Virus record (IMG/VR): IMGVR_UViG_3300031134_000596 | Length of the DNA: 64,000 nt | From: an uncultured virus (IMG/VR IMGVR_UViG_3300031134_000596) | Lineage: Duplodnaviria; Heunggongvirae; Uroviricota; Caudoviricetes | Strand: one strand, 5' to 3' | Shown: positions 1 to 64,000 of the stretch, in pieces | How positions within the stretch are numbered: position 1 is the first letter of the stretch | Layout: the number at the start of each line of letters is the position of its first letter | Notes under the pieces: generated by a model | What the model was told of the DNA's origin: nothing | Database searches by the model: none | What the model saw: only the letters and a program-made list of their open reading frames with translations | Program-made: the position numbers and the translations under genes

Positions 1-656
1 AGTTCACCTGCTGCTGTTCGTGCGAAGCTAAAATTCTTTCCAGCGTAGACATCTGTGAAGCGGGCATCAGTTGAAGCAACACCTGGTGTGTTTCGTGCGG
101 TGTTGGTTCCGTCACCAAGCTGTCCAGCATCGTTGTTACCCCAGGACCAAAGGCGTCCTTCTCCGTCCAAGGCAAGAGTGAAGTCTGCACCTGCAGCAAT
201 TTTATTGTAACGTAAAGCTGCTGTCACCTGAGTGGGGGTGTAAGTAGGATTGGTTGTACCGTTACCAGATTGCCCGATGTCGTTAGGACCCCAGGTAAAG
301 ATGTGGCCGCTTTCGCTGGTCGCAACACTGTGGTCGTAAGGAGAGTCAATGCTGGAGATTTTCTCAGGCAGTTCAACTTTGTTCCAACCAGAGATGTTTA
401 CAGTCTGACCTGCAGTAATACCCAGCTGACCTTGACTGTTCCAGCCTCGTGAGTAGACGGTGCCGTCGCTGGCGATGACAGTTGCGAAAGTCTCACCAGC
501 GGATACCTCTGCGGCTTTGATGAAGTTCTGCTCTTCAGAGGCTTGCACGTTGGTAAGGTTCTGCGAAAGTACTAAAGCAGCACCTGTTACGAAAATCGCA
601 CCGATGGTGAGAAGCTTCTTCCCAGTAGTGGCTAAAGGCTTTGTTGTGGCATCCAT
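1..656 (-). CDS. Secreted RCC1/BLIP-II repeat beta-propeller protein (runs off the window start)
   Basis: Manual translation from ATG at 656: MDATTKPLATTGKKLLTIGAIFVTGAALVL (signal/TM), then SAGETFATVIASDGTVYSRGWNSQGQLG and further WG.N..GQ.G repeats. Confidence 0.85.
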   Translation of the reverse strand, partial: MDATTKPLATTGKKLLTIGAIFVTGAALVLSQNLTNVQASEEQNFIKAAEVSAGETFATVIASDGTVYSRGWNSQGQLGITAGQTVNISGWNKVELPEKISSIDSPYDHSVATSESGHIFTWGPNDIGQSGNGTTNPTYTPTQVTAALRYNKIAAGADFTLALDGEGRLWSWGNNDAGQLGDGTNTARNTPGVASTDARFTDVYAGKNFSFARTAAGE

Positions 657-660
657 GTTG

Positions 661-1275
661 TTACACTTCACTTTCTGCGAAGAACGATTTCATTTCTTCT
701 ACGCCGTTATGGTCGTTTCGTTCTTCAATACGACGGGTTGCTCGTTGTCTGGCTTTGCCAATGTGTTTGATGGAGCGTTGGTCCTGCGATAAGCGTCCAT
801 GCAGACCAAAAATGTAGACCAGTCCAAGGGCAAAAGCTGCAGAGAGAAGCAAGATGAGACCCAAAGGTGAGCTGGCGATGCTGAATAGGAACCCTACAGC
901 GGGGACGCTGAACTGCTCTTTGTAAGTTACATCTCGGATTTTGTAAGGGAACTCATCAGGAAGAGCCCGCTGGTCACTTTTCAACGAAATGTTATAATAC
1001 TGCTCATCATCTGTGCTGATTTCAAGCACTCGTCCAATGAGGTTACGCTGGGACTCACCAACACCGATGGTAACAATGTCGCCAGCTTTGATTTCTTTCT
1101 CAGGGGTGAGCTTGGAAACGATCAACGACCCGTTGCGTACGTCAGGTGACATAGCACTGGTAGCAACAGGAGCAACACGCCATTCAGTAAATGAGTTCAC
1201 CCCTTGAATGCCTGCCGCTAAGACGCTAAAGACAGCAACTACACCCAGTAGAGCTGCAACTAATTTTCGTTTCAC
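661..1275 (-). CDS. SipW/S26 signal peptidase-like membrane protein, possibly catalytically degenerate
   Basis: N-terminal TM, VATSAMSP..NGSLIV (cf. SGSMxP), IKAGDIVT, C-terminal VPAVGF plus TM; the THRV His position reads IGRV. Confidence 0.6.
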   Translation of the reverse strand: MKRKLVAALLGVVAVFSVLAAGIQGVNSFTEWRVAPVATSAMSPDVRNGSLIVSKLTPEKEIKAGDIVTIGVGESQRNLIGRVLEISTDDEQYYNISLKSDQRALPDEFPYKIRDVTYKEQFSVPAVGFLFSIASSPLGLILLLSAAFALGLVYIFGLHGRLSQDQRSIKHIGKARQRATRRIEERNDHNGVEEMKSFFAESEV

Positions 1276-1449
1276 TTTTTTCCTTACCCGAAATCCTGAA
1301 TGTTACTCTACCACAGGTTCGGGAAGAATGGAAGAACTTAAAGCTTTCATTCTAAAAAAGCATTTTCTGTAAAATAACAGATAAAAGGTTGACATTGCTG
1401 CGAATTGTGTTACCGTTATAGCATATACATACGTGAAAGGACAACATAA

Positions 1450-1641
1450 ATGCTAAGGCACCTGATTGGACGGGTACTTTTAGTCCTCGGTGTCGCCTTT
1501 TTCATCGCTGTTGTTTCACCAATCATTTTGACATCGCAAGCTGCGTTGATTATTCTGTCCGCAGCTCTGATTACTTTGTCAATCTCACTATTCACAGCAT
1601 TGATCGTGTCAAAAGAAGAAAAGGTGGTCCCTCATGCCTGA
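1450..1641 (+). CDS. Small membrane protein
   Basis: Two hydrophobic helices, SD GAAAGG, upstream TTGACA promoter. Confidence 0.6.
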   Translation: MLRHLIGRVLLVLGVAFFIAVVSPIILTSQAALIILSAALITLSISLFTALIVSKEEKVVPHA

Positions 1642-1840
1642 GCAGAACAACTGGAAGTTCAAGTATGTCGCCTGGTCCCGTAGATTAGTGTTTGACAGGA
1701 TGATCGGTTTCCTCTTCTTCGCCATCGGAATCCTTTTCTCAGCTCCTTTGCTGATTTGGTCCGGTTCAGTATTCTTCCTTCTTGCAGCAATCGATGCTCA
1801 TTATAAGAACAAAGCCGAAAAGCAAATCGAAATCGACTAA
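1634..1840 (+). CDS. Small membrane protein
   Basis: Overlaps the upstream gene; two TM segments. Confidence 0.6.
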   Translation: MPEQNNWKFKYVAWSRRLVFDRMIGFLFFAIGILFSAPLLIWSGSVFFLLAAIDAHYKNKAEKQIEID

Positions 1841-2442
1841 CTCATTCCGTACAGGTCTTCAACCAGATGGAATGGCAGCTGAATAGTTGTCGATAAGTCC
1901 TGCACAGGAACACCAAGGCGAATATACTTCAACGCATCCTGGTATTTGAAGTTAGGGTTACGTGCTTGGAGGTCTTCCAGAACTTCTAACCAAATCTCTG
2001 CATCTTCGGATATGCCGGCAGCAACCAGGAACGCTATTTCTGTGAAGCTGTACTGACGTACCAGGCTGTTCATTATGTCAATATCAACATCCCGGAACAT
2101 CTCAGCCTTATCTAAGTACTCATCATCTGCAGTTGTGACGTACCCTTTTCTGAGCAGAATGTCAGCACGCCAGTTTTGGCTGTTTGATTGAGTCAACTGG
2201 GTGTAATCTTCTGCAATTTTGGACAGAAGAATGTTCAGAAGCATCAGGTCCCGAGATTCAGGGTAAGGGTTGAAAGAAGCTTTCGTAAGCCCTGAGGAGG
2301 GGAGAACCCAACCTAACCCAACTCGAAGGGCATCAATTCCTTTTTCAGTGTTCGGTGGCAGCACGGTAGTAAACGTGAAGCTATTTTCCAGCTCTTGCCT
2401 TTGTAGGAAGCCATCCAGCTCCAACATTATCCATTCGTTCAT
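1837..2442 (-). CDS. Hypothetical protein
   Basis: 201-aa ORF coupled (ATGA overlap) to the upstream gene. Confidence 0.6.
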   Translation of the reverse strand: MNEWIMLELDGFLQRQELENSFTFTTVLPPNTEKGIDALRVGLGWVLPSSGLTKASFNPYPESRDLMLLNILLSKIAEDYTQLTQSNSQNWRADILLRKGYVTTADDEYLDKAEMFRDVDIDIMNSLVRQYSFTEIAFLVAAGISEDAEIWLEVLEDLQARNPNFKYQDALKYIRLGVPVQDLSTTIQLPFHLVEDLYGMS

Positions 2443-2939
2443 GAAACAACCTCTACTTTTGTTACACGAGGATAAGTTTGAGAAATGGGGATGCTGACTC
2501 CTGTTGATTCAAACTTGTAGCTTTGACCAACAGTAAGGTTCGCTGCAGGTGAACCTCCTTGAAGAGCTTCCGTGTCCCACTCAAAACGACCGCAGTCAGT
2601 TTCGAAGAAGTTGGTGGTGTTCGTCCGTGTAACAGTGCAGGTTTCTGAACGTTCGAAGTATTTTCCTGATAGCAGGTCAGGAATGGTTTGAGGATTCACA
2701 AACAGGTAAAATCCAAGGCTTACTGCAATGAGGATGACAAATCCAGTGGCAACCCGGCGCAGGTTCAATGCACCTTTCTGAGTTTGACCTGCAAGTTTTC
2801 TACGTTTGCGTTTTGTCGTCATACGCTTAGGAGCTTGAATAGGAGCTCTCACTTTATTTCCAGCAGATCGAGTTGGAGTCTTAGAAAAAGATGGAGGCGC
2901 TTGAATAGGAGCTCGGGACTCACTTCTTTCATCAGGCAT
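2439..2939 (-). CDS. Single-pass membrane protein
   Basis: Basic N-terminus with RAPIQAP twice, one TM, Cys pair in the C-terminal domain. Confidence 0.65.
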   Translation of the reverse strand: MPDERSESRAPIQAPPSFSKTPTRSAGNKVRAPIQAPKRMTTKRKRRKLAGQTQKGALNLRRVATGFVILIAVSLGFYLFVNPQTIPDLLSGKYFERSETCTVTRTNTTNFFETDCGRFEWDTEALQGGSPAANLTVGQSYKFESTGVSIPISQTYPRVTKVEVVS

Positions 2940-3053
2940 GATTTTCCATTCGGGTTACTTTCTACACGTTTAATATCGGAACACTGAGGGTTGACTTTGC
3001 TATACCCGTCTGGTAAGCTTCTGATAAGTCTATTTACACGAAGAGGATCGTTC

Positions 3054-3536
3054 ATGACATTGCTTGTCAGCCAGATCGAGTCGACTAAAGGCTCCGTAAC
3101 ATTTCCGTTTGTCCAAGAGTTTGTAACAACTTTGTATTACGGAAACATTTTGAAACCTGTGCTTGAAACCACAGGCACTTCATACACATCAGATATTTCT
3201 GCTGTCGAGGGTGAAGCTGTAGAAACTTTGGTTATTACGTTCAACTCTGTTGAGCAAGTTTTTTCTTACTTGCTGTTCGAACAGCGTTACGTCATTGCGG
3301 AGATGCTCAAAGAAACTGCAGCTCTGGAGCAGCAGAAAATCCGCAAGCCTGGAAGCTTCAAAAAGGTTCCCGTTCCTACAACACCTGCTGATGAAATTAT
3401 CAGACGCATTAGCAGGTCTTACTCGAATGTGATGGCATTAGTTAGTGACACCACCCAGAAAGAACGGTTCGCTGTTGAAGATGCAGTGGTAGCAGATTAT
3501 TTGGCTCTTACCCACAGTGAATCAACTGCTCAGTGA
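3054..3536 (+). CDS. Hypothetical protein
   Basis: ATG at 3054 with SD GAGG. Confidence 0.6.
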   Translation: MTLLVSQIESTKGSVTFPFVQEFVTTLYYGNILKPVLETTGTSYTSDISAVEGEAVETLVITFNSVEQVFSYLLFEQRYVIAEMLKETAALEQQKIRKPGSFKKVPVPTTPADEIIRRISRSYSNVMALVSDTTQKERFAVEDAVVADYLALTHSESTAQ

Positions 3537-3569
3537 CATGCTGAAGTCCAATAGAGAATACAAATCAGC

Positions 3570-4448
3570 ATGCAAGAAAGGCATTCGACCGTGAAAACAG
3601 TCCATCTTATCTCCCACCAGAATTGGCATCGGGATGAACTGGCGACTTCTGGTGAATGGGCTGTCGATTATTCGCATGGTTTAGATGTCCCTGCTTATGA
3701 GCAGAAGGATGCATGGTGGCTTCCTCAAGCTCAAGCTGTTCAGTTGCTGCGAGCGGTCGAACATCATGGTCTTCCTGAACTCACGTTCACCGCACCAGCT
3801 CCTTACCTTCTGGATACTGTCCCTTCAGAGCTTTTGGGTCGCAGAGTAGAAACGATGACAGCTGAAGAAGCTGTATCAACTCTTTTCGAATGGCCTACTT
3901 TGTGGTGGAAAATGGCTACCGCCAAAAACGACCTGTTCCTGGCTAAAGAACGAGACCATGCCGAACTTTTGAACTTAGTCCAAGTCTTGGAACTTCCTAC
4001 TACGGCAATTCTTCAGTCTTCAACAGCTTTGCCGGAAATCATTTCAGAGTACCGCTTCTTCGTTGCAAAGAAGAAGCATGAGTATCTCATTCTGGCATCC
4101 AGTGGGTACCTCCACAAAGGGGTCAGCGTGTATGACGGAGCTGTGTTTGACGAAAAAGAGGAGGAGAAGGCTGCGGAAGTTGTAGAACAGCTTTTTGACG
4201 CAGACATCGACCTTCCACCTTCCTTTGTTGTGGATGTTGCTGTCACTGTTGACGGAGCCTTCATTCTTGAGTTCAACCCGTCCTGGTGTTCAGGGTGGTA
4301 CGAATGTGAAATTGATGGGGTTCTCACTACCATTGAACGAGGTTTCAGAGTAACTCCTCGTGAGTACAAAGCTTGGGCTTATCATCCTGACCCTGTGCTA
4401 TTGCAGAAGTTCGCTAACTCTGGGAGGCGAATATGGGGAACCAGTTGA
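3570..4448 (+). CDS. ATP-grasp domain protein (R2K/DUF4343-like)
   Basis: EYRFFV ... FVVDVA ... ILEFNPSWCSGWY motifs. Confidence 0.75.
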   Translation: MQERHSTVKTVHLISHQNWHRDELATSGEWAVDYSHGLDVPAYEQKDAWWLPQAQAVQLLRAVEHHGLPELTFTAPAPYLLDTVPSELLGRRVETMTAEEAVSTLFEWPTLWWKMATAKNDLFLAKERDHAELLNLVQVLELPTTAILQSSTALPEIISEYRFFVAKKKHEYLILASSGYLHKGVSVYDGAVFDEKEEEKAAEVVEQLFDADIDLPPSFVVDVAVTVDGAFILEFNPSWCSGWYECEIDGVLTTIERGFRVTPREYKAWAYHPDPVLLQKFANSGRRIWGTS

Positions 4449-4524
4449 CTTTTTAGAACACCTCGTGATATGTTTAGTGGACCGAAGCAGGAGAGCTTCG
4501 GTCCACTAAACATTTGGAGAGAAA

Positions 4525-5019
4525 ATGACTACTGCAACGCTGATTACTCTTCCTGCCTCTGGAGACAAGGCTGTCCAGAGCGACTACAAGGTGAAGAGCT
4601 ACACCCCTCGACAGGGACGTGACACTGAACAGTTCACTGCGAGCATCTACCGTGGCACGAAGAAGGTTGCCATCGTGGAGAATGAAGGTTCTGGTGGAGC
4701 TCACTGGTTCAGCTTTGTCAGCACGGAAGAGGCTCGACTTTGGGATGAGTATGTTGCTCAGTATGACTGGACTGAGGTCATTGAGACTGCGGACTACAGC
4801 TTCACTCTTCACTTCGACAAGGATGCTGTGTTTGACCGTCTCGCCAACGAGGTTATCGCTGCACGCTGGCTGAACAAGATGGAGCGAACTCATCAGAAGT
4901 TCGTCATTGTCAAGGACCTTGAGGATGTCAAGAAGAATGTCTTCCTGATTGCGGGAATTCTTGATTCCGGAGATTTTGTGTGGAACGGTTCTGGTTGGGA
5001 CCTTCACCAGGAGGCGTAA
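4525..5019 (+). CDS. Hypothetical phage-like protein
   Basis: SD GGAGAG, upstream TTGACT promoter, VENEGSGG motif, downstream terminator. Confidence 0.7.
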   Translation: MTTATLITLPASGDKAVQSDYKVKSYTPRQGRDTEQFTASIYRGTKKVAIVENEGSGGAHWFSFVSTEEARLWDEYVAQYDWTEVIETADYSFTLHFDKDAVFDRLANEVIAARWLNKMERTHQKFVIVKDLEDVKKNVFLIAGILDSGDFVWNGSGWDLHQEA

Positions 5020-5025
5020 CCAACT

Positions 5026-5064
5026 AAGAAGGGCTGCAACCGTCATGGTTGCAGCCCTTCTTTT
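5026..5064. terminator. Bidirectional intrinsic terminator
   Basis: 16-bp inverted repeat AAGAAGGGCTGCAACC/GGTTGCAGCCCTTCTT between convergent genes. Confidence 0.8.
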
Positions 5065-5073
5065 AACACTAAC

Positions 5074-5724
5074 TTATGAAGCGTCTTTACTTTTTGCTTC
5101 TTCTGCGGCTTTCTTCACTCGTGCAGTAGCAGTACTAACGCTTTCAGATGCGTCTTCCTTCGCAGCTGTGGCTTTGCTCTGTACTGTGCGAGTTGTTTTC
5201 TTGGAAACGAATTTTCCATCAGAGACAGCATTATCAGCTGTTTTCTCTGCTTTTTCCTTTACCTGACCTACAACATCTTTAGCATCCTCTTTTGCCGACT
5301 CGACTGTTGTAGGGGTTCTATCAGAAGCTTCTTTTACTGCATCTTCTGTTTTGTCTTTGACATCAGCGACTTTGCTTTTCACTGCGTCAGCAGCTTTGCT
5401 GGTTGCTTTCTTAGCTTCTTCAACTGTTTTGTCACTGTCTTTACTGTCGACCTTAGCTGAAACCTTTTCTACTTTGTTTTCAACAACGTCTTTCACATCA
5501 GCAGCAGTCTCTTTAGACTTTTCGACCAAATCCCGTACAGCAGTTTTTCCTTTGCTTGAGGCACCGAAGATGACATCCTTATAGTCCTCAGGATTACGCG
5601 GGTCTTTATTCTGCTTCTTTACTAAAGCGGACAGACCAGCAACAGCACCGGCACCAGCGGCTACGCCAACTACTGTCCAGGAGATGATTGGATGTACTTT
5701 GAAGGATTTGGCTAATGTTTTCAT
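5074..5724 (-). CDS. Membrane-anchored low-complexity A/K/D/E helical-repeat protein (YtxH/LEA-like)
   Basis: N-terminal TM then repeats such as AADVKD and AKEDA. Confidence 0.7.
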   Translation of the reverse strand: MKTLAKSFKVHPIISWTVVGVAAGAGAVAGLSALVKKQNKDPRNPEDYKDVIFGASSKGKTAVRDLVEKSKETAADVKDVVENKVEKVSAKVDSKDSDKTVEEAKKATSKAADAVKSKVADVKDKTEDAVKEASDRTPTTVESAKEDAKDVVGQVKEKAEKTADNAVSDGKFVSKKTTRTVQSKATAAKEDASESVSTATARVKKAAEEAKSKDAS

Positions 5725-5852
5725 GAAACTAGGTATCGGTCACTTTTTCCAACATCCTATGTTTCTTTCAGGATTTGTACAGGAAAGCATGTAAAAGCCC
5801 TCTGGTTGAGAGAAAACCAGAGGGCTTAGCCTCCCCGTTGAGGCTGAAGAAG

Positions 5853-6119
5853 TTACTGTTTGACGAAACCATCTTCTATCTTGACTACATCCCCTACTTG
5901 GAGATAAGTGCATGCAGAAGCTTCAGCATAACCTTTTACCGGTACACCATCTTTAGCTTCTGCTGTAACCAGACAGTCTCGATTGTCAATGTCACTGTTT
6001 TCGTTGATAACTCTGTGAGCTTCAACGACATGTAGCTCCTGGTTGCTGAACCATACGAAGAGGGCTATCCAGATGACTGCAATTACAGCCAGAATGACCA
6101 CGATGGCTCTTTTAGGCAT
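5853..6119 (-). CDS. Small membrane-anchored protein
   Basis: N-terminal TM, two Cys, LQVGDVV. Confidence 0.6.
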   Translation of the reverse strand: MPKRAIVVILAVIAVIWIALFVWFSNQELHVVEAHRVINENSDIDNRDCLVTAEAKDGVPVKGYAEASACTYLQVGDVVKIEDGFVKQ

Positions 6120-6122
6120 GGT

Positions 6123-6683
6123 TTAGCTCACTGACTCTAAAAACTGAACCATATCTTTTTGAATGTCGGCAACTTGACGGTCACCGTCAAACAGAACACT
6201 TTGACCAGTTTTAGAGTAATGATTCAACACTGGGTCCATGGTTCGAGTGTAGATATTCATACGCTCTTGAATTACTTCCTGGGTATCATCTGCTCGACCA
6301 CCGCTTTTTGCCCGGTTGAGAAGACGTTCAACACATGCAGTCTCAGCTACCTCAATGTTGAGAACATAATCAATTCTGATGCTCTCGTCTTGAAGGAAAT
6401 GCACCTGATTCAGAGTACGAGGATACCCGTCAAGAATGAAGCCATTGCTACAGTCGGCTTCCTGTAGCCGCTCTTTTACAACCTGGTTGGTGATGTCATC
6501 AGAAGTGTACTGCCCAGCTTTCATCGATTCTGTGATGATTTTGCCTAAAGGCGTCTGACGCTCCACGTGGTCACGGAAGATGTCTCCTGTAGAAATATGG
6601 GGAATGTTGAAATGTCCAGCCAACAGCTTAGCCTGGGTACCTTTCCCCGAACCTGGTCTCCCAGCGAAGATGAGGTTGTACAT
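6123..6683 (-). CDS. adk: Adenylate kinase (short LID)
   Basis: GRPGSGKGTQA P-loop, HISTGDIFR, GFILDGYPRT, RADD. Confidence 0.95.
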   Translation of the reverse strand: MYNLIFAGRPGSGKGTQAKLLAGHFNIPHISTGDIFRDHVERQTPLGKIITESMKAGQYTSDDITNQVVKERLQEADCSNGFILDGYPRTLNQVHFLQDESIRIDYVLNIEVAETACVERLLNRAKSGGRADDTQEVIQERMNIYTRTMDPVLNHYSKTGQSVLFDGDRQVADIQKDMVQFLESVS

Positions 6684-6695
6684 TACAGCAGCTCC

Positions 6696-7235
6696 TTAGT
6701 CGTTTTTCAACCAGTCAGGAGTTCTCAGCCATTCAGGAATAGCATCTTCCTTGCGTGGGAACTCTTCAATATCCTCTTTGTAGTCTACCACATTCCAAGG
6801 AGAGTTATAGCTTTCAGTCTCGACTTCAGGAGCGATGTACCACTCTTCTGGCGTAGCCCCACTGTAAATCTGTTTGTCGTAATTGTAAGAAGTCTGAGTG
6901 ATGAAACCATCCGCTGCAGTGGTGAACTGAACGGAGAACCATGCCCCTTTTTCTGCGGAGAACTGCTGAGTTTTCAGTTTGTAGAGTTCGTAGATGCTTT
7001 CAGGAGTAATCTCACCAAAACGGAACTTGCCATCTTTGCCTTCAATGATACTGCTGACGAACACGCCATTTTTGACTACAGATACAAGAACATGAGCTCG
7101 TTCGTCAGTGGAGGTGAGAACTTTGAGAAGCTGAGCCTGAATGTCAGCTCGGATAACACCAAGCAGAGTCAAGGCATCAGCAGGGACACTTTCAACTGAG
7201 AAAGTAACTTCGGGGGTGGGATTGTTTTCAGTCAT
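6696..7235 (-). CDS. Putative toxin-immunity protein (YezG/DUF600-like, actinobacterial type)
   Basis: GAWFSVQF ... SYNYD ... DIEEFPR ... IPEWL pattern. Confidence 0.55.
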   Translation of the reverse strand: MTENNPTPEVTFSVESVPADALTLLGVIRADIQAQLLKVLTSTDERAHVLVSVVKNGVFVSSIIEGKDGKFRFGEITPESIYELYKLKTQQFSAEKGAWFSVQFTTAADGFITQTSYNYDKQIYSGATPEEWYIAPEVETESYNSPWNVVDYKEDIEEFPRKEDAIPEWLRTPDWLKND

Positions 7236-7304
7236 GTAAGGCATATCGGTTCTTACGACCGATAGAGGACATATACCAGTTACGCAATAAAGAACAGGAT
7301 TCAC

Positions 7305-7613
7305 ATGACTGACGCAGCACCTGATTATGACATTGACAGCATCTTAGAAGCAGTTGACGAGACTGGACTTCTTTTCGCCGGCACCGGGGAGCTTGAACTC
7401 CTCAAAGAATCCGTTGGTAGTGTCATTGTCGTTGACACCATCATGTTTGCTTACACACAACTCAGTGACCGAGTAGTAGCAAACGGTAAACCTCGCAGAT
7501 ATCGTTTCCGTTCTCGCCTTGTGAGTTCTCTCTACACTGAGAAGAACACCAGAGGTCGCTTCGTCTTTGAAGACGGAACAGTAGTCTACTACGACCGTAG
7601 CGTCCTGGACTAA
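7305..7613 (+). CDS. Hypothetical protein
   Basis: ORF with SD AGGA. Confidence 0.55.
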   Translation: MTDAAPDYDIDSILEAVDETGLLFAGTGELELLKESVGSVIVVDTIMFAYTQLSDRVVANGKPRRYRFRSRLVSSLYTEKNTRGRFVFEDGTVVYYDRSVLD

Positions 7614-7792
7614 GAAAGTTCGTTCAGCTTTCGCTCAATCTCTTTTGCCTGGGCTTTAGTCGTCTTCCTATCTGAAGCGGACACGTGGTTAGACTCTTCC
7701 TGGGCATCATCTTTCGCGGGAGATGGTTTTACTAATAAGGTGATTGTCACGCCTGCTACAGCCAGCATGCCTACAATAATCAAGTTGAACAT
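7610..7792 (-). CDS. Small membrane-anchored protein
   Basis: N-terminal TM, SD GAAGGA. Confidence 0.6.
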   Translation of the reverse strand: MFNLIIVGMLAVAGVTITLLVKPSPAKDDAQEESNHVSASDRKTTKAQAKEIERKLNELS

Positions 7793-7826
7793 TTTTTCCT
7801 TTCTCCGTCCAGTGTAACCCAGATGT

Positions 7827-8135
7827 TTAGTCTAAGAAGAAAAACACTGTCGGGTACAGTGTCAAAATAATCATGTGCAGCACTGTCAAAATGAGTAGGA
7901 CCAACTTATGGTTAGTTGGCTGGTTATCTGAAGAACGTCGGACTGCACTGATAGCAAACAGAAGACCTGTGCTGTGAATAACAAGAACTGTTATCATTAC
8001 TCCCCAGGAACGGATATAATCTAAATCTATGTCCCCTTTTGACGCGGAATTGATAAACAGTAGAAGCATGAGTACAAACAAAGCTCCTGATGCAATAGCA
8101 TTTCTGCTGTAAGTCTGTTGGAAAAAGCTTTTCAT
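7827..8135 (-). CDS. Membrane protein (3 TM)
   Basis: Hydrophobic ORF in an operon. Confidence 0.6.
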   Translation of the reverse strand: MKSFFQQTYSRNAIASGALFVLMLLLFINSASKGDIDLDYIRSWGVMITVLVIHSTGLLFAISAVRRSSDNQPTNHKLVLLILTVLHMIILTLYPTVFFFLD

Positions 8136-8623
8136 CCTAAGCTCTCCAGTTGTAAGGTCACGAAGATTACAATGGAGTAAGCAATAACAAGAAGCTGAAC
8201 AGAACCCAAGATCATGCTTGCCGCAAACGTCATCACTAACGCTTTGCGGTCAGGGTCAGAAACTTCTACAACTTGATGGTCCAATGATGTATCGTAAGTT
8301 TTTGTTTTGTACGCCTTGATGCTCTTGCTACTCTTCATCAACTTCTGCTGGAGAAGTAAACCTTTAGTTGACAAAGCCATCCCCAGAAGGATCAGAATAG
8401 ATACAAAGACAGTCCCTGGTAGGTCTTCCTCAGTCACGTATAAGCGGACAACAGCTAAAGGGAGAATTACCAGTACAGCTCCGAGTAGAGAAAAAGCTAA
8501 CTCGTTGGGCTGCGATTCCACTTCTTCGTTCAGGTGAAGAGTCTGATTTGTTGGATCGGACGACGAAACATCAGCACTTGTGTAGTACACAGGTGCTGAT
8601 TCGTTATCGTTCGTCTGGTCCAT
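8132..8623 (-). CDS. Membrane protein (3 TM)
   Basis: Hydrophobic ORF in an operon. Confidence 0.6.
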   Translation of the reverse strand: MDQTNDNESAPVYYTSADVSSSDPTNQTLHLNEEVESQPNELAFSLLGAVLVILPLAVVRLYVTEEDLPGTVFVSILILLGMALSTKGLLLQQKLMKSSKSIKAYKTKTYDTSLDHQVVEVSDPDRKALVMTFAASMILGSVQLLVIAYSIVIFVTLQLESLG

Positions 8624-8628
8624 ATGTT

Positions 8629-8910
8629 TTAGAACAGCTGTACAGACCCGAGAATTTCAGCTGCTTGGGTGAAACTCCACCAACCTGCAGCCAGCATGCT
8701 TGTTCCAATGATGAGAAGAAGCCCAAAAGTAGGCTTACGACGTTCTCTGATGAAATCATCCACTTTTACAGTACCTACGTTAGGCAGGAACAATGTTGGG
8801 GCGAAAAGTAAAGAGCCTGCGGCAAGAAACAAAGCCACCACACCTAAAAGCAGGTAAGGAATCATAGGCATAAGCTGACCTAAGCTGGCAAAATCTAATG
8901 TGTTGTTCAT
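8629..8910 (-). CDS. Membrane protein (2 TM)
   Basis: Hydrophobic ORF in an operon. Confidence 0.6.
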   Translation of the reverse strand: MNNTLDFASLGQLMPMIPYLLLGVVALFLAAGSLLFAPTLFLPNVGTVKVDDFIRERRKPTFGLLLIIGTSMLAAGWWSFTQAAEILGSVQLF

Positions 8911-8955
8911 GAACTATTTTCTCTCGTGTTAAAGAAGTATCTGTTCGAGGGTAGC

Positions 8956-9324
8956 TTAATTTCCAATTCCAGCCCCGTAAAGGAGGGTTGAAATCACTGG
9001 AGCTGAACTCATGACTACTCCGAAAGATACAATTCCAACCATCGTCCATTTTTCCCAAGCCGGCTGGAAACCAGTCTTCTTGATTTGGAATGCTGCCGTT
9101 ATGGTGCCAGTAAGAGAGAAAATAGCACTGAAAAGCCATGAAGTAAGGCTGTTCATATACCGCAGTGTTTCCAGGTTGTCAAAGGAAGCAATGAATGCTG
9201 GCAGACCTAACAGCACGAACACAGCACAGAAAGGAATAAGCCAAACCCTGTTTCGGTAAGGAGAAACAGGAAGCACATATTGTCTGTTCATCTGGTTCGG
9301 GTCAAAGTTGTTTGTCTCGCTCAT
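8956..9324 (-). CDS. Membrane protein (3 TM)
   Basis: Hydrophobic ORF coupled to the upstream gene. Confidence 0.6.
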   Translation of the reverse strand: MSETNNFDPNQMNRQYVLPVSPYRNRVWLIPFCAVFVLLGLPAFIASFDNLETLRYMNSLTSWLFSAIFSLTGTITAAFQIKKTGFQPAWEKWTMVGIVSFGVVMSSAPVISTLLYGAGIGN

Positions 9325-9737
9325 CAGATACCTCCGACTGTCAAGTAGCCTAAGAAAATTACTAATGGTGCCAACACATTAACCGTACATAAAGGCACGA
9401 TTACCCACAGATTAGGTTTCATGACGTAAGGGTTGTACCTCATGTCACCAGTGACTCCGCTATACCGGAGAACAATCTCTTGGTATCTCTTCCTTAGAAG
9501 TTCAATACTGAGCGACACAACTGTCATGGACAAAGAGAGGAACGCGAAAAGGATGATGGCGAGAACAGCCAGGAAGCCTTCAACTGGAGCGTTACTGGGG
9601 AAACCGAAAACTCCGAAGAATATGATAATGCTGAATGCAGAGAAAACAGCAGCAACAACAGCTAACGACAATGAAGAGATGCGTGAAGGCGGATTCTTGG
9701 GAGGCAGCATCAACGCTGATTGGGAAGGCATGCTCAT
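9324..9737 (-). CDS. Membrane protein (3 TM)
   Basis: Hydrophobic ORF; CCGATA 9 nt before ATG. Confidence 0.6.
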   Translation of the reverse strand: MSMPSQSALMLPPKNPPSRISSLSLAVVAAVFSAFSIIIFFGVFGFPSNAPVEGFLAVLAIILFAFLSLSMTVVSLSIELLRKRYQEIVLRYSGVTGDMRYNPYVMKPNLWVIVPLCTVNVLAPLVIFLGYLTVGGI

Positions 9738-9785
9738 AATGAAGAATATCGGGTCACGGCAACTTTTGGTATAGAATCACTGCTT

Positions 9786-10358
9786 GTGAGCAAATTATAT
9801 TTCCGACATAGTGCAATGAATGCAGGTAAAAGCACAAATCTTCTTCAAGCTGCCTACAACTATGAAGAGCGTGGTCAGCGAGTTATTATCGCTAAACCCA
9901 GCATCGATACCAAAAGTGATCGTGTCTTATCTCGTTTAGGGGTGTCAGCTGAAGTGAACTGGCATGTGACGCCTGAAGTGGATGTCCGAGAGCTCCTTCG
10001 CCAGGAGACTTCCAAAGTGGACTGTATCCTTGTGGATGAAGCTCAATTCCTTTCACCCGAGCAGGTGGATCAGTTCTTCTACATTGCAGTCCAGGAAGAC
10101 ATTCCGGTTTTAGCTTACGGAATTCGTAGCGACTTTGCTACAAAATCTTTCCCTGGTTCGATGCGTCTTCTGGAGATTGCTCATTCCTTGGAGGAGATGA
10201 AAACCATCTGCCGTTGTGGACGTAAAGCGTTGTTCAACGGCAGAAAAATCGATGGTGAATTCGTCAAAGAAGGTTCCCAGGTAGCTATCGATGGCCAGCA
10301 AGCTGAATATGAATCACTCTGCGGAAACTGCTACATCAAATTCTTAGGCTGGTCATAA
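9786..10358 (+). CDS. tdk: Thymidine kinase
   Basis: SAMNAGKST, ILVDEAQFL, YGIRSDF, C-terminal CRCG...C..C; GTG start just after a TAGAAT -10 (probably leaderless). Confidence 0.95.
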   Translation: MSKLYFRHSAMNAGKSTNLLQAAYNYEERGQRVIIAKPSIDTKSDRVLSRLGVSAEVNWHVTPEVDVRELLRQETSKVDCILVDEAQFLSPEQVDQFFYIAVQEDIPVLAYGIRSDFATKSFPGSMRLLEIAHSLEEMKTICRCGRKALFNGRKIDGEFVKEGSQVAIDGQQAEYESLCGNCYIKFLGWS

Positions 10359-10450
10359 CTAAACCAGCAACAGATAGCCAAGGCTAATCCGAATCTGGCT
10401 TCTCTGCATGCAACACACATAAGGATGTATGACATCCGTTAGGAAGCGAA

Positions 10451-10897
10451 ATGAAAATTGAGAAAAGCGTCTACTACTATTTGGAAAACAAGTACATTGT
10501 TTTGTTACATAGGCAATCTAATGATTTTTCTGTTACCTTGAAAATGTGGGAAGTGAACAGTTGGTCATATGATGAAGATAACAACACCCAGCCCATCTGG
10601 GATGAGGCAACTTTCTGTTTTGAACTGTATCGTAGAGCTGACGGTAAAACGTTCTATAACTTCGGATCAGAACCAGTTTACTCCGAACCTGAGGTTTTTG
10701 CTGAAGGTATCAAGCTTGCTGCTCATGTAGCTGATTTGTTCATACTGCAAGAACGACCTAAAGAGTACATCCCACAATCAGATTGGGTTTACGATCCAGA
10801 AAAGAAAAAGATTAGGTTAGTCCCTATTGATTTCAAAGGTGACGACCTTTACACCTTGTTTCCCTCTTTCTATGAAGAAGATTATATGGTAGAATGA
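10451..10897 (+). CDS. Hypothetical protein
   Basis: 148-aa ORF with SD AGGA. Confidence 0.6.
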   Translation: MKIEKSVYYYLENKYIVLLHRQSNDFSVTLKMWEVNSWSYDEDNNTQPIWDEATFCFELYRRADGKTFYNFGSEPVYSEPEVFAEGIKLAAHVADLFILQERPKEYIPQSDWVYDPEKKKIRLVPIDFKGDDLYTLFPSFYEEDYMVE

Positions 10898-10936
10898 GTT
10901 TATCGTTTCATTCTGAACATAAAGGATTTGCAATTC

Positions 10937-11416
10937 ATGTCTTCTTCTGAGTACATTCGCCCTGACCAGGCTTCGTTTGCGGTTCACACGGGAGCGTTCT
11001 ACTTCCGTAGCCTGGAGCAGGCTCGACTTGTTGGTCAGATGATTGACCACATTGCCACTGAGTCCAACGGTGTTCTTGCTGGGACGCAGCGTTTCGTGTA
11101 CCTGCAGGAGATTGGCGGGGGCCGCCCAGCTCTGTACCCTGCCCAGGCTGACCGCTCGAAGATTACTCGTGGTCAGCAGGAAGTCAGTGCTCGTTTGGGT
11201 TCACTTGTCAAGAACCTCCGTAGTGCAATTCCTGAGCTGGCTGAGGTTGACTTCCTCGAAGAGGTCATGATTCTTGATAACCGCGACTGGACAATCGACT
11301 ACCAGCGTCTGTTCTCGAACATTGCTGAGCATGTCGACCGTGCAGCCACCCTGCCTGTGTTCAAGGATGCGGTCGCTCTGACACTTCAGAACGAAGCTCT
11401 ACGTGGAGTGAAGTAA
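10937..11416 (+). CDS. Hypothetical protein
   Basis: ORF with SD AAAGGA, in an operon with the PcfJ-like gene. Confidence 0.6.
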   Translation: MSSSEYIRPDQASFAVHTGAFYFRSLEQARLVGQMIDHIATESNGVLAGTQRFVYLQEIGGGRPALYPAQADRSKITRGQQEVSARLGSLVKNLRSAIPELAEVDFLEEVMILDNRDWTIDYQRLFSNIAEHVDRAATLPVFKDAVALTLQNEALRGVK

Positions 11417-11419
11417 CCC

Positions 11420-13105
11420 ATGCCTGACCAAATTATTGCTACCGTCCCAGAGACTGCTGGAGACCCAGGAGTTTCACTCTTTGATTTACTGAATATGCCT
11501 AAAGGGATTTCAGACCCTCTAATTTTTGTGAAACCTGGAAAAGCTGAGCAGGCAGTTGAAGGCAAAGACCCTAACTATCTGTACTTTGAAGACGCAAAGC
11601 CAGTCAAGTCATCAGACAAGGGTGACATTTATGCGTATCCCAGCAGATACCACGGAAAGTCAGAATCCGGCTTTCCTTTGGAGTCCACTGATCTTTACGT
11701 GAACGATAAAACAGTGATTGTCAAAACTGTTTCTCATTCAGAAGGCGTTTCAAAGACAGACAAGAAATGGCATCGGTGGCAGACCACACGAACCATCGTG
11801 TTTTCGCTGAAACAAGAGCGTTTTGGCATGCCTCATCTTCGCATTTACGAAATTCTTCCCAAACGAAAGACTCGACACCGGACTTTTAGAGATGTATCTA
11901 GGTCCTACAACATTCCCCAGCTGCACACAAGTTGGTCTATGTCCCGCAAGGATATAGATCATATTCAGCATGCAATAGCCGGTAAAGTTTATGTCGGGTC
12001 CAAAGAGGATAGTTATGCTGGTGGTGTAGACTCCAGTGCTGCCTACTACCATGCTTTGTACCATGTAGTACGCAAGTACAGAGAGCTTGGCGGCGCCATC
12101 GACCTATCCGCTATTGATTCTAAGAATCTATTCACCTTCTTAGCTTATCCGAGTCTTCGAATGTTCCAGTCTTCCAATTTGAAGAACATTGCCTTTGCTG
12201 TGCAAGCTAACAGCTCAGCTTGGTTGCATGAGCCAGATGTTCGTGTGTTTGTACGAAAAGTTTTCGGTAAAAAAGCTGTCCGTAAAGATGTCATCAAAGC
12301 TGTAGCTAAAACAACTGATGCTTTAGCTATCAGCATCTGCAGTTACATCAAAAACTATGTACCTGCAGACTGGATTAGGGATTTGCTGAACGACCCAGAT
12401 AAGTACCGTCTTATCACACCAGCAAAAACTCGTGCAGTGTGGGACACTCCTTCCGAGGTTCTTTACCCTGAACTGAAGAAACTTTTCAAGAACGCCTCTG
12501 AACATGAGAAACGTAAACTTGTCTTCCTCCCTGCAGATGATGACAAAAACAGTGAAAGGATGTTCACAGACTCTTTGTTGTCGTTGTCCAAAATTTCAGA
12601 AGAAGACCTGGTTGAGAATTGGAAAGTTCTCGATTTTACAAACTGGAAAACTCTTCATGACAAGTTAGCTATTGTCCATCGAAACATCAAAATCAAACCT
12701 GTCCCAATTCCTCAGGACGGTCTCACTGGGCTGCTTGATAGAAAGACCTTCCAGGGATTGAATCCTGAGGGTGAAGAAAAAACTTACACCATCGCATCCC
12801 CTAAAGTGAACCATGACTTGTACGAATGGGGTAACGAGATGAGCAACTGTATCGCCAGTTACAATGATAGAGTACTCAGGAATGAAACTTACGTGTTCGC
12901 TGTGTATGAAGGTAAGACACTGTTCGCCAATATCGAAATTTACGGTGAACGAGTACGACAGTTCTACGCAAAATACAACGGACGAGTTGAACCACATCTT
13001 CACACAGCTTTGCAAACTGTCTTGGATTCCACCTTGCTTGAACTCAGAGCTCAGGAAGAAGCAGCTGAGAAGAAGAAAAAATCTAAGCGAAAATCAGCTG
13101 TTTGA
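11420..13105 (+). CDS. PcfJ-domain protein
   Basis: C-terminal LHDKL ... DLYEWGNEMSNCIASY ... VRQFYAKYN. Confidence 0.75.
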   Translation: MPDQIIATVPETAGDPGVSLFDLLNMPKGISDPLIFVKPGKAEQAVEGKDPNYLYFEDAKPVKSSDKGDIYAYPSRYHGKSESGFPLESTDLYVNDKTVIVKTVSHSEGVSKTDKKWHRWQTTRTIVFSLKQERFGMPHLRIYEILPKRKTRHRTFRDVSRSYNIPQLHTSWSMSRKDIDHIQHAIAGKVYVGSKEDSYAGGVDSSAAYYHALYHVVRKYRELGGAIDLSAIDSKNLFTFLAYPSLRMFQSSNLKNIAFAVQANSSAWLHEPDVRVFVRKVFGKKAVRKDVIKAVAKTTDALAISICSYIKNYVPADWIRDLLNDPDKYRLITPAKTRAVWDTPSEVLYPELKKLFKNASEHEKRKLVFLPADDDKNSERMFTDSLLSLSKISEEDLVENWKVLDFTNWKTLHDKLAIVHRNIKIKPVPIPQDGLTGLLDRKTFQGLNPEGEEKTYTIASPKVNHDLYEWGNEMSNCIASYNDRVLRNETYVFAVYEGKTLFANIEIYGERVRQFYAKYNGRVEPHLHTALQTVLDSTLLELRAQEEAAEKKKKSKRKSAV

Positions 13106-13159
13106 GTTGTAAATGTCAGAGGTCCTTGATACAGTGTAGCTACTGAACAAGGAGAGATT

Positions 13160-13633
13160 ATGACTAACGTGGACTACTCGAAGCATGTAGCAGCTGCATA
13201 CATTGACGAAGCTGTCGCTGACGGCTGGACTGTCAGTGTTGGACCCTGGGGTTCCAGAGAGGATGACAACACTGTCATCCTTCGCAGAGAGGTTCCTGAG
13301 CTGGACGGTTACTTCAACATCTGGGCGGTGGACCGTGCAATGGGCTTCCCTGGTCAGAAAGCTGTACTTGACCGGCACATCTCTGGATGGTTTGTCGAGT
13401 ACACGGAAGGTGACTTCCGAGCTGACCGTGAACAGGCTTTGAGCTTGAAGCCCACCTTGCTCTCGGAAGAGTACGACATGAATGTGTTCCTGTCTGCTGC
13501 TAACAAGTGTCCTCAGTGTGGAATTCAGGTTCCTGCTAACCAGTTGACTGGCGTATCTTTTGCCAGTGCAGCATGCGATGCTTGCCTTCCTGCTGCACGT
13601 CAGCGGCTTGAACCTGCTGGTTGGTACAACTAA
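13160..13633 (+). CDS. Phage-like protein with C-terminal CxxC..CxxC zinc finger
   Basis: CPQC ... CDAC ... EPAGWYN; SD AGGAGAGA. Confidence 0.7.
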   Translation: MTNVDYSKHVAAAYIDEAVADGWTVSVGPWGSREDDNTVILRREVPELDGYFNIWAVDRAMGFPGQKAVLDRHISGWFVEYTEGDFRADREQALSLKPTLLSEEYDMNVFLSAANKCPQCGIQVPANQLTGVSFASAACDACLPAARQRLEPAGWYN

Positions 13634-13730
13634 CTTCTGTGCCTTACAAAAACCCCTGCTGAGATGCAGGGTTTTTGTGTTTAAGCCGATAGTTTCATCA
13701 GGAAACATCCAGAAGAAAGGCATGTTGGAA

Positions 13731-13958
13731 ATGGCTGACATGGACAACTACATTCCCTCCGAGAATGAAATTGACGAAGTGCTCACGCAATACGATTCAT
13801 GGTTGCAAGAAGAGTACGAAACTCATGGCGACCCTGTTGTTGCAATCGACAGAGCGACCGAAAGAGTTACCAGCTCTTCCTCCCACAAAGTCTTCTTCTG
13901 GGTCGCAGAAAATGATAATGCTCGTATCTACGATGTTGATGATACAATAGTCAAATGA
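13731..13958 (+). CDS. Hypothetical acidic protein
   Basis: ATG at 13731 after GAAAGG; coupled to the next gene. Confidence 0.5.
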   Translation: MADMDNYIPSENEIDEVLTQYDSWLQEEYETHGDPVVAIDRATERVTSSSSHKVFFWVAENDNARIYDVDDTIVK

Positions 13959-14365
13959 CTAATTTCTTCAAAGGTGAGTATGACCACGAAGCACAAGCAA
14001 GTTACCTAAAGTTCTGTGACTGTGCAGTAGAACACACGGCTGATTACACACTGTCAACAAATTATGTAATGTTGGCTGACTACGGAGTCCCTGCCCATGG
14101 AGCTCAAGAGCATATCATCGGTGTCGAGTTCTTAGCCAACCCAAATGATGAGAAGCAACTGCGTGAAGATTTAGAGCTGCTGGAACTCACTGATGAGCAG
14201 AAGGCTCTCATTGTGGCAGCTCGTGTCTGGTTCCCCCAGGAAGAAGCTGAAGAAAAAGAGGAAGCTTTGAGACAGCTTGTTGCGAATGACCCTCAGACGG
14301 TAGAGGCTCACAAAAAGATGCACAGCAACCCTGAGCTATTCACGTCGGCAGCTGATTTACCCTGA
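13955..14365 (+). CDS. DUF2283-like protein
   Basis: YDHEAQASYLKF ... ADY ... IIGVEFL. Confidence 0.5.
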   Translation: MTNFFKGEYDHEAQASYLKFCDCAVEHTADYTLSTNYVMLADYGVPAHGAQEHIIGVEFLANPNDEKQLREDLELLELTDEQKALIVAARVWFPQEEAEEKEEALRQLVANDPQTVEAHKKMHSNPELFTSAADLP

Positions 14366-14374
14366 CTTGCATTA

Positions 14375-14418
14375 AATGAAGAACCCCTCACCTGAAACAT
14401 GGTGAGGGGTTCTTCATT
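14375..14418. terminator. Bidirectional intrinsic terminator
   Basis: 18-bp inverted repeat between convergent genes. Confidence 0.8.
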
Positions 14419-14423
14419 GTTAG

Positions 14424-14681
14424 TTACTCAGCGAGGTAGTCACCGAGGACGAGGTTGATGGCTTCGTCCAAATCAGTGGTCACTTGGACATCCTTGGCGT
14501 AGAACTCCGGGGAGAACTTCGGCCAACGCTCACCGAACTGTGCCTTCATTCGAGACTCAGCGATGTCGCTAAGACGAACGATAACATCCTCAGCAATAGC
14601 CGGGGACACAGCGATGATGAAGCGGTCTGAACCTTCCATCTCAAGCGGCTCTGCGGCAAAAATTAGACTAATCGTTTCCAT
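14424..14681 (-). CDS. Hypothetical protein, probably leaderless
   Basis: TTGACA-17-TAGTGT promoter ends 7 nt before ATG. Confidence 0.65.
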   Translation of the reverse strand: METISLIFAAEPLEMEGSDRFIIAVSPAIAEDVIVRLSDIAESRMKAQFGERWPKFSPEFYAKDVQVTTDLDEAINLVLGDYLAE

Positions 14682-14719
14682 GAGGTAAACACTACCTCAT
14701 GGAAACGATTATGTCAAGC

Positions 14720-15484
14720 TTAGAAAAGCTTCAGGAAGTCCTGCTCCATGTAAGCTCGCGTGGCGTCCTTGGACACCCAACGGCTTCGAGTGACAGTCGT
14801 CGGAGCATCAGCAGGGCGACGCACACCTGCAGGAACAGCCTGGGCTGCATCCTGCTCGAACGTCTCCTTGAACGCCACACGACCGTTGAAGAAGCCCTCA
14901 GGAAGCTTCTCGTAAGGCGTACCCTCCAGAAGCCGCAGACGGTCCTTGGAGGAGACACTCATCAGGCTCTTGTGGGAGTGCAGCACGTTAGCTGCCATCG
15001 TCACAGCGTTCTTCTGAGCATCGAAACGACGCCAACGCACGTACTCATCCACCTCGTCCACATCAGCAAGCGTGTGAACACGAGCATCGAACACAGGAAT
15101 CTGACCGACTCCATCAAACTTAAGAGCCTGCATGAACAGAGCAGTCACAGTTGCAGCACCGATGGAAAGCATCTTGTCGACACGACCACCGAACCACATC
15201 TGGCTGTTTTCACCAGCAAGGTCTGAGAAGACGATGCTGATTTCATCCGACTGAGTGTAACCAGCGATGGCTCCAGGGATGGTCGCAGCCATCTTACGGG
15301 TCACTTCGTCCATGACGCCCATGAAGTTCAGGTCGTAAGGCTTCTCGAAACGCTTGGTGAACGTGGAGAAGTTCTTACCGTCAAAACGGATGACAGCGTA
15401 AGTCTTCTCAGGGAGGTAGCGGAAAGAGTCCTTCTCCAGACCCTTGAACTTCACTCCATCAGGGAGCATGTTGTTATCAGACAT
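14720..15484 (-). CDS. thg1: tRNA-His guanylyltransferase Thg1-like (3'-5' polymerase)
   Basis: VIRFDGKNFSTFT, YTQSDEISI, WFGGRVDK, PVFDAR, WRRFDAQKN. Confidence 0.92.
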   Translation of the reverse strand: MSDNNMLPDGVKFKGLEKDSFRYLPEKTYAVIRFDGKNFSTFTKRFEKPYDLNFMGVMDEVTRKMAATIPGAIAGYTQSDEISIVFSDLAGENSQMWFGGRVDKMLSIGAATVTALFMQALKFDGVGQIPVFDARVHTLADVDEVDEYVRWRRFDAQKNAVTMAANVLHSHKSLMSVSSKDRLRLLEGTPYEKLPEGFFNGRVAFKETFEQDAAQAVPAGVRRPADAPTTVTRSRWVSKDATRAYMEQDFLKLF

Positions 15485-15794
15485 TAGCCTTCTCTTCTGT
15501 GTTGCGTGCCATGAGCTGAAGCCATAGCAGGTCATAAGTTCCTGAATCGACAAGCATTCGCTCATCGTTGTTCAAATCGTACACGTAAAACGCTCCGATG
15601 TCCAGCTGCTTGTCTGCAGGGAAAGCGTCATACCATGCAGCAAACTCGTCAAGAGTGTCCCAGCCGTCCAGACCAGGGAACATGCAGCGACCGTTCTCGT
15701 CATTGTCCGTGACGTTTTCGCCGTGAATCTCTTCGTCAAGGTAAGAGTCCCAGCCGGCAGCATAAGCGTAGTAACGCTTCTCATCAGTAGTCAT
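15477..15794 (-). CDS. Hypothetical acidic protein
   Basis: ORF directly after a TTGACA-17-TAATGT promoter, overlapping the thg1 start. Confidence 0.65.
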   Translation of the reverse strand: MTTDEKRYYAYAAGWDSYLDEEIHGENVTDNDENGRCMFPGLDGWDTLDEFAAWYDAFPADKQLDIGAFYVYDLNNDERMLVDSGTYDLLWLQLMARNTEEKANV

Positions 15795-15842
15795 GAAGAG
15801 AACATTACCAGTTTATGCATTCTCTGTCAAACCTTTTAGAGG

Positions 15843-16493
15843 TTAGCTTCTGGGAGTCAGTCTTCTCTGCCAAAGCATGGGAACCTCAATGTAGGTTTCT
15901 GAATTCTCAGACCATTCAACTTTTAGTCCTTGGTCTTTCAAAGCATCGAACACTTTACGTGCGACAGCTTTACTTCCTTCTTCACTGCTGGGAATGGAAT
16001 TGAAGTATAAGAGCAAACCTCGATGGGAGTCATACGCTTTTTCGCTGGACTGCTCGTTGTAGAACACATACCCTTCAGCGTCAGGATACATTCCTTTTTC
16101 AGCTTTGGTCTCGTAATCGACCCAGGCACAAGAGTTACAACACCATTCATCGTGATGTCCAACAATGGTGGGTGCCAACTGTGCATAAGCTGCGTCAAGT
16201 CGATCATTGTCTGTTTCGAATGGCCATGTTTGTTGTTTCAGTACTTCTTTGTCCCAAATTTTTTCAGCCATGGCAGGAGCAACAGCTGCTGCAACTTCTA
16301 ACAGCTCAGCAGAAACATCTTCATATTCACTATAGTCCAAATCGTTTGCCTGAGCTAACTCTTCCAGATAATCAGGGAAGTAATCTGGTCGCTCGGTGAG
16401 TGCTTTAAGGAACTCCTCATAAGAAGGAGCAGCCCTTGCCAAATAATCCGAAGGAGTAGTGAAGAACAAAGGATCAGGAAGCTGATAATCCAT
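15843..16493 (-). CDS. DUF6891-like protein
   Basis: NDRLDAAYAQL ... WCCNSC ... GYVFYNEQ ... LKVEW. Confidence 0.6.
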   Translation of the reverse strand: MDYQLPDPLFFTTPSDYLARAAPSYEEFLKALTERPDYFPDYLEELAQANDLDYSEYEDVSAELLEVAAAVAPAMAEKIWDKEVLKQQTWPFETDNDRLDAAYAQLAPTIVGHHDEWCCNSCAWVDYETKAEKGMYPDAEGYVFYNEQSSEKAYDSHRGLLLYFNSIPSSEEGSKAVARKVFDALKDQGLKVEWSENSETYIEVPMLWQRRLTPRS

Positions 16494-16710
16494 GAGTAAA
16501 GCCTTTCAAATAGTATGTTCAATTATCTCACATGAACCTCAGCTAAGCCTAAAAACCGTTTTTGACTTTACAGTTGACAACACGAAACACTCCATGCTAT
16601 AGTGAAGTTATGACATTCTACTAGACATTTATTCAGTACCTGGATTCTTCCTGATGCCTGATGAGATACTCAAACCATTTCATCTAACATCTAATCAAAG
16701 GAAAAATACC

Positions 16711-17307
16711 ATGTCCCAGAACAACTTCCCCCTGTACGATATTGCCGTTAAGTCGATTGAGATTCAGAACGAGCAGTACAAGTATGAGCAGGAGCAGCAC
16801 AAGCAGAAGCGTGAGTACGAAAGCCGACTCGCGGAATGCCAGGCTGAGCTTGCAGTCCAGATTTCGAACTACAACATTGTTGTCACTAACACCCTGAACA
16901 AGTTCCAGAGTGAACCTGGCATTGTTTCTCGTGTGAGCGCCGAACTCTACATCCCTCGTGATGCTGTCATTGTGAAGGTCTACACGCCTTACACTGCTAC
17001 AGAGCATCACTACGTTTTCCAGACTGGCTACGGCGAGAAGAAGATTCCTGTTTCGCTGTTCAAGAACGACCCCATCAAGGTTGCCCAGTACACGCGAAAG
17101 CTTGTTCGTCAGTACCAGGCTGAAGCTCGCCGTGCTGAGTTGAATAACTTGCAGGTGACTCAGGCTGCTGCTGAGAAGCAGCTTGCTAAGGCTCAGGCTG
17201 AAGCCAACGAAGCTGCACGTGAGGTTGAGCGTGTTGCTGCCCGTATTGAAGCTCAGAAGAAGCGTGAAGCGAAGAAGGCTGCACGTCAGACAGCTGTGAC
17301 AGCTTAA
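16711..17307 (+). CDS. Coiled-coil hypothetical protein
   Basis: SD AAAGGA, upstream TTGACA..TATAGT promoter, Ala/Glu/Lys-rich C-terminal helix. Confidence 0.7.
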   Translation: MSQNNFPLYDIAVKSIEIQNEQYKYEQEQHKQKREYESRLAECQAELAVQISNYNIVVTNTLNKFQSEPGIVSRVSAELYIPRDAVIVKVYTPYTATEHHYVFQTGYGEKKIPVSLFKNDPIKVAQYTRKLVRQYQAEARRAELNNLQVTQAAAEKQLAKAQAEANEAAREVERVAARIEAQKKREAKKAARQTAVTA

Positions 17308-17453
17308 CTGAACAGTAAAAGGTCGGAACGAATCGTAACTGATTTGTTCCGACCTTTTTGTTTGTCATTTTCGAAGTCGCCGGCGACGAAATTTTGCGGC
17401 AAAAAGAAGAGGCTAACCTCCGTACTGCAAAGTTAGCCTCTTCTTTTTGGGTT

Positions 17454-18278
17454 CTATACGTTGCGGTTGAACACAGCGTAAAGAGCGTCAGTCTCTCGAA
17501 CGAAGTCCTCAGCGACATGACCAGCAGTGAACCGCTTACGGGCGTGACGGGAGATGCTGTCAGCGATGTTGTTCAGGCGGTGGGCACGGTGACCCTTCAC
17601 CCACTCAACCGTAACAGCACGGCTGTTCACAACCTCCATCGTAGCCTTAGCCATGCTGACAAGACCATACTTGCGAGCCTCACGAGGGACGATGCCCTCA
17701 ACAAGGTCGTAGTTGAACATGTCAACTGCGTTCGCACTGTCAGAGAAGATGTGGATACGACGAGCAGTGCTGTCAGCGTTAGCGACAACAGCGTTCATGA
17801 TGCCCTCAAACTCAGAGACGTTCACGTTCACAAGACCAGAGTCACCGAAATCGTAACCACCGTTCACACCGTCAGAGCACCAAGCCCAAGCTGCAGGGAT
17901 GTTCGTAACACCGTCAGGGCTGAGGTGACCACCCGAAGCGTCAGAGCCGATGTAAAGGATGTTCTGGTTCACCCGACGACGAGGAGCCGTCTGCTCGAAA
18001 GCACGGTCGAAGAACGTGTTCACGCTCGACTCCGTGATAGGCATGAAGTGAGCCTTAGGGAACAGGACAAGCATGTTGTCCCGCGTCTGGGCGTTCATCT
18101 GAGGGGAGATGACAGTGATGTCCTCACCAGTGGAACGGACAAGGAACTCAATGACAGTACCCATCTGAACGGTAAGGTCGCCGTCAGGTGCCGTCATCGT
18201 ACCCTTGCCGTGGTCCGACAGGTACGCCCAGTCCGAACGGGTGTTTCGCATCTTGCGGATGAATACTACGCTGGTCAT
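17454..18278 (-). CDS. RNase H (type I)-like domain protein with N-terminal extension
   Basis: IGSDAS, NVSEFEG, IFSDS, WVKGH, NNIAD = D-E-D-H-D catalytic set. Confidence 0.85.
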   Translation of the reverse strand: MTSVVFIRKMRNTRSDWAYLSDHGKGTMTAPDGDLTVQMGTVIEFLVRSTGEDITVISPQMNAQTRDNMLVLFPKAHFMPITESSVNTFFDRAFEQTAPRRRVNQNILYIGSDASGGHLSPDGVTNIPAAWAWCSDGVNGGYDFGDSGLVNVNVSEFEGIMNAVVANADSTARRIHIFSDSANAVDMFNYDLVEGIVPREARKYGLVSMAKATMEVVNSRAVTVEWVKGHRAHRLNNIADSISRHARKRFTAGHVAEDFVRETDALYAVFNRNV

Positions 18279-18334
18279 TGGGTTCCCCTTTCTCTTGTCT
18301 GAAGCATAGCACAGGAAAAAGAAGGAAGCAACAC

Positions 18335-18442
18335 CTAATTGTTGGAAAGAATGATGATGGCTTCAGTCTCAGTGGACAGGTAAGAGTTCTGGTGGGTTGC
18401 TACTGCTGGTGTTGCTGGGTTTTGGTTTGTGTTCTCAGACAC
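18335..18442 (-). CDS. 35-aa small peptide (not in the ORF track)
   Basis: AAAGGAAAATC-GTG; MSENTNQNPATPAVATHQNSYLSTETEAIIILSNN*. Confidence 0.5.
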   Translation of the reverse strand: MSENTNQNPATPAVATHQNSYLSTETEAIIILSNN

Positions 18443-18534
18443 GATTTTCCTTTGGATTGCGGTTGATTTCCCTACATCTTTGGAAGGTTTGGTTCAGAGG
18501 TTCACTGTTTTTATCGGTCACCCATTGTTACTTC

Positions 18535-18918
18535 TCAAGCAGGAAGCCCATTCAGCATTTTACAGATGCTTGCAGCTTGCGTTTCAAACTCTTCAGCTGT
18601 AAGTGTGTGAAGAGTGCAGGAGGTTTTACCGCCAGCATCAGCAGAATTCCAAACAATATCAGGAAGCTTACCTCGGAGGATCACTTCCTCCATCCTCGTG
18701 ACATAGTACTTCTGTCTAAGTGAACTGTAGAAGACGTTTCCCCTAAAAGCTACATAGTGCAGTTCAGGACCGTCAACCAGTTCAATTTTGGCAACATAGT
18801 ACAATGACCGGGAGTGCGGACGGTTTTTGAGGTCAGCAAAGTCCTGTGCGACTGCTTTGTCTACAAAGATTTTCTGAATGTCGGTGTGGACTTCGTATTC
18901 GTGCAGCACAATAAACAT
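18535..18918 (-). CDS. Hypothetical protein (family shared with 19730-21316)
   Basis: IF.DKAVAQDFADLKN motif; TTGACT..TATAGT promoter. Confidence 0.6.
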   Translation of the reverse strand: MFIVLHEYEVHTDIQKIFVDKAVAQDFADLKNRPHSRSLYYVAKIELVDGPELHYVAFRGNVFYSSLRQKYYVTRMEEVILRGKLPDIVWNSADAGGKTSCTLHTLTAEEFETQAASICKMLNGLPA

Positions 18919-19001
18919 GTTTTCTCTTTCCTAAAACAATGGGTTGACCAACTATACCATGAGCAGGTAAGGTCAGTCAACCCATTGGATGCAGTTGAGA
19001 G

Positions 19002-19703
19002 TCAGTTCTTTCGAAGTAGCTCATGCTGCAGGTCTGAAGCTGCGTTGTAAGCATTGGCTGTGTAGATAGCTTTCAAATTCTTGTCTGAATTATCAGCTCC
19101 GTTGAATCTCGACATAGCAGACAGGCTTCCCCACTGTCGGTCAAAATCGATACGGCCACGGTCTTTTACCCTGTTCAGGTAAGAATGGAACTGTTCCTCT
19201 GAGTAGCCTCGTTGAATTCCAGCTTGAACATATTCGAGAGCTGATGTCAGCTTCATTACTGTGTCAAGTCGCCCTGGTTTGTTACGGTCTTTCTGCATTT
19301 TGTACTCAGCTTCATACCTTAGAATAAGGGTATTAGCTTTATCGAAGTATACTTTTTGATCTTCAGTAGGCTGAAGACCATTGTAACCATAACTTGCAGA
19401 ATTTTGATTACGAAGCAAAGCTTTAAAATAGGATGAATCCACAACACTGGCTCTACCTGACAGGAACTTGTATCCAGGTGCTTTTATCTGGTCCAGGTTG
19501 CCAGCATTATCCTGCTCTTCGATTTTCTTGTACTGACGTTTCTTCTTCTGAACAGCAGCAACTTCAAGCTTCGCTGTTTCATAGGCATCATAGTCACCAT
19601 TCTCTACTGCTTCATCAAGACGGATGAAAGCTCCATGGTAGCGACAGGCTGCTGGCTGCTTAGCGCGGCAAGGGTAGTCTGGTTTCAATGCACTATTACT
19701 CAT
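19002..19703 (-). CDS. Protein with N-terminal CRAKxPxxCRxHG motif
   Basis: CRAKQPAACRYHG. Confidence 0.7.
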   Translation of the reverse strand: MSNSALKPDYPCRAKQPAACRYHGAFIRLDEAVENGDYDAYETAKLEVAAVQKKKRQYKKIEEQDNAGNLDQIKAPGYKFLSGRASVVDSSYFKALLRNQNSASYGYNGLQPTEDQKVYFDKANTLILRYEAEYKMQKDRNKPGRLDTVMKLTSALEYVQAGIQRGYSEEQFHSYLNRVKDRGRIDFDRQWGSLSAMSRFNGADNSDKNLKAIYTANAYNAASDLQHELLRKN

Positions 19704-19729
19704 ACCTTATATCTAACAACTGTTTTGGG

Positions 19730-20218
19730 TTAGAACGATGAAGGTATGCTTTCATTTTGAGCATGCGGCAGTTGCTCATTCAGTTCAGCCACCAAAACAC
19801 GAGCTTTTTGAAGGGCTTCTCCAGCAGTTGCCCCATAAGTTGAATACAGCCAACCCAATTCGTGATTCGACATGTCATCTTTGAGTGACTCAGGTACTTT
19901 AGTGCCTTCGAGAACAATCTGCATCGACGGAGACTGGTTGTACGAATAAACACGGTCGGCAACCGGAACAATCTCTCCTGATTCGTCCATCAGGAAACGT
20001 GATACTTCCACTTTGAACTGAGGCACATAGCGAATGTCAGTTTCTGTGTTCAGTTCCTGCTGCCGAACAACCCATAAACCGTCAGGGATTTCGTTAGCTC
20101 TTTCCTGAGCGTTCAACGCATCACATACAGATGCAGCAACATCCAAGTCAGAGAAAAATGGGTGATGATAGTGAACCATGTCACCGTCATTCATCTCAAC
20201 TACGAAAATATCAGCCAT
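19730..20218 (-). CDS. Hypothetical protein, tandem paralog
   Basis: F.D...A..VCDALN ... W.V ... YGATAGEALQKA. Confidence 0.65.
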   Translation of the reverse strand: MADIFVVEMNDGDMVHYHHPFFSDLDVAASVCDALNAQERANEIPDGLWVVRQQELNTETDIRYVPQFKVEVSRFLMDESGEIVPVADRVYSYNQSPSMQIVLEGTKVPESLKDDMSNHELGWLYSTYGATAGEALQKARVLVAELNEQLPHAQNESIPSSF

Positions 20219-20261
20219 TCAGGGTTCCTTAGATATATGGTTATATCCAAGTATATCAGAC

Positions 20262-20699
20262 TCAGCTGACCAAAGAGAGAACAGGCACTTGAGCTCGGTT
20301 GAGTTTCTCCGCAGCAGCTATAGCTTTAGTTTGAACTTCTTTCTCTGTACGACCGTAGACTGTAGCTGACCAGTACTTCCATAACGAGTCAGGTTCGCTG
20401 ATTTTATCCTCAGGCAGAGGTGTGCCGGCTGGAACTAACGTAATTTTTGGTTCTTGTGAGCTGGGAGTGTATTTCTTGCTGAAGGGTGCAATACCAACCT
20501 GCTGGCACACTTGAGCAACATACTCTTTAGCGTCCTCACGAACTGGCGTGGTAACAATACCCCAGTTGTCAGACCCAGTTGCTTCGTTCAAAGCTTTACA
20601 AGCAGACTTCGCTGTGTCTTCATTGGTGTAAGCAATGTGCTTGATTGTCGAGTTGCAAGGGCCGTTCAGGTTAGTGACAGTGTAGATAAGGTCAGACAT
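20262..20699 (-). CDS. Hypothetical protein, tandem paralog
   Basis: YTNEDTAKSACKALN ... WGI ... YGRTEKEVQTKA. Confidence 0.65.
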   Translation of the reverse strand: MSDLIYTVTNLNGPCNSTIKHIAYTNEDTAKSACKALNEATGSDNWGIVTTPVREDAKEYVAQVCQQVGIAPFSKKYTPSSQEPKITLVPAGTPLPEDKISEPDSLWKYWSATVYGRTEKEVQTKAIAAAEKLNRAQVPVLSLVS

Positions 20700-20788
20700 T
20701 GATGTTTTGTTTCTTTCAAAGAGGGGGACAAAACACTTATCGGATTTTTTGGTCAATTCTTTGACACTGTTTTGGTTTCTGACTCAAA

Positions 20789-21316
20789 TCACGAACGACG
20801 TAAGGCTTCCTCGAACTGCTCATCGTCAGCGACAGTGATTCCGTGTGTGCGGTTCACCTGAATGGCAAGCTCCACAGCTGACTGCTTCGCTTCTTCATAG
20901 GTACGGCTCGACACGACGTAAGTCCAGTGTTCATTACGAGCATGAGGAGGGAACTCAGCTGTCTCGGGAAGCTCCAACTCTTCAGGAAACAGCAACACAT
21001 TTTCTACATAACCTGCTGGCTCATAACGTGAACGCTCTGCGCTCCAGGAGACCCGCCACATAACAACAGGGGAGAAAGATGTTGAATCCTGAATGAGGTA
21101 AACCTCGCGGATGCTCCAGAGTTCAGTAGGGAAATCTGTGTCCCTGTCCTGAGGCCCAATTGCTGCGTTCAATGCATCACGTACTGATTCAGCAGTCTGC
21201 TGGTTCTCGTAGGTGAGAGTATGCAAGAACACAGGGTCAGGATGCACAACTTCATAGGTCTTCTTGTTACGAGGAGGTGCACCAAAAGCCTGGAAGAAAG
21301 TATTAGGGATAGCCAT
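20789..21316 (-). CDS. Hypothetical protein, tandem paralog
   Basis: YENQQTAESVRDALN ... WSI ... SSRTYEEAKQSA. Confidence 0.65.
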   Translation of the reverse strand: MAIPNTFFQAFGAPPRNKKTYEVVHPDPVFLHTLTYENQQTAESVRDALNAAIGPQDRDTDFPTELWSIREVYLIQDSTSFSPVVMWRVSWSAERSRYEPAGYVENVLLFPEELELPETAEFPPHARNEHWTYVVSSRTYEEAKQSAVELAIQVNRTHGITVADDEQFEEALRRS

Positions 21317-21378
21317 GAGTTTTCCAATGTTCGTTTGATCGTTGTAGCTGGGATGTAGGACAAATGAAACGAGCTGGC

Positions 21379-21924
21379 TCAGACCTTCAAAGGAAGGGCA
21401 TGAGCCAGCTCGATGGGGGACAGACTGATGAGTAGTTCACGGAATTCGGGGTACGGCAGGTGTGCATGCTCCATAATGAAAGCAATACGCTCTTCAGGCA
21501 GTTCGGGTGCGTAACGACCTGAAACCAGCATGTCCTGAAGGTTGAACAAAGCCCTCAGAGCGTGACGTTGCTTCCTGAAACCAGTCTGGGATGCGAACTT
21601 GGTGATGATTCGCTCGTACGCAGGAACAACTTCATAACCAGCCTGGTAAGAAGCCCGCAGGCTGCCCAGCAAGTCGACCAGAGGCTCAGCAGCAAACATG
21701 GCGTCAAGAGCCTGATGGGAACCAGCAGCTGCTCGCTCCATGAAGTGCGAAAGAGTCATCTGGGTAGTGTCGATGCCGTCCACGATGGTCTGACGGACCT
21801 GACGGGGAGCATCACGAGTTTCAATCATGAAAGGCTCAGTGTGGACTTCAAAATAGTCGTCGTCGGAAGCGTCTGTGGCGTAACCATACAGACGTGAACC
21901 AGCTTGCACTCGAAGCAACAACAT
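21379..21924 (-). CDS. DNA pol beta-superfamily nucleotidyltransferase
   Basis: GSRLYGYATDASDDD motif. Confidence 0.8.
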   Translation of the reverse strand: MLLLRVQAGSRLYGYATDASDDDYFEVHTEPFMIETRDAPRQVRQTIVDGIDTTQMTLSHFMERAAAGSHQALDAMFAAEPLVDLLGSLRASYQAGYEVVPAYERIITKFASQTGFRKQRHALRALFNLQDMLVSGRYAPELPEERIAFIMEHAHLPYPEFRELLISLSPIELAHALPLKV

Positions 21925-21991
21925 GATGCTCTCCTTTCATATGAAAAGGACTATACCTGATTAGGTGATGACTGTCAAGTATCGGGTCAGT

Positions 21992-22537
21992 TTAGGCTGC
22001 GACTTCAAGAACGGCAGGGGAAACGAATTCAGCCCAGTCCAAATTCTTGAACGTCTCATAGTCAACCCCTAAGTCCTCAGCCTTGTCATCAGCGGTGGAC
22101 ACAAGAGTCCATTCAGCCGTCAGAGCGAACTGGTAAGGAATGAGGAATTCAAGATTTTCAGCTTCGATAATAGCCTCAGGGTCATGCAAGGGAATGGAAT
22201 CTTCCCAGTAATTACGAATGACATCCTTAGCAGCTTCTGAAGCAATACCGTTGTCATCATAAAGGTAGGACTCGGCAGCTTCAAATAAGCTCAACCAGTG
22301 ACCATGAACAACAACCTCATCAGGAATTTCAATTCTCCAGATGTCTGCATCACGCTTACTGAACAGTCGGTAATGCTGCCAAGCTTCAGCCTGCTTTAAA
22401 CTGGCGGAAGCGAACACGCTTTCAGAACGAGGGGATTTACCTTCCAGGGACTCAGGGCAGGCAGAATCGAACCAGACAGCACCTGTGTGCTTCAGCTGTG
22501 CTAACGGTGTGATACCACCTGACCTGTAAAGGAACAT
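21992..22537 (-). CDS. Putative ADP-ribosyltransferase-fold protein
   Basis: LYRSG ... R.ESVFAS ... IWRIEI ... YW ... EFLIP; resembles the C-domain of 40604-41329. Confidence 0.5.
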   Translation of the reverse strand: MFLYRSGGITPLAQLKHTGAVWFDSACPESLEGKSPRSESVFASASLKQAEAWQHYRLFSKRDADIWRIEIPDEVVVHGHWLSLFEAAESYLYDDNGIASEAAKDVIRNYWEDSIPLHDPEAIIEAENLEFLIPYQFALTAEWTLVSTADDKAEDLGVDYETFKNLDWAEFVSPAVLEVAA

Positions 22538-22600
22538 ACTTGTGACTTTATACCATAACTATGGGTTAACGCAAGTTATCAGGAAAGAAAACATGACCCC

Positions 22601-23224
22601 TTAACTGGGCGCACTATCTGTCAGGTAAATCCAGGAAAGCTCAGCCGGTTCGTTAGGATAGAAGTAGTCAGGAACGAAATCAGGGTCACTTGTAATTTTG
22701 ATGTAGTCGTTTCTATATTCAGTCCCTTCAGCTCCCCCATAAAGAACCCAAGGGTTGCCTATTGAAGAAATCTCTTCAGAAAGGGCGTCCCCGTCGCATA
22801 AAGTGTAGTCATCCTGATCTGCTTCATGCTCAGTCAAACATTTCACATCAAATTGAGGTCCGACACGTTCCTGGACCCAACCCACTAAAGCATGGTCATG
22901 ATGAGGGTCTTGTTCCAATTCGGAGTAAAGGTCTTCAGGAGTCTGCTGGTCTTCAATGTAATACCAGTCTACAAAACGGTCGTTGAGTTCAAGGTGGACA
23001 TTACCGTTGCTGAGGACAGTTTTCTGTGTCCCTGCAAACCATTCAAGTACTATGCTGTAGTCTTCAGGGTAGCGAGATTCTATCTCTTCATGCTCTGCTG
23101 TGACAGTCTCTTTGACCGCTTCACATGTTTCGTGGTTCAGGCAGGTAAAATCAGCAACCAGACGCTGAGCAGTAATAGTCAAAGACAGGTAATGATCGTC
23201 AGCTTCTGGTTTGAGGTTAATCAT
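22601..23224 (-). CDS. Hypothetical acidic protein with internal duplication
   Basis: DFTCLNHE/DVKCLTEHE and WFAGTQKT/LYGGAEGT half-repeats. Confidence 0.6.
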   Translation of the reverse strand: MINLKPEADDHYLSLTITAQRLVADFTCLNHETCEAVKETVTAEHEEIESRYPEDYSIVLEWFAGTQKTVLSNGNVHLELNDRFVDWYYIEDQQTPEDLYSELEQDPHHDHALVGWVQERVGPQFDVKCLTEHEADQDDYTLCDGDALSEEISSIGNPWVLYGGAEGTEYRNDYIKITSDPDFVPDYFYPNEPAELSWIYLTDSAPS

Positions 23225-23289
23225 GTTCCTACTTTACCACACAACTGTTTTATGGTAAAGTAGGAGGATAATAAGTTACGGAGATAAGT

Positions 23290-23616
23290 ATGAGTAGAAC
23301 TTGGCTAATGTTTGGTGCTAAGTCAGAGGCCGCTACCACGGAAAATGGAGCTGTACTGTACAAGCACATTTGGGAGAACCCTCGTGCGTTAGCTATGTCC
23401 GGAGTTCCTTCTGACAAAATTCTTCAGCTTGAACTTCAGGAGAACCCTGAAGGAGAGTACATGGGCTGGATTCCTGGGGATCGCCCAGAAAGCTTGAACA
23501 TGGTGCAGCTGAAAAAGATTTTTGCCATTCAGTTCCCTTATGGGGTCAAAGCAGCCATGGAAGCAGGACAGGGCGAAGCTGTTCCTTTGAGTATCGTAGA
23601 GAAGGTTCCAGTATGA
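23290..23616 (+). CDS. Hypothetical protein, tandem paralog
   Basis: ENGAVLY ... YMGWI ... FAIQFPYG. Confidence 0.7.
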   Translation: MSRTWLMFGAKSEAATTENGAVLYKHIWENPRALAMSGVPSDKILQLELQENPEGEYMGWIPGDRPESLNMVQLKKIFAIQFPYGVKAAMEAGQGEAVPLSIVEKVPV

Positions 23617-23930
23617 ACTGGGAGCTATTCGGTCGAGCTGATGTGAAAGAGAACGGTACTGTCGTTTACAGCCGATTCCATGAGAACCGAAACAGAATGC
23701 GGTTCTTGTCAGTCCCTGAAGAGGACATCAAAACGCTTGTTGTCACAGTGGATGAGAGCGGACCTTACCTGGGTTGGGTCCGAACAGACCGAACCATGAT
23801 TGAACTGATTCTTCCTGTTCACATTTTTGACATTCAGTTCCCTTATGGTCACAAGGCTTCAGAAGAAAAGGGTCTTGGTAAAGCTTACCGTGTTTCTATC
23901 ACGGAGAAAATTGAAGGAGATAACAAATGA
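23613..23930 (+). CDS. Hypothetical protein, tandem paralog
   Basis: ENGTVVY ... YLGWV ... FDIQFPYG. Confidence 0.7.
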   Translation: MNWELFGRADVKENGTVVYSRFHENRNRMRFLSVPEEDIKTLVVTVDESGPYLGWVRTDRTMIELILPVHIFDIQFPYGHKASEEKGLGKAYRVSITEKIEGDNK

Positions 23931-24565
23931 TTCTTTCACAGAATTCAGAAGGTAACTGGGTCGATGTTCAGGATGAAGAGGGTAACGTAATTGCCCATCT
24001 GGGTCGAACACATTCACCCGCAAACTGTGCAGGACGAGGATGTGCTATCCATAATCATCCTTCCCAGCATCCTTTGAACGATGCCCCAATCAACTGGGTC
24101 AACGACACAGGTGTGCTTGAACGAGTTTGCGAGCACAAAGTTGGTCATCCTGATGCTGATGCTGCTGAGTTCCAGGCGGCTCAGGGTCGTGACTACCTGA
24201 ACGTTCACACTTGCGACGGTTGCTGTGGGGCAAAGGCCGATAAAGCTGATAAGTTCGTAGCTTCTATGCGTATCGAAATGCATAAGGGTCCTCGACCTGT
24301 TGATGTCCTTTTTGGGGGTTCGGAGGCAGCGTATAAGACTGTACCCAACCCAGTGGCTCCGCCTCTGTCAAACCGCATTGGTTTCCAGCGGGTTGACACA
24401 CCTGAACCGGTGAAGAGGCAGGACACTCTGGAAGAACTTGACTTGATAGAGGATTTGTTCTATGCTTGGAGGAAAGAGAGCGTAAACAACAGCTCTTACC
24501 CGGCATCTCTCAAAGATGCTTTCCGTGCAGGATATCAAAGCCGACAGAAAAGAACTGATGACTAA
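23927..24565 (+). CDS. Cys/His-rich metal-binding protein (actinophage-like)
   Basis: H..ANC.GRGC.IH ... ERVCEH.VGHPD ... HTCDGCC. Confidence 0.65.
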   Translation: MILSQNSEGNWVDVQDEEGNVIAHLGRTHSPANCAGRGCAIHNHPSQHPLNDAPINWVNDTGVLERVCEHKVGHPDADAAEFQAAQGRDYLNVHTCDGCCGAKADKADKFVASMRIEMHKGPRPVDVLFGGSEAAYKTVPNPVAPPLSNRIGFQRVDTPEPVKRQDTLEELDLIEDLFYAWRKESVNNSSYPASLKDAFRAGYQSRQKRTDD

Positions 24566-24869
24566 GACTGAGCAGTATGAGAACCTGAGGGTCCGTGCTT
24601 TCCGTGCCATTGAGCGTCGTGATGAGACTGCTCTGAAGGTCCAGGTGAGCATCCTGTGGGGTTTTGCTGCAGGAACTTTCCCTGAAGACGGTCGACTCGC
24701 GGAGGAGCTGGTTGCTTTCTCTGGAAAGGCTCCCACTTTCACTTTCCACATGCTGGTTCGTGAGCTTGGTCGTATTGATGCTGTCTACCGAGCTAACCAG
24801 CTGCGTGCAACTGCTTCTAATACTCTTCCTGCTCTGAATCAGAAGTCCAGTTTGTTTGACCTCATCTGA
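24558..24869 (+). CDS. Hypothetical protein
   Basis: ORF coupled to the upstream gene, followed by a terminator. Confidence 0.6.
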   Translation: MTKTEQYENLRVRAFRAIERRDETALKVQVSILWGFAAGTFPEDGRLAEELVAFSGKAPTFTFHMLVRELGRIDAVYRANQLRATASNTLPALNQKSSLFDLI

Positions 24870-24874
24870 ATCAA

Positions 24875-24924
24875 CTTAAACAGTAAAGGCAACCCACTAA
24901 CCTGGGTTGCCTTTACTGTTTAAG
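24875..24924. terminator. Bidirectional intrinsic terminator
   Basis: 22-bp inverted repeat between convergent genes. Confidence 0.8.
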
Positions 24925-25171
24925 CGTAAACGCCTTTGATCGACACCGTGTTCTGAATGTCGACATGCTTCATATGCTCCATCACATGCTGATCTGTTGA
25001 TTCGATGAAAACTTTACGGTAATGAGTGCGTCCAGTTTCTTCTTTCACTGACGGCATTACTACAGCATTGGTTTTTGTTTCATCTGAAGCAAGGCGAGTG
25101 ACCAAATTGGCAACACTGGTGTCCAGAAGGCGATGATCGGAGGAGCTAAGTACGAAAGTGAAAGTTCTCAT
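24920..25171 (-). CDS. Ribosomal protein uS10/NusE homolog lacking the ribosome-binding loop
   Basis: DHRLLD, MPSVKE, RTHYR..I and D.Q..VSI align by eye with S10 DHRLID, LPTRKE, RTHLRLVDI and DLAAGVDVQI. Confidence 0.7.
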   Translation of the reverse strand: MRTFTFVLSSSDHRLLDTSVANLVTRLASDETKTNAVVMPSVKEETGRTHYRKVFIESTDQHVMEHMKHVDIQNTVSIKGVYA

Positions 25172-25228
25172 ACCCAAAGGCTACCATGCATAGATGAAGT
25201 ACCAGTTTTATCTATGCATGGTAGCCTT

Positions 25229-26035
25229 TCAGTTCGTCATCAAGTCGGTAAAGCCGAACAAGTACAAATGCGTGAAAAAGTAAACACTGGAACCCAGAAC
25301 CAAAGCAGCTCCGCCGGCTTGGATGAGACTCCTTCGAACGTACCTTCTTCGGGAAGCTCTCTGTAGGTTTTTGAACCAGGCAAATCGAGCAGTCTGCTCT
25401 TGGAGTTCATCTTTGTAGGAATGAGACCAGAAATCACTGAGAACCATCTCCTCAACAGGAAGTTTAGAGCTCAAGTTTTCTTTGTTTCGGCTCTTCTCCT
25501 GGGAACGTATGAATTTCACTAACGTGCTGATTTCCAGCATCTCGACATCTGAATGAGCTTTAACTGTGAGAGATTTTACTCCTACGTACACAATTAGAGG
25601 AATTACTGAAGTGCCGTATGCAAGCTTTTTCTCAACACGATCTGCTTCGTATTTCGAGTTGCGGATGTAAGGTTGATTCTTTCCATCAACAAGCACTGTA
25701 CGGTTGGTTGACCAAATTCGTTTGCCTTGAAGGTTCTTAGTATTGATAGTGTAAACCACACCTGAAGGAGTAATGATTACATGGTCAATATCTGAACCTC
25801 GTACCCCAATAGGAACAGAGTGAAGAACGACGTAACCGTCTTTTTCCAGAGCCTTCAGAACTTTACCGACCTGAATTTCACCTTGCAAACCGATGTACCA
25901 GCTCCGAGTTTCGGGCGTGAGAGGTGACGCTCCGAAAGCACGAGCCAGCCAGTTTTGTGCAGGCAGCTCTGTTTGGAGTGAGTACAATTTATTCACGAGG
26001 CTGTACCCTGGCCGGTGTTCCAGAAGATTAACCAT
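25229..26035 (-). CDS. NERD-domain (PD-(D/E)xK-like) nuclease with C-terminal TM
   Basis: GLQGE..VG..L, VLHSV, SDIDHVII.PSG.VYTINTKN. Confidence 0.85.
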   Translation of the reverse strand: MVNLLEHRPGYSLVNKLYSLQTELPAQNWLARAFGASPLTPETRSWYIGLQGEIQVGKVLKALEKDGYVVLHSVPIGVRGSDIDHVIITPSGVVYTINTKNLQGKRIWSTNRTVLVDGKNQPYIRNSKYEADRVEKKLAYGTSVIPLIVYVGVKSLTVKAHSDVEMLEISTLVKFIRSQEKSRNKENLSSKLPVEEMVLSDFWSHSYKDELQEQTARFAWFKNLQRASRRRYVRRSLIQAGGAALVLGSSVYFFTHLYLFGFTDLMTN

Positions 26036-26067
26036 TGTTGTACTATCTGTTCAACGGGAGCCGAACG

Positions 26068-27318
26068 TCACCCTTCTGTCATAATTCGGTGAATGAAACG
26101 GTTTGCAATAGCTGGTTTGCGGCAGTACCACATGAACCCTGAAGCAGCGGTTTTTCTCCTATTCAGAGGCTTCCTGCTGTTGGTTCCGTAGTGGTATCCG
26201 TCGCAGTGAGGGCAAGCGTAAACTTCTTTTACCCCGTCTGCTGCAACATTAGTGAATTCTCGGATACCTCTGGCTGCTTCATCAGGAGAGCTGTAGTGGC
26301 GTTTACGACCACAAACCATATATTCGACCATCAGGTCGATTGAGACCAGTTCGGGCGGGAGGATGTACTCCAGAGGCTTTACAGTGACATTATTGAGGTA
26401 CTTCAACCCTGCAAGGTTGTATCGTGCAGGGTGAGAACTGGCAGAGGCCTGCACTGGCTTCGAAACCTGTACTTGACGCACTTGTTCGGTTGAAGAAACT
26501 TCTCGAACTGGTTCGAAGACGACCTTTTTCGGAGGGTTGACTTTCTTAACCGCCTGAGTTGTTGTTTTGGTTTTAGAACCAGGAGTGGAAAGTCCTTTAG
26601 CTTTCAAGACCACACCAAAAGCACCTGCAGTTCTTGTCCTTTTTTCTTTACGACGAGTAGATGTTCTTACGGAGATACTGCGGTTTTCAACAACAGCTTC
26701 TTGGCTCGTAGAATAACGGCGAAGCAGCGTGTTGTAGACACCATCCAACATTTCTTCAAGGTAGACGAAAACAAGTTCAGGAGTTGAAGGCTTCAGTTTC
26801 AGAAGTTCATCTTTATAGGATGCTTTAGAAGCAAAATGTTTAAACCGCTTGTCCTCTACCGAATGGAGGTCTTCATGAGTTCTACAGTAGCTCAACCGAG
26901 GTGTTGTGATGACGGCATTGTTCTCATAATTTGTGCAAGCTTCATCCTGTAAACTGGCGACAGCTGCTCTACTCTCTTCCAACCAGTGGGAGACAATGGT
27001 CCATTCAGGTCGAGCATGAATGTAAGCAAGGACTTCATCCGCCACATCTACTGTCTGAACTTCATCAAAGAACTGCAGAATTTTAGATTCAGGGAGAGTC
27101 TTCGAATGAGCAATCTCATCCCGAGCGGACTCCCAGGAAGAAAGGCTGATGATGTGATTCTGGTTACAACGAGAACAGGTCACAGCAACATGGTCTTTAA
27201 CGCTGAAAGTAGCATCCTGTTGATTGAGTTTCACATTTCGAGTACATGAAAGCTCGTAGAATGAATCAATGGCAGACTTGCGTTTAGTCTGACGCGGTTG
27301 ACCTTTTCGTTTTGCCAT
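26068..27318 (-). CDS. Multi zinc-finger protein (paralog of 35227-36774)
   Basis: CSRCNQNH; YCRTH; CGRKRHY ... YACPHCDGYHYG. Confidence 0.7.
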   Translation of the reverse strand: MAKRKGQPRQTKRKSAIDSFYELSCTRNVKLNQQDATFSVKDHVAVTCSRCNQNHIISLSSWESARDEIAHSKTLPESKILQFFDEVQTVDVADEVLAYIHARPEWTIVSHWLEESRAAVASLQDEACTNYENNAVITTPRLSYCRTHEDLHSVEDKRFKHFASKASYKDELLKLKPSTPELVFVYLEEMLDGVYNTLLRRYSTSQEAVVENRSISVRTSTRRKEKRTRTAGAFGVVLKAKGLSTPGSKTKTTTQAVKKVNPPKKVVFEPVREVSSTEQVRQVQVSKPVQASASSHPARYNLAGLKYLNNVTVKPLEYILPPELVSIDLMVEYMVCGRKRHYSSPDEAARGIREFTNVAADGVKEVYACPHCDGYHYGTNSRKPLNRRKTAASGFMWYCRKPAIANRFIHRIMTEG

Positions 27319-27417
27319 GACACTCTCCTTTGACTCTGTATTCTATCAAAGAATGAAGCCCTTTGCAACTGACTTCTTGTATGGTATTATTAGGTATCAA
27401 CTAATTAGGAATGCATC

Positions 27418-27813
27418 ATGTACACCTCTGAAATCACACGATATCCGCAGTCAGACAGACATAAGACGTTGAACGATCTTGTGAACGCTCTCCTTCAGGT
27501 GAACCCTGACAGTCCTCTTACTTTCCGATACTTTGGAACACCATCCCTTACGTTTGTCTCTTACCGAGGCTACTACCAGGACCTTGCAGTCACTTCAGGT
27601 GGAACTGATGTTGTCACAGTAAACGAATTCATCTTTGCATTGCACAAAGCAGTTGGAAAAACCTACATCGGATGGAAAGGTGGAGATTTCATAGCTGACT
27701 TCGATTCACCAATTTGGGTTGTCTACGATGCTTCAAATGTTGGAGAGTTCGTCACTGAAGTAACTGTTGAAAGTGATGGTTCAATCATCATTGAAAGCGA
27801 AAGCGATGACTGA
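27418..27813 (+). CDS. Phage-like hypothetical protein
   Basis: SYRGYYQDLA ... YIGWKGGDF; TTGCAA..TATTAT promoter. Confidence 0.7.
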   Translation: MYTSEITRYPQSDRHKTLNDLVNALLQVNPDSPLTFRYFGTPSLTFVSYRGYYQDLAVTSGGTDVVTVNEFIFALHKAVGKTYIGWKGGDFIADFDSPIWVVYDASNVGEFVTEVTVESDGSIIIESESDD

Positions 27814-28333
27814 ACAGAAGAAGCTTGTCCTTGTCGATTTTGATGGAGTCTTCAATGCTTTAGACACCATTCCTTCTTCCTACCCTTCAATGGTTCAGCA
27901 TGCAGATTTAAAGCATGTCCGTTACCGTCAGACAGAAACTGAAGGTGAGTTCGTTGACGAAGCTCTCATTTCACAAACAGCGGTAGAGGGCTTTGTATCC
28001 GCTACAGAAACAGCTGAAGTTATCTGGCTGACCACTTGGCTGGACCGTACTGAATGGTTCCCAAAAGCATTCGGATTCCCAGCTTTCCCTTACGGGGGTT
28101 CAGAAGAGCATGTCAGCACTACAACAGCTGCTGACTGGTGGAAGTTAGATTACCTTCAGAACAACCACCTGGATAGGGAAATCCTGTGGATTGATGACGA
28201 CTTGGCCACTGAACCTGAAGCATTAGCTTGGGTTGAGGCTCAGCAAGGGCGTGTAACTACTATGTCTCCTGACACCCGCACCGGGCTTACTGTGCAAAAT
28301 CTGAACACAATCGAAAGGTGGGTGAGCCAGTAA
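27806..28333 (+). CDS. HAD-superfamily protein (HAD_SAK type)
   Basis: LVDFDGVFN, WLTTW, WWK, LWIDDD, GLT. Confidence 0.85.
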   Translation: MTEQKKLVLVDFDGVFNALDTIPSSYPSMVQHADLKHVRYRQTETEGEFVDEALISQTAVEGFVSATETAEVIWLTTWLDRTEWFPKAFGFPAFPYGGSEEHVSTTTAADWWKLDYLQNNHLDREILWIDDDLATEPEALAWVEAQQGRVTTMSPDTRTGLTVQNLNTIERWVSQ

Positions 28334-28587
28334 TGGCTGAAGAAACTCCTCGTAAAGAATGCCGGTCAGTTGATTCTGAAGGAACTTCTTGCGTCAAAAG
28401 TCGTGGACACAAAGCTGCTAAGCATTCGGATGGAAAAGGTGGCTACTGGCTTGCAGGGATTAATAAGCCTGCAGTCAAAATACCTAAGAGCTCTCCTGAC
28501 CAGTTTGCTAATGCTAAAAAATATGTCGATGATGGTTACATGTCAGAAGGTGACTACCAAAGCTGGGGTCGCATCGAGTATTTTTGA
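28333..28587 (+). CDS. Small Cys/His protein
   Basis: C-x9-C-x5-H-x4-H. Confidence 0.55.
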   Translation: MAEETPRKECRSVDSEGTSCVKSRGHKAAKHSDGKGGYWLAGINKPAVKIPKSSPDQFANAKKYVDDGYMSEGDYQSWGRIEYF

Positions 28588-28778
28588 CTAGAAAAACATC
28601 GAATAGAGTGCGTTGTGTTAGAATGGAAACCGATACAACCACCAGACATAAAATATCAGTGTTTGTCTACCAACCGAAAGAGTAAAATGTTCTAGCTTCC
28701 TACCGCATCATGCAGGTCCCCGTAACGTTGACAGAAGAATTCAAAATCTCATCAACTACTACAAAGGACTTTATAACC

Positions 28779-29606
28779 ATGCATGAATCAAAGCTTGACA
28801 CTACCCGCACTTTTGACACTTTTGTTGTCCCACCTGCTCAGAACATCTACGAAAAATACACGTTCAGGGCAGAGAAGAAAGAAAACCGACCTGGTACCTG
28901 GAATTCGACTGTAGTGACAGTGGAACTGCACCATGAAGATGGTTCGGTGGAAGACATCTTCGAATATGAGCGTAACTACAGTATGTACAAAACGTTCGAG
29001 CCTTTCCGTCAATTCAAAGACGGTGCTTGGCATGAGTATGCTCTCATCTCAACCCGTTATACACGTTTCGAAGTGTTGGATTTGGAGAAACGCGAAATCA
29101 TTGCAGTGGAACCTTACCCTACAATTACTGAAGAAATACATGCTCGTTGGCGTGCAGCTGGTTATGCTGATTTGTGCGAAAAAGAACCTGTGGGTACAGA
29201 GAAGCCTGGAGCAGGGTTCTGCCCAGTAGAATTCTATGTCCCTGATTGGGCAGAGAACAAGGACGAGAACTCCCCTTACCTCCTAAACTACAAAGAAGAC
29301 GGGTTCCTTTACGACGAGGATGACCTTCTTGACAGGACTGGTCAGTTTGCGTTGTACATGGGTTGCATCTGGGGAGATGACTCTGGTGGTTGGAAGATTC
29401 GCTACATCGACCTGAGCCGCATCAGTGAAGGTGTTGTCACCTCGGACGAGCGTTTCGGTTACATCTCCTTTGCTGGCAAATCCTTGAAAGAAATTGACGT
29501 TTGGGAAGAAGGTCGAATGGTCATCCCTGTTGAGATGGTTGTTGACGCCAGTACAGGTAAAGCTTTCAAGATTGAAGCAAATTGGTCTGACGAAGATGAA
29601 GACTAA
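28779..29606 (+). CDS. Hypothetical protein
   Basis: SD AAAGGA; GFCPVEFYVP and GCIWGDDS motifs. Confidence 0.7.
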   Translation: MHESKLDTTRTFDTFVVPPAQNIYEKYTFRAEKKENRPGTWNSTVVTVELHHEDGSVEDIFEYERNYSMYKTFEPFRQFKDGAWHEYALISTRYTRFEVLDLEKREIIAVEPYPTITEEIHARWRAAGYADLCEKEPVGTEKPGAGFCPVEFYVPDWAENKDENSPYLLNYKEDGFLYDEDDLLDRTGQFALYMGCIWGDDSGGWKIRYIDLSRISEGVVTSDERFGYISFAGKSLKEIDVWEEGRMVIPVEMVVDASTGKAFKIEANWSDEDED

Positions 29607-29791
29607 ACTGAACGCTTAGCACGAACCCTGCTGATGACATTGTGGACAAGGATGAAACCAGCGAGAGCAAACACCACTCCGAGGACGAAAATGCCTGTAC
29701 TGAAAGACAGAACAGCAAGAACGAAAAGGATGGCAGTAAGTGCCACGCCAGGAGCAAGGTTAGAATCTTCTGAAGTGTTTGAAGTGGGCAT
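29603..29791 (-). CDS. Small membrane protein
   Basis: Two TM segments. Confidence 0.55.
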   Translation of the reverse strand: MPTSNTSEDSNLAPGVALTAILFVLAVLSFSTGIFVLGVVFALAGFILVHNVISRVRAKRSV

Positions 29792-29843
29792 AGCAACATC
29801 TTAGCACATTTTTAGTGCCAGTTTTCTGCATCTCTTGTAGGCC

Positions 29844-29892
29844 AGAGAGGTGAGGCCCTGAATCTCAACTCGATTCAGGGCCTCACCTCTCT
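29844..29892. terminator. Intrinsic terminator
   Basis: 21-bp inverted repeat just after the 29896 stop. Confidence 0.75.
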
Positions 29893-29895
29893 TTG

Positions 29896-30828
29896 TTAGC
29901 TCAGTCGGAAATCAAGCTCTTCCTTGTAAGCCTGACGACCCATGTCATCATCCTTGAGGCTCCAGATGCGCTCCTCATCCATCTTCCTCAAACGAGCAGC
30001 ATCCTCAGGGGACAAAGTGTTGAAGTACTGTACTGCCTGCTCACGGAACTCCACCAGCTGCTCATCCGTGAAATTGGAGCCAGCAGGAATCTTGCGGAGG
30101 ATGTTTCGGAGCTCGCGGTCGATGGTGTACTCCTTACCTTCTTCAGACTGAAGCCACTTCTCGTTATCGATGCGAGCCTTCTCGCGTCGAGCAATCTCAG
30201 CCTTCTCAGCAGCTGCAGCAGCTTCCTCCCGCTTCAGACGGGCTGAACGGTGGCTCTCCATGTACTTAGACAGACGAGTCTTGACCCCCTTCACGTCATA
30301 GTGAAGGGTTACTTCGACCTCAAGAGGGAATGTGAGTTCTGCCCCAAGGTTCACTCGGGGAGCCTGGTAAGGGTAGCCGTTGTTAGCGTAAGGGTCCTCA
30401 TCACTGTTCTGTCGAACAGCACCCTTGAAGGGGTTGAATTCCTCGTAACGCTCATCCTGGAAGTCCTCAGGGTAGAACTGAGCCGAAGTCAGCCAACCAA
30501 CATAGGTGACTGTATGGTGGAAAGTCGATGCCATCTGCAAACCCTTGAGTTCGAAGTTGGCAAGAGTAACAGGGTCAGTCTCCTCATCACGAGCAAAAGC
30601 ATGTCCCAGCTCGACCCTGAACTGGGGAAGCGTTGCACTGCCACGCTCGTGCATCTCGATTGAACCACCAGCGATGTAGAACAGCCTCCGCTCGCCTTCC
30701 TTGTAACGGTCAGCATGCTCGATGGTGATGTAAGAAGTTGCCTCGTTATGCTCATCATCAATCAGGTACGGAAAAACAGGGTTCTCGACCGTAATGTGCG
30801 AAGGTCGCTGCTTGGAGTCAGTAGTCAT
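29896..30828 (-). CDS. Hypothetical protein with C-terminal coiled coil
   Basis: 310-aa ORF directly after a TTGACA..TAGACT promoter. Confidence 0.7.
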   Translation of the reverse strand: MTTDSKQRPSHITVENPVFPYLIDDEHNEATSYITIEHADRYKEGERRLFYIAGGSIEMHERGSATLPQFRVELGHAFARDEETDPVTLANFELKGLQMASTFHHTVTYVGWLTSAQFYPEDFQDERYEEFNPFKGAVRQNSDEDPYANNGYPYQAPRVNLGAELTFPLEVEVTLHYDVKGVKTRLSKYMESHRSARLKREEAAAAAEKAEIARREKARIDNEKWLQSEEGKEYTIDRELRNILRKIPAGSNFTDEQLVEFREQAVQYFNTLSPEDAARLRKMDEERIWSLKDDDMGRQAYKEELDFRLS

Positions 30829-30881
30829 GCTTCCAGTCTAACCAAAACTGAATTGTTTGTCAACTGAGACTGATGAAATGA

Positions 30882-31916
30882 CTACTTGGTCTCAGCGATA
30901 AGTCGTTCATCAACCATCTGGATAATAGGGAAGTTCATGTGGTCCCCTTTTTTGAACTTACCCCATCGCTGGTAGCTTTCATCGCTCTGTGAATAACCTC
31001 TACTGTATTGGCTGTTGAGGTCTTTCCTGTCTGAAGCGAACTCAAAACGCTGTGAACGGCGACTACCTGTGATACGAAACTTCGTGTTACGAGGAAGGAG
31101 TATCTCCTTCTCCAGGGATTGGATGTCTCCTCCTCTGGATTTTTCCTCCGGCTGAAGGGAAGCTCCTTGTTTTGAGAGTATCTCCATGACTACATAACCA
31201 TGGTTTTTGTTCCCACCGTTCCTGTCGTGCATGTGAGCCATGATGAATTCAGGGTCAGCTGTAGTTGACATGAACCCTTTCTCTTTGAACGCTTCTCCTG
31301 TTTTGAAGTACCGTTCGATGTATTCGTTAGGTGACACTCCGGCTGGCACTCTAAAGAAACGGTACAGCTTGCGAGGACCTTCAGGCTCCTTCGCGGAAGC
31401 TAAAGCTTCGTCTAAGTTCTTGATATCCCGGGGAACATTCTCCGCTAAGTCTTCTCGATAGAAAGGATTCTCTCGAATCAGCTCTGGAAGTCCTTTCTTT
31501 CTCAGAACAGTGTTCACTAATTCGAATAAAGTCATTGTGTAGCGTCTTACGCTGTTTGACTGGTCTCGGGTGAGGCTATTAGCCCACTCTTCTTGCTCTT
31601 CAAAAAGCTTAGCTGTGTGGGCAAGACGTTCTTCAGCATCAAGACCAGTTATAGCTTCACGTGATTTCTTACTCAGCAAATCCAGCAGTTCTTGAGGTAC
31701 AGACTTCTGATTCGGCTTCTCCTGGAAAGGTAACGTCTCAGGAAGGTGCTCTCTCACCAAGTCCTTGTGGGCTTCTTTCCAACTCTGGACAGCTTTTTCG
31801 GCAAGACGTTCTTTGTTGTACTCATTGCGATGCTTGTAACGTGCTTTTCTTCTGACATTAGCTATGGCGTCTGCGTATTCACAGCGTTGTCCGCCATCTG
31901 CTTTGGCTTTGCACAT
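30882..31916 (-). CDS. ADP-ribosyltransferase (R-S-E clade, ExE type; VIP2/Alt-like) with N-terminal Cys motif
   Basis: RRYT...F..VN..LR, KLYR, GFMSTT, LEKEILLPRNTKFRI; N-terminal MCKAKADGGQRC. Confidence 0.85.
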   Translation of the reverse strand: MCKAKADGGQRCEYADAIANVRRKARYKHRNEYNKERLAEKAVQSWKEAHKDLVREHLPETLPFQEKPNQKSVPQELLDLLSKKSREAITGLDAEERLAHTAKLFEEQEEWANSLTRDQSNSVRRYTMTLFELVNTVLRKKGLPELIRENPFYREDLAENVPRDIKNLDEALASAKEPEGPRKLYRFFRVPAGVSPNEYIERYFKTGEAFKEKGFMSTTADPEFIMAHMHDRNGGNKNHGYVVMEILSKQGASLQPEEKSRGGDIQSLEKEILLPRNTKFRITGSRRSQRFEFASDRKDLNSQYSRGYSQSDESYQRWGKFKKGDHMNFPIIQMVDERLIAETK

Positions 31917-32144
31917 AGGATTCCTTTTTCTCCGTCTTTTGACATACTCTTTATCGGTCAATTCCTTATGTTTGCAGGGAATTTAGAGGGCTCGATTATG
32001 AAACAATACTGATTATATAGGAACTTTATCTTGACTCCAATCACGCCCATACTTTGCTATAAGTGCATATATGAGTGGTTTTAGATACCCTGGTGCGATC
32101 AGATCAAGACTGGTAGATTGAAGCTCTATGAAGGAGAGAATGCA

Positions 32145-32537
32145 GTGCTCAGCTTAGGTATTATTCTTGCCCACCTTGTAGGTGACTACATCCTGCAAAC
32201 CGATTGGATGGCAGCAGAGAAGACCAAAAGGTGGAAAGCCGCCATTATCCATGGCCTCGTCTATACCATTCCTTATGTCTTCGTGACCCAATCACCTCTG
32301 GCTCTTCTCGTCATCGGTGGAACGCACATGGTGATTGACCGGTATCGTCTGGCTCGTTACGTCATCTGGTTCAGCAACCAAATCGGACCCAAAGAATATC
32401 GATACTCCTGGGAAGAGGCTAAAAAGAACGCTGGTTACGGTCCTAACAAGCCTGCCCATATCAGTGTCTGGTTGCTGTTCATCATCGACAACACCATCCA
32501 CCTGGGTATCAACGCAGCAGCTGTCTACTGGCTCTAA
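32145..32537 (+). CDS. DUF3307 membrane protein
   Basis: AHLVGDYILQTDWMA, HGLVY, THMVID, IIDNTIH. Confidence 0.85.
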   Translation: MLSLGIILAHLVGDYILQTDWMAAEKTKRWKAAIIHGLVYTIPYVFVTQSPLALLVIGGTHMVIDRYRLARYVIWFSNQIGPKEYRYSWEEAKKNAGYGPNKPAHISVWLLFIIDNTIHLGINAAAVYWL

Positions 32538-32589
32538 TAGTTGATAATTTTGCCTCTTTGGCGATTCTCTTTATTTCCCTGGTATACTG

Positions 32590-32746
32590 TCTGTAGTGGC
32601 TACCGCAGTTGCCCGCCTCGAAACATTGTCTCCTACGCAGTAATGTTGATGAGAGTAAGGTTCTTTGAATCCTGCCAAATAGTGTCTAACTCATTGAACC
32701 TACAATCAGCAGACAAGCGTAGGTTGTGTGCAGAAAATAGGAAATC
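32590..32746 (+). promoter_or_regulatory. Candidate structured 5' leader
   Basis: Extended -10 TGGTATACT at about 32580; AACATT/AATGTT hairpin whose loop CCTACGC is complementary to downstream GCGTAGG. Confidence 0.4.
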
Positions 32747-33151
32747 ATGACCAAAGACAACGCTCAAAAGACAATTATTCGCAACCGGATGAAACGCACA
32801 GGTGAGTCTTATGCTGTCGCCATGCGAAAACTGCAACCACCAAAATTTGAAGTCATTGAGTTTGGCGAAGATGGCGAATGCTGGTTCGTCGTTGGCACCC
32901 TTGATGAGAAGGAAGCTATCACAGCCATCAAACAGTGGCTTGACAACATCATCTGGCCCGACCCAGGAACCCCTGCAGGTTACGACCATCCTGATGAAAA
33001 TTATTTAGCCTACGTTGCAGGCGACGATTTCTACTTCGTTCCAGCATACCCAGACAACCCAGACACTGAATATGAGCTGAAGAAGGTGTCGAAGAACCCT
33101 TCAGAATATAAGGATGAAGAACTGTTTTCAGGTATGCTCGTCCAGGTATAA
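32747..33151 (+). CDS. Protein with actinobacterial MT.D.A.K..IR.RM..TGE.Y..A N-terminal helix motif
   Basis: MTKDNAQKTIIRNRMKRTGESYAVAMR. Confidence 0.7.
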   Translation: MTKDNAQKTIIRNRMKRTGESYAVAMRKLQPPKFEVIEFGEDGECWFVVGTLDEKEAITAIKQWLDNIIWPDPGTPAGYDHPDENYLAYVAGDDFYFVPAYPDNPDTEYELKKVSKNPSEYKDEELFSGMLVQV

Positions 33152-33192
33152 CAGTAACGCCGGCACAATTAGTTCATGTGCCGGCGTTACTG
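33152..33192. terminator. Bidirectional terminator
   Basis: 16-bp inverted repeat between convergent genes. Confidence 0.7.
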
Positions 33193-33193
33193 C

Positions 33194-33466
33194 TTAATCA
33201 TCGAGAAGAATGTCTTGTTCCGTGTCCACAATTGCATGGACATCTTCAAAGCTGTTCTCAGACATGTACTTATCAAACTCTGCCTGCTCTTCTGGAGTTC
33301 GCTCCAATTTACCCCACCTAATCAATGCTTCTTTAGCAATTGGGTTATCATCTGCAGCAACAGACTGTCTCAAAATTTCTGTTCTTGTCTCATGCTCAGT
33401 GGGGCGAGACAAAGCGAAAGCGAAGGCTTTGACAGCTTCTTCATCACCTTTAGTTAGTTTATCCAT
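33194..33466 (-). CDS. Hypothetical protein (paralog of the N-domain of 33491-34015)
   Basis: D..AV.AFAFAL..P.....EILR vs D..TL.QFAAAL..P.....ELLR. Confidence 0.6.
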   Translation of the reverse strand: MDKLTKGDEEAVKAFAFALSRPTEHETRTEILRQSVAADDNPIAKEALIRWGKLERTPEEQAEFDKYMSENSFEDVHAIVDTEQDILLDD

Positions 33467-33490
33467 AGCTACTCCTTAGTCTGTTTTTGT

Positions 33491-34015
33491 TTAGTCAAGT
33501 ATTAAATCGTCTGTATTGCCTTTGCGAATATTACTCAGTCCTCGTCTTGTAGCTGCATCAAAAAGGTCCTCAATTGTATTTTCTGGAGTCGAGACGATTA
33601 CCACTTCTTTCACTCTACGAAGCTGCAGCTGCCGTACAAGCTCATCGCAGTAAAGAGCGCTGGCATAGCTAACATTTCGACCTACCAGTATGACTTTCTT
33701 GTCTGACAAGTTGTTGAGCTGATGCGACATCAGCTCTTGGGCTGCATCTTGAGACCCAGCTAACCGAGGCAGAGTGATACGTACCTCGTCAGGATTTTCT
33801 AAGAGCTTAAACTTGCTGGTATCAATGTCCCCTCGCTCCAAAATAGCATTATTGGACAGAACACGAGAGGCAAAAGCGTCGCCGTTTTCAGCTTGGATGC
33901 GAAGTAGCTCCAAGGTAACATCCGTAGAGTTAGGAAGAGCTAAGGCTGCAGCAAACTGGCTTAGCGTCTTCCTATCATGATCGTTCATCATTTCCAGATG
34001 TTGATTCAAATCCAT
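33491..34015 (-). CDS. Protein with C-terminal STAS-like domain
   Basis: VILVGRNVSYASALYCDELVRQL ... VVIV. Confidence 0.55.
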   Translation of the reverse strand: MDLNQHLEMMNDHDRKTLSQFAAALALPNSTDVTLELLRIQAENGDAFASRVLSNNAILERGDIDTSKFKLLENPDEVRITLPRLAGSQDAAQELMSHQLNNLSDKKVILVGRNVSYASALYCDELVRQLQLRRVKEVVIVSTPENTIEDLFDAATRRGLSNIRKGNTDDLILD

Positions 34016-34169
34016 TGCTCACTCCATCAAAGTATAATGGTTACAGTCTACACCATTTGTTGAGGTAAAGACACCCTTGAGAACTTAGGTAGAGCTTTTT
34101 GTAGTTGCGGGAATAATGATTCCAGTTGGTTAGTTGAACTCTATGCAAACGCATAGAAAGAAGGATGAA

Positions 34170-35261
34170 ATGCAATTTGGAATTTTTAGTGTCGGAGACA
34201 TCACTACTGACCCAACTACAGGGAAAACCCCTAACGAGCACGAAAAGCTCATGAACACCCTTACCATTGCCCAGCATGCAGAGGAAGTAGGTCTGGATGT
34301 ATTCGCCACAGGAGAACATCACAACCCACCATTCGTGGCATCCCCAATTCCTATGTTGAGCTACCTGGCAGCCAGGACGAAAACCATCACCCTCTCCACA
34401 GCCACAACACTCATCACAACAAACGATCCTGTTTTGCTGGCTGAAGACTACGCAATGCTGCAACACCTGTCAGAAGGTCGCATGGATTTGGTCCTTGGGC
34501 GCGGTAACACAGGTCCTGTTTATCCTTGGTTCGGTAAAGACATCCGCCAGGGGGTAAACCTTGCAATCGAAAACTATGCCTTATTGCACAAGCTGTGGAG
34601 AGAAACCGAAGTCGACTGGAAAGGACACTTCCGTACACCTCTGAATAGCTTTACTTCCACCCCGCGACCTCTTGATGGTGTTGCACCATTCGTGTGGCAT
34701 GGAAGCATTCGTTCACCTGAAATTGCCGAACAAGCTGCTTTTTACGGGGATGGATTCTTCCACAACCATATCTTCTGGAACAAAGAACACACTCAACAGA
34801 TGGTCCAACTGTACAGAGAACGTTTCGAACACTATGGTCATGGAACGGCAGAAGAAGCAATTGTAGGTATCGGAGCTCAAGTATTCATGGCTGAAAAGTC
34901 ACAGGATGCAGTGAACCAGTTCCGTCCTTACTTCAATGAAGCTCCAGTCTACGGTCATGGTCCTTCTTTGGAAGACTTCACAGAACAAACACCATTGACT
35001 GTGGGTTCCCCTGAACAGGTCATTGAGAAGAATCTGAAGTTCTTAGACTACACAGGTCCTGTTCAACGTCAGCTCTGGCTTATCGACCATGCTGGTCTGC
35101 CTTTAAAAACTGTTCTTGACCAGATTGACATGCTGGCAGAAAAAGTTGTCCCTGTTCTGAGGAAAGAGATGGAATCACGTAAACCAGCAACAGCTCCTGC
35201 AAATCCACCAACTCATCAGGAGCGTGTCAAGCAGGCTGAAGACCAGTTGTTCTCTGAGTGA
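34170..35261 (+). CDS. LLM-class flavin-dependent oxidoreductase (CE1758-like)
   Basis: MQFGIFSVGD, FATGEHHNPPF, TTNDPV..AEDYA, GRGN, WHGSIRS. Confidence 0.92.
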   Translation: MQFGIFSVGDITTDPTTGKTPNEHEKLMNTLTIAQHAEEVGLDVFATGEHHNPPFVASPIPMLSYLAARTKTITLSTATTLITTNDPVLLAEDYAMLQHLSEGRMDLVLGRGNTGPVYPWFGKDIRQGVNLAIENYALLHKLWRETEVDWKGHFRTPLNSFTSTPRPLDGVAPFVWHGSIRSPEIAEQAAFYGDGFFHNHIFWNKEHTQQMVQLYRERFEHYGHGTAEEAIVGIGAQVFMAEKSQDAVNQFRPYFNEAPVYGHGPSLEDFTEQTPLTVGSPEQVIEKNLKFLDYTGPVQRQLWLIDHAGLPLKTVLDQIDMLAEKVVPVLRKEMESRKPATAPANPPTHQERVKQAEDQLFSE

Positions 35262-36774
35262 GCATGAACTTGTTCGCTCTGAATGCGTCATACAGATACC
35301 ATTCTCGTGCGTCCTGCATGACAGCTTCAGCAGTGTGCTCTCGAAGAGCTTTCACTCCGTAATGATACCCCTCGCAGTATAAGCAGGAGTAGATGGTTGA
35401 TTCGACTTTGCCGCCTAAGATAATTGCAGCAATGTAAGCCTCTACTCCTGTTTCATATCTAACTTTACGGCCACACTCATAGAACTCTTTCAACTGCTCA
35501 TCAGTCACCTGGCTGACACTAACAGTGTGCTCTGCAGCATAGTTGTAGTTGCGGATGCCTTCTCGCTCTTTGATCCCGAGGAAAATTTTGTTCAAAGTCA
35601 CCAAATCAGAATGAATCAGGTCTCTGATGAAAGCTTTCACCAGGTTGAAACTCAGAACAAAGTCAGGGGTGAGCAGTTCAGCTGACTCGTCAGCGTAGTA
35701 GAAAGCTGTAACGAATTTTTGGTACACCTGCTCGTCAACATAGTGTTTAGTCTTCTTGTCATGCTGGGAGCAGTAAACGAACCTTGTTGCTGTAGGTCCA
35801 GCAGAAAGTGCTGACTGATGAACCTGCTTGACAAATTCTGCATGCAGTTCGCTGAAACGATTCATGATTTGGAGAGCTTTAGACCATTCAGGGCGATCTT
35901 GAACATAAGGCAGACAGTAGTCGAAGACGCTCTTTTCTGTTTGCTTCACACGTTCCAAAAACTTCAATCGATGTTTCAAAGAAGCAGGGAAAAGTTGGTC
36001 TTTGACACTCTGAGCCACATGGGCGAGAACAAGATGAGCTTCACCAGTTTTTGGGTTCACATACACTGCGTTGAAGGAAGGCACAAAACGATGCAATTCT
36101 GCGGGTAAGTCAACTTCGTTCTTTTTGAGCTCAGCATAAAACTCATCAATCAGGTATTCGTAGTTCTCAGCATCTTCAGCTGACCAGGAAGTCACATATT
36201 TTTGAGTCCGTTGGTCAATCATTGCTTCCAGATGAGCAAGAACAATTGATGGCATGGTCTTAGCTAAATGAGAATACTGCTTCTTCATGTCCAAAGAATG
36301 CAAGAAAGAATTCATCAAAGTTGTGGGAATAGCCACACGGTGGATAGCAGTGCGAAGAGTCACTAACGTCAAATCTTTCAACGGTAGAGAAGCTCGAACT
36401 GTGGCTTCATCAGCTAATGCAGTTTTCTCAAACTGGTCAATGAGAAGTTCTTGTTGAGCAAACCAGTAAGGGTGCTCTCTGCCCCATGACGCATGAGCTT
36501 CAATGTCTGCTATGTATGCTTCACGGAGCATCCCGCTACTAAGGCTGCAATGAATGAACTCGTTCTTTTCTTTGTCCGTCAAAGAGCTGCTGTTCAGTTC
36601 AGCCAGCAAAGCTTTCCAGTGCTGTTTCTCAACTACATGAGTATGGCTGCAGTATCGACAATAAACCCCTTTATGTAGTGAGGGGTTGTAATCGTCCAGC
36701 TGGTTTGGAAGATCAAACTGGTTTCCGCAAATGAGCTCGCGGAACCGAGTTCGCATGGCTAATACTGGGTCCAT
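35227..36774 (-). CDS. Multi zinc-finger protein (paralog of 26068-27318)
   Basis: CRYCSHTH; YCSQH; CGRKVRY ... YSCLYCEGYHYG. Confidence 0.7.
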   Translation of the reverse strand: MDPVLAMRTRFRELICGNQFDLPNQLDDYNPSLHKGVYCRYCSHTHVVEKQHWKALLAELNSSSLTDKEKNEFIHCSLSSGMLREAYIADIEAHASWGREHPYWFAQQELLIDQFEKTALADEATVRASLPLKDLTLVTLRTAIHRVAIPTTLMNSFLHSLDMKKQYSHLAKTMPSIVLAHLEAMIDQRTQKYVTSWSAEDAENYEYLIDEFYAELKKNEVDLPAELHRFVPSFNAVYVNPKTGEAHLVLAHVAQSVKDQLFPASLKHRLKFLERVKQTEKSVFDYCLPYVQDRPEWSKALQIMNRFSELHAEFVKQVHQSALSAGPTATRFVYCSQHDKKTKHYVDEQVYQKFVTAFYYADESAELLTPDFVLSFNLVKAFIRDLIHSDLVTLNKIFLGIKEREGIRNYNYAAEHTVSVSQVTDEQLKEFYECGRKVRYETGVEAYIAAIILGGKVESTIYSCLYCEGYHYGVKALREHTAEAVMQDAREWYLYDAFRANKFMLTQRTTGLQPA

Positions 36775-36787
36775 TCAATCCCCCAGC

Positions 36788-36979
36788 TTAGTTAGCTACC
36801 ACTCGGGCGATGCGCTCGGCATCAAGCGGGAGCTTCTGGATTCCTAGAAGAATAGTGTAGTTACCGTTCTCCTCTGAAAGAAGACCCGAGATTGCTCGAC
36901 CGTTCTTCATCTTCACGATGACCTGGTTGTTGATGTTGTTCTGGAGCGACTGTGCGACGCTGTTCTCGTTGTTAATCAT
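36788..36979 (-). CDS. Small Sm/LSm(Hfq)-like protein
   Basis: Helix then VIVKMKNGRAISGLL (Sm1-like), ending IARV. Confidence 0.5.
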   Translation of the reverse strand: MINNENSVAQSLQNNINNQVIVKMKNGRAISGLLSEENGNYTILLGIQKLPLDAERIARVVAN

Positions 36980-37030
36980 TATGGTTTGATACTATCATGG
37001 TCTCAGCAGAAAGACAAGAGCGTTTGAGGC

Positions 37031-37249
37031 TCAGACTTTCAACGAGTAGGTGAGGAAAGTGAAATCAGGATCAGGACTTGCAACCCAACCCAGTTTGGTC
37101 AGTTCTTCAAGATGAGCGTCGGAGATGACATCATCGACAATGCTGATGGTGATAATTCCTGGACCGGCTCCTGGTCTACCCCATAGAAGGTACGAATCAT
37201 ATTCGGTGAAAATGTTCATGCCGCGTGTCAACGAGTGATGTAAGTCCAT
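37031..37249 (-). CDS. Hypothetical protein
   Basis: 72-aa ORF, LEELTKLGW. Confidence 0.55.
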   Translation of the reverse strand: MDLHHSLTRGMNIFTEYDSYLLWGRPGAGPGIITISIVDDVISDAHLEELTKLGWVASPDPDFTFLTYSLKV

Positions 37250-37317
37250 TTATCCAAAATACCATAAAGACCGATACTTATTGATGTACGACCACTTCCC
37301 CCGAAAGATTACTGTTT

Positions 37318-38895
37318 ATGCTTAAGCTTCACTCTGTCCTAAAATCTTCCCGTGCCGCCATTGATCTGGCTTCCATCATGGTTGGTGTCATCATCATCGG
37401 CCTCATCGGTGGTGTCATCGCGGCTACCGTTTTTGCTGTCATTCCATGGTCTCAAGACAAAGCAGCGAAACAACAGCTGGAAGCTATTGCTACGGCCGAA
37501 AATGCCCAGTATGGGAAATCCTCCGAAGGTAACAGCAAGCCTTTCTATGGTGACTCTGCGACTTTAGCTGCAGGTGGTTGGTTGCAGCAAGGCGAAAACT
37601 ACTGTGTAGTCACTCCAGATGAAGATAAGCAATCCTACAAAGCAGCTGTCAAATCAGCCTCTGGAAAAGTGTTTGTTTCTACCAACAAAGCCCCTAACCC
37701 TGTCGAAGCAGTGACAGGCGAAACTACTTGCATTGGTGTTGGTCCTGGAACTGGCACCACTAATCCTGCACCAGTGCCGGCTCCAACAACTGCTGTTAGC
37801 TTCCTATCTTCCAGTATGGGAAGCGCTAATCACATGGTCGTAAACAAGAACAATGCGTTGTATTCTTGGGGAACTAACACAGCAGGTCAGCTGGGGGATG
37901 GTACTTTGGTTTCCACTACTCTCCCAGTCAAAAGCTTGGACGGTAAATTCACTCAAATTGCTTTGAGTAAAGACTGGACAGTTGCTTTGCAGGATGATAA
38001 CACTTTATGGGCTTGGGGTAACAACGGTAATGGTTGGTTGAATGCAGGTTCTGTTGGAAAAGTTGTCACTCCCACAAAAGTAACTATTGCTGGTACTCCT
38101 CTTGAAGGAAAAAAGATAAAACAAATTGCAGCTACTCCTAGTTTTTATTACGTACTCACAAGCAATAATGAACTTTACAAATCGACTATTCGCTTCTCCA
38201 GCAAGGTTAGTTTTACAGGAACGGCTTTAGTGAGTACCAACATCACAAAACTTGCTACTGATTCAGATTCTGATGCCTATTTTGTCATTTCATCTGAAGG
38301 AAAACTGTACGCAGGTGGTGAAGGTGGAAACTATTTGCAAGCTGATGGTAGCGGTGATATACACACCGCACCTCTCCACGAAATTGGTCCAGGAACTCAA
38401 CTAGCTGGAAAAACTGTCACGGATATAGCTGTTGCTGGCAATACTGCCCGTGCGCTGACTTCAGATGGTCGTCTCTATGGATGGGGTTACAATAATTTCA
38501 GTGAGATTGGTTTTGGTAGTAGCTATTCCGCGTTAAAGCCGCTGGAAACTCCTTTAACTGGTACGCCTTTAGAAGGTAAAACTATTACCAACATTGCAGC
38601 TGGTTCGAACCATACCTTAGTCGTCACAAGTGAAGGTAAAGTCTATTCAGCTGGTTCCAATGCATTAGGTCAAAGAGGCATTGGAACCGCCACTTCCATC
38701 AATGCTTACATGGCTGTAGCTACTGCCGGAACTCCGATGGATAACCAGAAAATTGTAGCAATTACTGCTGGGAAAAACGTCTCTTACGCGTTGGATTCAA
38801 ACGGTAAATTGTACGGTTGGGGCTCTGGAAGTCAATTAGGTAGTGGTCCTATAGGTATGCAGAAAGCACCTATCGAAATAGCTCTTCCTGAGTAG
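37318..38895 (+). CDS. Pilin-like N-terminus fused to RCC1-repeat beta-propeller
   Basis: AAIDLASIMVGVIIIGLIGGVIAATVFAVIPWSQDKAAKQQL then LYSWG.N..GQLG repeats. Confidence 0.85.
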   Translation: MLKLHSVLKSSRAAIDLASIMVGVIIIGLIGGVIAATVFAVIPWSQDKAAKQQLEAIATAENAQYGKSSEGNSKPFYGDSATLAAGGWLQQGENYCVVTPDEDKQSYKAAVKSASGKVFVSTNKAPNPVEAVTGETTCIGVGPGTGTTNPAPVPAPTTAVSFLSSSMGSANHMVVNKNNALYSWGTNTAGQLGDGTLVSTTLPVKSLDGKFTQIALSKDWTVALQDDNTLWAWGNNGNGWLNAGSVGKVVTPTKVTIAGTPLEGKKIKQIAATPSFYYVLTSNNELYKSTIRFSSKVSFTGTALVSTNITKLATDSDSDAYFVISSEGKLYAGGEGGNYLQADGSGDIHTAPLHEIGPGTQLAGKTVTDIAVAGNTARALTSDGRLYGWGYNNFSEIGFGSSYSALKPLETPLTGTPLEGKTITNIAAGSNHTLVVTSEGKVYSAGSNALGQRGIGTATSINAYMAVATAGTPMDNQKIVAITAGKNVSYALDSNGKLYGWGSGSQLGSGPIGMQKAPIEIALPE

Positions 38896-38899
38896 TAAT

Positions 38900-39799
38900 T
38901 CAGCCCATGTAGTAGATGCTGGCATCATCAAAGTAGGCGATGTGTCCTGGAGAAACACCTTCAGCTCTAATCTGCATACCAATCTTGCTGTAGTTAGCTT
39001 CGTTTACAGTGCCTCTGACCGAAACATACTGCCAGTCACCAGTAGCTTCTACCAGCCCACCACCGGCACCTTCAGAGTAAGGACCTTCGGTTCTAAGAGC
39101 TACATGCCAACTTGTTCCAACTTCAGCTTTGAACCACATTCCTGCAGTGTACGTTCCACCTTTAGTGATTGTGTTCTGCCACACAATTGCACCGTCATAA
39201 GGGTTGATTGTAACAATTTTACGGGAAGTACCTGGAGAGTGTGTGATTGCTTTTTCAGTAGTCACAGTTGGACCGAAGTAGTTCTCCCAGTCAGTTCCTT
39301 TTTCGTAAGTTGGGTCAGCAAACAGGTTACCTGATTTGAAAGGACCCGCTGTTGGCCATGCACAATTTGTTGGGTAATCTGCTGGAGCAGCTGACGGCCA
39401 TGGGGTTGGAACGACCTTAGCTTGGTTAGTTTTGGAAGAAAGGTAGAAAGTTTTTCCTGTTGATGAAGTTTTGAATGCTCCATAGCATTTGTTTTCATCT
39501 GAGAACACTGCAACTTGTGCTGCATTCAAATCCATGAGTTCAGGCAAGACACTTGAGAATCTGCCTTCAGTCAGACCTGAATTAGCACTTTCAGCGATAA
39601 CTACATTCTGAAGCTGCTGTTTCGCTGCGTTATCTTGAGCCCATGGGATGACAGCAAACACAGTAGCAGCGATGACTGCACCGATCAAGCCAATGACGAT
39701 GATACCAACCATGATGGAAGCAAGATCAACAGCAGCTTTACTGCTTTTTAGGACGTTGACAAATGGGTTGTACATAGATTCTCTTTTAGGGGAAGACAT
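38900..39799 (-). CDS. Pilin-like N-terminus fused to a carbohydrate-binding (CBM4/9-like) domain
   Basis: AAVDLASIMVGIIVIGLIGAVIAATVFAVIPWAQDNAAKQQL; NLFADPTYE ... G.TYTAG.W ... WQYV ... YFDDA. Confidence 0.8.
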   Translation of the reverse strand: MSSPKRESMYNPFVNVLKSSKAAVDLASIMVGIIVIGLIGAVIAATVFAVIPWAQDNAAKQQLQNVVIAESANSGLTEGRFSSVLPELMDLNAAQVAVFSDENKCYGAFKTSSTGKTFYLSSKTNQAKVVPTPWPSAAPADYPTNCAWPTAGPFKSGNLFADPTYEKGTDWENYFGPTVTTEKAITHSPGTSRKIVTINPYDGAIVWQNTITKGGTYTAGMWFKAEVGTSWHVALRTEGPYSEGAGGGLVEATGDWQYVSVRGTVNEANYSKIGMQIRAEGVSPGHIAYFDDASIYYMG

Positions 39800-40002
39800 T
39801 ATGCCTAGAGTATCGGTCGCATCTACTTTCTAAGTGACGCTTCAGAAAACGCTCAGGTAGCGAATCGCCGCTACTGCTCAGAAAAATCAAAAGGTATGTC
39901 ATTAGGAGTCTATTTATAGCATGTAGTTATACTACTACGACAATTTGATTTTTCTGTGTTATTTATTGAAGATGCAGCTTGTTGAGTTGTTATTGTGTTG
40001 AC

Positions 40003-40578
40003 ATGGATAACTTACATCTTCTTGATACCCCAATATCATCTTACGAATCCGAATACGGGTTTTTGCTTTGGATTCTTCTTGGAATTTTTGCTGTCTCGCT
40101 CATTGGATCATTGCGAACAGTTTCCAAATGGGAAACTGTAAAGCATTCCAGAAAGAAGTTTTTGGTGACAGGACACACTCTGGTTTTGATTTCCGTCATT
40201 GCGACTTCAATTGTCTTCGGTGTCAAAGAGCATCAAAACAGGATTGATAGCTTTGCTAAGCAAAATGAGTTAGGGGTGAGTGCTGAGGAAACTAACACAA
40301 GCACTTTTCAACAATGGGCAAACAACCGCTACGCACTGTCATTAGAGAAAGCTGATTCGCGGGACATTCTGGGTATAGTAGACCCGATTAGTGAAGACTA
40401 TACATACTATTCTTATAAGAGCGACTACTATCACTATATTGAGGACATGAAGCAGCCTGCTCAAATAGGAGAAGCTCTTCTCAAAATTGATGGCGAAGTG
40501 ATGGATATCCGACTTGTGTGGGATGGCGAAGAGTATTTGTTGATGCGTGCTGAAAGCGGAGAGTTAGAACGCAGATGA
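40003..40578 (+). CDS. Membrane protein (2 TM + W...RY domain)
   Basis: Two TM then QWANNRYAL. Confidence 0.6.
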   Translation: MDNLHLLDTPISSYESEYGFLLWILLGIFAVSLIGSLRTVSKWETVKHSRKKFLVTGHTLVLISVIATSIVFGVKEHQNRIDSFAKQNELGVSAEETNTSTFQQWANNRYALSLEKADSRDILGIVDPISEDYTYYSYKSDYYHYIEDMKQPAQIGEALLKIDGEVMDIRLVWDGEEYLLMRAESGELERR

Positions 40579-40603
40579 CATTCCATTCATAGGACTGTAA
40601 GCT

Positions 40604-41329
40604 TCATCGTTGATTATAGTTTAAAGGTTTTTCGTTGAGCATGTTCTCAAGCTCTTGAGAACCATTTTGTTCATATGCTCTTTGGCTAACCTTTTCAGGT
40701 TTCACAATGGACACAGAACGCATGTCTTTTTCTGCGGAGAGGAGTAATTCCCATTCTTTTGGGCTGTACTTTTTGGGTTGCTGTTTGGCTCGTTTCATGT
40801 ATTCACGCATGGTGATACCTGAATCCCAGTATTCTTTGTGATAGGCTTCGTTGTCATCCCCGGAGGAAGCTTTTTCCCAAGCATGGATGGAGTAAACATA
40901 TGTGGAGTCAATGTCTACTCTGATTTCACGGACCTGGATATCGATAACATTTGAATGCCATTTACCTCGAACCCATCGCGTTACTCCGCCAAGAGTTGGT
41001 GAAGCGAAAACACCGTCAGTTCTTCCTTGACGACCTTCTGGCTTCAGACTGTCAGACTTCACGTAAGAATCTTTTTCCACTCCACGCTCTGTTGGGGCAA
41101 GAGGTTCACCTGAACGATAAACAGCAACGGTGGTTGTTCCGTCAACTTCTTTTCGCACATCCCAGGATGCTTCAAAATCTGGCGTAACGATGGCTTGGAA
41201 TTTGAATTCTTCTTCTCGTTCTTTCATCTCGTTCATGAACACAATCCGCTGACGGTAAGCTTTGCCATGCAGCCGGCAGGTAGCAGGATTCTTTTTACGG
41301 CATTTACCGCGAAGGTCTTGTGATCGCAT
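40604..41329 (-). CDS. CRxKxPxxCRxHG-motif protein with putative ART-fold domain
   Basis: CRKKNPATCRLHG; VYRSG ... R.DGVFASP ... YW ... WELLL. Confidence 0.65.
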   Translation of the reverse strand: MRSQDLRGKCRKKNPATCRLHGKAYRQRIVFMNEMKEREEEFKFQAIVTPDFEASWDVRKEVDGTTTVAVYRSGEPLAPTERGVEKDSYVKSDSLKPEGRQGRTDGVFASPTLGGVTRWVRGKWHSNVIDIQVREIRVDIDSTYVYSIHAWEKASSGDDNEAYHKEYWDSGITMREYMKRAKQQPKKYSPKEWELLLSAEKDMRSVSIVKPEKVSQRAYEQNGSQELENMLNEKPLNYNQR

Positions 41330-41388
41330 GAAAGATTTCTAACAGCTAACAAAAACAACGCCCTACCAAATCAGGTAGAGCGTTGTTT

Positions 41389-42015
41389 TTAGTTCCAGTA
41401 GCCAACGTGGCGCTGCTGGCGGGTGTTCACTGCGTCGTAGTCGTCACCCCACAGGTCGTCCCCGTCGTTGTAGTTCTCGACCATGGCTTCCAGCATGAGG
41501 CGTTCGGTTGCTCGCTGGCTGGAGTGGTACTGGGTCTTCAAGTCCTTCTTGAAGGGGCGAGCTGCTCGGCGGTGGGAGTCAACCCAGGTGTAGCACAGTT
41601 CCTGCAGCTCGTCTCCGACGTAACGGACAGGTCGGACCTGCTCGTTTTCTGCGGTGCAGTGGTCGGGGCGGTGACCTACGAGGGTCTTCTCGCGGAGAGG
41701 ACGCTCGTAGGTGGTGACGATTTCGACGGACTCCAAGTTGAAGAAGTTGTACCAGCCCAGTTCGCCGCTTTCACGCAGCTTGAAGTACTCGGTGGCGGGG
41801 TAGACCTTGCTGGTGCGGTTGCGGAAGACCACGCGGTAGCCCTTCACGGGAGGTCGCTCGACGGTCTCCATGACCTGGTTGCCGTCAGCGTCCTTCACGG
41901 GCAGCCAGTGGTAGACTTCCTCCCCCGCCAGGTGGTGGTAGTGGGAGACGCTACGCAGTTCGTTCTTGTCGTTAGCACGCACCCAGTACGGGCGGTCCTT
42001 GAAAGTTCTCGACAT
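41389..42015 (-). CDS. MSRTFKDRP-family protein, paralog 1 (GC-rich)
   Basis: MSRTFKDRPYWV ... PDHCT ... YHSSQRATE ... TRQQRHVGYWN. Confidence 0.8.
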   Translation of the reverse strand: MSRTFKDRPYWVRANDKNELRSVSHYHHLAGEEVYHWLPVKDADGNQVMETVERPPVKGYRVVFRNRTSKVYPATEYFKLRESGELGWYNFFNLESVEIVTTYERPLREKTLVGHRPDHCTAENEQVRPVRYVGDELQELCYTWVDSHRRAARPFKKDLKTQYHSSQRATERLMLEAMVENYNDGDDLWGDDYDAVNTRQQRHVGYWN

Positions 42016-42191
42016 ATTCTTTTCTACCTTTCGGTAGATAGCTCTCTGAAAGCCCCTTGTGGACTTTCCGGTCTATCTACTTATGAAGGTAGCGAATGCG
42101 GTTCGACATGTAATTCAATCCTTAGATAATGATTTTGGTAAGCTTTGATTGCTTATGATTCTACTATAGTTCATGTCTGAGGTCTTGTCAA
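42016..42191 (-). promoter_or_regulatory. sigmaA promoter + uORF + SD-sequestering hairpin
   Basis: TTGACA(42191)-17-TATAGT; uORF 42109-42077 MSNRIRYLHK*; hairpin arms 42092-42073 and 42041-42024. Confidence 0.75.
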
Positions 42192-42201
42192 CCTCAGAAT
42201 C

Positions 42202-42900
42202 TCAATCCCACCAACCGTTGTGCTTTTTCTGGCGAGTGTTCACAGATTCATACTCGTCATCCCACATGTCTTCAACGTTGGATGCATTTTTGGTAGCTTC
42301 ACGAAGGAGGTTGCTTTCAGTGCGGCGAGCTTTAGAGTGGTACTGGCGGCGGTCCTTTTTGTCAGGACGGTTTCTGTAGTAACGCTCCCAAGGTCGCTGG
42401 ATGACAGGGAAGCAAAGATGAGTCTCGTCAGGAGTCCAAAGTCCTTCGCTGGCTTTAGTCAAAGGAACATCCATGGTGCAGTGGTCAGGGTATGTTCCGA
42501 CCACACGGAACTCACGTTCGATGGTTTTTCTCATGAACGTCTGATTGATGTAAACCACTTCTTCGATGTTGGCAATCAGCTCATCAGTTTTATGACTGCG
42601 AGCATGAGTGGTGAAGAAGTAGTCCCCTCTGCGTCCCACTTCAGTGCTTCGACCATTGAAGATGTAGAATTCCTTGGAGGAAACATATCTCCATGTTTTG
42701 TCTCTGAGAAGAAAAGCGTACTGAAAAGTCATCGGAGTTTCGATGTACTTGTAGTCAGGGTTGCCGTTCTCATCAACAGCTTCAGCCCAGCGTCTACGGG
42801 GACGACCAGCGTAGTGGTGGTTATGCTTGATGTATCGTCCACGGCTGTTCAAGTCATTGCTTTTGACCCACAGTGGACGGTCTTTGAATGTGTTAGACAT
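42202..42900 (-). CDS. MSRTFKDRP-family protein, paralog 2
   Basis: MSNTFKDRPLWV ... PDHCT ... YHSKARRTE ... TRQKKHNGWWD. Confidence 0.8.
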   Translation of the reverse strand: MSNTFKDRPLWVKSNDLNSRGRYIKHNHHYAGRPRRRWAEAVDENGNPDYKYIETPMTFQYAFLLRDKTWRYVSSKEFYIFNGRSTEVGRRGDYFFTTHARSHKTDELIANIEEVVYINQTFMRKTIEREFRVVGTYPDHCTMDVPLTKASEGLWTPDETHLCFPVIQRPWERYYRNRPDKKDRRQYHSKARRTESNLLREATKNASNVEDMWDDEYESVNTRQKKHNGWWD

Positions 42901-43100
42901 TCGTTCCTACCTTATAGGTAGGCAGTTCATATTAGGTCCCGAGTGGACCTGAAAGACTACCTACCTATGTAGGTAGAAAAATTTGTGAATTCTTCATAGA
43001 TCATCAGTTCCGCTTTCTTCTATCACCAACTATTGTAGGTGATTGCCAACTATTATTGGCATGTATCAATCATTATACGCTCAAACGTATTCTAAGTCAA
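42901..43100 (-). promoter_or_regulatory. sigmaA promoter + uORF(s) + SD-sequestering hairpin
   Basis: TTGACT(43100)-17-TATAAT; uORFs 43004-42957 and 42997-42965; hairpin arms 42976-42957 and 42925-42907. Confidence 0.75.
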
Positions 43101-43110
43101 TAAATTTGGT

Positions 43111-43335
43111 CTATGCAGCTTCCATGTTGAACCCGCCATGACGCAAAACATCATCACTGATGCGAACAACAGCATCACTTGATTCATCAGCAAACTCACC
43201 AATGAAAGAACCCTGGTGATGGTCAAGAAGGCGGACGCGGCGAACATCAGTACCTCGTTTAGGCACAAGTACAATGACAGGCTTTTCTCCGTTACGCACC
43301 TGTACGATCAGTTTGTTCACAAGATCAGTGTTCAT
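43111..43335 (-). CDS. Hypothetical protein
   Basis: SD AAGGAG. Confidence 0.6.
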   Translation of the reverse strand: MNTDLVNKLIVQVRNGEKPVIVLVPKRGTDVRRVRLLDHHQGSFIGEFADESSDAVVRISDDVLRHGGFNMEAA

Positions 43336-43394
43336 AAGGTTCTCCTTTTCGTTAATACTATTCTAACATCTCCTACTGTGATATTATTATCCGC

Positions 43395-43898
43395 ATGGCT
43401 GACTATAAACTGAGAGAAAATGTGACTGAGATGAAAACCTTCTCAGTCTTCATTCAGGACCCCCGCGAATCAGAAGGTGTCGGCTGGTCTTACTCAGCTC
43501 GTGAATCAGATGATTTTATTAGCTTAGACTGGGCTGGTAGCATCAGAAAACAATATCTACCTACTGTGATCCAGTTACTCACTTTCGTTGCCGAAAAAGA
43601 TGTCGACCGGCATAACAGACCAACTTTCAACATCGGCAACATGGTGTACGACACCGACGAAGAGTTAGCTGATGATGTCGTGGAGTCCTACTCTGAACCA
43701 GCTGTTGGGGTAGACTTGCATGAAATGTTCATCATCACTACAGCCCATGTTGAACCCAAACGTCGTCAAGTGACCACTATCACTGTGAACAGAATCACAG
43801 ATAACTACCACGTCTTTGTGGGTTCGAGCCATACCCTCACTTTCCAGAGCTGGGAAATCGAAGGCGTCACAGCTCTGCTTCAAGCTTTAGCTGTTTGA
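43395..43898 (+). CDS. Hypothetical protein
   Basis: 167-aa ORF. Confidence 0.55.
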   Translation: MADYKLRENVTEMKTFSVFIQDPRESEGVGWSYSARESDDFISLDWAGSIRKQYLPTVIQLLTFVAEKDVDRHNRPTFNIGNMVYDTDEELADDVVESYSEPAVGVDLHEMFIITTAHVEPKRRQVTTITVNRITDNYHVFVGSSHTLTFQSWEIEGVTALLQALAV

Positions 43899-43928
43899 CT
43901 TTGCCCCAGAAACGTGTAAGCTAACATT

Positions 43929-44597
43929 ATGACCACAACGGTTCTTAGCACTGACGGATTCGTCATTGGCACTGAAACTGACTACAGCACCCGCTGCATC
44001 GACTGCGGTATGGGCTACAGTGATGAAATCATGGACAAAATGTGCCAGATTTTCAACCTGGGCAAGACTGTCAACTGCCGTAAATGCGGTAAGACTTACA
44101 GCAACATTGCAGAGTTCGAGATTTGGGTCCGTCATGACGCAGCCAAGTTCTTCAACGTTGACACTGTTCGCAAGACTCGCTGGTTTCATGCAACGGATAA
44201 CCCGAACTGGTTTGAGGAAATTCGCAACGGCGGGAATGTGAAATCTGACTACTACGGTCAGGGCGATGTGATGGTCCATCTTGGAATCAAGGATTCAGCT
44301 CTTGCTCGTGCAGAGCAGCGTCATGATGAGTTCATCAGCTGCTACGGCGTTGAGATTCCCCAGTGGTACCTCTACGAAGTTGAGCTGAAGACTGACATTG
44401 AAATTTTCCCTGAAATGCAGGATGACGAGGACGGCTTCCCTTCAAACAGTGCAACACCCAAGGACATGTACACTGACGGGTTTGAATGGAGTCCGCAGGG
44501 TGTAACTCGTTATGTGAACGCTTTCGAGCAGCCTGGTTCTATCAGCCTTCTCGCTAATGCACACACTTTCAACCTGGTGGCTCAGTACGAAATCTGA
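43929..44597 (+). CDS. Zn-ribbon + putative ART-fold protein
   Basis: CIDC/CRKC; WFHAT ... VHLG...SA..R ... LYEVEL ... YVNAFEQPGSIS. Confidence 0.55.
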   Translation: MTTTVLSTDGFVIGTETDYSTRCIDCGMGYSDEIMDKMCQIFNLGKTVNCRKCGKTYSNIAEFEIWVRHDAAKFFNVDTVRKTRWFHATDNPNWFEEIRNGGNVKSDYYGQGDVMVHLGIKDSALARAEQRHDEFISCYGVEIPQWYLYEVELKTDIEIFPEMQDDEDGFPSNSATPKDMYTDGFEWSPQGVTRYVNAFEQPGSISLLANAHTFNLVAQYEI

Positions 44598-44605
44598 TTA
44601 ACCAG

Positions 44606-44641
44606 AAAAAGCCCCTGACTGCAATAGTCAGGGGCTTTTTT
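44606..44641. terminator. Bidirectional intrinsic terminator
   Basis: AAAAAGCCCCTGACT/AGTCAGGGGCTTTTT. Confidence 0.85.
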
Positions 44642-44925
44642 CATAGAGCTTTTTGGTAAAACATTTTTGTAGATGTTCCCAAAAGACTGGCAGCTTCTTT
44701 GAAGAAAAAGATTACTGTCGAGCGAGCTCCAGTAATGACGACAGGATGATCCTCATCCACTGTGAGACGACGAACAAGTTCGCTGCAGGCATCCTGGCTG
44801 GCAAACACTGTTCCTTCACAATGGACTACCACTGTAGCTTTTCCTTCAAGCGAGTCAGGGAGGAGTTTCTTAGCCATCCTTTTGTCGTTAAACGTCTTCG
44901 GTAAGATTACAACATGGTCCGACAT
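44641..44925 (-). CDS. STAS-like small protein
   Basis: VVVHCEGTVFASQDACSELVRRL ... VVITGA. Confidence 0.55.
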   Translation of the reverse strand: MSDHVVILPKTFNDKRMAKKLLPDSLEGKATVVVHCEGTVFASQDACSELVRRLTVDEDHPVVITGARSTVIFFFKEAASLLGTSTKMFYQKAL

Positions 44926-44936
44926 TTCTATGTCCC

Positions 44937-45254
44937 TTATACCGTAAACTGGTGAGTACAGTTGTTCTCTCTTGCAGCAACAGCAAGGATGGTCATATCT
45001 GAATCCTCAGGCCAGTCTTTCAAAGTAGCTGTCCTCCATTGCCCTTTCAGAACCAAGTTCATTAGCTCCAAAGCCCCACTTTTGAACATGATGAAGTTGT
45101 CACTCAGGTCAAAAAGAATCAAAGTGGCATCCGCCGGCACAGTCTGAGCCACCCTACGTGCACTATTTTTTGTCAGGAAAACAGGCATGCGTAGCACATA
45201 CTCAACATCAGCAAAATCATTCATAGGTTTCTTAAATCTCTCATCTCGGCCCAA
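44937..45254 (-). CDS. STAS-like small protein
   Basis: ILFDLSDNFIMFKSGALELM. Confidence 0.45.
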   Translation of the reverse strand: MGRDERFKKPMNDFADVEYVLRMPVFLTKNSARRVAQTVPADATLILFDLSDNFIMFKSGALELMNLVLKGQWRTATLKDWPEDSDMTILAVAARENNCTHQFTV

Positions 45255-45631
45255 GCTTCTTTATCTGCAAGGGAAGCGTTCGGTAATACGTGGTAACCAT
45301 AGTAACGGTAGTTGTCATCATCCTGAGGGATAACAATATCCCCATATACTTGGTTCATCCGCTCAGCCAAATTAGCGTAGCTTGCAAGGTCTTCTTTGTA
45401 CTCTGATGGATGGTCTGCACTGAAAATCATCCCAATGCGATATCGCAAATGAGTGCCATCAGCGAAAGCTTCAGGCTGGGTGGCTGCAATAGGGTGGGTA
45501 CGGAGAATCTCCTCTGTAACACTTTCCCTCAGCTGCCAGTGAAGACTGCGTGATTCGACTTCATTGAGGATGTAACCTTCAAGCAATGCCAACTGGGTTG
45601 CTTCAGGCAGAAGGTAGAACTCTTCAGTCAT
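45221..45631 (-). CDS. Hypothetical protein
   Basis: ORF coupled to the methyltransferase gene. Confidence 0.55.
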   Translation of the reverse strand: MTEEFYLLPEATQLALLEGYILNEVESRSLHWQLRESVTEEILRTHPIAATQPEAFADGTHLRYRIGMIFSADHPSEYKEDLASYANLAERMNQVYGDIVIPQDDDNYRYYGYHVLPNASLADKEAWAEMRDLRNL

Positions 45632-46490
45632 TGCGGGCTTTCTTTTTCGCCACAATGAGGCAATTGCTATTCGGGTAAGGGAGCCTCTTGTTCCCAGCCT
45701 GGATGTAGGCTTTCTCCATCAGGTTCGCAGGGTATCCAGTCTGAATGTACTCCTCAGCATGCGTCACTTCAAACCCATGAGTTTCAAGGAACTGAACATA
45801 CTCAGTCAGAGTGAACAGGCCGTAAAGCTCCTGAGCTTCACGAGGATAATTTACTTCACCCCAAGTGTAAGTGTACAAAAACTCCATTGCCGATTCCATG
45901 TTTCCGACAAGAATATTGTCCGTTCCAGCTTTCAGCTGAAGGTCCACTTTACGCATCCCAACACCTCGGAAAGGAATCATGTCCAGGTACTTCTCCGCCA
46001 GGCGAAGCCCATCCGGGTCCTTCATCACAACTTCCACAGGCATGTCCCAATCAGCTGGCATGATGCCATCGCGGATGACAAGGACTCCATCGTCTTTGAG
46101 GACATGACGGAACTGGTTGAGGGAGTATTCGACGCTCTCAATTGTGCATGCAGTTCCTTCTATGCCTCGACCATACGAGTAAATTTCATGGATAATGGAG
46201 GAACAGGTGATGGAATCGAAAAACAGAGGTGGAATCAGCTCGTCAATCTGATGGGTGTAACCTTCGATGGTCTGGACACCCAGATTGGTGGAATGGTTCA
46301 CAGCTTCCCTGGAACCGTCAAGCCCTGTTACTTCATAACCTGAATCATTCAACAGAGCAGCAAATTCACCACCACCTGAACCAATGTCCAGAACCTTACC
46401 AGGCTTCAAGTAGGGGACCATGTGGGCTTTGTCTCCGATGGAGGACTTCATGCGGTTGAAGTACACTTCATCTTGCGTTTCTGCAAGCAT
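45624..46490 (-). CDS. Class I SAM-dependent methyltransferase
   Basis: VLDIGSGGG, GLDGS, SSIIHEIYSY, LKDDGVLVIRD. Confidence 0.9.
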   Translation of the reverse strand: MLAETQDEVYFNRMKSSIGDKAHMVPYLKPGKVLDIGSGGGEFAALLNDSGYEVTGLDGSREAVNHSTNLGVQTIEGYTHQIDELIPPLFFDSITCSSIIHEIYSYGRGIEGTACTIESVEYSLNQFRHVLKDDGVLVIRDGIMPADWDMPVEVVMKDPDGLRLAEKYLDMIPFRGVGMRKVDLQLKAGTDNILVGNMESAMEFLYTYTWGEVNYPREAQELYGLFTLTEYVQFLETHGFEVTHAEEYIQTGYPANLMEKAYIQAGNKRLPYPNSNCLIVAKKKARND

Positions 46491-46561
46491 TTGGATGTTT
46501 CGGCTTTCTTCAGTAGATGAATTGGTTTACACGGTCATCCTACCACAGTAAAAAGCTGGTA

Positions 46562-47215
46562 TCAATCCTTACCGAACAAGATTCGGGTTTTGAAGAGGTC
46601 TTCTTTGATTTCACCGTACGCGTTCTGGTAAGGAACCGACTCAGGGTAATCTCGCCAAGCTTTCAGGCATGAGTTAGCCAACTTGCGTACTTTTTCGTCA
46701 AAGCTTTCTGCATTAGTGAACGTGAAAAAACCCACAGGGCTTCCACTCTTGCGTCCGTGCCAGGCCCAACTTGAGAAGGATATGTGTCGTTGAGGGGTAG
46801 CTGAACCCCAACCTCGACTGCTCCACGAATCACCAAAGTTCCAACCCTGACTCATCATCCATGAGTAAGTATCATACCCTACAACGTCAGAGGGAACTTC
46901 ATCTCTGTACTCATGCTGCTTAACCGCGAGCGGTTCGTCCTGTTTTGTGACTCCTTCGTAGAAAGATAGGTCACAACTGATTGATACTGGCAAAGCTTGT
47001 GAAACAGAACGAAACAACGGCAGAAGAGTGTTGTAGTCGTCAAAATGCTGAGCATGCCCATCAAGTTGTCTTCTGGTTCGAGACCGACTGAAGTTTGTGC
47101 TAGCCAGTCGATACCAGGCTGGTACGCCGTTCTTGTCAATTTGAGAACCTAGGGAAGTGCTGAAACCAGAATCAAGCAATGCTTTTCTGTGTTCGTCAAT
47201 TTTCTGGTATGACAT
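46562..47215 (-). CDS. Hypothetical protein
   Basis: 217-aa ORF. Confidence 0.6.
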   Translation of the reverse strand: MSYQKIDEHRKALLDSGFSTSLGSQIDKNGVPAWYRLASTNFSRSRTRRQLDGHAQHFDDYNTLLPLFRSVSQALPVSISCDLSFYEGVTKQDEPLAVKQHEYRDEVPSDVVGYDTYSWMMSQGWNFGDSWSSRGWGSATPQRHISFSSWAWHGRKSGSPVGFFTFTNAESFDEKVRKLANSCLKAWRDYPESVPYQNAYGEIKEDLFKTRILFGKD

Positions 47216-47280
47216 AAATGGGTCTTCCGTAGGTGAAGACCCAGCTTAGCATAGAACTATCCCTGCTACAGGTTTAGAAC

Positions 47281-47766
47281 TTATGACCAGACAACCATAA
47301 GACCCTCTGAGAGGGCATAGGAGCCAATCTGACGCAACGTTGTCAGCTTTTCCTCCAGGTACCCTTCCGCCCGACCACCGTACGTGACAGAGCCTTCAGT
47401 GAAAGGGAGCATCCCTGCGTCAGCAGGGGCGATAGCTTCTGCAAGGAGAACACGACCCAAAAATGCTTCAGCCTCCATGCTGCCACAAATACGAGTGTCA
47501 TCTTCCATGATGCCCAAAGCGTCCAACACATGAGCTGCGTTGAAGTTGCTCATGTTGAGGCTCATGTCTTCACCGTCAATAGCTTCAATGCGTGCAGGGT
47601 AAGCGCGGCAGAACTCGTCTTCGCAAGTTGAAGGGAACAGTGGGTGAGCAGTGACAGACTCCTGGTAGCTGTCAAAGACTCCTGACAGAGTGGTCAGTCC
47701 ACAGCTGCAAACAAGCTGGAACTGATATGCATCAGCTTTCTGTTCAACAGCAAAGGTGATAGACAA
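47281..47766 (-). CDS. Hypothetical protein
   Basis: LNMSNFNA..VL.ALG ... GR.EGYL; TTG start after SD GGAG. Confidence 0.65.
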   Translation of the reverse strand: MSITFAVEQKADAYQFQLVCSCGLTTLSGVFDSYQESVTAHPLFPSTCEDEFCRAYPARIEAIDGEDMSLNMSNFNAAHVLDALGIMEDDTRICGSMEAEAFLGRVLLAEAIAPADAGMLPFTEGSVTYGGRAEGYLEEKLTTLRQIGSYALSEGLMVVWS

Positions 47767-47771
47767 GTGGT

Positions 47772-47939
47772 TTAGCTCCCGTAAGTAAGAATAAGGCTAC
47801 GACGAGCGTCGAACTCGTTGTTCAATGTCTGCCTTTTGATGGAAAGGTCGCGGAAAGAAATTTTCTTGCCGTTCAGTTTAGCAAGCTTAGCATAGTATGC
47901 ACGACCAAGTTCGTCCAATGTGGTGATTTTGTCAAACAT
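47772..47939 (-). CDS. 55-aa small protein (not in the ORF track)
   Basis: MFDKITTLDELGRAYYAKL...; SD GAGAGGG. Confidence 0.55.
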   Translation of the reverse strand: MFDKITTLDELGRAYYAKLAKLNGKKISFRDLSIKRQTLNNEFDARRSLILTYGS

Positions 47940-48114
47940 TTTCTTTCCCTCTCTTAGCTCTTACGTACATAATACACTAACGGCTTTCGGTAAAACAAGA
48001 GCCCAGATAAACAAATGCGTCCACTCAAACTGGGCAAATTTCTCAGTATGAAAAAGCTGGTAGAACAACTGACAAAAACTGAATGTTTTGTCCAGAATAC
48101 CCGATAATGTAGAT

Positions 48115-48300
48115 ATGAAAACGACGAAGTTACTTTCTGAATCAGGCACCCCACTTGTCCTGTCAGACAGGATGAACAAAGTGGCTATTGGTGCTGCCTG
48201 CACTGCTGTTTTAGGAATGGCTGTGTTAGGTGGCTGCGTTGCTGTAACTGCAGGTGAGATTCCTGCACCGGCAGATGCTTCGACTTCTCAAGCTGAATAA
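48115..48300 (+). CDS. Small membrane protein
   Basis: One TM; CCGATA 8 nt before ATG. Confidence 0.5.
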   Translation: MKTTKLLSESGTPLVLSDRMNKVAIGAACTAVLGMAVLGGCVAVTAGEIPAPADASTSQAE

Positions 48301-48351
48301 AGTGTAGTTGAAACCTTGCTTTACTCTCATCAAGTATGGTAAAGTTATCAA

Positions 48352-48804
48352 ATGCATAATTCTACGTATTCTGAAGATGGTCAGAACGTTGTCTACCCTG
48401 GGGCTTTCTCCTCTAATACTCCTGACACGTTCCCTGTTGAACTTCTTGATGCGATCCTTGACAGCAAGGTCAGCACGTATCATTTGAAAGATGCTCTGTC
48501 TTTCCGTCGAATCACCCGTAATGCGACTTCTGAGTGGGTGAAAGTGTCTGACCTCGTGGATGTTGACCTGCGAGGCAAGTCTGTGTACATCTACTTCGGC
48601 AACTGGGAAGACTCCGAGTGGATGTTCTCTGACGGGGTTGCTTCTGTAGAGAAGGAAGGCTCAGACGAATACGGTCAGGCCAACTACGTCTTCAAGAGCA
48701 TCGACCGTTCAGAAGGTCACAACTACTACCCTTTGGACCACATCAGCTGGGGTCCTCATGAGAAGGCTCTCATCATTACCCCGAATGAAGAGGTTAGCTC
48801 ATGA
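48352..48804 (+). CDS. Hypothetical protein, tandem paralog
   Basis: DLVDVDLRGKSVYIYF ... W ... V.SVE. Confidence 0.6.
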   Translation: MHNSTYSEDGQNVVYPGAFSSNTPDTFPVELLDAILDSKVSTYHLKDALSFRRITRNATSEWVKVSDLVDVDLRGKSVYIYFGNWEDSEWMFSDGVASVEKEGSDEYGQANYVFKSIDRSEGHNYYPLDHISWGPHEKALIITPNEEVSS

Positions 48805-49211
48805 CTTTAACCTCTCTCCCAACAGGGGTACCTACTGAAATTCCTTTGTCTTTTGACATGCAGGAAAGCGAAACGTACGGTTGGTCTGAACGGATTCCTG
48901 GACAGCTGAACGGAAAGCGACTGAAACAAGTTCAAAAATTCTCCCTCTTTGAACTTGTTAACGTTGACCTTTCTGGAACGCATTGTGTCATCCTGTTCGA
49001 CTACGGATGGGATGACCCTTCAGTCTGGTTAGAGTCTTCTCATGTCAAGACGGTTGAACAGTTGCCATTTTACGACCAGGATGACTCTCGTTATCCGAGG
49101 TATAGGTTCGTCACAGAGGCTCACCAAAATGAACATTATGATGAGCTAACTCAGAATTACACTTTCTCCGGCAGCAAAGATGTCTTCGTTGCCGCATACA
49201 AACAGAGGTAA
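48801..49211 (+). CDS. Hypothetical protein, tandem paralog
   Basis: ELVNVDLSGTHCVILF ... W ... VKTVE. Confidence 0.6.
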   Translation: MTLTSLPTGVPTEIPLSFDMQESETYGWSERIPGQLNGKRLKQVQKFSLFELVNVDLSGTHCVILFDYGWDDPSVWLESSHVKTVEQLPFYDQDDSRYPRYRFVTEAHQNEHYDELTQNYTFSGSKDVFVAAYKQR

Positions 49212-49218
49212 AAAATAT

Positions 49219-49827
49219 ATGAACTATGAAGAGCAACTTGCTTACGGTCAGCTGCAGCGTGAAACTGAGCTGGTGCTTCGTACACTCGTCGGAAAAATGT
49301 GGGGTAACGGTGGCTTCCGTTTAGACACAGACACCCTTGACCTGGCTGACCCGCATGACCGTTCCACTTTAACCTGGCTTGCTCGCATTACAGCTAGCTA
49401 TGTGCTGGCTGAGCGTGATGCATGGAGTCCTCAGGTCGAGACGATGATTCACACAATCGATAAGAAGAATCAGCGAACAGCAACGCTTGACTCATTGCTT
49501 GAACAAATTCGAGACCTGACAAAAGCTGATGTGGTCGATGTTGATGAGCTGAAGAAGCTTGCTGGTAGTTACCGTAACCCTATGGAAAACCTTTATGATG
49601 AGATGCGTGAAAAGCGTGAACGTAATAAGTTTCTGAATGGCTGGGCTGAGGACATTAAGGCTCATCCAGAGAACTCAGTCGTTGAGACAGAAGTAGAAGC
49701 AACACCTGACCCTGATGTGGTGGAGGAAAATATTGCAGCTGCAGCTGCTTTCACTAAATCATGGAGCGATGATTGGGGTAATGATGAAGATTACCAAGAA
49801 CGTTCTGAAGGTACTCCTGAACAGTAA
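49219..49827 (+). CDS. Hypothetical protein
   Basis: SD GAGG; followed by a terminator. Confidence 0.6.
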   Translation: MNYEEQLAYGQLQRETELVLRTLVGKMWGNGGFRLDTDTLDLADPHDRSTLTWLARITASYVLAERDAWSPQVETMIHTIDKKNQRTATLDSLLEQIRDLTKADVVDVDELKKLAGSYRNPMENLYDEMREKRERNKFLNGWAEDIKAHPENSVVETEVEATPDPDVVEENIAAAAAFTKSWSDDWGNDEDYQERSEGTPEQ

Positions 49828-49831
49828 GTTC

Positions 49832-49884
49832 GGTTAAATAGTTGTACCCCTGAAATCCACTTTCAGGGGTACAACTATTTAACC
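49832..49884. terminator. Bidirectional intrinsic terminator
   Basis: 24-bp inverted repeat between convergent genes. Confidence 0.8.
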
Positions 49885-49890
49885 TGGGAA

Positions 49891-50580
49891 TCAGCCACCC
49901 AGCAGGCTGGTAACACCAAAGTTGTTGTTCGACTGTGTTGTCTGAGTGACAACAGATGGAACACGGGACTGCGTAATAACATCTCCAGGCCCTTGAACAT
50001 CGACAACCAAACCTTCTTTGCTTTTCATGCTGTTCAACCATCCGCCAGCTTTACGGGTCCGCATCTGAACTGTTGACTCCCAGCCAACAAGGTGACCTGT
50101 GTCAATGGTAAGACCTTCGCCAGGCTTGAGAGAAATAACATCCAAAGCACCGTAACTGGAGCCAATCAGAGTTCCTGTACCGCGAGCTCGAAGAACAACA
50201 AGTCCTTCGCCAGCGAACAAACCGCTAATGGAAGCATCAGGCTTGATTTCAATGTTTCCATCATTAGCCAGCCACGAACCTTTGGTGAGAACAAAATCAG
50301 TGCTGGAGTCAATACCGATGGCGAACACGTCACCAACCATTTCAGGAATGATGTCTACCCAGCCGCCGGACTGAGGAGCCGTGAAAGTCGTGATGTGGAA
50401 GTTCTCGCCACCTACCATACGTCCAAGACTTTTGAGAAGACCACCATCTGCTTTGGCTGAGATGTTCATCCCTAAGCTTTGAGCCATCATACTTCCAGGC
50501 TGGGCTTTGATTGATTCGTTAGGTGCCAGCGTACACCGAGCTACAGCGTAAGCCGGGGAATGTCTGATTTCTACCTGCAT
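49891..50580 (-). CDS. AIM24/TIGR00266 family protein
   Basis: L.PNESIKAQPGSM, LFAGEGL, SYGA, IDTGHLV, EGLV...GPG.V..QSR. Confidence 0.9.
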   Translation of the reverse strand: MQVEIRHSPAYAVARCTLAPNESIKAQPGSMMAQSLGMNISAKADGGLLKSLGRMVGGENFHITTFTAPQSGGWVDIIPEMVGDVFAIGIDSSTDFVLTKGSWLANDGNIEIKPDASISGLFAGEGLVVLRARGTGTLIGSSYGALDVISLKPGEGLTIDTGHLVGWESTVQMRTRKAGGWLNSMKSKEGLVVDVQGPGDVITQSRVPSVVTQTTQSNNNFGVTSLLGG

Positions 50581-50583
50581 AAT

Positions 50584-51288
50584 TCAGTCCTTATCGCTCT
50601 CGTTTGTTCCGTTATCGGTTATTTTGTCTAGGAGGTTGTGCTCTTTTTGGAAAGAAGCCAAAGCTTCACGAAACTCTGCAATTGAGGCGAAAGCAGATTT
50701 CTCTTCAGCTTTATGCCATGTCCCAGCGGCATGGTTTTCGTTCATATGAACACGCGATTCATTTCCGATGAGCATAAGAGCAGTTGTTGAGACAATCCAT
50801 TCTTCTGGAGTCTCCTGCCCGTAAACAAAGCTGAAGCTCACTGCTGTCTTAATGCGAGCCTCGTCATATTCAGTAGATGTGGTGATATGGTCAAGTAACC
50901 AAGCATGAGCCTTTTGACCCCAGACAGCTCGTTCAGCCTTATACTGCTTTTCTGGAGCAAGCTTCCAGTAGAAGATGTCTTCATACTCATACCAGGAACG
51001 AAGGTCGTGTTCCCATCCGAAAAGGTCAAGCTTGTCAGCAAATTCTTTTCCTGATACAACTACAAGATGGGTGTGAGGGTCTCCGTAAACATCTCCAGGG
51101 AGCTTCCACACAAAATCGTCACGCTCCCACTGACCAGTCTTCCGCAAAGGCTGATCTTTATCAGGGATCAAAGCATACACAATGTCTTCATCCTTGTGGA
51201 AGAACGGAAGATTGTAAGTGTAGCTTCCCTGGTTCCCGTACTGGCCTCCACGCATACCGTAGAGCTTCAAGTTTTTTGTATCATCCAT
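50584..51288 (-). CDS. Hypothetical protein, tandem paralog
   Basis: LKLYG ... PFF ... DFVW ... VYGDP ... EFA..LDL. Confidence 0.7.
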   Translation of the reverse strand: MDDTKNLKLYGMRGGQYGNQGSYTYNLPFFHKDEDIVYALIPDKDQPLRKTGQWERDDFVWKLPGDVYGDPHTHLVVVSGKEFADKLDLFGWEHDLRSWYEYEDIFYWKLAPEKQYKAERAVWGQKAHAWLLDHITTSTEYDEARIKTAVSFSFVYGQETPEEWIVSTTALMLIGNESRVHMNENHAAGTWHKAEEKSAFASIAEFREALASFQKEHNLLDKITDNGTNESDKD

Positions 51289-51354
51289 GTGTCTATGCTA
51301 CCAGGCTTTACTTGGCGAGAACAGAAGAAGCAATTACAAGAAGTAGGTCATGTC

Positions 51355-52026
51355 TCATCTACTCTGCACTGTTGAGTGTTCTTCCTTAAAAGCTTTCAAA
51401 GCTTTACGAAGACTGTATTTTGAAGTGAAAGCTGCAGTTTCGTCCTTAGTTAAAAACTTCCCTGTTGCGTAGCCTTCATAAGTTGACGTTAGACCAGACC
51501 CAATTAAGTCCAAAGCCGTAATAGAAGCAACCCATTCTTGAGCAGATTGTGAGCCATACACAAAAATGATACCAACTGCTACATTGACAGCTTTTTCATC
51601 CAGAGGTTCAGAAGAATCTATACGTTCCAGCAACCAACGGTAGACTTGAGGCGCCCAAGTCGCTCTTTCTGCGTCAAATGCTTCTTTGGAGATTATCTTC
51701 CAGTAGAATTTTCCAGCTATAGGGTTCCATGAACGAATGCTGTGAAGGATACCCAGCAAATCCAGCTGCTGAGCAAATTCTTCTCCAGCAAGAACAACAA
51801 CATCCGAGGAGGGGTCTCCATAAACTTCTTGCTCGACGGGCCAAACAAAATCTGTTCTTTCTCGCTCCGTCATAAACCTTAGGTCGGAGTTTACGTCAGC
51901 TGTTGTTTTGTAGACAAACTGTGTTCCTTGCTGAAAGAAAGGGATGACTTTGCTGTAGTATTGTTCGTTGCCCCATTGATCTGCAGGAATACCGTACAGC
52001 TTCAGCTGTTCTGCCTTTTTACTCAT
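51355..52026 (-). CDS. Hypothetical protein, tandem paralog
   Basis: Same motifs as 50584-51288. Confidence 0.7.
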   Translation of the reverse strand: MSKKAEQLKLYGIPADQWGNEQYYSKVIPFFQQGTQFVYKTTADVNSDLRFMTERERTDFVWPVEQEVYGDPSSDVVVLAGEEFAQQLDLLGILHSIRSWNPIAGKFYWKIISKEAFDAERATWAPQVYRWLLERIDSSEPLDEKAVNVAVGIIFVYGSQSAQEWVASITALDLIGSGLTSTYEGYATGKFLTKDETAAFTSKYSLRKALKAFKEEHSTVQSR

Positions 52027-52106
52027 AGAATCAGGGTACCAGTCTTTGCAGGGAACAAGAGAAAAGGGCTGAAAGAGAACAACCCTTCCAGCCCTTTAGT
52101 AAAAGC

Positions 52107-52415
52107 TTACGCGATGATTCCACGTCTGTTGAGCGTATGCAGGAGAGATGCTGCTGCCCATCGGCGTGTCAAGTTCAGTTTATCGAAATGGTAGTTCTTG
52201 AAGCTTTCGTTCTTCTCTACCCAAATCCAGTCGCGGATTCCTCCAACGCTGTTCTTCACACGTCCAATCGCTCCGACAACTGCTCCGTTGACGATGACTT
52301 TGTACGCGACTCGAACTTCTTCGTTGTCTGCGATGATGCGTTTGAACTGTACGTTCTTCCAGTTGATACGGTCAGGAAGGCTGGACGGCTTACGGTTCTC
52401 TTTGAATATGTTCAT
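52107..52415 (-). CDS. Hypothetical basic protein
   Basis: SD AAGGAG. Confidence 0.6.
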   Translation of the reverse strand: MNIFKENRKPSSLPDRINWKNVQFKRIIADNEEVRVAYKVIVNGAVVGAIGRVKNSVGGIRDWIWVEKNESFKNYHFDKLNLTRRWAAASLLHTLNRRGIIA

Positions 52416-52510
52416 GACGGTCTCCTTGTATATGGCTAATTATCGGTGCAAGTAGAATGCGGACTGGAAAGATTTGATGTCTTTCCAGTCCGCATTCTGT
52501 GAAGTTTTTG

Positions 52511-52999
52511 TTACTGCTGGTGCTGAACCTGCTCGTACTGGATGGGCTGCGTAGCCTGCTGCTGCATGAACTCCTGCTCAATCTCCTCAGCCGTGTCGAA
52601 CGAATCAACAGGAATGACAGCCTGACCAGTCACCGCAGCCTGCTGAATCGCAGCCTGCATGGCAGCACGCTGAGCGACCAGCTTCTTGCGGACCCGAAGG
52701 ACCTCACGAATGAAGACAACAGCAGGAACAACCGCCCAGATGACGAACGCCGTGAAAATCGTCCAATTGCTCTGAGCCAGAGCCGTGGTGTGGATGCTGA
52801 GGTAAGTGAACGTGAAAGCAGCGACCCACAGGAAGCCGACAGCAACCTGAGCGACGAGGGTCTTCCAGACCGTACCCCAGAGAACAGCAAGGACAGCCTT
52901 ACCAGTCTGAGCCATGGGAGCCACGATGGGCTTCAGCGTCTCGCGGTTCTGGTAAGCAGCACCGACCGCCGAGGTGACAATCTTAGTGGGGAAAGGCAT
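52511..52999 (-). CDS. Membrane protein with Gln-rich tail
   Basis: Two TM, QQQ-rich C-terminus. Confidence 0.65.
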   Translation of the reverse strand: MPFPTKIVTSAVGAAYQNRETLKPIVAPMAQTGKAVLAVLWGTVWKTLVAQVAVGFLWVAAFTFTYLSIHTTALAQSNWTIFTAFVIWAVVPAVVFIREVLRVRKKLVAQRAAMQAAIQQAAVTGQAVIPVDSFDTAEEIEQEFMQQQATQPIQYEQVQHQQ

Positions 53000-53073
53000 T
53001 GGTTTCTCTTCTCTCTTGTTCAACCGATGATGTAACATCAGCTTATCAAAGGAAAATCACCAGCGCAACCTAT

Positions 53074-53325
53074 TCAGGCAGAAAGAGGGAAGAAAATTGA
53101 AACTTTCTTCTGCAGGGCGGTTTCAGTCTCGTCCGTTCCATAGAAAACAACCTCGTTCTGAGCTGCCGGGTCGATGACAGCTACACCCATAATGTCGTTG
53201 TCGTCCCTCAACACAAGTACGTTGTTCTTAGGAAAGACGCTGGATGCTACAGAGAACAGGGCTGTGATGCTATTCCTTGTCGGTGTTGACATCTCATCGG
53301 GGCTGTACAAAGTGTAAGACTTCAT
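53074..53325 (-). CDS. Hypothetical protein
   Basis: 83-aa ORF. Confidence 0.5.
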   Translation of the reverse strand: MKSYTLYSPDEMSTPTRNSITALFSVASSVFPKNNVLVLRDDNDIMGVAVIDPAAQNEVVFYGTDETETALQKKVSIFFPLSA

Positions 53326-53375
53326 AATACTTTATCTCTATCAATCAGGCTGGTGACAGCAAATGGGGTGTTCTG

Positions 53376-54179
53376 TTAGTTTGTCTTCTCGGCAGGTTCT
53401 TCAGAAGTGTCCTTCTTCCCGAAGTTCTCATTTGGACCTTTTCGTCCATCCCGTAATAGACCATGCTCGTCATAGTCTCGGTGGACGAGCTGAGCCAACT
53501 TGATGTAGGCTTTGTCGAAACTTTTCTCGTACACGTCCAGGTTGTAGTCATGGTAAAGCATCGCTGACCCAGGGGAAGAAGTTCCGCCAGCTTCCAACAT
53601 CACTGTGGTCTTTAGCTTACCCTTCTTGTTGGTCTTGCTGATAACTCCCAACCAAATAGCGTCCCAACCACCTTCGGTTGACACTGAAGGCTGCTCGCCT
53701 TTGTAAGGCTTCTCCAAAGTCCAGAACATGGGGTGCAGGTTGAGGTAATTGTACACAGCTGCTAAATCAGCAGGATTCTCTTCATACTTTTTGACTGCGT
53801 TCAAGAAAGCTTTGTAGCCCCAACCAGCTGACTGCATGCTTGTCAGTTCTGAGGATAGCCCAGCAGTCATGGGGATGGAGTAGTCCTGGTGTGCAAGCTT
53901 GTTCGCCTCCACAGTGAAAAGAGGATGACGACCTTCTGTTTTCAGCAGCTCTAAGACTTCTTTGAGAGTTCCTTCGAACGGACGCAAAGGACCTGTCAGC
54001 TCGTCGTATCGATGCACTTTGTACATGTTCACTGCATGGAAATCTACATCACGCAGAACAAACTTGTTTTCCCCGTCAGGGATCACCACCGTGTGCGGGG
54101 TAATTTTGTCGGCATCGTACAGATCAAGAATCCACTGAGGGAGTTCTGTTTTCAACTGGTTTGTTTTTTCGGTACTCAT
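53376..54179 (-). CDS. Hypothetical protein
   Basis: HPMFW ... LEAG ... HDYNLDV; TTGACT..TAACAT promoter. Confidence 0.65.
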   Translation of the reverse strand: MSTEKTNQLKTELPQWILDLYDADKITPHTVVIPDGENKFVLRDVDFHAVNMYKVHRYDELTGPLRPFEGTLKEVLELLKTEGRHPLFTVEANKLAHQDYSIPMTAGLSSELTSMQSAGWGYKAFLNAVKKYEENPADLAAVYNYLNLHPMFWTLEKPYKGEQPSVSTEGGWDAIWLGVISKTNKKGKLKTTVMLEAGGTSSPGSAMLYHDYNLDVYEKSFDKAYIKLAQLVHRDYDEHGLLRDGRKGPNENFGKKDTSEEPAEKTN

Positions 54180-54339
54180 CGTTATTCATGTTAACATGAA
54201 AACTTGAGTTAGTCAAATAAAGCTTTCATCTTTTGGTAGTGTTCCATCTGAAGCCGATAACTCACAAGACATTAGCGCTCCTTGCAACACCCCCGGCAGT
54301 AGCGTGCAAACCCACGAGACTGACTAGTAGAAGGAAACT

Positions 54340-55395
54340 ATGGAGCCGCTGTTTTACGTCGTGAAACTCTTAGCTTTAGCTTACATGGGTGGAATGCCCA
54401 CGCCTCCAACAACTGTACCTGCCGAAGTGCAGGTTCAGTATGTTGCAAACGCCACAGTAATCTCTGAAGACACTGTAGTGGTTGAGAAGAAGCAAGAAGA
54501 AGAGAAGAAAGAAGCAGAAGCTGCCGAGCAGACTCCTGTTGAAGAATCACCTACGGTGAAAGAAAGCTTGCAGCTTCCACTGCCCGCTAAGTCATATGCT
54601 TTTACCAGCAATTACGGTTCGCGTTGTCCTCCAGCCAGAGGGGCTTCTTCTTTCCATCGTGGAATTGACTTAGCAGCACCAGATGGAACCCCTCTGTACG
54701 CCATCCAAGCTGGAACCATCACTAAGGTGGTTGACGGAGTTAAAGGTGGCACTGGTGGAACAGTCATTCTGGCAACCACCATTAATGGTGAGCGAGTAGA
54801 CTTCTTCTACCACCACATGGGTAACTCGTCTCAGTATGTGAAAGCCGGAGATGTGGTTACTGCTGGTCAGCAGATTTCAGGTGTTGGTTCAACTGGTGTT
54901 TCCACTGGTCCTCACTTGCACATTGAAGTTTGGGAAGGTGGTTATGGTGAAGGAGAATCTACCAACCCTGAACTGTACTTCAAGAAAATCCAGCTTCCAG
55001 TGATTGAAAATGCTTATGCTGTGACTGTTGGACCTGAAGCAACTTCTTGCCCAGCGCCAGTTCAAGCTCCTGCTCCTTTGCAGTTCCCAACTACAGTGCC
55101 GCCTAAAGCTGCTGCCCCAGCTCCATCAGCAGCACCTGCAGCCCCAGCTCCTTCGCCTTCAGCTGCACCGGCACCAAGCAAACCAGCACCTGCTCCAAGC
55201 CCTGCTCCAAGCCCTGCTCCTACTGCGCCAGCACCGGCTCCGGCACCAAGCCCAGCACCTACTACACCACCCAAACCTGTAACCCCGGTGCCAACAACAC
55301 CTCCAGCTCCTGTAGTTCCTGTAATTCCTGTGGTCCCGTCTCCAGTTCCGAGTTCGGCACCAGCTCCAGCTGCTTCAGCTGTTCCTGTTGGATAA
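54340..55395 (+). CDS. M23 family peptidase with Pro/Ala-rich tail
   Basis: HRGIDLA, YHHM, VKAGDVV.AGQ.I, TGVSTGPHLH. Confidence 0.92.
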   Translation: MEPLFYVVKLLALAYMGGMPTPPTTVPAEVQVQYVANATVISEDTVVVEKKQEEEKKEAEAAEQTPVEESPTVKESLQLPLPAKSYAFTSNYGSRCPPARGASSFHRGIDLAAPDGTPLYAIQAGTITKVVDGVKGGTGGTVILATTINGERVDFFYHHMGNSSQYVKAGDVVTAGQQISGVGSTGVSTGPHLHIEVWEGGYGEGESTNPELYFKKIQLPVIENAYAVTVGPEATSCPAPVQAPAPLQFPTTVPPKAAAPAPSAAPAAPAPSPSAAPAPSKPAPAPSPAPSPAPTAPAPAPAPSPAPTTPPKPVTPVPTTPPAPVVPVIPVVPSPVPSSAPAPAASAVPVG

Positions 55396-55401
55396 CTAAC
55401 T

Positions 55402-55436
55402 AAGAAGGCCCGCAACCAATGGTTGCGGGCCTTCTT
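55402..55436 (+). terminator. Intrinsic terminator
   Basis: AAGAAGGCCCGCAACC/GGTTGCGGGCCTTCTT. Confidence 0.8.
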
Positions 55437-55685
55437 TATACACACATAGCATCAGGGGTACCTGACACTTTCAATGATAGGTTGAAGGTTCGAAGAAGTC
55501 AAATCGAAAACCGCATTATCCAAGCAATATCTCAAATAGCCCGTAAAGTAGATCAGGACGAAAGGGATAACCATGCGATTAGGTCGTATTTTGAACGTGC
55601 AGAACATTGTAGATGTACCAGTTGTAGAGACATCAGATGAAACAGTGGAGGAGAACAGTCTTGTTGCTTTCTCTTCCAAGGAACG

Positions 55686-56288
55686 ATGACTAACAAGAAG
55701 TACATTGGAACGCCTACAGACATCACAGACTCTTTAACTCCAGTTGTAGGTTACAAAGCAGCGTCTCTGCTAATGCATTTAAAAACCAGATACGCGTCAG
55801 TTCTCCCTGCCCATTTTAGCAACCAGTCCTTTGAATTTTCAGATCGGTGCCAATGCCGCAAAGCTGCAAGGAAGAGACATGATTTTCTTAAATGCAGTTG
55901 CGGTTTTTATGCATACAAAGATTTAGCAGATGCAAGTCATCATCGACACATCCAACAAGGAACACTTGTTTTTGAAGTAGCTCTGTCTGGAGCTGTTGTG
56001 ACAGCTGAAAACGGATACAAAGCTGAACGTCAACGAGTGACTCGCATTTATGCAAACAACTGTAAGTACTGCCCAAAGGAAGCCTACTGTTTCGCTTTGC
56101 CTGAAATAATCAAATCTCCTTTCGAACGCTTAGCGACTGTGTGCTTCACTCATGCGTTACACCTGGACCCATCTCAGCGGATAACGTTTGAAGAGATAGC
56201 TCAAAAAGCTTCTTACGAAGGATACCCACCTGTTGAAATAGCTCCTAACAAAAATTCTTTGCCCTACTATCCCGAAGGTTCCTACTAA
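55686..56288 (+). CDS. Cys-rich hypothetical protein
   Basis: VGYK ... CSCGFYAY ... VALSG.V..AENGYKA. Confidence 0.65.
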   Translation: MTNKKYIGTPTDITDSLTPVVGYKAASLLMHLKTRYASVLPAHFSNQSFEFSDRCQCRKAARKRHDFLKCSCGFYAYKDLADASHHRHIQQGTLVFEVALSGAVVTAENGYKAERQRVTRIYANNCKYCPKEAYCFALPEIIKSPFERLATVCFTHALHLDPSQRITFEEIAQKASYEGYPPVEIAPNKNSLPYYPEGSY

Positions 56289-57547
56289 TGCCCAGACATG
56301 CGAAAATGCGTCCAGTAAGTAAGAAGAGTAAAATCTTGCGAGGAGTCGGACTTGTAGCTGGTTTCGCTCTCATCCTTGGAGTAGGTGTTGGCGGTTATAC
56401 TGTCTGGGATTTGAACAGGAATTTGAAGCAGAATTCTGTTGACATTGGAACTGGTAACCCAACAGCTCAGACCAAAGCTCCTGAACCTGAGACAACTGTT
56501 GACGAATTCGAAGGGGCTTTCACTATGCTCCTTGTCGGTAACGATGATGGTAACGGTGAATCTAAATACGGGGTTCGGGATAAAGCTTTGAATGACGTAA
56601 ACATTCTTCTGCATATCTCTGCAGATCATACCAAAGCAACAGCCATTTCAGTCCCAAGAGACACTCTGGTCGATATTCCTCAATGCGCTAACGAAGATAC
56701 TGGAGCGATAACACCAGCTTCTTACGGGGTGAAAATCAACCAGTCTTTGAGTCGAGGAGGTTTGAAGTGTGTGGTTGACACTTTCCGTCAATTGACAGGT
56801 GAAGAAATCCCTTATGCGGCGATGATTCAGTTTGAAGGTGTAATCGCTCTATCTAACGCAGTCGGTGGTGTTCCTGTTTGCGTGTCTTCAGATATCAACG
56901 ATTCGCTTTCTGGGCTGAACCTGACTGCTGGAGAACATACTCTTCAAGGAGACCAGGCTTTAGCGTTCCTACGTACTCGACATGGAGTAGGTGACGGTTC
57001 GGACTTGGGTCGCATTTCGAACCAGCAGGTTTTCCTGTCTTCTTTGATGAGGACTTTGAAATCATCTGATACTTTATCTAACCCTAAAAAGGTTTACGAC
57101 ATCGCTCAGGTTGCTGCCGAAAATATGACTTTTTCAACAAACTTGGCATCAGTGCCCACTTTAGCGTCTTTGGCTTACACGTTGAAGGATGTTCCTTTGG
57201 GCAACATTTCATTCCTACAGTACCCCACTTACTACACAACTATCAGAGGTTCTGAGCAGGTTGTGACAGATGATGCATCTGCAAGAATAATGCTGGATGC
57301 AGTGTTCTCTGACCAAAAAATTGAAATCACAGGAGGTACTGGCCCTGGACAAATAGGTTCTGTGGACCAGACTCCTGAACCGACAGCAGCTCCTGTGAAT
57401 CCTTCTGTTCCAACTCCTACTTCGACAAGCACAACTGGACCTACTGGAACTCCTGCTCCAGAGGAAACAGCTGTAGCCTTGCCTGACTCAGTGACAGGGC
57501 AGACCGCTGAACAGAGTACTTGTTCTCGCGGGTTCGGTGATTATTAA
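56288..57547 (+). CDS. LCP (LytR-CpsA-Psr) family protein
   Basis: LLVGND, LND...LLH, SVPRD, KIN, ALAFLRTRH, SDLGRISNQQ. Confidence 0.95.
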   Translation: MPRHAKMRPVSKKSKILRGVGLVAGFALILGVGVGGYTVWDLNRNLKQNSVDIGTGNPTAQTKAPEPETTVDEFEGAFTMLLVGNDDGNGESKYGVRDKALNDVNILLHISADHTKATAISVPRDTLVDIPQCANEDTGAITPASYGVKINQSLSRGGLKCVVDTFRQLTGEEIPYAAMIQFEGVIALSNAVGGVPVCVSSDINDSLSGLNLTAGEHTLQGDQALAFLRTRHGVGDGSDLGRISNQQVFLSSLMRTLKSSDTLSNPKKVYDIAQVAAENMTFSTNLASVPTLASLAYTLKDVPLGNISFLQYPTYYTTIRGSEQVVTDDASARIMLDAVFSDQKIEITGGTGPGQIGSVDQTPEPTAAPVNPSVPTPTSTSTTGPTGTPAPEETAVALPDSVTGQTAEQSTCSRGFGDY

Positions 57548-57549
57548 AT

Positions 57550-57772
57550 AAAGAAGACCCCTGAGCTGCTTGAGAGAGGAGAGAGAGATTAGCAGCTCAG
57601 GGGTCTTCTTTGAGGAAGGGTTATACCAGGAGGTGTCTCGACCGGCACATTTTCACTCGACCTTTTTAGGAGAGAGAGAAGTTAGGCTTCGTGAACCTTC
57701 CTATCAGTAGTAAACACTATGTAATGAAAAAGCATTCCGCTTTCTAACTTCGTAATGTCTCTGTGCTGACAT
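57550..57772 (-). ncRNA. Candidate sRNA (possibly dual-function with a 22-aa leaderless ORF) carrying anti-SD CU tracts
   Basis: TTGACT(57806)-17-TAATGT promoter, no long ORF, ends in a 21-bp terminator hairpin with a UCUCUCUCUCCUCUCUC loop. Confidence 0.55.
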
Positions 57773-57834
57773 TGATAACATTACTCATTAGAGGCTTAGA
57801 AGTCAAATCGTCTTTCGTTCGGGCGTGTCGTGGT

Positions 57835-58362
57835 TTACTTCAAAGTTGTTTGAGCGTAACCGCCGACATTGTTGCCGCTTAGAGCAGTCATGTACACTTC
57901 ATAATTTAACTGGTCAGGCATCATAGAGTATTGCACTCCAACCAACGAAGGGTAACGGTTTACAACTAGTTCAGCTGGTGCTTCTTCAGGGGCAGCTTCA
58001 GGGTTTGCTTCTAACCAGCTTGTGATGTTCGCAGCTGTTGCTTCTGTATCAGCAGTTACTTCACCTTGAACTCTCATGGTGTCTTTTACCTCAGTGTACT
58101 CAGCAAATTGTTCAGGAGTGAGGTCTCTGGTTTTTGGGTCGTCTTCTGGTAAAGTTGCACCCTTTTCAGAGTACTGCTGCCAACGTTCGGCATCATGTGA
58201 GATAGGATTGTATGTTGGGTACTTTGTCTGGTCCTCTGGTGAGACCTGTTCATTAATGACATTTCCGTAGGACTCAGTAGGTGCCGGCTCTGGAGCTTCA
58301 TTAGTACAGCCAGCCAGTAAAAGCATAGGCAGGACCAGGATCGGGATAAAAATTTTCTTCAT
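57835..58362 (-). CDS. Lipoprotein
   Basis: MKK...LLLAGC lipobox; CCGATA 8 nt before ATG. Confidence 0.75.
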   Translation of the reverse strand: MKKIFIPILVLPMLLLAGCTNEAPEPAPTESYGNVINEQVSPEDQTKYPTYNPISHDAERWQQYSEKGATLPEDDPKTRDLTPEQFAEYTEVKDTMRVQGEVTADTEATAANITSWLEANPEAAPEEAPAELVVNRYPSLVGVQYSMMPDQLNYEVYMTALSGNNVGGYAQTTLK

Positions 58363-58439
58363 ACAACCATTATCGGGTTTTAGGCCGATGATGCTAGAAC
58401 AACTGATAAACTATAAATGTTGTCTATTTAGGAGAAAAT

Positions 58440-58709
58440 ATGTTCGCATTCCTTATTGTACTTTTTGCTGTCCTCGGTGGTGGGGTAGGCTTCTTGCTTT
58501 CCCGTGTCGATAACACAGCTTCTTCAGCTTTGAGATGGAAAACCATTGGGTTGGGTGTACTTGGAGGAGTTCTTATTGGTGCAGGCATTTGGTTGTCCTT
58601 CTGGCTCCTTGCCGCAGCAGTTAGATTGATTTTCTGGGTCATTCTCTTGGTGATTGCTGCTGCTGTAATTTACTTCGTGTACCGTTCGCTGAAACGTCGT
58701 TACGCATGA
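58440..58709 (+). CDS. Membrane protein
   Basis: Three TM, SD AGGAG. Confidence 0.65.
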   Translation: MFAFLIVLFAVLGGGVGFLLSRVDNTASSALRWKTIGLGVLGGVLIGAGIWLSFWLLAAAVRLIFWVILLVIAAAVIYFVYRSLKRRYA

Positions 58710-58954
58710 GTTCAGTTCGCAAAGAACTACTAAGAGGAGGGTTCGTGCTTGCAGTGATTGCTGCAGCAGGAGCCCTCCTCTTCAGCTGGAAAACATTCGC
58801 CATGCCAAGTCTATCTGCAGCATTCCTTATTGATGGAAACGCAGAAACTCAAATACAGAATTTGCTTCTCATCATGGGCATCATGCTGATTGTACTTGTC
58901 GGTCTGATCGTATGGATTACAATTCTGACAGTGAAAGTGTTTCACAAGTCTTAA
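58706..58954 (+). CDS. Membrane protein
   Basis: Two TM, ATGA overlap. Confidence 0.6.
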   Translation: MSSVRKELLRGGFVLAVIAAAGALLFSWKTFAMPSLSAAFLIDGNAETQIQNLLLIMGIMLIVLVGLIVWITILTVKVFHKS

Positions 58955-59097
58955 ACATGAAGAAGGCATACCATGAGCAAGTAAACTGGTATGCCTTCTT
59001 CGTGTTCTTTAGAGTTAACCAACCAAGGAAAGGTTCTAATACCCTTTTCGGTAGAAATGAGCGTTTCTATACAAAAAACGCACTTTATTTCTGTGAA

Positions 59098-59505
59098 TCA
59101 CCTGAATCGTTCGATTTGCGTGCTTCTACCTAAATCATGAACCTGTACAGAGAAATCTTCTGAAATTGTAGGCAGATTGGACACATTCCATACTGTAGGT
59201 CCTCCATAATCAGCTGTACACATCCCTGAATACTGCTTCAGATGAACTTCTGCTCCTGACTCATTCAAAGACACACGTTCAACTTCCGGCGGGCAGGAAG
59301 ATGAACCATAAAGGTAAAATTTGATGGTTGTGTCATCGACTTTGGTCCAGCCTGGAGTTAGCTCTGGAATATTCTCTTCAGGAAGGTGTTGAACTTTTTC
59401 GAAATCAACATCTGATACAGCTGATTCAGCTGAACATCCTGCTAAGAACAGGGTCAACCCACTGACTGTTAAAACTGTCCCGGCCACTATTTTAGAGCGT
59501 TTCAT
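59098..59505 (-). CDS. Lipoprotein (GSSSCP/CTAD type)
   Basis: LFLAGC lipobox; YGSSSCPP ... MCTAD. Confidence 0.75.
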   Translation of the reverse strand: MKRSKIVAGTVLTVSGLTLFLAGCSAESAVSDVDFEKVQHLPEENIPELTPGWTKVDDTTIKFYLYGSSSCPPEVERVSLNESGAEVHLKQYSGMCTADYGGPTVWNVSNLPTISEDFSVQVHDLGRSTQIERFR

Positions 59506-59857
59506 CAGACAGCACTTCGTAGTTGTACGAAACCTCATCCTGGTCGCTGTATGTGTCACTGATGTAGGAATCTATGTCCTCGTAGTAGAGCCATTCTTCA
59601 TCATTGGGTGAAATGAGAATGAAGCTCACGCTGTCATCCCCAGCCCCAGCTGTGATTTCTAAGACTTTACGTTCACCTTCTTCGTAGCCGGCAGAGCCAC
59701 CATAGAAGTCTTCGTCATCATCATCTGGTCGGGTGACTTCAAAGATGAAGACAGCTTCGATGATTTGGGTTATCTCTGAGTTGGCTACGGACGCAGGCAT
59801 GTCAGGGTCTGGAATAAAAGCAGTCTCTTCTTCCAGATATTCTAAAACAGTTGTCAT
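59492..59857 (-). CDS. Highly acidic hypothetical protein
   Basis: D/E-rich 121-aa ORF with SD GAAGGG. Confidence 0.6.
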   Translation of the reverse strand: MTTVLEYLEEETAFIPDPDMPASVANSEITQIIEAVFIFEVTRPDDDDEDFYGGSAGYEEGERKVLEITAGAGDDSVSFILISPNDEEWLYYEDIDSYISDTYSDQDEVSYNYEVLSDETL

Positions 59858-60119
59858 GATGTTCCCTTCGTCTTTTGCACAGTGTGGTCTTATTTGTTCG
59901 CAACCCTAAGAAAAATAGTTAGCTTTCCCCTTGAAGTATGTTTTCTCTTGTGTCCCGTTATCAGTACAAAAGCTGAGTTTTGGGTGTGAATCGCCCAAAA
60001 CTCCACGTTTAGAGGATAAAAGCAAGCCATAACACTGATTCTTCCCAAAATCTGTTAAAGTTGGTCTTGTACAACTCGCAAAGGGGAAGATGAACACTTT
60101 CTCAGGAAGGTCCGATTCT

Positions 60120-60836
60120 ATGTCTTTGAAAGCTCCTCATGTCGTAATACTCGCCGCTGGTATAGGCTCCCGTTTAGGTCGAAGCCATCCAAAATGTCTC
60201 ACCGTACTAAAAACAGGTGAGACCATTCTGCAAAGACAACTTAGACTCATCAACCAAGTCAATCCAGCATCAGTAACAATTGTGGTTGGTTTCGAAAGTG
60301 ATACAGTTCGAACTGTTGCAACCGCTTTACATCCGAACACCCTTTTCGTGGAGAACTTACAGTACAGGTTAACCAACACGTCGAAAAGTTTATTGAAAGC
60401 TCTAGAAGCGACAAACAGGCACCAAGATACTCTTTGGTTGAATGGAGATGTTGTGTTCTCAGAGACCCTCCTGCCTCAACTGTTGACTAATCTGCACTCA
60501 TCAACAGTTGGGGTAACGAACCATCAGGTTGGAGAAGAAGAAATCAAGTACACTCTTGATGAAGAAGGATGCATTGTGCAGCTTTCTAAAACAGTTCCGC
60601 TGGAAGAAGCGGAAGGTGAGGGCGTTGGAGTGAACTTTGTGCAGGCTGCAGACAGTCCACGGTTCATTGCAGCTCTGAAAGCTGTACAGGATGATGACTA
60701 TTTTGAGAAAGCTATGGAAATAACAGCATTGACAAAGCAGATCAGCTGGGTTCCATACAATTTGTCAGATGAGTCATTGACAGCCATCGAAGTCGACTTC
60801 GAAGCAGACTTGCAAGCAGCAAACGCATCCCTTTAA
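60120..60836 (+). CDS. NTP transferase (phosphocholine cytidylyltransferase LicC-like)
   Basis: ILAAGIGSRL..PKCL, TNTSKSL, WLNGDVVF, EVDFEADL. Confidence 0.9.
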   Translation: MSLKAPHVVILAAGIGSRLGRSHPKCLTVLKTGETILQRQLRLINQVNPASVTIVVGFESDTVRTVATALHPNTLFVENLQYRLTNTSKSLLKALEATNRHQDTLWLNGDVVFSETLLPQLLTNLHSSTVGVTNHQVGEEEIKYTLDEEGCIVQLSKTVPLEEAEGEGVGVNFVQAADSPRFIAALKAVQDDDYFEKAMEITALTKQISWVPYNLSDESLTAIEVDFEADLQAANASL

Positions 60837-61016
60837 CTTGAAAGAGGGCTGGAAGTTTTCTCTTCCAGCCCTCTCCTTTTGGAAAAGGAAATGCAACAGC
60901 ATCAAGGATTACGATGCCTAATGTTATACTATCAATTGATTTTCAAAGATTTGATTTTCAGCGATTTTACACCATCAACTGATAAGGTGATTATCACCTG
61001 TTGAAGAAAGAAAAGT

Positions 61017-61526
61017 ATGTCAAAAGTTGTCGAAGTAGAAGCACCAAATCTGCATCCAGATACTGTAGTGCCTCGTTTCCCTGCAACAAGGCTGACAGAC
61101 GATCATTATGCCAGCCTCCGAAGAGTTTCGAAGCTCCCTCTCGTTTCCTTCATTCTCACCATTGTCGCGTTTGTTGTAGGTCTCATCAACGCTGATTGGA
61201 TTCCAGTTCTGAATCTGCTGGCTTTAGCTTTCGCAGCACTAACAGTCTTATCCACCGTCGTATTGCTGATGTTTGTTATCCAGGCAAGGAAAAAGCAACA
61301 AGCAGCTCTGCAGTCAGCCATCCAGGTACTGCTGCCTCTAGTCCGTAAAAAGTACGACTTGGATGTCAATGCTGATTTGCTGGAATCTTTGATGTCAGGG
61401 GCGAACCTTCCGTTATTCATGCAAGGCGAGATTACTCGTGTGGGACTCCGCAATCTTCGCAAACAAGCAATTTTGGTTGTCTTTGAAACTGTTGAAGAAC
61501 CTGAAGACAGCATTACGGCTGAGTAA
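61017..61526 (+). CDS. Membrane protein (2 TM)
   Basis: Two TM then KKYDLDV. Confidence 0.6.
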   Translation: MSKVVEVEAPNLHPDTVVPRFPATRLTDDHYASLRRVSKLPLVSFILTIVAFVVGLINADWIPVLNLLALAFAALTVLSTVVLLMFVIQARKKQQAALQSAIQVLLPLVRKKYDLDVNADLLESLMSGANLPLFMQGEITRVGLRNLRKQAILVVFETVEEPEDSITAE

Positions 61527-61608
61527 CAGTTGCCGGGAGTTGCATGTTTGCAGTATCATTAGCCTGTAAGCTGTATCTGAATTGCAGATAAGATAGTATG
61601 GAGGAATA

Positions 61609-62178
61609 ATGAAGCAACATTTACACCCTGAGACATTCCCTGTCACTCCGTACACTCCTAAAGAGCTGATGGCTTTGGACTGGTTGGAGGAGGAATGGAC
61701 GAACAACCGTCTATTCGCCTGGGACGTACTGAACGATGATGCCAGTGGCTTGTCTCTGCTTGAAAGAGGAGCTGCTCCTCTGATTCCCCTCATCGTAGGT
61801 CTGGACTTGGTTCTTCTTATCCTTGCCCTGCAAGTGCAGATTCCAGTCAACGGAATGGCAGCTTTCACCAGCCCTATTGCTGTGGTTTTGGGTCTTGCCC
61901 TGATTCCTTTCGTATTGCTGGCAGCTAAAGTGAGTCGTGTAGCTAAAAGTCTTCGTAACGCAGCTGACTCTACTATCTTCAGCACTGTCGGTCGTTGGAT
62001 TAGAGCTCGTTATGGTGTATCCATCGACTTCGGAGATAACCTGGCTGACATTCTCAACGAAGAAACCGTAAGGAATGGGAAAAATGAAAACTACTACTTG
62101 GACGCTGTTGTTCGAGGAGGTAAACCTTCGTTGATTGTTCGTCAACGTGATGGTCTCGAAGCACCTGTCCTCATCTAA
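61609..62178 (+). CDS. Membrane protein (2 TM)
   Basis: Two TM then WIRARYGV; SD GGAGG. Confidence 0.6.
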   Translation: MKQHLHPETFPVTPYTPKELMALDWLEEEWTNNRLFAWDVLNDDASGLSLLERGAAPLIPLIVGLDLVLLILALQVQIPVNGMAAFTSPIAVVLGLALIPFVLLAAKVSRVAKSLRNAADSTIFSTVGRWIRARYGVSIDFGDNLADILNEETVRNGKNENYYLDAVVRGGKPSLIVRQRDGLEAPVLI

Positions 62179-62199
62179 TTCGATTAGGAGGGTTGAAAA

Positions 62200-62544
62200 A
62201 TGTATTCTGCTTATGAGGACCTTCAAAACTTGAGGAAAAGCTGGAGAACCAGCAATCCTGAACTGAAGCTGATTCTTTCATTGGAGGGTTCTGTGTTGAC
62301 TCTTCATCTGATTGAGGTCCCTGTCTTTTCCCGACGCCAAGGATACGGCAGTGAGATTATGGAGGAGTTGAGCTGTATCGCAGACCGTCATAACTTGAAG
62401 CTTGTGTGTGAACCTGATGACTCACACGGAACCTCTATGGAGGTTCTTGAGAAGTTCTACTCCCACTACGGGTTTGCATGGTCAGCTGCTGGTCTCATGA
62501 TTCGTGAACCTGCTTATTCGGATTTGTTTGCAACAGCAAGCTGA
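62200..62544 (+). CDS. GNAT family acetyltransferase
   Basis: IEVP..SRRQGYGS (motif A), LEKFYSHYGF. Confidence 0.8.
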   Translation: MYSAYEDLQNLRKSWRTSNPELKLILSLEGSVLTLHLIEVPVFSRRQGYGSEIMEELSCIADRHNLKLVCEPDDSHGTSMEVLEKFYSHYGFAWSAAGLMIREPAYSDLFATAS

Positions 62545-62557
62545 CTGTGCTACAGTT

Positions 62558-62688
62558 CAGGTAACGCCGAAAGAGCCTGCTGCTGGTTAAAGACGCAGCC
62601 CACCTCCACCTGGATAACCAGATGCAAGGTGGGCGTAAGTCTACAAAGCTTTGTAAACCCAGTGTATGCCTTCTTTCGGCGTTACTTG
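62558..62688 (+). ncRNA. Candidate stand-alone rod-shaped ncRNA (about 125 nt)
   Basis: TTGCAA-17-TACAGT promoter immediately upstream; 17-bp closing stem; nested stems; no downstream sense ORF. Confidence 0.6.
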
Positions 62689-62957
62689 TCTAACCAGTCA
62701 ATTTTATCGACATCTGACTGAAGAACAACAGTGTTTCTCATCAGAGGTATCAAATCACTGTATTCTTGCTGGGCTGCATGTGATAAGAACCTCATAGCTG
62801 TGGCGAATCCTGCCATTACTGCTGCGTTTAGTTCCTCTGCTGAGTAGGTTGAGTGCAACATTTTAAGCTTTTCAACGTCATGTTCGAGGAAAGCTTCGTA
62901 AATGCTGAGACCTAAGAGACTATTATCTTGAGCTTGCTGATAATCAGACTTGTTCAT
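62682..62957 (-). CDS. Hypothetical protein
   Basis: SD GAAGGAG. Confidence 0.6.
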   Translation of the reverse strand: MNKSDYQQAQDNSLLGLSIYEAFLEHDVEKLKMLHSTYSAEELNAAVMAGFATAMRFLSHAAQQEYSDLIPLMRNTVVLQSDVDKIDWLDK

Positions 62958-63082
62958 GTGAATCTCCTTCGTATAGTAGTTATATCATAACAGACAGCAG
63001 AGAACAGAACAACAAACGCTAACACCAGGGTGGCCAGACAACAGCCGATATTTTGTAGGTACATGCAGATCGAAAGGCACCC

Positions 63083-63541
63083 ATGGATGACATCATTCAG
63101 TTCACTACTCTTACGCAGTCAATTTTGACTGTTGGGGCTGGAGCTTTAGTCATTCTGTTGATTGCTTCAGCCATCTGGTACTACCTACGTAAACGCAAAA
63201 CAGGGTCAGAAAAGTCCCGTTTTCGTTCAACAATAGTTGGTGTTCTTATCGGCGTAGTGGTACTTGCTGTAACTGTTACCGGCGGGGTGTACCTGAACAA
63301 CACCAGCAACAACAACACTCTTCGTGAAGCTTTAGAGAACCAAGACGTTTCGGTTACTGCAACAGAATTCGAGACCCTCAAAACTGGTCGTACCATAGAA
63401 AAAGGGGATGACACCGTAACTTTGGTACCGCTAGATAACAAATCACAGACTTACGAACTGGTCGTTCTTCCTAAAGATACCAGCGTTGAAGAGCCAGAAG
63501 ACCTTGATGATATCCTCACCCCTGAGGATTCATCAAACTAA
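63083..63541 (+). CDS. Membrane protein (2 TM)
   Basis: SD GAAAGG; upstream GCCGATA. Confidence 0.65.
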   Translation: MDDIIQFTTLTQSILTVGAGALVILLIASAIWYYLRKRKTGSEKSRFRSTIVGVLIGVVVLAVTVTGGVYLNNTSNNNTLREALENQDVSVTATEFETLKTGRTIEKGDDTVTLVPLDNKSQTYELVVLPKDTSVEEPEDLDDILTPEDSSN

Positions 63542-63584
63542 TCTTTTAGTTGCAGTTTGTTCTAAAAAATGATATCGTTGTTCC

Positions 63585-64000
63585 ATGACGAAACTTTTCT
63601 TAGACTTTGACGGGGTGGTGAACTTCGAAGGATCACGCTCTGCGTATCGTAAAAACAGAGACACTCTTGGTTACCTGCAGCAGGATGTGGTTCATAGTCG
63701 TCTGGGAATCTTTCGTATCAACTACTCGGCGGAACTTGTCCGTAAATTGAACTCTGCCCACACTGCTCATGGTTTTGAATGGCTGTGGCTTACCACTTGG
63801 GTGAATGAAGCAAAGACACTTCTGGACCCTCAGTTGAGTTCCCATTCAGATGGTTCCGTGGATTGGGACCCTCACAGCCGTCTCGGAGTTGACTACCAAG
63901 ACACTCGTGCTTCCCGCAAATATGAAGCACTTAAGGAGTCTTATGACGGAGAACCTTTCGTGTGGGTTGATGATGAAGCAACAGTTAAGTTCGATGCTGC
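63585..64000 (+). CDS. HAD-superfamily protein (HAD_SAK type), runs off the window end
   Basis: Manual translation MTKLFLDFDGVVN ... WLWLTTW ... FVWVDDE. Confidence 0.85.
   Translation, partial: MTKLFLDFDGVVNFEGSRSAYRKNRDTLGYLQQDVVHSRLGIFRINYSAELVRKLNSAHTAHGFEWLWLTTWVNEAKTLLDPQLSSHSDGSVDWDPHSRLGVDYQDTRASRKYEALKESYDGEPFVWVDDEATVKFDA

What the first reader, a model, noticed from the sequence alone, without database searches (positions are those of the whole stretch)
24920..25171. Natural loop-less uS10/NusE homolog on a mobile element
Seen: an 83-aa ORF with L.S.DHRLLD.SV..LV ... MPSVKEE-TG-RTHYRKVFI ... HVDIQNTVSI. Established: E. coli S10 reads LKAFDHRLIDQATAEIV ... LPTRKER-[FTVLISPHVNKDARDQYEI]-RTHLRLVDI ... 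LDLAAGVDVQI, and an engineered S10 lacking that loop cannot act in the ribosome but still binds NusB and supports antitermination. Here the same loop is replaced by about 2 residues, and the gene lies outside any ribosomal protein operon. Inference: a transcription-only NusE mimic that promotes antitermination or decoys NusB/NusG to alter transcription-translation coupling.
Basis: partly seen in the sequence, partly recalled or inferred. Interest (0 to 1): 0.82.

Follow-up and report, generated by a model that had tools for sequence, protein, structure and literature searches.

The report
Loop-less S10/NusE homolog on giant phage
A huge phage-like element from plant-surface bacteria carries a small, conserved copy of ribosomal protein S10 that lacks the loop anchoring S10 in the ribosome, so it probably acts on transcription rather than in protein synthesis.

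Summary
Window 24920-25171 (minus strand) encodes an 83-aa protein that is a true but distant uS10/NusE homolog. A profile of its 10-member family hits only uS10 chains in the PDB, best E 2.6e-7. hhalign to E. coli S10 gives 90%, E 1.6e-6. The AlphaFold model (pLDDT 86.5) best matches the engineered loop-deleted NusE (TM 0.82-0.84). All relatives are 82-91 aa and lack about 17 residues of the ribosome-insertion hairpin. Synonymous changes outnumber replacements.

The family keeps residues that papers place at the NusB/BoxA interface: R72 in 10 of 10, H15 in 8 of 10. It has lost basic rRNA/dsRNA contacts (R9, K11, R45: 0 of 10) and one of two NusG-pocket residues.

The setting is phage-like, probably with an actinobacterial host, and close relatives lie on contigs of 776-805 kb.

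No binding was tested, because the complex predictor was unavailable. No BoxA enrichment was found. Best reading: a ribosome-independent NusE surrogate that pairs with host NusB. Whether it helps antitermination or blocks it is open. This is a new variant of a known kind.

The parts
24920..25171 (-). 83-aa loop-less uS10/NusE homolog (P0001)
   Evidence: The family profile hits only uS10 in the PDB, best E 2.6e-7. hhalign to E. coli S10 gives 90%, E 1.6e-6. The AF2 model has pLDDT 86.5, and Foldseek's top hits are loop-deleted NusE chains at TM 0.82-0.84. Synonymous versus replacement codon differences to close relatives are 11:2, 17:4 and 13:6.
25176..25229 (.). Long hairpin filling the whole gap between the upstream NERD gene's stop codon and the S10-like start codon
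   Evidence: Inverted repeat I3 has 23-nt arms, 96% complementary. The RNA fold on the minus strand is -37.9 kcal/mol, z -8.8. The stop codon of the upstream gene (25229-25231) touches its 5' base, and the ATG at 25171 lies 4 nt after its 3' end. The scan flags it as terminator-like on the + strand. Only three U follow it on the minus strand.
24875..24924 (.). Hairpin between the convergent genes, overlapping the S10-like stop codon; likely a bidirectional terminator or RNA end-protecting stem
   Evidence: Inverted repeat I2 has 22-nt arms, 100% complementary. The RNA fold is -38.8 kcal/mol, z -8.5. One relative's contig (run X9) has a base inserted in each arm, after 24877 (A) and after 24918 (T), which keeps the pairing (table 4).
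25229..26035 (-). Upstream co-directional gene: 268-aa NERD (nuclease-related) domain protein with a hydrophobic C-terminus
   Evidence: Pfam PF08378 NERD, E 4.3e-14; ORF.
26068..27318 (-). First gene of the same co-directional run: 416-aa protein with CxxC pairs and no family match
   Evidence: ORF. No Pfam match at E<=0.1 and no PHROG match at 1e-5.
27340..27368 (-). Promoter-like site upstream of the three-gene run (consensus match only)
   Evidence: TTGCAA-17-TAGAAT with a TG extension, 9 of 12 matches. No promoter-like site on the minus strand was reported between 25172 and 26035.

Best explanation
The gene encodes a small, folded, ribosome-independent paralog of ribosomal protein uS10 (NusE). 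It is carried by a very large phage-like element whose host is probably an actinobacterium living on plants.

Shown: it has the S10 fold without the long beta-hairpin that threads into 16S rRNA. It has also lost the basic residues that contact rRNA/dsRNA. It keeps the helix-1 D-H-R-x-L-D motif and the buried arginine (E. coli R72) that published structures place at the NusB and BoxA-U8 interface. It evolves under purifying selection.

Inferred: during infection it takes the place of host S10 beside host NusB, probably on BoxA-type RNA. That would re-programme Nus-dependent transcription elongation and termination independently of the ribosomal S10 pool.

Two outcomes are possible and cannot be separated here:
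- It supplies NusE activity for read-through.
- It forms dead-end NusB complexes that shut down host rRNA antitermination.

The divergence of the NusG-facing and dsRNA-facing surfaces leans slightly towards a non-canonical or blocking complex.
For: Homology and fold:
- The family profile against the PDB gives 70 hits; all 60 shown are uS10, best E 2.6e-7.
- hhalign gives 90%, E 1.6e-6.
- The AF2 model has pLDDT 86.5.
- Foldseek's lowest-rmsd matches are the engineered loop-deleted NusE chains 3d3b_J, 2kvq_E, 3r2c_J, 3d3c_J and 5lm7_E, at rmsd 1.9-2.2 A and TMq 0.79-0.82.
- The ESM Atlas structural neighbour is a uS10 cluster, TM 0.82.

Loop loss is a family trait. All 9 relatives from an exhaustive phmmer scan of 1.84 billion representatives are 82-91 aa. 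Three more short ones of 66-87 aa turned up.

Selection: synonymous versus replacement codon differences are 11:2, 17:4 and 13:6.

Interface pattern (mapped):
- The R72 equivalent is R in 10 of 10. [quoted passage not shown]
- H15 is H in 8 of 10. R16 is R or K in 8 of 10. PMC3177189 passages say H15 bonds NusB E81 and R16 stacks on BoxA U8.
- D14, I18(L) and D19 are conserved in 10 of 10.
- P43 is P in 7 of 10. PMC13753749 section 6 describes NusB aromatics stacking on S10 P41/P43.
- The rRNA/dsRNA contacts named in PMC3177189 are lost: R9 0 of 10 basic, K11 0 of 10, R45 0 of 10.

Charge: P0001 has pI 6.97, against 9.68 for E. coli S10.

Precedent: the engineered loop-deleted NusE binds NusB and keeps transcriptional but not translational activity (PMC2800207, passages).

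Context:
- No ribosomal or Nus gene among 115 ORFs.
- Jumbo-phage-type genes: a Thg1-like gene with 162 phage records, and thymidine kinase, an Alt-like ADP-ribosyltransferase and an M23 endolysin.
- A DUF3307 gene matches 131 phage records, 130 of them actinophages.
Against: - No binding evidence of any kind: the complex predictor was not available.
- The conserved residues (D14, D19, R68, R72, V96) are also the most conserved in S10 generally. They may be kept for the fold rather than for NusB.
- M88, one of the two residues named for the NusG-KOW pocket (PMC8116511 passage), is polar in 10 of 10 members. P41 is kept in only 3 of 10.
- BoxA-like words are not enriched in the window: TGYTCTTTRA 1 found against 1.2 expected; GYTCTTTR 19 against 13.7 +/- 3.6. 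The consensus was recalled, not taken from a call.
- The host is inferred only from two genes of actinobacterial or actinophage affinity. In the 5 actinobacterial S10 sequences read, position 16 is E, not R, so E. coli and Aquifex interface details may not transfer.
- The rest of the roughly 0.8 Mb element could not be read. A phage-encoded partner or a phage RNA polymerase cannot be excluded.
Confidence: 0.45

Rival explanations
1. An S10-fold scaffold re-used for a different partner. The protein descends from S10 but now binds something unrelated to Nus factors, for example a phage-encoded RNA polymerase or another phage or host protein. The conserved residues would serve the fold or a new interface.
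For: - Identity to S10 is only about 20-25%.
- The basic RNA-binding character is lost: pI 6.97 against 9.68.
- The NusG-pocket residue M88 is not kept, 0 of 10 hydrophobic.
- No BoxA enrichment.
- Most of the element is unread.
Against: The residues that stay invariant are just those that published structures put at the NusB/BoxA interface, such as R72 in 10 of 10, the D-H-R-x-L-D motif, and P43 in 7 of 10 (PMC3177189, PMC13753749). No alternative partner is suggested by the neighbouring genes.
Confidence: 0.25
2. A NusG-KOW or Rho-directed decoy. It binds the C-terminal domain of host NusG as S10 does. That would block NusG-Rho or NusG-ribosome contacts, giving anti-termination or uncoupling without NusB.
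For: S10 and Rho compete for the same NusG KOW surface (PMC7819879 passages; PMC13753749 abstract). The V84 equivalent is hydrophobic in 10 of 10 members. Helix 2 and strand 4 are present in the model.
Against: The M88 equivalent is polar in 10 of 10. The D97 equivalent varies (S, S, Q, F, N, N, E, S, L, I); its importance is recalled from memory, and a search for it found no paper. This rival does not explain why the NusB-side residues are the most conserved.
Confidence: 0.1
3. A ribosome-directed protein. It occupies the S10 site on the 30S head or on assembly intermediates, giving altered or inactive ribosomes. This would resemble other phage-encoded ribosomal proteins that are thought to replace host copies.
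For: Phages do encode ribosomal proteins that enter ribosomes: bS21 and bL12 (PMC6375957, abstract and passages). JGI labels some family members 'ribosomal protein S10'.
Against: - The 16S-threading hairpin is missing in all members.
- The rRNA-contacting basic residues are gone: R9, K11 and R45 are basic in 0 of 10.
- The engineered loop deletion already lacks translational activity (PMC2800207).
- uS10 is absent from the main text of PMC6375957, and S10 is not among the ribosomal proteins listed for huge phages in the passages read of PMC7162821 and PMC11748809. Their supplementary tables were not read.
Confidence: 0.1
4. A decaying remnant of a captured rpsJ gene with no function.
For: It is short, it falls below Pfam's cut-off, and the family is rare: about 13 clusters in 5.8 billion proteins.
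Against: - Purifying selection: 11:2, 17:4 and 13:6 synonymous to replacement codon differences.
- The frame is intact in all members despite 26-40% identity between them.
- The fold is predicted with confidence.
- The gene is present in related elements from 4 runs of 4 studies that were laid.
Confidence: 0.03

Closest known systems
Engineered NusE(S10)-delta-loop of E. coli (PDB 3D3B, 3D3C, 3IMQ, 2KVQ), Aquifex aeolicus (3R2C, 3R2D) and the 82-residue Thermotoga NusE chain (2MEW)
   Same: The same fold without the ribosome-insertion hairpin. These are the best sequence hits for the single protein and the lowest-rmsd structural hits, 1.9-2.2 A with TMq 0.76-0.82. The size is similar: 83 aa against 80-87 aa. 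The residues H15, R16, D19, P43 and R72 are kept.
   Different: It is natural, not engineered. It shares only about 20% identity. The deletion is about 17 residues rather than 22, and the turn is E-T-G rather than a single Ser. It has also lost the basic beta-1 and R45 RNA contacts and the M88 pocket residue, and it is near-neutral in charge. Binding to NusB is shown for the engineered proteins and untested here.
Canonical bacterial ribosomal protein uS10 / NusE (Pfam PF00338)
   Same: Homologous by profile, with the same beta-alpha-beta-beta-alpha-beta core.
   Different: It lacks the loop, lies outside the S10 operon, is not basic, and scores below the Pfam gathering cut-off. In 401 Actinomycetota genomes the family profile found only weak matches of at most 26.2 bits. 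The 5 that were translated are canonical S10 with the loop, and no loop-less copy was seen.
Virus-encoded ribosomal proteins (bS21, bL12, bL9, bS6, uS9, uS15, bL31, bL33 and others; Mizuno et al. 2019, PMC6375957; huge-phage lists in PMC7162821 and PMC11748809)
   Same: A homolog of a ribosomal protein carried by a phage-like genome.
   Different: Those proteins are proposed, and for bS21 and bL12 shown, to enter ribosomes. This one lacks what S10 needs to do so. uS10 does not occur in the main text of PMC6375957, and S10 is not among the ribosomal proteins listed in the passages read of the other two papers. Supplements were not read.
Phage factors that hijack the Nus machinery (lambda N, HK022 Nun, Xp10 p7, P4 Psu) and specialised paralogs of elongation factors (RfaH, LoaP and other NusG paralogs)
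   Same: If the best explanation is right, the aim is the same: phage control of termination through host elongation factors. The logic also matches RfaH-type paralogs, where a duplicated general factor becomes dedicated to a subset of transcripts.
   Different: Those phage factors are unrelated in sequence to Nus proteins. I know of no phage-encoded NusE copy, and the searches listed no paper whose title or abstract describes one. This row rests on recalled knowledge plus abstracts (PMC6624301, PMC7819879).
Loop-shortened S10-like domain fused to NusB in freshwater Opitutales
   Same: A second natural case of an S10 copy without the ribosome loop, there covalently tied to NusB. If real, it is a 'Rosetta stone' hint that loop loss goes with NusB partnership.
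   Different: Those are bacterial chromosomal fusions; this is a stand-alone gene on a phage-like element. The exhaustive search found no fused or NusB-bearing relative of P0001: 0 of 10 hits. The notes are unchecked AI notes and were not tested here.

Membership tests
Ribosomal_S10 (PF00338) / uS10 superfamily | Sequence match to the family profile above the curated cut-off | tested here: not met
   P0001 scores 15.3 bits, E 0.025, against a cut-off of 21.2. Seven of 10 family members match at E<=1, best 0.025.
Ribosomal_S10 (PF00338) / uS10 superfamily | Homology detectable by profile methods | tested here: met
   The A1 profile against the PDB gives 70 sequences at E<=1; all 60 shown are uS10/NusE/S20e, best E 2.6e-7. 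hhalign to E. coli rpsJ gives 90%, E 1.6e-6.
Ribosomal_S10 (PF00338) / uS10 superfamily | S10 globular fold (beta-alpha-beta-beta-alpha-beta) | tested here: met
Functional ribosomal protein uS10 | Extended beta2-beta3 hairpin (about 22 residues) that inserts into the 16S rRNA head | tested here: not met
   About 17 residues are absent in all 10 members. The model shows a tight turn at residues 45-46.
Functional ribosomal protein uS10 | Basic residues contacting rRNA (E. coli R9, K11, R45, K46; PMC3177189) | tested here: not met
   Basic residues are found in 0 of 10 at R9, 0 of 10 at K11, 0 of 10 at R45 and 7 of 10 at K46. pI is 6.97 against 9.68.
Functional ribosomal protein uS10 | Gene at the head of the S10 ribosomal-protein operon | tested here: not met
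   The neighbours are a NERD protein and unknowns. No ribosomal protein was found among 115 ORFs, and the window has no tRNA.
NusE (transcription role of S10) | NusB-interface residues (H15, D19, P41/P43, R72) and the BoxA-U8-stacking R16 | tested here: met
   R72 in 10 of 10; D19 in 10 of 10; H15 in 8 of 10; R16 as R or K in 8 of 10; P43 in 7 of 10; P41 in 3 of 10. The roles come from PMC3177189 and PMC13753749. This is sequence conservation only.
NusE (transcription role of S10) | Hydrophobic pocket for NusG KOW (V84, M88; PMC8116511) | tested here: inconclusive
   The V84 position is hydrophobic in 10 of 10; the M88 position is polar in 10 of 10.
NusE (transcription role of S10) | Physical binding to NusB and support of BoxA-dependent antitermination | not testable with these tools
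No wet-lab data exist. An actinobacterial NusB alignment (A3) was prepared but could not be used.

The most novel reading that the evidence does not exclude
A giant actinophage-like element of about 0.8 Mb encodes its own dedicated Nus factor, which would be the first virus-encoded NusE. Freed from the ribosome, it would team up with host NusB to build termination-resistant transcription complexes. These would read through the many strong hairpins that punctuate the element's genome. The gene itself sits directly behind one such hairpin, so its expression would be self-reinforcing.
Probability: 0.18. Interest if true: 0.85.

Novelty: new variant of a known kind. Interest (0 to 1): 0.68.

Why it matters
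S10 has two jobs, one in the ribosome and one in transcription antitermination. They have so far been separated only by protein engineering, through the delta-loop construct used for all NusB:NusE structures. A natural, conserved, stand-alone loop-less S10 shows that evolution made the same cut.

If it binds NusB, it would be the first Nus-factor homolog known from a phage-like element. It would also be a new route for host takeover, or for keeping Nus-dependent transcription running when host ribosomal-protein synthesis stops.

It gives transcription biologists a ready-made soluble NusE variant with an informative substitution pattern: the NusB side is kept, while the rRNA side and part of the NusG side are changed.

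It also adds uS10 to the list of ribosomal-protein homologs seen on virus-like genomes. The twist is that this one cannot be a ribosome component.

Tried and rejected
- **Whole-genome context:** no genome is held for the window, and the 788,683-bp relative contig is not held. The rest of the element (capsid, terminase, RNA polymerase, Nus-like partners) could not be examined.
- **Complex prediction:** No verdict on binding.
- **Related loci in IMG/VR:** none found with P0001, P0008, P0010 or P0005. The alignment A1 was too variable for that tool.
- **Other collections:** no match in GenBank phages by tblastn at E<=1. No near-identical DNA in phages or plasmids. No relative in 185,579 species genomes by peptide patterns.
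- **PHROGs:** only a chance-level hit for P0001, E 0.16.
- **ESM Atlas by features:** no usable hit.
- **BoxA-like motif scan:** at chance level.
- **Expression:** no RNA holder is listed among the 20 runs. Run X20 is only guessed to be RNA and holds a roughly 93%-alike relative as contigs. Nothing can be said about transcription.
- **Neighbouring genes:** no informative family at E<=0.1.
- **P0011:** this 309-aa hit of the exhaustive search is a repeat protein matching only residues 38-61. It was left out of the family alignment as unrelated.
- **Papers not reached:** Luo et al. 2008 could not be read; its content is cited only through PMC2800207 and PMC3177189. The importance of S10 M88/D97 substitutions for NusG binding is recalled, and a search for it found no paper.
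- **Earlier findings by place and by sequence:** nothing.
Full report
**1. The observation**

The window has an ORF on the minus strand from 25171 (ATG) to 24920 (TAA), 83 codons. A TTG two codons upstream is possible, but every relative begins at the MRTF/MKTF methionine.

On its own the protein resembles S10 only weakly:
- Pfam Ribosomal_S10 gives E 0.025 and 15.3 bits, against a cut-off of 21.2.
- phmmer against all PDB sequences gives three hits at E<=10. The top two are the engineered loop-deleted E. coli NusE chains (3d3c_J, E 0.11; 2kvq_E, E 0.18). The third is unrelated.
- PHROGs gives nothing meaningful.

**2. A family, and significant homology**

A word-indexed search found one 95%-identical relative. 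An exhaustive phmmer scan of 1.84 billion cluster representatives found 10 proteins at E<=0.001. Nine are 82-91 aa (P0002-P0010; 26-39% identical to P0001 apart from P0002 at 95%). The tenth, P0011, is a 309-aa acidic repeat protein that matches only residues 38-61, and I left it out. A later profile search added three short members, P0144-P0146, of 85, 87 and 66 aa.

The 10-sequence alignment A1 was used as a profile:
- Against PDB sequences it matched 70 distinct sequences at E<=1. All 60 shown are uS10, NusE or eukaryotic S20 (uS10), best E 2.6e-7. HMMER opened an insertion of about 18 residues in the targets exactly at the beta2-beta3 hairpin.
- hhalign of A1 against E. coli rpsJ, read from NC_000913, gave probability 90% and E 1.6e-6 over 78 columns. 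E. coli residues of roughly 48-59 and 61-65 were unmatched.
- Seven of 10 members touch PF00338 at E<=1.

So the homology is real, the loop is absent, and the absence is a property of the whole family rather than of one sequence.

**3. Structure**

AlphaFold2 with A1 gave mean pLDDT 86.5 and pTM 0.72, with strands 2-10, 32-44, 47-58 and 77-82 and helices 13-27 and 63-68.

- **Foldseek against the PDB:** 200 of the 500 counted matches have E<=0.001, and every row listed is an entry holding uS10. The matches with the lowest rmsd are the engineered loop-deleted proteins 3d3b_J, 2kvq_E, 3r2c_J, 3d3c_J, 3r2d_J, 5lm7_E and 2mew (rmsd 1.9-2.2 A, TMq 0.76-0.82). 3w1y_C ranks first, with TMq 0.84 and rmsd 2.9 A.
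- **ESM Atlas:** the structural neighbour is a uS10 cluster, TM 0.82.

**4. A real gene**

Two close relatives were fetched from metagenome contigs: L001 at 98% and L002 at 95% protein identity. L001 aligns with the window at 96.2% over 20,265 bases.

Codon differences in the ORF are mostly silent, counted as synonymous against replacement: 11:2 (window against L001), 17:4 (window against L002) and 13:6 (L001 against L002). Contigs about 90-99% alike cover the gene in all four runs laid, which come from four studies.

**5. What is kept and what is lost**

I mapped P0001 onto E. coli numbering and read the family columns.

Kept:
- D14, I18 (as L), D19, R72 and V96 in 10 of 10.
- R68 in 9 of 10.
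- H15 in 8 of 10.
- R16 as R or K in 8 of 10.
- P43 in 7 of 10.

Published roles of these residues:
- PMC3177189 (passages and section 15 read): H15 hydrogen-bonds NusB E81. R16 stacks on BoxA U8. [quoted passage not shown] All 10 NusE interface residues are conserved between Aquifex and E. coli, with cross-species complexes forming in vivo.
- PMC13753749 (sections 6 and 11 read): NusB aromatic residues stack on S10 P41 and P43, and the NusB:S10 pair exists in B. subtilis too.

Lost:
- The dsRNA/rRNA contacts named in PMC3177189. R9, K11 and R45 are basic in 0 of 10. K46 is basic in 7 of 10.
- The alternating arginines of strand 1.
- P0001 has pI 6.97, against 9.68 for E. coli S10. Family pI values range from 4.85 to 9.68.

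For the NusG-KOW pocket (V84 and M88, PMC8116511 passage), the V84 position stays hydrophobic in 10 of 10, but the M88 position is polar in 10 of 10.

The pattern is therefore: NusB/BoxA side kept, ribosome side gone, NusG side half changed.

Caveats:
- The kept residues are also the most conserved in S10 generally and may serve the fold.
- Luo et al. 2008, the primary structure paper, could not be read.
- In the 5 actinobacterial S10 sequences I read, position 16 is E rather than R. So the family does not look like a recent copy of an actinobacterial rpsJ, and interface details may differ in the likely host.

**6. Setting**

The window has no tRNA, is 46.6% G+C, and holds about 113 mostly short ORFs on alternating strands.

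Of 115 ORFs scanned against Pfam, none is a ribosomal protein or a Nus factor. Recognisable genes are thymidine kinase, a Thg1-like tRNA-His guanylyltransferase, R2K ATP-grasp, PcfJ-like, NERD, an Alt-like ADP-ribosyltransferase, RCC1-repeat proteins, an M23 peptidase of endolysin type, LytR-CpsA-Psr, AIM24 and a luciferase-like monooxygenase.

- The Thg1-like protein matches 162 phage records, many of them jumbo phages.
- The DUF3307 protein matches 131 phage records at up to 61.5% identity. Of these, 130 are phages of Streptomyces, Mycobacterium, Arthrobacter, Microbacterium, Gordonia or Curtobacterium.
- The monooxygenase is 65-74% identical to homologs in 80 listed genomes. By their titles, 79 are Actinomycetota; the assignment of genera to the phylum is from my own knowledge.
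- Runs holding the region are labelled phyllosphere, plant or straw metagenomes.

The element is therefore phage-like, with a probable actinobacterial host on plant material. No structural phage gene lies in the window, and four family members found nothing in IMG/VR, so viral nature is likely but not proven.

Identical or near-identical copies of the protein sit on contigs of 776,559, 782,330 and 788,683 bases. A distant branch (P0008 cluster) sits on contigs of 412,594, 637,428 and 805,269 bases.

The family profile found only weak matches in 401 sampled Actinomycetota genomes: 164 of 401 at E<=0.01, at most 26.2 bits. This tally includes 13 unpublished genomes. The 5 matches I translated all carry the loop and are canonical S10. 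So no loop-less copy was found in those genomes.

**7. Local anatomy**

The gene is the last of three co-directional genes: a 416-aa unknown, a 268-aa NERD protein, and the S10-like gene. A promoter-like site lies upstream of the first, at 27368-27340.

The 57-nt gap between the NERD stop codon and the S10-like ATG consists almost wholly of one hairpin at 25176-25229 (-37.9 kcal/mol, z -8.8). A second hairpin at 24875-24924 (-38.8 kcal/mol, z -8.5) overlaps the stop codon and separates the gene from a convergent one.

The window holds 34 such inverted repeats. One relative has matching one-base insertions in both arms of the downstream hairpin. There is no room for a promoter and no Shine-Dalgarno sequence between the upstream hairpin and the ATG.

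I infer that expression needs transcription through that hairpin. This is an inference, not a result.

**8. Mechanism**

[quoted passage not shown] NusE is regarded as the active partner, with NusB as its loader (PMC2800207 introduction).

Given the conservation pattern, the most likely reading (about 45%) is that this protein takes S10's place beside host NusB, probably on BoxA-type RNA, independently of the ribosomal S10 pool.

Two outcomes are possible:
- **Productive:** it supplies NusE activity when host ribosomal-protein synthesis fails, helping read-through on the element's or the host's transcripts.
- **Non-productive:** its NusB complexes cannot engage NusG or dsRNA and so poison host rRNA antitermination.

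The changed M88 position and the lost basic residues lean towards a non-canonical complex.

Against the whole idea: there is no binding test, BoxA-like words are not enriched (with a consensus recalled from memory), and most of the element is unread.

Rivals, with my estimates:
- A re-used S10 scaffold with another partner, 25%.
- A NusG/Rho decoy, 10%.
- A ribosome-directed protein, 10%.
- A relic, 3%.

**9. Comparison and novelty**

The closest known object is the laboratory NusE-delta-loop. The closest natural relatives are ordinary uS10 proteins.

Phage-encoded ribosomal proteins are known. However, uS10 does not occur in the main text of Mizuno et al. 2019 (PMC6375957). S10 is also not among the ribosomal proteins listed for huge phages in the passages I read of PMC7162821 and PMC11748809. 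Supplementary tables were not read and might list it.

Searches for NusE-like, S10-like or S10-paralog terms and for phage plus S10/NusE terms listed no paper whose title or abstract describes a natural loop-less S10. I judged these from the listings and did not open the S10-like hits. JGI's automatic annotation already calls some members 'ribosomal protein S10'.

Earlier unchecked notes of this scan describe loop-shortened S10 domains fused to NusB in Opitutales. I could not test them. If true, they make the NusB link more plausible and show that this is not the only natural loop-less S10. No NusB-fused relative of P0001 appeared among the 10 hits of the exhaustive search.

I file it as a new variant of a known kind. 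It is an S10/NusE homolog by descent and fold. It is not a functional ribosomal uS10, because three defining features were tested and not met. Its membership in 'NusE' in the functional sense is untested.

**10. Verdict**

Interest is 0.68: a specialist in transcription elongation would find a natural, phage-borne delta-loop NusE surprising and directly testable, but its function rests on conservation patterns alone.

Noticed in passing
window 14927-35180 aligned to L001 (contig of 788,683 bases); cluster members: Near-identical copies of this region lie on metagenome contigs of 776,559, 782,330 and 788,683 bases, and a distant family branch on contigs up to 805,269 bases. If these are phage genomes, they exceed the 735 kb and 717 kb given as the largest in PMC7162821 (abstract) and PMC11748809 (discussion passage). 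Their viral nature could not be checked because the contigs are not held.
   Followed up: partly
window 34134-35261 (+): A luciferase-like (LLM) flavin monooxygenase is 65-74% identical to homologs in 80 listed genomes, 79 of them Actinomycetota by title. The window itself is only 46.6% G+C. This looks like a host-derived gene and is the main host clue.
   Followed up: partly
window-wide, e.g. 49832-49884, 57550-57611, 29844-29892, 4470-4513: There are 34 inverted repeats of 13-26 nt, many of them perfect and many flanked by A-runs and T-runs, mostly between genes. They look like bidirectional terminators or RNA-stability stems. One relative shows compensating one-base insertions in both arms of the hairpin at 24875-24924.
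   Followed up: partly
window 14720-15565 (-), 21379-21924 (-), 27767-28333 (+), 63585-63998 (+): An RNA-repair flavour: a Thg1-like tRNA-His guanylyltransferase (E 7.7e-26), a nucleotidyltransferase-like PHROG hit, and two HAD_SAK_2 ('Swiss Army Knife RNA repair') domain proteins, one strong at E 5.4e-9 and one weak at E 0.014.
   Followed up: no
window 30882-31961 (-): A 359-aa protein has an ADP-ribosyltransferase domain (PF03496, E 2.4e-11) and PHROG hits to Alt-like RNA-polymerase ADP-ribosyltransferases. It is another candidate host-takeover gene that may act on transcription.
   Followed up: no
window 23290-23616 and 23613-23930 (+): Two adjacent small genes of 108 and 105 aa look like tandem paralogs. 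Both share an ...IQFPYG.KA... stretch in the translations, and neither has a family match.
   Followed up: no
window 36788-36979 (-): A 63-aa ORF has a sub-threshold LSM (Sm/Hfq-like) domain match: E 2.8e-4, 20.9 bits against a cut-off of 23.4.
   Followed up: no
L089, L090, L092, L093, L095 (Actinomycetota rpsJ): In the 5 canonical actinobacterial S10 sequences translated, the helix-1 motif reads D-H-E, not D-H-R. The arginine that stacks on BoxA U8 in Aquifex and E. coli is a glutamate there, whereas the phage-borne family mostly keeps R or K.
   Followed up: partly
window 3-671 (-) and 37318-38895 (+): There are two RCC1-repeat proteins, one of them cut by the window's start. PHROGs labels such proteins 'regulator of chromosome condensation'.
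   Followed up: no

Follow-up and report, generated by a model that had tools for sequence, protein, structure and literature searches.

A handful of resistance genes and plasmid replicons are well-known examples of ribosome-binding site (RBS) masking under the control of short upstream open reading frames (uORFs). In ermC, the leader ORF ermCL has its own Shine-Dalgarno (SD) sequence, and the leader RNA pairs as 1:2 and 3:4 to hide the SD of the gene; when a ribosome is held on segment 1, 2:3 forms and segment 4 is freed. The leaders of cat-86 and cmlA contain a single SD-hiding hairpin. A leader ORF of about nine codons supplies its 5' arm with its distal codons, and a ribosome paused in the leader melts this hairpin. 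In the plasmid replicons R1 (tap-repA) and ColIb-P9 (repY-repZ), translation of the leader ORF is required to open the structure that hides the RBS of the main gene. The trpL and hisL attenuators and the T-box leaders sense tRNA charging, through the ribosome or through the tRNA.

Here we describe an apparently undescribed translational control element in a 64,000-nt stretch of DNA from an uncultured virus (IMG/VR IMGVR_UViG_3300031134_000596), hereafter called the window. Two tandem genes encode paralogs that share 34% identity (E 1e-32) and all of the motifs by which the initial annotation had recognized them as a pair. We propose that each paralog forms a cassette of its own promoter, leader and gene, in which the leader acts as a cis-acting translational gate, a reading to which we assign a probability of roughly 60%. 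The cassettes are laid out as follows:

43100-43072, minus strand: sigma-70-like promoter of copy 2, TTGACT-17-TATAAT
42901..43065, minus strand: leader 2, about 165 nt, with the transcription start placed from the -10 box
42900-42202, minus strand: coding sequence of copy 2, 232 amino acids, N-terminus MSNTFKDRPLWV
42176..42198, minus strand: candidate hairpin UCUGAGGU-UGACAAG-ACCUCAGA, read from the sequence, directly 3' of the copy 2 stop
42191-42163, minus strand: sigma-70-like promoter of copy 1, TTGACA-17-TATAGT
42016..42156, minus strand: leader 1, about 141 nt
42015-41389, minus strand: coding sequence of copy 1, 208 amino acids, N-terminus MSRTFKDRPYWV
41351..41389, minus strand: terminator-like bidirectional hairpin 3' of copy 1, with the apex CUACCU-GAUU-UGGUAG again

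Each promoter agrees with the consensus at 11 of 12 positions, confirming that both copies have a promoter of their own. The -35 box of promoter 1 lies, as read from the sequence, in the loop of the hairpin at 42176..42198. Palindromes of the pattern CTACC-N-GGTAG occur four times in the window, against 0.1 expected, and all of them fall within 41363-42976. The coding sequence of copy 1 is foreign to the window in composition (GC 0.61, GC3 0.82). Metatranscriptome contigs from four runs span the genes and leaders at 90-99% likeness, possibly through DNA carry-over and with no transcript ends.

Within the leaders, the elements of the proposed gate are the following:

43004-42957, minus strand: uORF of copy 2, longer frame, MIYEEFTNFSTYIGR, stop UAG, overlapping the shorter frame; weak SD (GGA only)
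42997-42965, minus strand: uORF of copy 2, shorter frame, MKNSQIFLPT, stop UAG; weak SD (GGA only)
42957..42976, minus strand: 5' arm of leader 2 (segments 1 and 2), CUACCUACAUAGGUAGGUAG; a stop in every frame
42934..42950, minus strand: inner hairpin of leader 2, AGGUCC-ACUCG-GGACCU, from fold prediction
42905..42925, minus strand: 3' arm of leader 2 with the SD AAGGUAGGA (segments 3 and 4); predicted partner of the 5' arm
42109-42077, minus strand: uORF of copy 1, MSNRIRYLHK, 10 codons, stop UAG; SD AAGGA 9 nt upstream
42073..42092, minus strand: 5' arm of leader 1, CUACCUU-CAUAA-GUAGAUAG, segments 1 and 2
42048..42068, minus strand: inner hairpin of leader 1, GAAAGUCC-ACAAG-GGGCUUUC, -9.3 kcal/mol
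42024..42041, minus strand: 3' arm of leader 1, CUAUCUAC-CGA-AAGGUAG, segments 3 and 4 with the SD; predicted partner of the 5' arm

All three uORFs proposed by the initial annotation, each ending in UAG inside the 5' arm, are present. Its account of copy 2 needs correction in that there are two candidate frames and a weak SD; because this SD is only GGA, our pipeline, which requires at least four SD nucleotides, missed the uORF. In both leaders, the run UARGUAGRUAG provides a stop in every one of the three frames.

Throughout, the leader structures are thermodynamic predictions. Leader 1 folds at -38.5 kcal/mol (z -3.25) and leader 2 at -62.8 kcal/mol (z -6.63), values that none of 200 shuffles equaled in either case. 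In both, the 5' arm is predicted to pair with the AAGGUAG SD region, enclosing the inner hairpin. Because each arm is also a palindrome, the 3' arm alone could hide the SD: its self-hairpin is predicted at -8.3 kcal/mol in leader 1 (CUACC-GAAA-GGUAG, with a GAAA tetraloop) and at -9.7 kcal/mol in leader 2 (CCUACCU-AUA-AGGUAGG), and that of the 5' arm at -2.4 and -11.0 kcal/mol, respectively. In the two window leaders the nested fold is nevertheless favored over the summed local hairpins (-28.7 versus -20.0 and -40.2 versus -29.2 kcal/mol). In an alignment of 10 related leaders, 88.6% of the cells in three nested helices are paired, and changes on both sides affect 12 of the 23 pairs, compared to two to three in slid controls; the values for paired cells and two-sided changes were reached by zero to one of 500 shuffles. 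Six of the eight pairs of the leader 1 inner hairpin carry two-sided changes across relatives, and in the inner hairpin of leader 2 one relative converts U-A to U-G at 42937. Folding and covariation thus bear out the nested SD-hiding hairpin claimed for both leaders. A covariance model of the window subgroup scores 42898-42984 at 89 bits and 42015-42100 at 90.3 bits; it matched only its own seed sequences, with no other leader among 95 sources and no further copy within the window.

The same arms could in principle serve transcription attenuation, with the hairpin as a terminator that a ribosome on the uORF would block. A pattern scan indeed marks as terminator-like the hairpin that the 5' arm of leader 2 forms locally (42977-42960) ahead of UAGUCUUUCA. 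Leader 1 lacks a U tract after its hairpin, which counts against terminators of the U-tract kind, and family-wide the 3' strand extends to the SD and AUG, so that a terminator tail has no room. We therefore regard attenuation as very unlikely and return to masking of the RBS.

We collected loci from genome and metagenome collections with a degenerate DNA pattern for the conserved N-terminus of the protein, yielding 93 leader clusters built from at least 124 unique loci; being related by descent, the clusters are not independent samples. A uORF that has an SD and no more than 30 codons precedes the gene in 81 of the 93, versus 40.1 +/- 4.5 (maximum 53) in 100 dinucleotide shuffles. At least five pairs between the uORF end and the main RBS form in 60 of 77 leaders tested, compared to 37.3 in shuffles, so that such pairing is frequent in shuffled sequence too. 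Cognate duplexes of this kind average -11.86 kcal/mol versus -8.16 for non-cognate ones, a difference that none of 10,000 permutations reached, with shuffled-arm and same-locus controls at -8.5 and -8.7 kcal/mol. The local fold from 18 nt before the uORF stop to the AUG has a median z of -3.6 and lies below -2 in 65 of 77 leaders. In the 60 positive leaders, the two arms lie at approximately -14 to +10 relative to the uORF stop (5') and -25 to 0 relative to the AUG (3'), and 58 of them also contain the inner hairpin. The stop precedes the main AUG by 17-114 nt, mostly 32-71 nt, and in 45 of 60 leaders the RBS of the uORF is less structured than that of the main gene (openness 0.46 versus 0.36, Wilcoxon p 5e-5). 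As a control with real sequence, the complete design was found before 1 of the 61 other ORFs of the window versus 51 of the 93 family clusters. Recurrence of one design before dozens of distant relatives identifies the leader as a real element; its anatomy, conservation, covariation and specificity for this gene family are what the analysis shows. The homolog comparison proposed in the initial annotation thus upheld both hairpin and uORF, and with them the assignment to the translational attenuators, the kind in which a uORF is combined with an SD-sequestering hairpin.

The same design occurs in a cultured phage, Microbacterium phage Pumpernickel. Its gp171 is preceded by a 23-codon uORF ending in UAG, UGUUCC pairs with GGAACA in the SD region, and the inner hairpin is present. 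The 42 clusters that lack the complete design are in part pipeline errors, as judged by eye, and in part real exceptions, namely a group of phages of about 111 kb (L007, L010-L018) and the group L032/L036. Twelve clusters have no uORF by our rule. At uORF-less loci the gene often directly follows a long upstream ORF (TAGATG in L042, TAAGGAG in L009), a replacement that fits a need for an upstream translating ribosome. Known RNA families offered no counterpart: Rfam 15 gave no match in the window at gathering thresholds, and chance-level matches only (best E 0.26) in 41300-43200 at E up to 5. In the parts of the literature that our searches covered, no paper contained the N-terminal motif, and keywords for uORFs, anti-SD pairing and coupling led to general papers, none on this element.

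This anatomy suggests how the gate may work. A short uORF would be translated from its own SD, with its last codons and stop forming the 5' strand of a long helix whose 3' strand is the RBS of the main gene, and the small inner hairpin would act both as a clamp and as a spacer. At rest, the RNA would keep the main SD paired; a ribosome on the distal uORF would displace the 5' strand and leave the main SD free during that time only. In the window leaders, the palindromic arms would divide the helix into four segments (1, CUACCU; 2, GUAGRUAG; 3, CUAYCUAC; 4, AAGGUAG with the SD). These could rest as 1:4 and 2:3 or, alternatively, as 1:2 and 3:4. A ribosome that covers segment 1 only would keep 2:3 paired and segment 4 free (ON), whereas one at the stop would cover segments 1 and 2 and allow 3:4 to re-form (OFF). 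Output would then depend on how long ribosomes dwell in the middle to late part of the uORF.

We simulated a ribosome by masking -12 to +13 around the P site, an assumed footprint on which the results depend. In copy 1, the unpaired probability of the main RBS rises from a baseline of 0.50 to 0.70-0.77 with the ribosome at uORF codons 3-6, and in copy 2 from 0.21 to 0.49-0.58 at codons 5-7; at peak exposure, 4-7 codons thus separate the P site from the stop. A ribosome that has reached the stop leaves exposure near baseline (0.54 in copy 1, 0.31 in copy 2) because the freed 3' arm folds on itself, and in these simulations exposure of the SD requires that the mask cover segment 1 and no other segment. 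The earlier proposal that slow termination at the uORF stop opens the SD is therefore not supported. Family-wide, the gain peaks at +0.135 with the P site 3-4 codons before the last sense codon, and the average opening is modest (baseline 0.36, gain +0.08 to +0.135). The model thus favors a leader in which a ribosome on the distal uORF would unmask the main RBS. We infer that the uORF is translated, that the ribosome opens the SD, and that the arrangement is put to regulatory use rather than to constitutive coupling only.

In relatives, the uORF of copy 1 has the counterparts MSNAIRYLHK, MTYIRYLHK and MNFIRYLHK. Among close relatives the uORF peptide varies and so does even its frame (WIN1, L114, WIN2), so that an arrest peptide of ermCL or catL type is not supported. 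Across the family, uORFs range from 1 to 27 codons and their peptides are unrelated. The only positional biases are an Arg as the last codon in 16 of 59 and a His at -2 in 10 of 57. At least two frames have stops near the uORF stop in 30 of 60 leaders, a count that lacks a rigorous control. The stop itself is UAG in 43 of 60 positive leaders (72%), versus about 20-27% in controls; UAG is read only by RF1. Two further readings of the uORFs were rejected. Sensing of rare Arg codons seemed to fit their frequency in uORFs (0.71, versus 0.23 in main genes), but the composition of the leaders in all frames already yields 0.61. Read-through or suppressor coupling finds no support in the next in-frame stop, which is patternless.

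The slippery heptamer A-AAU-UUU noted in copy 2 is present, but nothing supports the -1 frameshift that had been read into it. Together with the UAG at the hairpin base, which recalls T4 gene 60, where a UAG also lies at the base of a hairpin, the heptamer would be the signature of recoding, by a -1 shift or a gene 60-like hop that fuses the uORF or changes its phase. Since each of the three frames meets a stop within 9 nt, a frameshift would alter only five residues. Leader 2 has no matched take-off and landing codons, an in-frame UAG stands before the AUG, and the variable uORF length, the next in-frame stops and the random frame of the uORF relative to the main ORF (22, 23 and 15 of 60) all argue against a fixed recoding event, which we find hardly credible.

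What, then, is being gated? A word-index homolog search returned only a 99% identical copy, and a profile search collected 163 representatives (E <= 1e-3) of an unnamed family with the signature MSRTxKDRPxWV. Its members share an N-terminal MS(R)TxKDxPxWV, an HxH, a C(T) and a further C, and a C-terminal helix ending in ..H.GWW, and both window proteins possess all of these features. S2, T4, K6, D7, P9, H26, C141 and C163 are invariant in 61 sequences, and H28 is present in at least 90%; by sequence, the family is basic and probably zinc-binding. Neither window protein matched Pfam, PHROG, NCBIfam, PADLOC or the PDB sequence profile, and the Atlas returned viral hypothetical proteins only. Two AF2 models were built, with a pLDDT of 81 (copy 2) and 72. 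Foldseek gave a best E of 0.6 in the PDB and of 1.6e-3 at TM 0.15 in BFVD, and wide VIA fold searches reached Z 4.9 and 4.0 on the C-terminal helix only, so that the beta-rich N-terminal part was barely probed.

A lead comes from gene neighborhoods. Phage tRNA arrays house the family gene, which usually comes directly behind a tRNA-Arg gene. Of 70 clusters, 36 have a tRNA gene within 900 nt, for the most part on the same strand and upstream; the window contains no tRNA genes. The family, for which the searches found no matching fold, is probably tied to tRNA biology. The earlier suggestion that the proteins act on stalled ribosomes finds no support, and the tRNA-array location of the relatives is the only hint that the protein has a translation-related role. 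As an unlikely extension, the leader might sense the availability of RF1, through the UAG stop of its uORF, or of Arg-tRNA, through the frequent terminal Arg codon, for example after a host attack on tRNAs. It would thereby turn on a new-fold, zinc-binding protein whose target is tRNA-Arg or the ribosome; in their strict synteny, tRNA-Arg, leader and gene would then form a feedback module.

The tRNA neighborhood also suits an alternative in which the hairpin is an RNase III-type site or 5' stabilizer that splits the mRNA from an upstream tRNA precursor and sets its half-life. Upstream tRNA genes on the same strand make co-transcription likely, and the helices span 15-25 bp with internal loops, a possible resemblance to phage RNase III sites. 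By contrast, the window cassettes have promoters of their own without any neighboring tRNA, and processing requires neither an SD-led uORF nor a stop codon inside the helix. The 3' strand always covers the RBS, and in 59 of 60 leaders its end falls between -11 and +2 relative to the AUG, which points to control of initiation. We consider processing decidedly improbable.

RNA binding by the encoded protein is plausible given its basic character, probable zinc site and link to tRNA, and the RBS hairpin could accordingly be the operator of a repressor, perhaps this protein in an autogenous circuit, with the uORF incidental or secondary. Such an operator would explain why the internal loop of the window subgroup almost always contains an unpaired CAUA despite differing uORF frames, why inner-hairpin loops are biased (5 nt in 34 of 69, with 27 of these 34 beginning with A) and why the CUACC..GGUAG palindrome recurs in the terminator. 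Yet stem and loop sequences are wholly different between subfamilies, the subgroup covariance model finds no other leader among the 95 sources, and outside the window lineage and L111 the palindromes occur only as single matches in L065 and L073. An operator also leaves unexplained the SD-led uORFs of 81 of the 93 leaders, which end in the helix, and their frequent UAG stop. We thus think a repressor operator quite unlikely and retain the uORF-gated RBS as our preferred reading.

Here, uORF-gated masking appears as the conserved mark of one uncharacterized phage protein family in dozens of divergent lineages, and its structure is kept while the sequence changes completely. Two regularities accompany it, the UAG bias of the uORF stop and the adjacency of the gene to tRNA-Arg. 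The window adds a natural modular promoter-leader cassette: its two coding sequences differ greatly in composition, yet leaders of one type precede both. With relatives such as the one in Pumpernickel in culture, the family offers a testable system for how large phages monitor or tune translation.

The element can be set against the described systems. Its tRNA-Arg neighborhood and the terminal Arg codon of some uORFs recall trpL, hisL and the T-box leaders; unlike these, the family has no runs of regulatory codons and no terminator/antiterminator pair, and Rfam gives no T-box match in the window. It differs from T4 gene 60 bypass in the take-off and landing match missing from leader 2 and in the random uORF frame. 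As in ermC, a leader ORF with its own SD (AAGGA in copy 1, weak in copy 2, found in 81 of 93 family leaders) precedes an RNA that, in the two window leaders, can adopt 1:2 and 3:4 versus 2:3 with the SD in segment 4. This four-segment feature is not general to the family, since palindromic arms are restricted to the window lineage and L111 with single L065 and L073 matches; in most other members the helix simply has two arms. Unlike ermC, the resting RNA is predicted to be most stable in the nested fold (1:4 and 2:3), no arrest peptide is conserved and the uORF frame varies in close relatives. No antibiotic appears to play a part, and the downstream gene encodes a phage protein with no match to an rRNA methyltransferase or resistance family in Pfam, PHROG, NCBIfam or PADLOC. 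Most family leaders, with the distal uORF codons as the 5' arm, rather share the geometry of cat-86 and cmlA, from which they differ by the extra inner hairpin, by the uORF stop inside the helix, mostly UAG, and by having no conserved stalling pentapeptide. Compared to tap-repA and repY-repZ, the uORF stop lies 17-114 nt before the AUG instead of adjoining it, the element belongs to a phage protein family and not to a replicon, and no antisense RNA is known for it. The likeness to these replicons fits the loci where a long upstream ORF replaces the uORF, and both this replacement and the leader architecture are compatible with a main gene whose expression would depend on translation of its leader.

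Two tandem genes on the minus strand of the window, copy 2 and copy 1, each have their own promoter and a leader of ~165 nt and ~141 nt, respectively:

43100-43072, minus strand, copy 2 promoter TTGACT-17-TATAAT (sigma-70-like, 11/12)
42900-42202, minus strand, copy 2 coding sequence (232 aa)
42191-42163, minus strand, copy 1 promoter TTGACA-17-TATAGT (sigma-70-like, 11/12)
42015-41389, minus strand, copy 1 coding sequence (208 aa)

The encoded proteins are paralogs (34% identity, E 1e-32) with the motifs MS.TFKDRP.WV, PDHCT, QYHS..R.TE and NTRQ..H.G.W in common, and both the tandem paralogy and the consensus promoters proposed in the initial annotation are confirmed. The uORFs described there are also present in the leaders, and every one of them stops at UAG inside a UARGUAGRUAG run. 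Because this run places stops in all three frames, the −1 slip postulated for the copy 2 uORF would change almost nothing, and no observation speaks for it. In the predicted folds of both leaders, three helices are nested: an outer helix between CUACCU(U/A) and AAGGUAG, the latter being the Shine-Dalgarno sequence (SD), a middle helix between GUAGRUAG and CUAYCUAC, and an inner hairpin of variable sequence. Leader 1 folds with −38.5 kcal/mol (z −3.25) and leader 2 with −62.8 kcal/mol (z −6.63); both beat all 200 of their shuffles, which upholds the claim of a bipartite hairpin that sequesters the SD around a variable inner hairpin.

Copy 1 is foreign to the window in composition. Its coding body has a GC content of 0.61 and a GC3 of 0.82 (copy 2, 0.48 and 0.54), neighboring genes have a GC3 of ~0.40, and the window overall has a GC content of 0.47. 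Leaders 1 and 2 have a GC content of 0.39 each and share their arms. Copy 1 thus looks less like the product of simple tandem duplication than like a high-GC homolog that came to sit downstream of a local-type leader; recombination may have joined the two at the conserved first codons.

Several smaller elements surround the two cassettes. The 5' part of leader 2 (43022-43061, minus strand) forms two small hairpins carrying the direct repeat A(T/C)AATAGTTGG, spaced by ~21 nt, immediately 3' of the promoter and with no counterpart in leader 1; this region could be an operator. Right after the copy 2 stop, an 8-bp hairpin (42176-42198, minus strand) holds the −35 box of the copy 1 promoter in its loop and may end or stabilize the copy 2 transcript. 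After copy 1, a terminator-like hairpin (41351-41389) bears at its apex the CUACCU...GGUAG palindrome of the leader arms. Exact CTACC-N(2-8)-GGTAG sites occur four times in the 64 kb, all inside 41363-42976.

For a family-wide comparison, loci were gathered with a degenerate DNA pattern for the protein N-terminus that required a TCN serine codon and the W-V pair, and we fetched 17 viral loci and at least 121 metagenome stretches, 80 of these with full flanks. The matches listed gave 124 unique entries, 120 with at least 150 nt upstream, and 93 leader clusters (8-mer Jaccard > 0.25) that are mutually related. uORFs were picked by a structure-blind rule (a start ATG, GTG or TTG preceded at 3-10 nt by an SD of 4 nt or more; at most 30 codons; a stop 12-130 nt upstream of the main AUG), an automated choice that is sometimes wrong. 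Among the matches listed, a uORF was found in 81 of 93 clusters, versus 40.1 ± 4.5 (maximum 53) in 100 dinucleotide shuffles.

The position of the uORF end within the predicted leader fold is likewise a family trait. For 48 of 93 clusters, global energy minimization puts the stop 5-21 nt deep in the 5' side of the terminal hairpin domain, and the local fold from 18 nt before the stop to the AUG has a median z of −3.6 (z < −2 in 65/77). Pairing of at least 5 bp between the uORF end and the last 25 nt plus AUG, seen in 60 of 77 leaders, is a weak measure on its own because shuffles reach 37.3. The inner hairpin is also present in 58 of the 60 architecture-positive leaders. Cognate arms form duplexes of −11.86 kcal/mol on average versus −8.16 for non-cognate arms, a value reached by none of 10,000 permutations (controls: shuffled arm, −8.48; same-locus upstream segment, −8.73), and the arms thus co-vary across the family. 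The 5' strand spans approximately −14 to +10 around the stop and the 3' strand approximately −25 to 0 of the AUG, therefore covering the entire ribosome binding site. Applied to real sequence as a control, the full criteria pass 1 of 61 other window ORFs, compared with 51 of the 93 family clusters among the matches listed. The design extends to gp171 of Microbacterium phage Pumpernickel, whose leader combines the UAG-terminated uORF MMNINETPSVFLNTGNSFALFRC with a helix between UGUUCC and GGAACA at the SD and with CUAGG/CCUAG as its inner hairpin. By eye, exceptions were a ~111-kb phage group, whose hairpin lies within a uORF of 15-18 codons that has no clear SD; two fetched loci (L032 and L036) with a hairpin ahead of the SD and no clear uORF; and genes right behind a long ORF (L009, L027, L115 and the second copy in L042). 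In L042, two further family members (150 and 137 aa) stand in tandem, joined by TAGATG so that the first stop abuts the second start, and the second gene lacks its own leader. Inner-hairpin loops in the 60 architecture-positive clusters measure 5 nt in 34 of 69 cases, and 27 of those 34 start with A.

Ten leaders of the window's own subgroup align well, and RNAalifold returns the three helices. In this structure 88.6% of cells are paired versus 79.3 ± 1.3 in shuffles (0/500 reach it), and 12 of 23 pairs changed on both sides, as many as in only 1 of 500 shuffles; with partner columns slid by 1-3, merely 2-3 pairs did so. Alignment of homolog upstream regions, covariation and uORF stop position thus bear out the leader architecture claimed initially. 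A covariance model of the subgroup, searched against 95 sources, matched its seed sequences only and found no third leader copy in the window; no Rfam family matches the leaders or the window. The unpaired CAUA ahead of the stop is nearly invariant in the subgroup despite differing uORF frames.

The stop codon itself is biased. The 60 architecture-positive leaders use UAG 43 times, UAA 12 times and UGA 5 times, and the other 17 uORF picks UGA 8, UAA 6 and UAG 3 times; UAG makes up 27% in shuffles, main genes at the same loci end in TGA (35), TAA (28) or TAG (16), and control picks in the window in TAA (6), TGA (5) or TAG (5). Grouping the loci by similarity of their proteins does not remove the bias (32/44 groups at 50% identity, 20/29 at 35%). 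The G of UAG is predicted to be paired in 37 of 43 leaders, and pairing alone does not explain UAG over UGA. Because UAG is read by RF1 only, a role of termination kinetics is possible. The last uORF codon encodes Arg in 16/59 and the penultimate one His in 10/57. The excess of rare Arg codons, however, fits leader composition (0.71 vs 0.61), and we do not claim tRNA sensing.

The predicted folds suggest how the leader might work. In 45 of 60 leaders, predicted accessibility is higher at the ribosome binding site of the uORF than at that of the main gene (0.46 vs 0.36, p 5e-5). We simulated a ribosome by forcing −12 to +13 around the P site to be single-stranded, a footprint that is an assumption. 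Across the family, the main-site unpaired probability of 0.36 gains up to +0.135 with the P site 3-4 codons upstream of the final sense codon, positions that are hypothetical for very short uORFs, and +0.077 with the ribosome at the stop. For copy 1, codons 3-6 bring it from 0.50 to 0.70-0.77, and it is back at 0.51-0.55 from codon 7 through the final codon; for copy 2, codons 5-7 of MKNSQIFLPT bring it from 0.21 to 0.49-0.58, and it stands at 0.31 on the final codon. The initial proposal that slow termination at the stop opens the SD is therefore unsupported for the window leaders. Exposure falls again late in the window uORFs because both arms are palindromes: the 3' arms can form the hairpins CUACC-GAAA-GGUAG (−8.3 kcal/mol) and CCUACCU-AUA-AGGUAGG (−9.7 kcal/mol), and the nested folds have −28.7 and −40.2 kcal/mol versus −20.0 and −29.2 for the summed local hairpins. 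If we number CUACCU, GUAGRUAG, CUAYCUAC and AAGGUAG/SD as segments 1 to 4, covering the whole 5' arm would let the 3' arm fold on itself and keep the SD paired; only with segment 1 covered and segment 2 free would 2 pair with 3, leaving the SD single-stranded.

From the simulated exposure and the behavior of the palindromic arms, we therefore read the element as a dwell-time gate, in which the time a ribosome spends in the distal uORF would set initiation at the main gene. Such a gate may be a true pause-responsive switch or constitutive coupling. A specific arrest peptide is unlikely because the uORF peptides, which include MT, MPL, MTW[PTY] and others ending in APAPEP or RYLHK, range from 1 to 27 codons, are dissimilar, and differ in frame among close relatives.

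The proteins behind these leaders have no match in Pfam, PHROG, NCBIfam or PADLOC. A word-index search for homologs returned a 99% identical copy as its sole match, and an exhaustive profile search 163 cluster representatives at E ≤ 1e-3, 63 of them at ≤ 1e-10. In 61 aligned sequences S2, T4, K6, D7, P9, H26, C141 and C163 are invariant and W11, V12, H28, G32, D43, G46 and R192 nearly so, and the H.H...C...C pattern points to a possible metal site; family members of 120-150 aa retain the same core. With AF2 models (pLDDT 81 and 72), Foldseek gave no convincing fold in the PDB (best E 0.6) or BFVD (best E 1.6e-3 at TM 0.15), and the best hits of a wide VIA fold search (Z 4.9 and 4.0) were confined to the C-terminal helix. 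In the Atlas, the family sits among viral hypothetical proteins. Scanning 185,579 prokaryote species (one genome each) for the N-terminus pattern gave only 3 matches, two in Micrococcales, and the only named relative is Pumpernickel gp171 (24.5% identity, annotated hypothetical).

The homologs reside among tRNA genes. Each of the six viral loci fetched with 3-kb flanks is embedded in a tRNA gene array and has tRNA-Arg upstream. Among the matches listed, 97 loci with flanks of at most 900 nt have a tRNA gene in 51 cases and tRNA-Arg in 35 (anticodons CCU, ACG, UCU, CCG or UCG), the latter upstream in 31/35 and on the same strand in 35/35; at the cluster level the counts are 36/70 and 22/70. In Pumpernickel, the gene is flanked by an RtcB-like ligase, a homing endonuclease and tRNA-Ile/tRNA-Cys. 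These observations concern loci L001-L006, L007-L103 and L145. On a 358-kb contig (L065), a CUA-anticodon, amber-reading tRNA (266-338; ARAGORN label tRNA-Pyl) lies ~560 nt upstream of a homolog whose leader has no clear uORF. ARAGORN also reports 'tRNA-???' genes with irregular anticodon loops ('ag' or 'tt') beside homologs:

L021, 608-680
L023, 525-597
L101, 1239-1311
L059, 260-329

The proposal that the proteins act on stalled ribosomes is not supported, the tRNA context being its one hint.

No tRNA genes were found in the window, which encodes, at 14720-15565, 21379-21924, 6123-6683, 9720-10358 and 30882-31961 jointly, a tRNA-His guanylyltransferase-like protein (PHROG E 2.9e-53), a nucleotidyltransferase, an exonuclease/kinase-like protein, a thymidine kinase and an Alt-like ADP-ribosyltransferase, an RNA/tRNA-repair flavor reminiscent of the surroundings of the Pumpernickel homolog. 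Further products are R2K ATP-grasp, RCC1-repeat, M23 peptidase, LytR-CpsA-Psr and PcfJ-like proteins; most ORFs of the 64-kb window lack a known identity. Six consecutive head-to-tail ORFs at 19730-23224 (minus strand; 162, 164, 175, 181, 181 and 207 aa), one matching a nucleotidyltransferase PHROG, may be a paralog array. No phage record is near-identical to the window. Among the matches listed, the tandem pair recurs near-identically on 140-kb and 789-kb metagenome contigs (L062/L063 and L067/L068); DNA copies come from phyllosphere, plant and straw metagenomes. In four metatranscriptome runs, contigs at 90-99% likeness span the two genes and their leaders, which attests only to presence in RNA libraries.

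Taken together, the comparative and modeled evidence argues for a real and conserved uORF-plus-hairpin translational control leader that is specific to an uncharacterized phage tRNA-island protein family and apparently undescribed. The element is a variant of known ribosome-mediated attenuation and coupling. The attenuator-like geometry recognized initially is borne out. The pairing logic of the window leaders is that of the four-segment erm attenuator, except that their ground state is nested.

Follow-up and report, generated by a model that had tools for sequence, protein, structure and literature searches.

A candidate promoter-driven 3'-end small RNA from terminator-type hairpins, predicted to be antisense to a convergent gene of a large mobile element

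Genes and features of the locus

The window analysed here, a stretch of 64,000 nt, is part of an IMG/VR record of 149,196 nt with 46% GC (hereafter G000). Two genes converge on a short gap at its positions 62545-62681 (Table 1). The plus-strand gene, likely the last of a three-gene operon, encodes a GNAT-like protein that matched phrog_14082 with an E-value of 1.6e-6 and PF13508 with an E-value of 0.0025, below the cut-off. A homologue with 46% identity retains the tail YSDLFA over the region of a -35 box discussed below, with an equal number of residues following it; read from a protein homologue, this retention may be taken as a hint only. For the 91-aa product of the minus-strand gene the searches recovered only members of its own cluster, while its look-alikes in the Atlas are unnamed and mostly come from Actinomycetota or viruses.

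The initial annotation had described an ORF-less region followed by a convergent gene, and both statements hold: the two stop codons face each other, and only frames of 12-43 aa lie in the region, among which we found by eye no SD-led or leaderless ORF. An inverted repeat, the outer stem of the structure analysed below, starts 14 nt past the GNAT stop codon, and its right arm has 7 nt in common with the end of the 91-aa gene. In one strain the 91-aa protein ends in R, not K (P0014, window 62685-62687); judged from the protein only, one transition at these positions would convert the G-U pair of the outer stem to G-C.

Table 1. Features of the locus and related sites (window coordinates unless another record is named)
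Feature	Coordinates	Strand	Remarks
Small GNAT-like gene, 114 aa	62200-62544	+	final codons carry the -35 box; stop 62542-62544
Predicted sigma-A-type promoter	62528-62556	+	-35 TTGCAA 62528-62533, 17-nt spacer, TG 62548-62549, -10 TACAGT 62551-62556
Left arm of outer 17-bp inverted repeat	62558-62574		terminator-family type
Predicted small RNA, ~121-128 nt	62563-62690	+	5' end 62563-62564, 3' end in U-rich tail past closing stem; placed from leaderless starts and fold
Inner 37-nt hairpin	62598-62634		apical CTGG-ATAA-CCAG at 62610-62621
14-nt palindrome	62642-62655		predicted 4-5-bp side hairpin, no better than chance
Right arm of outer repeat	62672-62688		runs into U-rich tail on +
Gene for small soluble protein, 91 aa	62682-62957	-	function unassigned; stop 62682-62684; faces the GNAT-like gene
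Predicted sigma-A-type promoter of the 91-aa gene	62984-63012	-	faces the promoter of the small RNA
CCGATA example sites	63045; 58376; 7249; 37271	+; -; -; +	precede ORFs
Post-stop hairpin examples	49832-49884; 33152-33192; 24875-24924		
RNase P protein gene	L178:11500-11823	-	PF00825, E-value 1.5e-22

A promoter in the last codons of the GNAT-like gene

The sequence TTGCAA-17-TACAGT with an extended TG, proposed as a promoter in the initial annotation, is present exactly where it was placed, and is absent from the list returned by a generic promoter scan. The corresponding pattern TTG-N17-TGnTAnnnT has 33 matches in G000, compared with a mean of 5.8 expected by chance (12 Markov simulations), and 27 of the 33 precede an ORF start (background 0.30); it is a valid promoter class in G000. 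The site at 62528 belongs to the six ORF-less matches, a number near the count expected by chance. A weight matrix trained on the 27 gene-preceding promoters (training scores 13.8-22.3 bits) gives it 18.0 bits, which is inside the training range and ranks 15 among 298,334 positions in G000; the remaining five ORF-less matches score 9.1-16.4 bits. The locus is real and unusual, and by these scores its predicted promoter is well supported.

At 7 of the 27 gene-preceding sites an ATG lies 7-10 nt past the -10 box. Because we read these as leaderless starts, the predicted transcription start moves from about 62562, as initially suggested, to 62563-62564. It follows that 5 bp at the beginning of the outer stem would lie upstream of the RNA, whose own closing stem would comprise 12 bp.

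Two ORF-less matches elsewhere, at window 71500 (+) and G000 29975 (+), score 12.3 and 16.4 bits and may drive short genes or RNAs, "ORF-less" meaning here that no ORF of at least 50 aa follows. We did not accept TCGATA near 62710 on the minus strand as a promoter, since TCGATA precedes ORFs at the background rate (8/55). Among hexamers found before genes, CCGATA ranks highest (P 7e-17); 30 of its 38 sites in G000 are followed by an ORF start, with several ATGs 8-12 nt after it and no clear -35 signal. It is likely a second promoter class of the element, and resembles the -10 box of the sigma-28/WhiG type.

Two stems exceed shuffled controls

The arms of the outer repeat pair as initially annotated, with 16 Watson-Crick pairs and 1 G-U pair, and so does the inner stem, where GCCCACCT (62598-62605) faces AGGTGGGC (62627-62634) below the apical CTGG-ATAA-CCAG. 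The fold of the region has an energy of -64.2 kcal/mol (z-score -6.59) and none of 200 shuffled sequences was equally stable; for the 131 nt at 62558-62688 the z-score is -7.22 on the plus and -7.06 on the minus strand, and for the inner part (62590-62645) it is -6.0. Since the energies of the two strands are equal (-64.1 kcal/mol for minus vs -63.5 kcal/mol for plus) and the minus strand is the richer in G-U pairs (5 vs 3), the fold alone cannot assign the strand.

In a linker control, with the outer arms and the inner hairpin kept fixed, 158 of 1000 dinucleotide shuffles were equally stable on the plus strand and 242 of 1000 on the minus strand, and 449 of 1000 had an equal number of left-right pairs. 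The outer stem and the inner hairpin are therefore the two real stems, as only they beat the controls, the pairing between them being at chance level. Thus, of the nested rod suggested initially, these two stems stand, and the CTGG/CCAG and AGAC/GTCT stems and the side palindrome do not stand out from the linker shuffles; the AGAC and GTCT motifs are present, with GTCT and the palindrome overlapping at 62642. Neither a continuous rod nor a three-way junction follows from these controls. In the lowest-energy fold the 5' strand is 4 nt long and there is no bubble, whereas a form in which 11 nt of the 5' strand are open, facing a 3' hairpin, lies 2.8 kcal/mol higher. An HDV-like fold, based on a 7-bp alternative pairing, was weighed by eye and dropped.

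A family of post-stop hairpins

Perfect hairpins with arms of 11-24 bp number 54 in G000. Most follow closely on a stop codon, and one is present at 19 of the 42 convergent gene pairs. From their position and tails we infer that the post-stop hairpins are terminators. Many of them have words of 9-12 nt in common. The structure at 62558-62688 shares such words: the outer repeat has 11 and 10 nt in common with hairpins at G000 14797 and 95152, one arm of the hairpin at window 58959-59001 repeats the segment 62664-62675 exactly, and the inner 37-nt hairpin shares one 10-mer with the hairpin at G000 33706. Overall, 10-mers of the structure recur in 4 of 51 hairpins, a set that leaves out three short in-gene ones, vs 2 of 2807 random windows. 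Three IMG/VR loci have similar, terminator-like inner hairpins, a weak observation given that they were picked by the same pattern.

We read the structure at 62558-62688, from its sequence, as nested terminator hairpins. It agrees with the other post-stop hairpins in position, arm length, shared 10-12-mers and the U-rich tail. It differs from them in its loop, which is 97 nt long and structured compared with 3-15 nt, and in the promoter start at its 5' end: a predicted start of this type within 10 nt of the 5' end was found for 1 of 52 hairpins of G000, the one at 62558. A loop of 97 nt is unusual for an intrinsic terminator. The initial proposal of an independent, promoter-driven ncRNA is retained in part: the promoter statistics favour a predicted promoter-driven, ORF-less transcript, while "independent" does not suit an RNA whose promoter lies in the last GNAT codons and whose closing stem is apparently a shared terminator.

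Conservation among strains

A relative of G000 (L405, contig Ga0308164_10000007, 788,683 nt), 94.4% identical to it over 20 kb, shows no differences at the 137 positions of the gap 62545-62681, in a comparison that yields 756 differences in 5784 third codon positions (13.1%) and 101 in 2988 intergenic sites. If other convergent gaps set the rate (4.8%), such invariance would be improbable (P about 0.001); measured against short intergenic gaps (22/1377 sites differ, 1.6%; P 0.11) it is unexceptional, and the gap 60837-61016 likewise has 0/180 differences. In runs X9, X5 and X7 we counted 26, 24 and 27 differences in 62194-62980 and 0 in 62541-62728, and in run X12 none in 62541-62728 among 25 of 41 differences listed. 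The strain comparisons are not independent because the strains have most of their differences in common. Within the promoter (62528-62556) only the spacer base 62540 varies. The near-identical strains show no variation in the structure and hence none of the covariation suggested initially as a check.

Searches for homologues and known RNA families

The homologue search recommended in the initial annotation yielded no true match outside near-identical strains in any collection searched, the two models applied being effectively single-sequence and hence of low sensitivity. The collections comprised phages and plasmids (blastn), 401 Microbacteriaceae genomes (blastn), IMG/VR (five pattern scans, two of which covered 2 and 27 of 64 parts, with matches checked by script, nhmmer or covariance model, and 34 of 120 loci checked for one scan), and, searched with models, 70 genomes of one genus, 151 of the order, 17 picked records and 10 IMG/VR fragments. 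The best-looking IMG/VR candidate (L222) turned out to be protein-coding, and the DNA downstream of five GTDB homologues of the GNAT-like gene is without such a structure. The segment 62564-62596 matches the end of the host rplC coding sequence at 28/33 positions in 11/401 Microbacteriaceae genomes (E-value about 0.005 each, with about 2 expected at that level). We regard this as chance, the match being to a single conserved gene, through a CTG-rich word and with the promoter giving the sense strand; the duplex energy of -64.6 kcal/mol is an uncontrolled figure.

A search of the window and the rest of G000 with Rfam 15 gave 0 matches at the gathering score, and none over the structure at E-values up to 10. 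This agrees with the initial failure to match SRP, tRNA or known ribozymes, as do an SRP model and ARAGORN (0 tRNA genes in G000): the model of the bacterial small SRP RNA (helix 8 motif; 10/14 controls recovered) reported only a sub-threshold match elsewhere in G000 (E-value 2.4). The models of 6S and 6S-Flavo RNA (4/14 and 0/14 controls past the cut-off) and of Ms1 (no control genome past the cut-off) had no match in G000 at E-values up to 10, and the YrlA model with its tRNA-like domain (no control past the cut-off) had none either. Neither the family models nor the linker control thus lend support to the 6S-like RNA polymerase decoy or the Y-RNA-like scaffold considered initially. The Pfam-scanned ORFs of G000, 149 kb of an element of ~788 kb, include no Ro60/Rsr. 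A retron msr-msd has an adjoining reverse transcriptase gene, and no reverse transcriptase family was found among these ORFs.

A possible antisense 3'-end small RNA

The explanation we put first, tentatively and at somewhat less than an even chance, is a promoter-driven 3'-end small RNA derived from terminator hairpins, which has the terminator of the GNAT operon in common with that operon and is antisense to the 3' UTR of the 91-aa gene. The strong predicted sigma-A promoter in the last GNAT codons would give rise to a small RNA of ~125 nt, ending at the outer stem, the putative terminator of both convergent genes. The minus-strand mRNA would read into the structure and end at one of its two stable stems (inner hairpin or outer stem), so that it would overlap the small RNA by 90-130 nt and the RNA would be fully complementary to its 3' UTR; the 91-aa mRNA would then probably be lowered, either through a duplex of the two RNAs that is subject to RNase III-type decay or through convergent transcription. 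The repeat extends beyond the predicted start, and its 5 upstream bp would serve the mRNAs, not the small RNA, which counts against this reading. As to the origin, terminator hairpins may have become nested and a promoter been gained in the last codons of the upstream gene. The 91-aa gene is the only partner fixed by geometry, and judging from this layout the antisense overlap would probably act on it. Strong folding of both strands and apical loops of 4 nt should slow pairing and so speak against the antisense reading, as do the unusual length of the 97-nt loop for an intrinsic terminator and the lack of a homologue or covariation in the collections searched. In two RNA runs, moreover, four short pieces fall in 62652-63218 and none over 62563-62651, a result that weighs little either way.

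Small RNAs with internal promoters in 3' regions, as well as overlapping 3' UTRs cut by RNase III, are described in passages of PMC7821165. [quoted passage not shown] DapZ and MicL, however, repress mRNAs in trans, whereas here trans pairing with 211 start regions of G000 is not clearly above shuffles (for three segments, the best duplex was equalled in 4, 20 and 2 of 60 shuffles); in addition, the RNA here is mostly paired and is located on a mobile element, opposite a convergent gene. A similar layout is that of the Gram-positive type I antitoxins, with facing promoters and a shared terminator-like stem, here with the predicted 3' overlap of 90-130 nt. The mRNA of a type I toxin has a blocked ribosome site. 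In contrast, the 91-aa gene has an unpaired SD (the fold of the SD region is -2.1 kcal/mol) and a soluble product with no membrane helix (best 19-residue hydropathy 0.99), while type I toxins are small and hydrophobic according to an excerpt of PMC6563280; the type I toxin features looked for in this protein and its mRNA are therefore absent. PMC8167048 lists RatA/txpA, BsrG/SR4 and par RNAI/RNAII as convergent antitoxin pairs, the last having a shared two-way terminator. With a helix-free protein and an unpaired SD, the locus may work as a convergent antisense pair and is not filed as a type I toxin-antitoxin system. The initial idea of an antitoxin RNA beside the GNAT gene survives in its antisense layout, the natural partner being the 91-aa gene, not the GNAT-like gene, and having no type I toxin features.

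Alternative explanations

The structure could also be just a nested two-way terminator that stabilises the 3' ends of both convergent mRNAs, the promoter being incidental or its RNA functionless; we consider this unlikely, if the strongest of the alternatives, and it would make the locus an ordinary one. It is favoured by the terminator-family words in both stems, the placement 14 nt past one stop codon and over the other, the chance-level linker pairing, the equal folding of both strands, the lack of a homologue in the collections searched and, weakly, the three IMG/VR loci picked by the same pattern. The rank and exact placement of the promoter argue against it, as do the 137 unchanged nucleotides, while other terminator hairpins need only 30-56 nt. 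Markedly less probable is a protein-binding decoy, notably a miniature RNA polymerase ligand of the 6S/Ms1 type with a closing stem, an 11-nt open strand and a short apical arm. The resemblance to 6S (RF00013), 6S-Flavo (RF01685) and Ms1 (RF02566) RNAs consists of the paired 5' and 3' ends, the irregular rod and the near-optimal 11-nt open form with a 3' hairpin, and the small cost of that form (2.8 kcal/mol), the whole-length invariance and the lack of a trans target clearly above shuffles in the start regions of the element are in its favour; B. subtilis 6S-1, moreover, carries a 3' bubble hairpin and remains functional when truncated to 78 nt (PMC8876501). However, the best fold is bubble-free with a 4-nt 5' strand and nothing in the data favours the open form, its interior is not above shuffles, the three models have no match at E-values up to 10, and 131 nt is short compared with about 200 nt for 6S (excerpts of PMC8876501 and PMC9130861) and about 300 nt for Ms1, which needs its bubble (excerpts of PMC4191392 and PMC9130861). 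A still slightly more doubtful version has such a 6S/Ms1-like decoy assembled anew from nested terminator hairpins and retuning the transcription of an Actinobacteria host. Should the RNA bind RNA polymerase, a phylum that is without 6S RNA according to a passage of PMC9130861 would have a 6S-like regulator.

About as improbable as the decoy in general is a longer, excludon-like plus-strand transcript that runs through the structure, covers the whole 91-aa gene in antisense and continues into the genes from 63083, with the fold as its 5' leader. Two RNA runs provide four pieces (62652-62802, 62933-63083, 62968-63170 and 63068-63218), all downstream of 62563 and one of them (62933-63083) spanning the divergent gap, and no strict sigma-A promoter lies on the plus strand between 62528 and 63550. 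On the other hand, the pieces have a depth of 2-3, are strandless and without ends and may be DNA, the gene at 63083 has its own CCGATA-type site at 63045, and the closing stem has a terminator-like tail. Contigs of the RNA runs leave 62563-62651 (X23, X24) or 62094-62680 (X22) uncovered, and contigs cannot show absence. An element acting at the DNA level (a miniature inverted-repeat element, a single-strand origin, a fold-back promoter or an operator palindrome) would fit the 17-bp terminal repeat, the 14-bp palindrome and the strand-symmetric fold (DNA fold of -33.4 kcal/mol on both strands), yet we judge it highly improbable: it has a single copy in 149 kb and no visible flanking direct repeat, is present in all four strains compared and, unlike a fold-back promoter, points into no gene.

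If the preferred explanation, an antisense small RNA at the 3' end of the GNAT operon, is true, the locus would be a clear case in which terminator hairpins became a small RNA gene through promoter gain in the last codons of the upstream gene, on a giant mobile element. It would then bear on the origins of sRNAs, with a reach limited to one lineage so far.

The element and its probable host

Members of the clusters of the GNAT-like and the 91-aa protein were found on contigs of 782,330 and 788,683 nt; together with the 94.4% identity of L405, this leads us to regard G000 as a fragment of a giant element of ~788 kb. A literature search retrieved nothing specific on this element or on such an RNA. 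The genes of G000 include those for a thymidine kinase, Thg1, an RNA ligase, the RNase P protein and a pyrimidine-dimer glycosylase. No capsid or terminase family was matched in its 149 kb, so the element is called "phage-like" because of its gene content and its IMG/VR classification. If the element is a phage, its 788,683 nt would exceed the 735 kb that PMC13282480 gives for certain phage genomes among the largest. On plasmids, the LCP gene has its nearest matches in Microbacteriaceae, and the metagenome runs in which the element is best represented come from the phyllosphere. The hosts are probably plant-surface bacteria, putatively Microbacteriaceae judging from these two observations.

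Neither RNase P RNA nor tRNA was found in the 149-kb fragment that bears the RNase P protein gene. The occurrence of Thg1 (window 14720-15565), the RNA ligase and two HAD_SAK_2 genes with the RNase P protein suggests an RNA repair set. The RCC1-repeat proteins of G000 have a common pilin-like N-terminus; in nearly invariant form it is common to five proteins (window 37318-38895 and 38900-39799; L180:7885-10750; L183:4454-6196) and occurs as well on Micrococcales plasmids and contigs that are large and high in GC. The GTDB and plasmid carriers of this marker were rejected as relatives, as with 56-66% GC they are probably a different kind of element. PF03496 (ADP-ribosyltransferase) domains are present in two genes (window 30882-31961; L180:16693-17469), and a similar Cys/His motif opens several ORFs.
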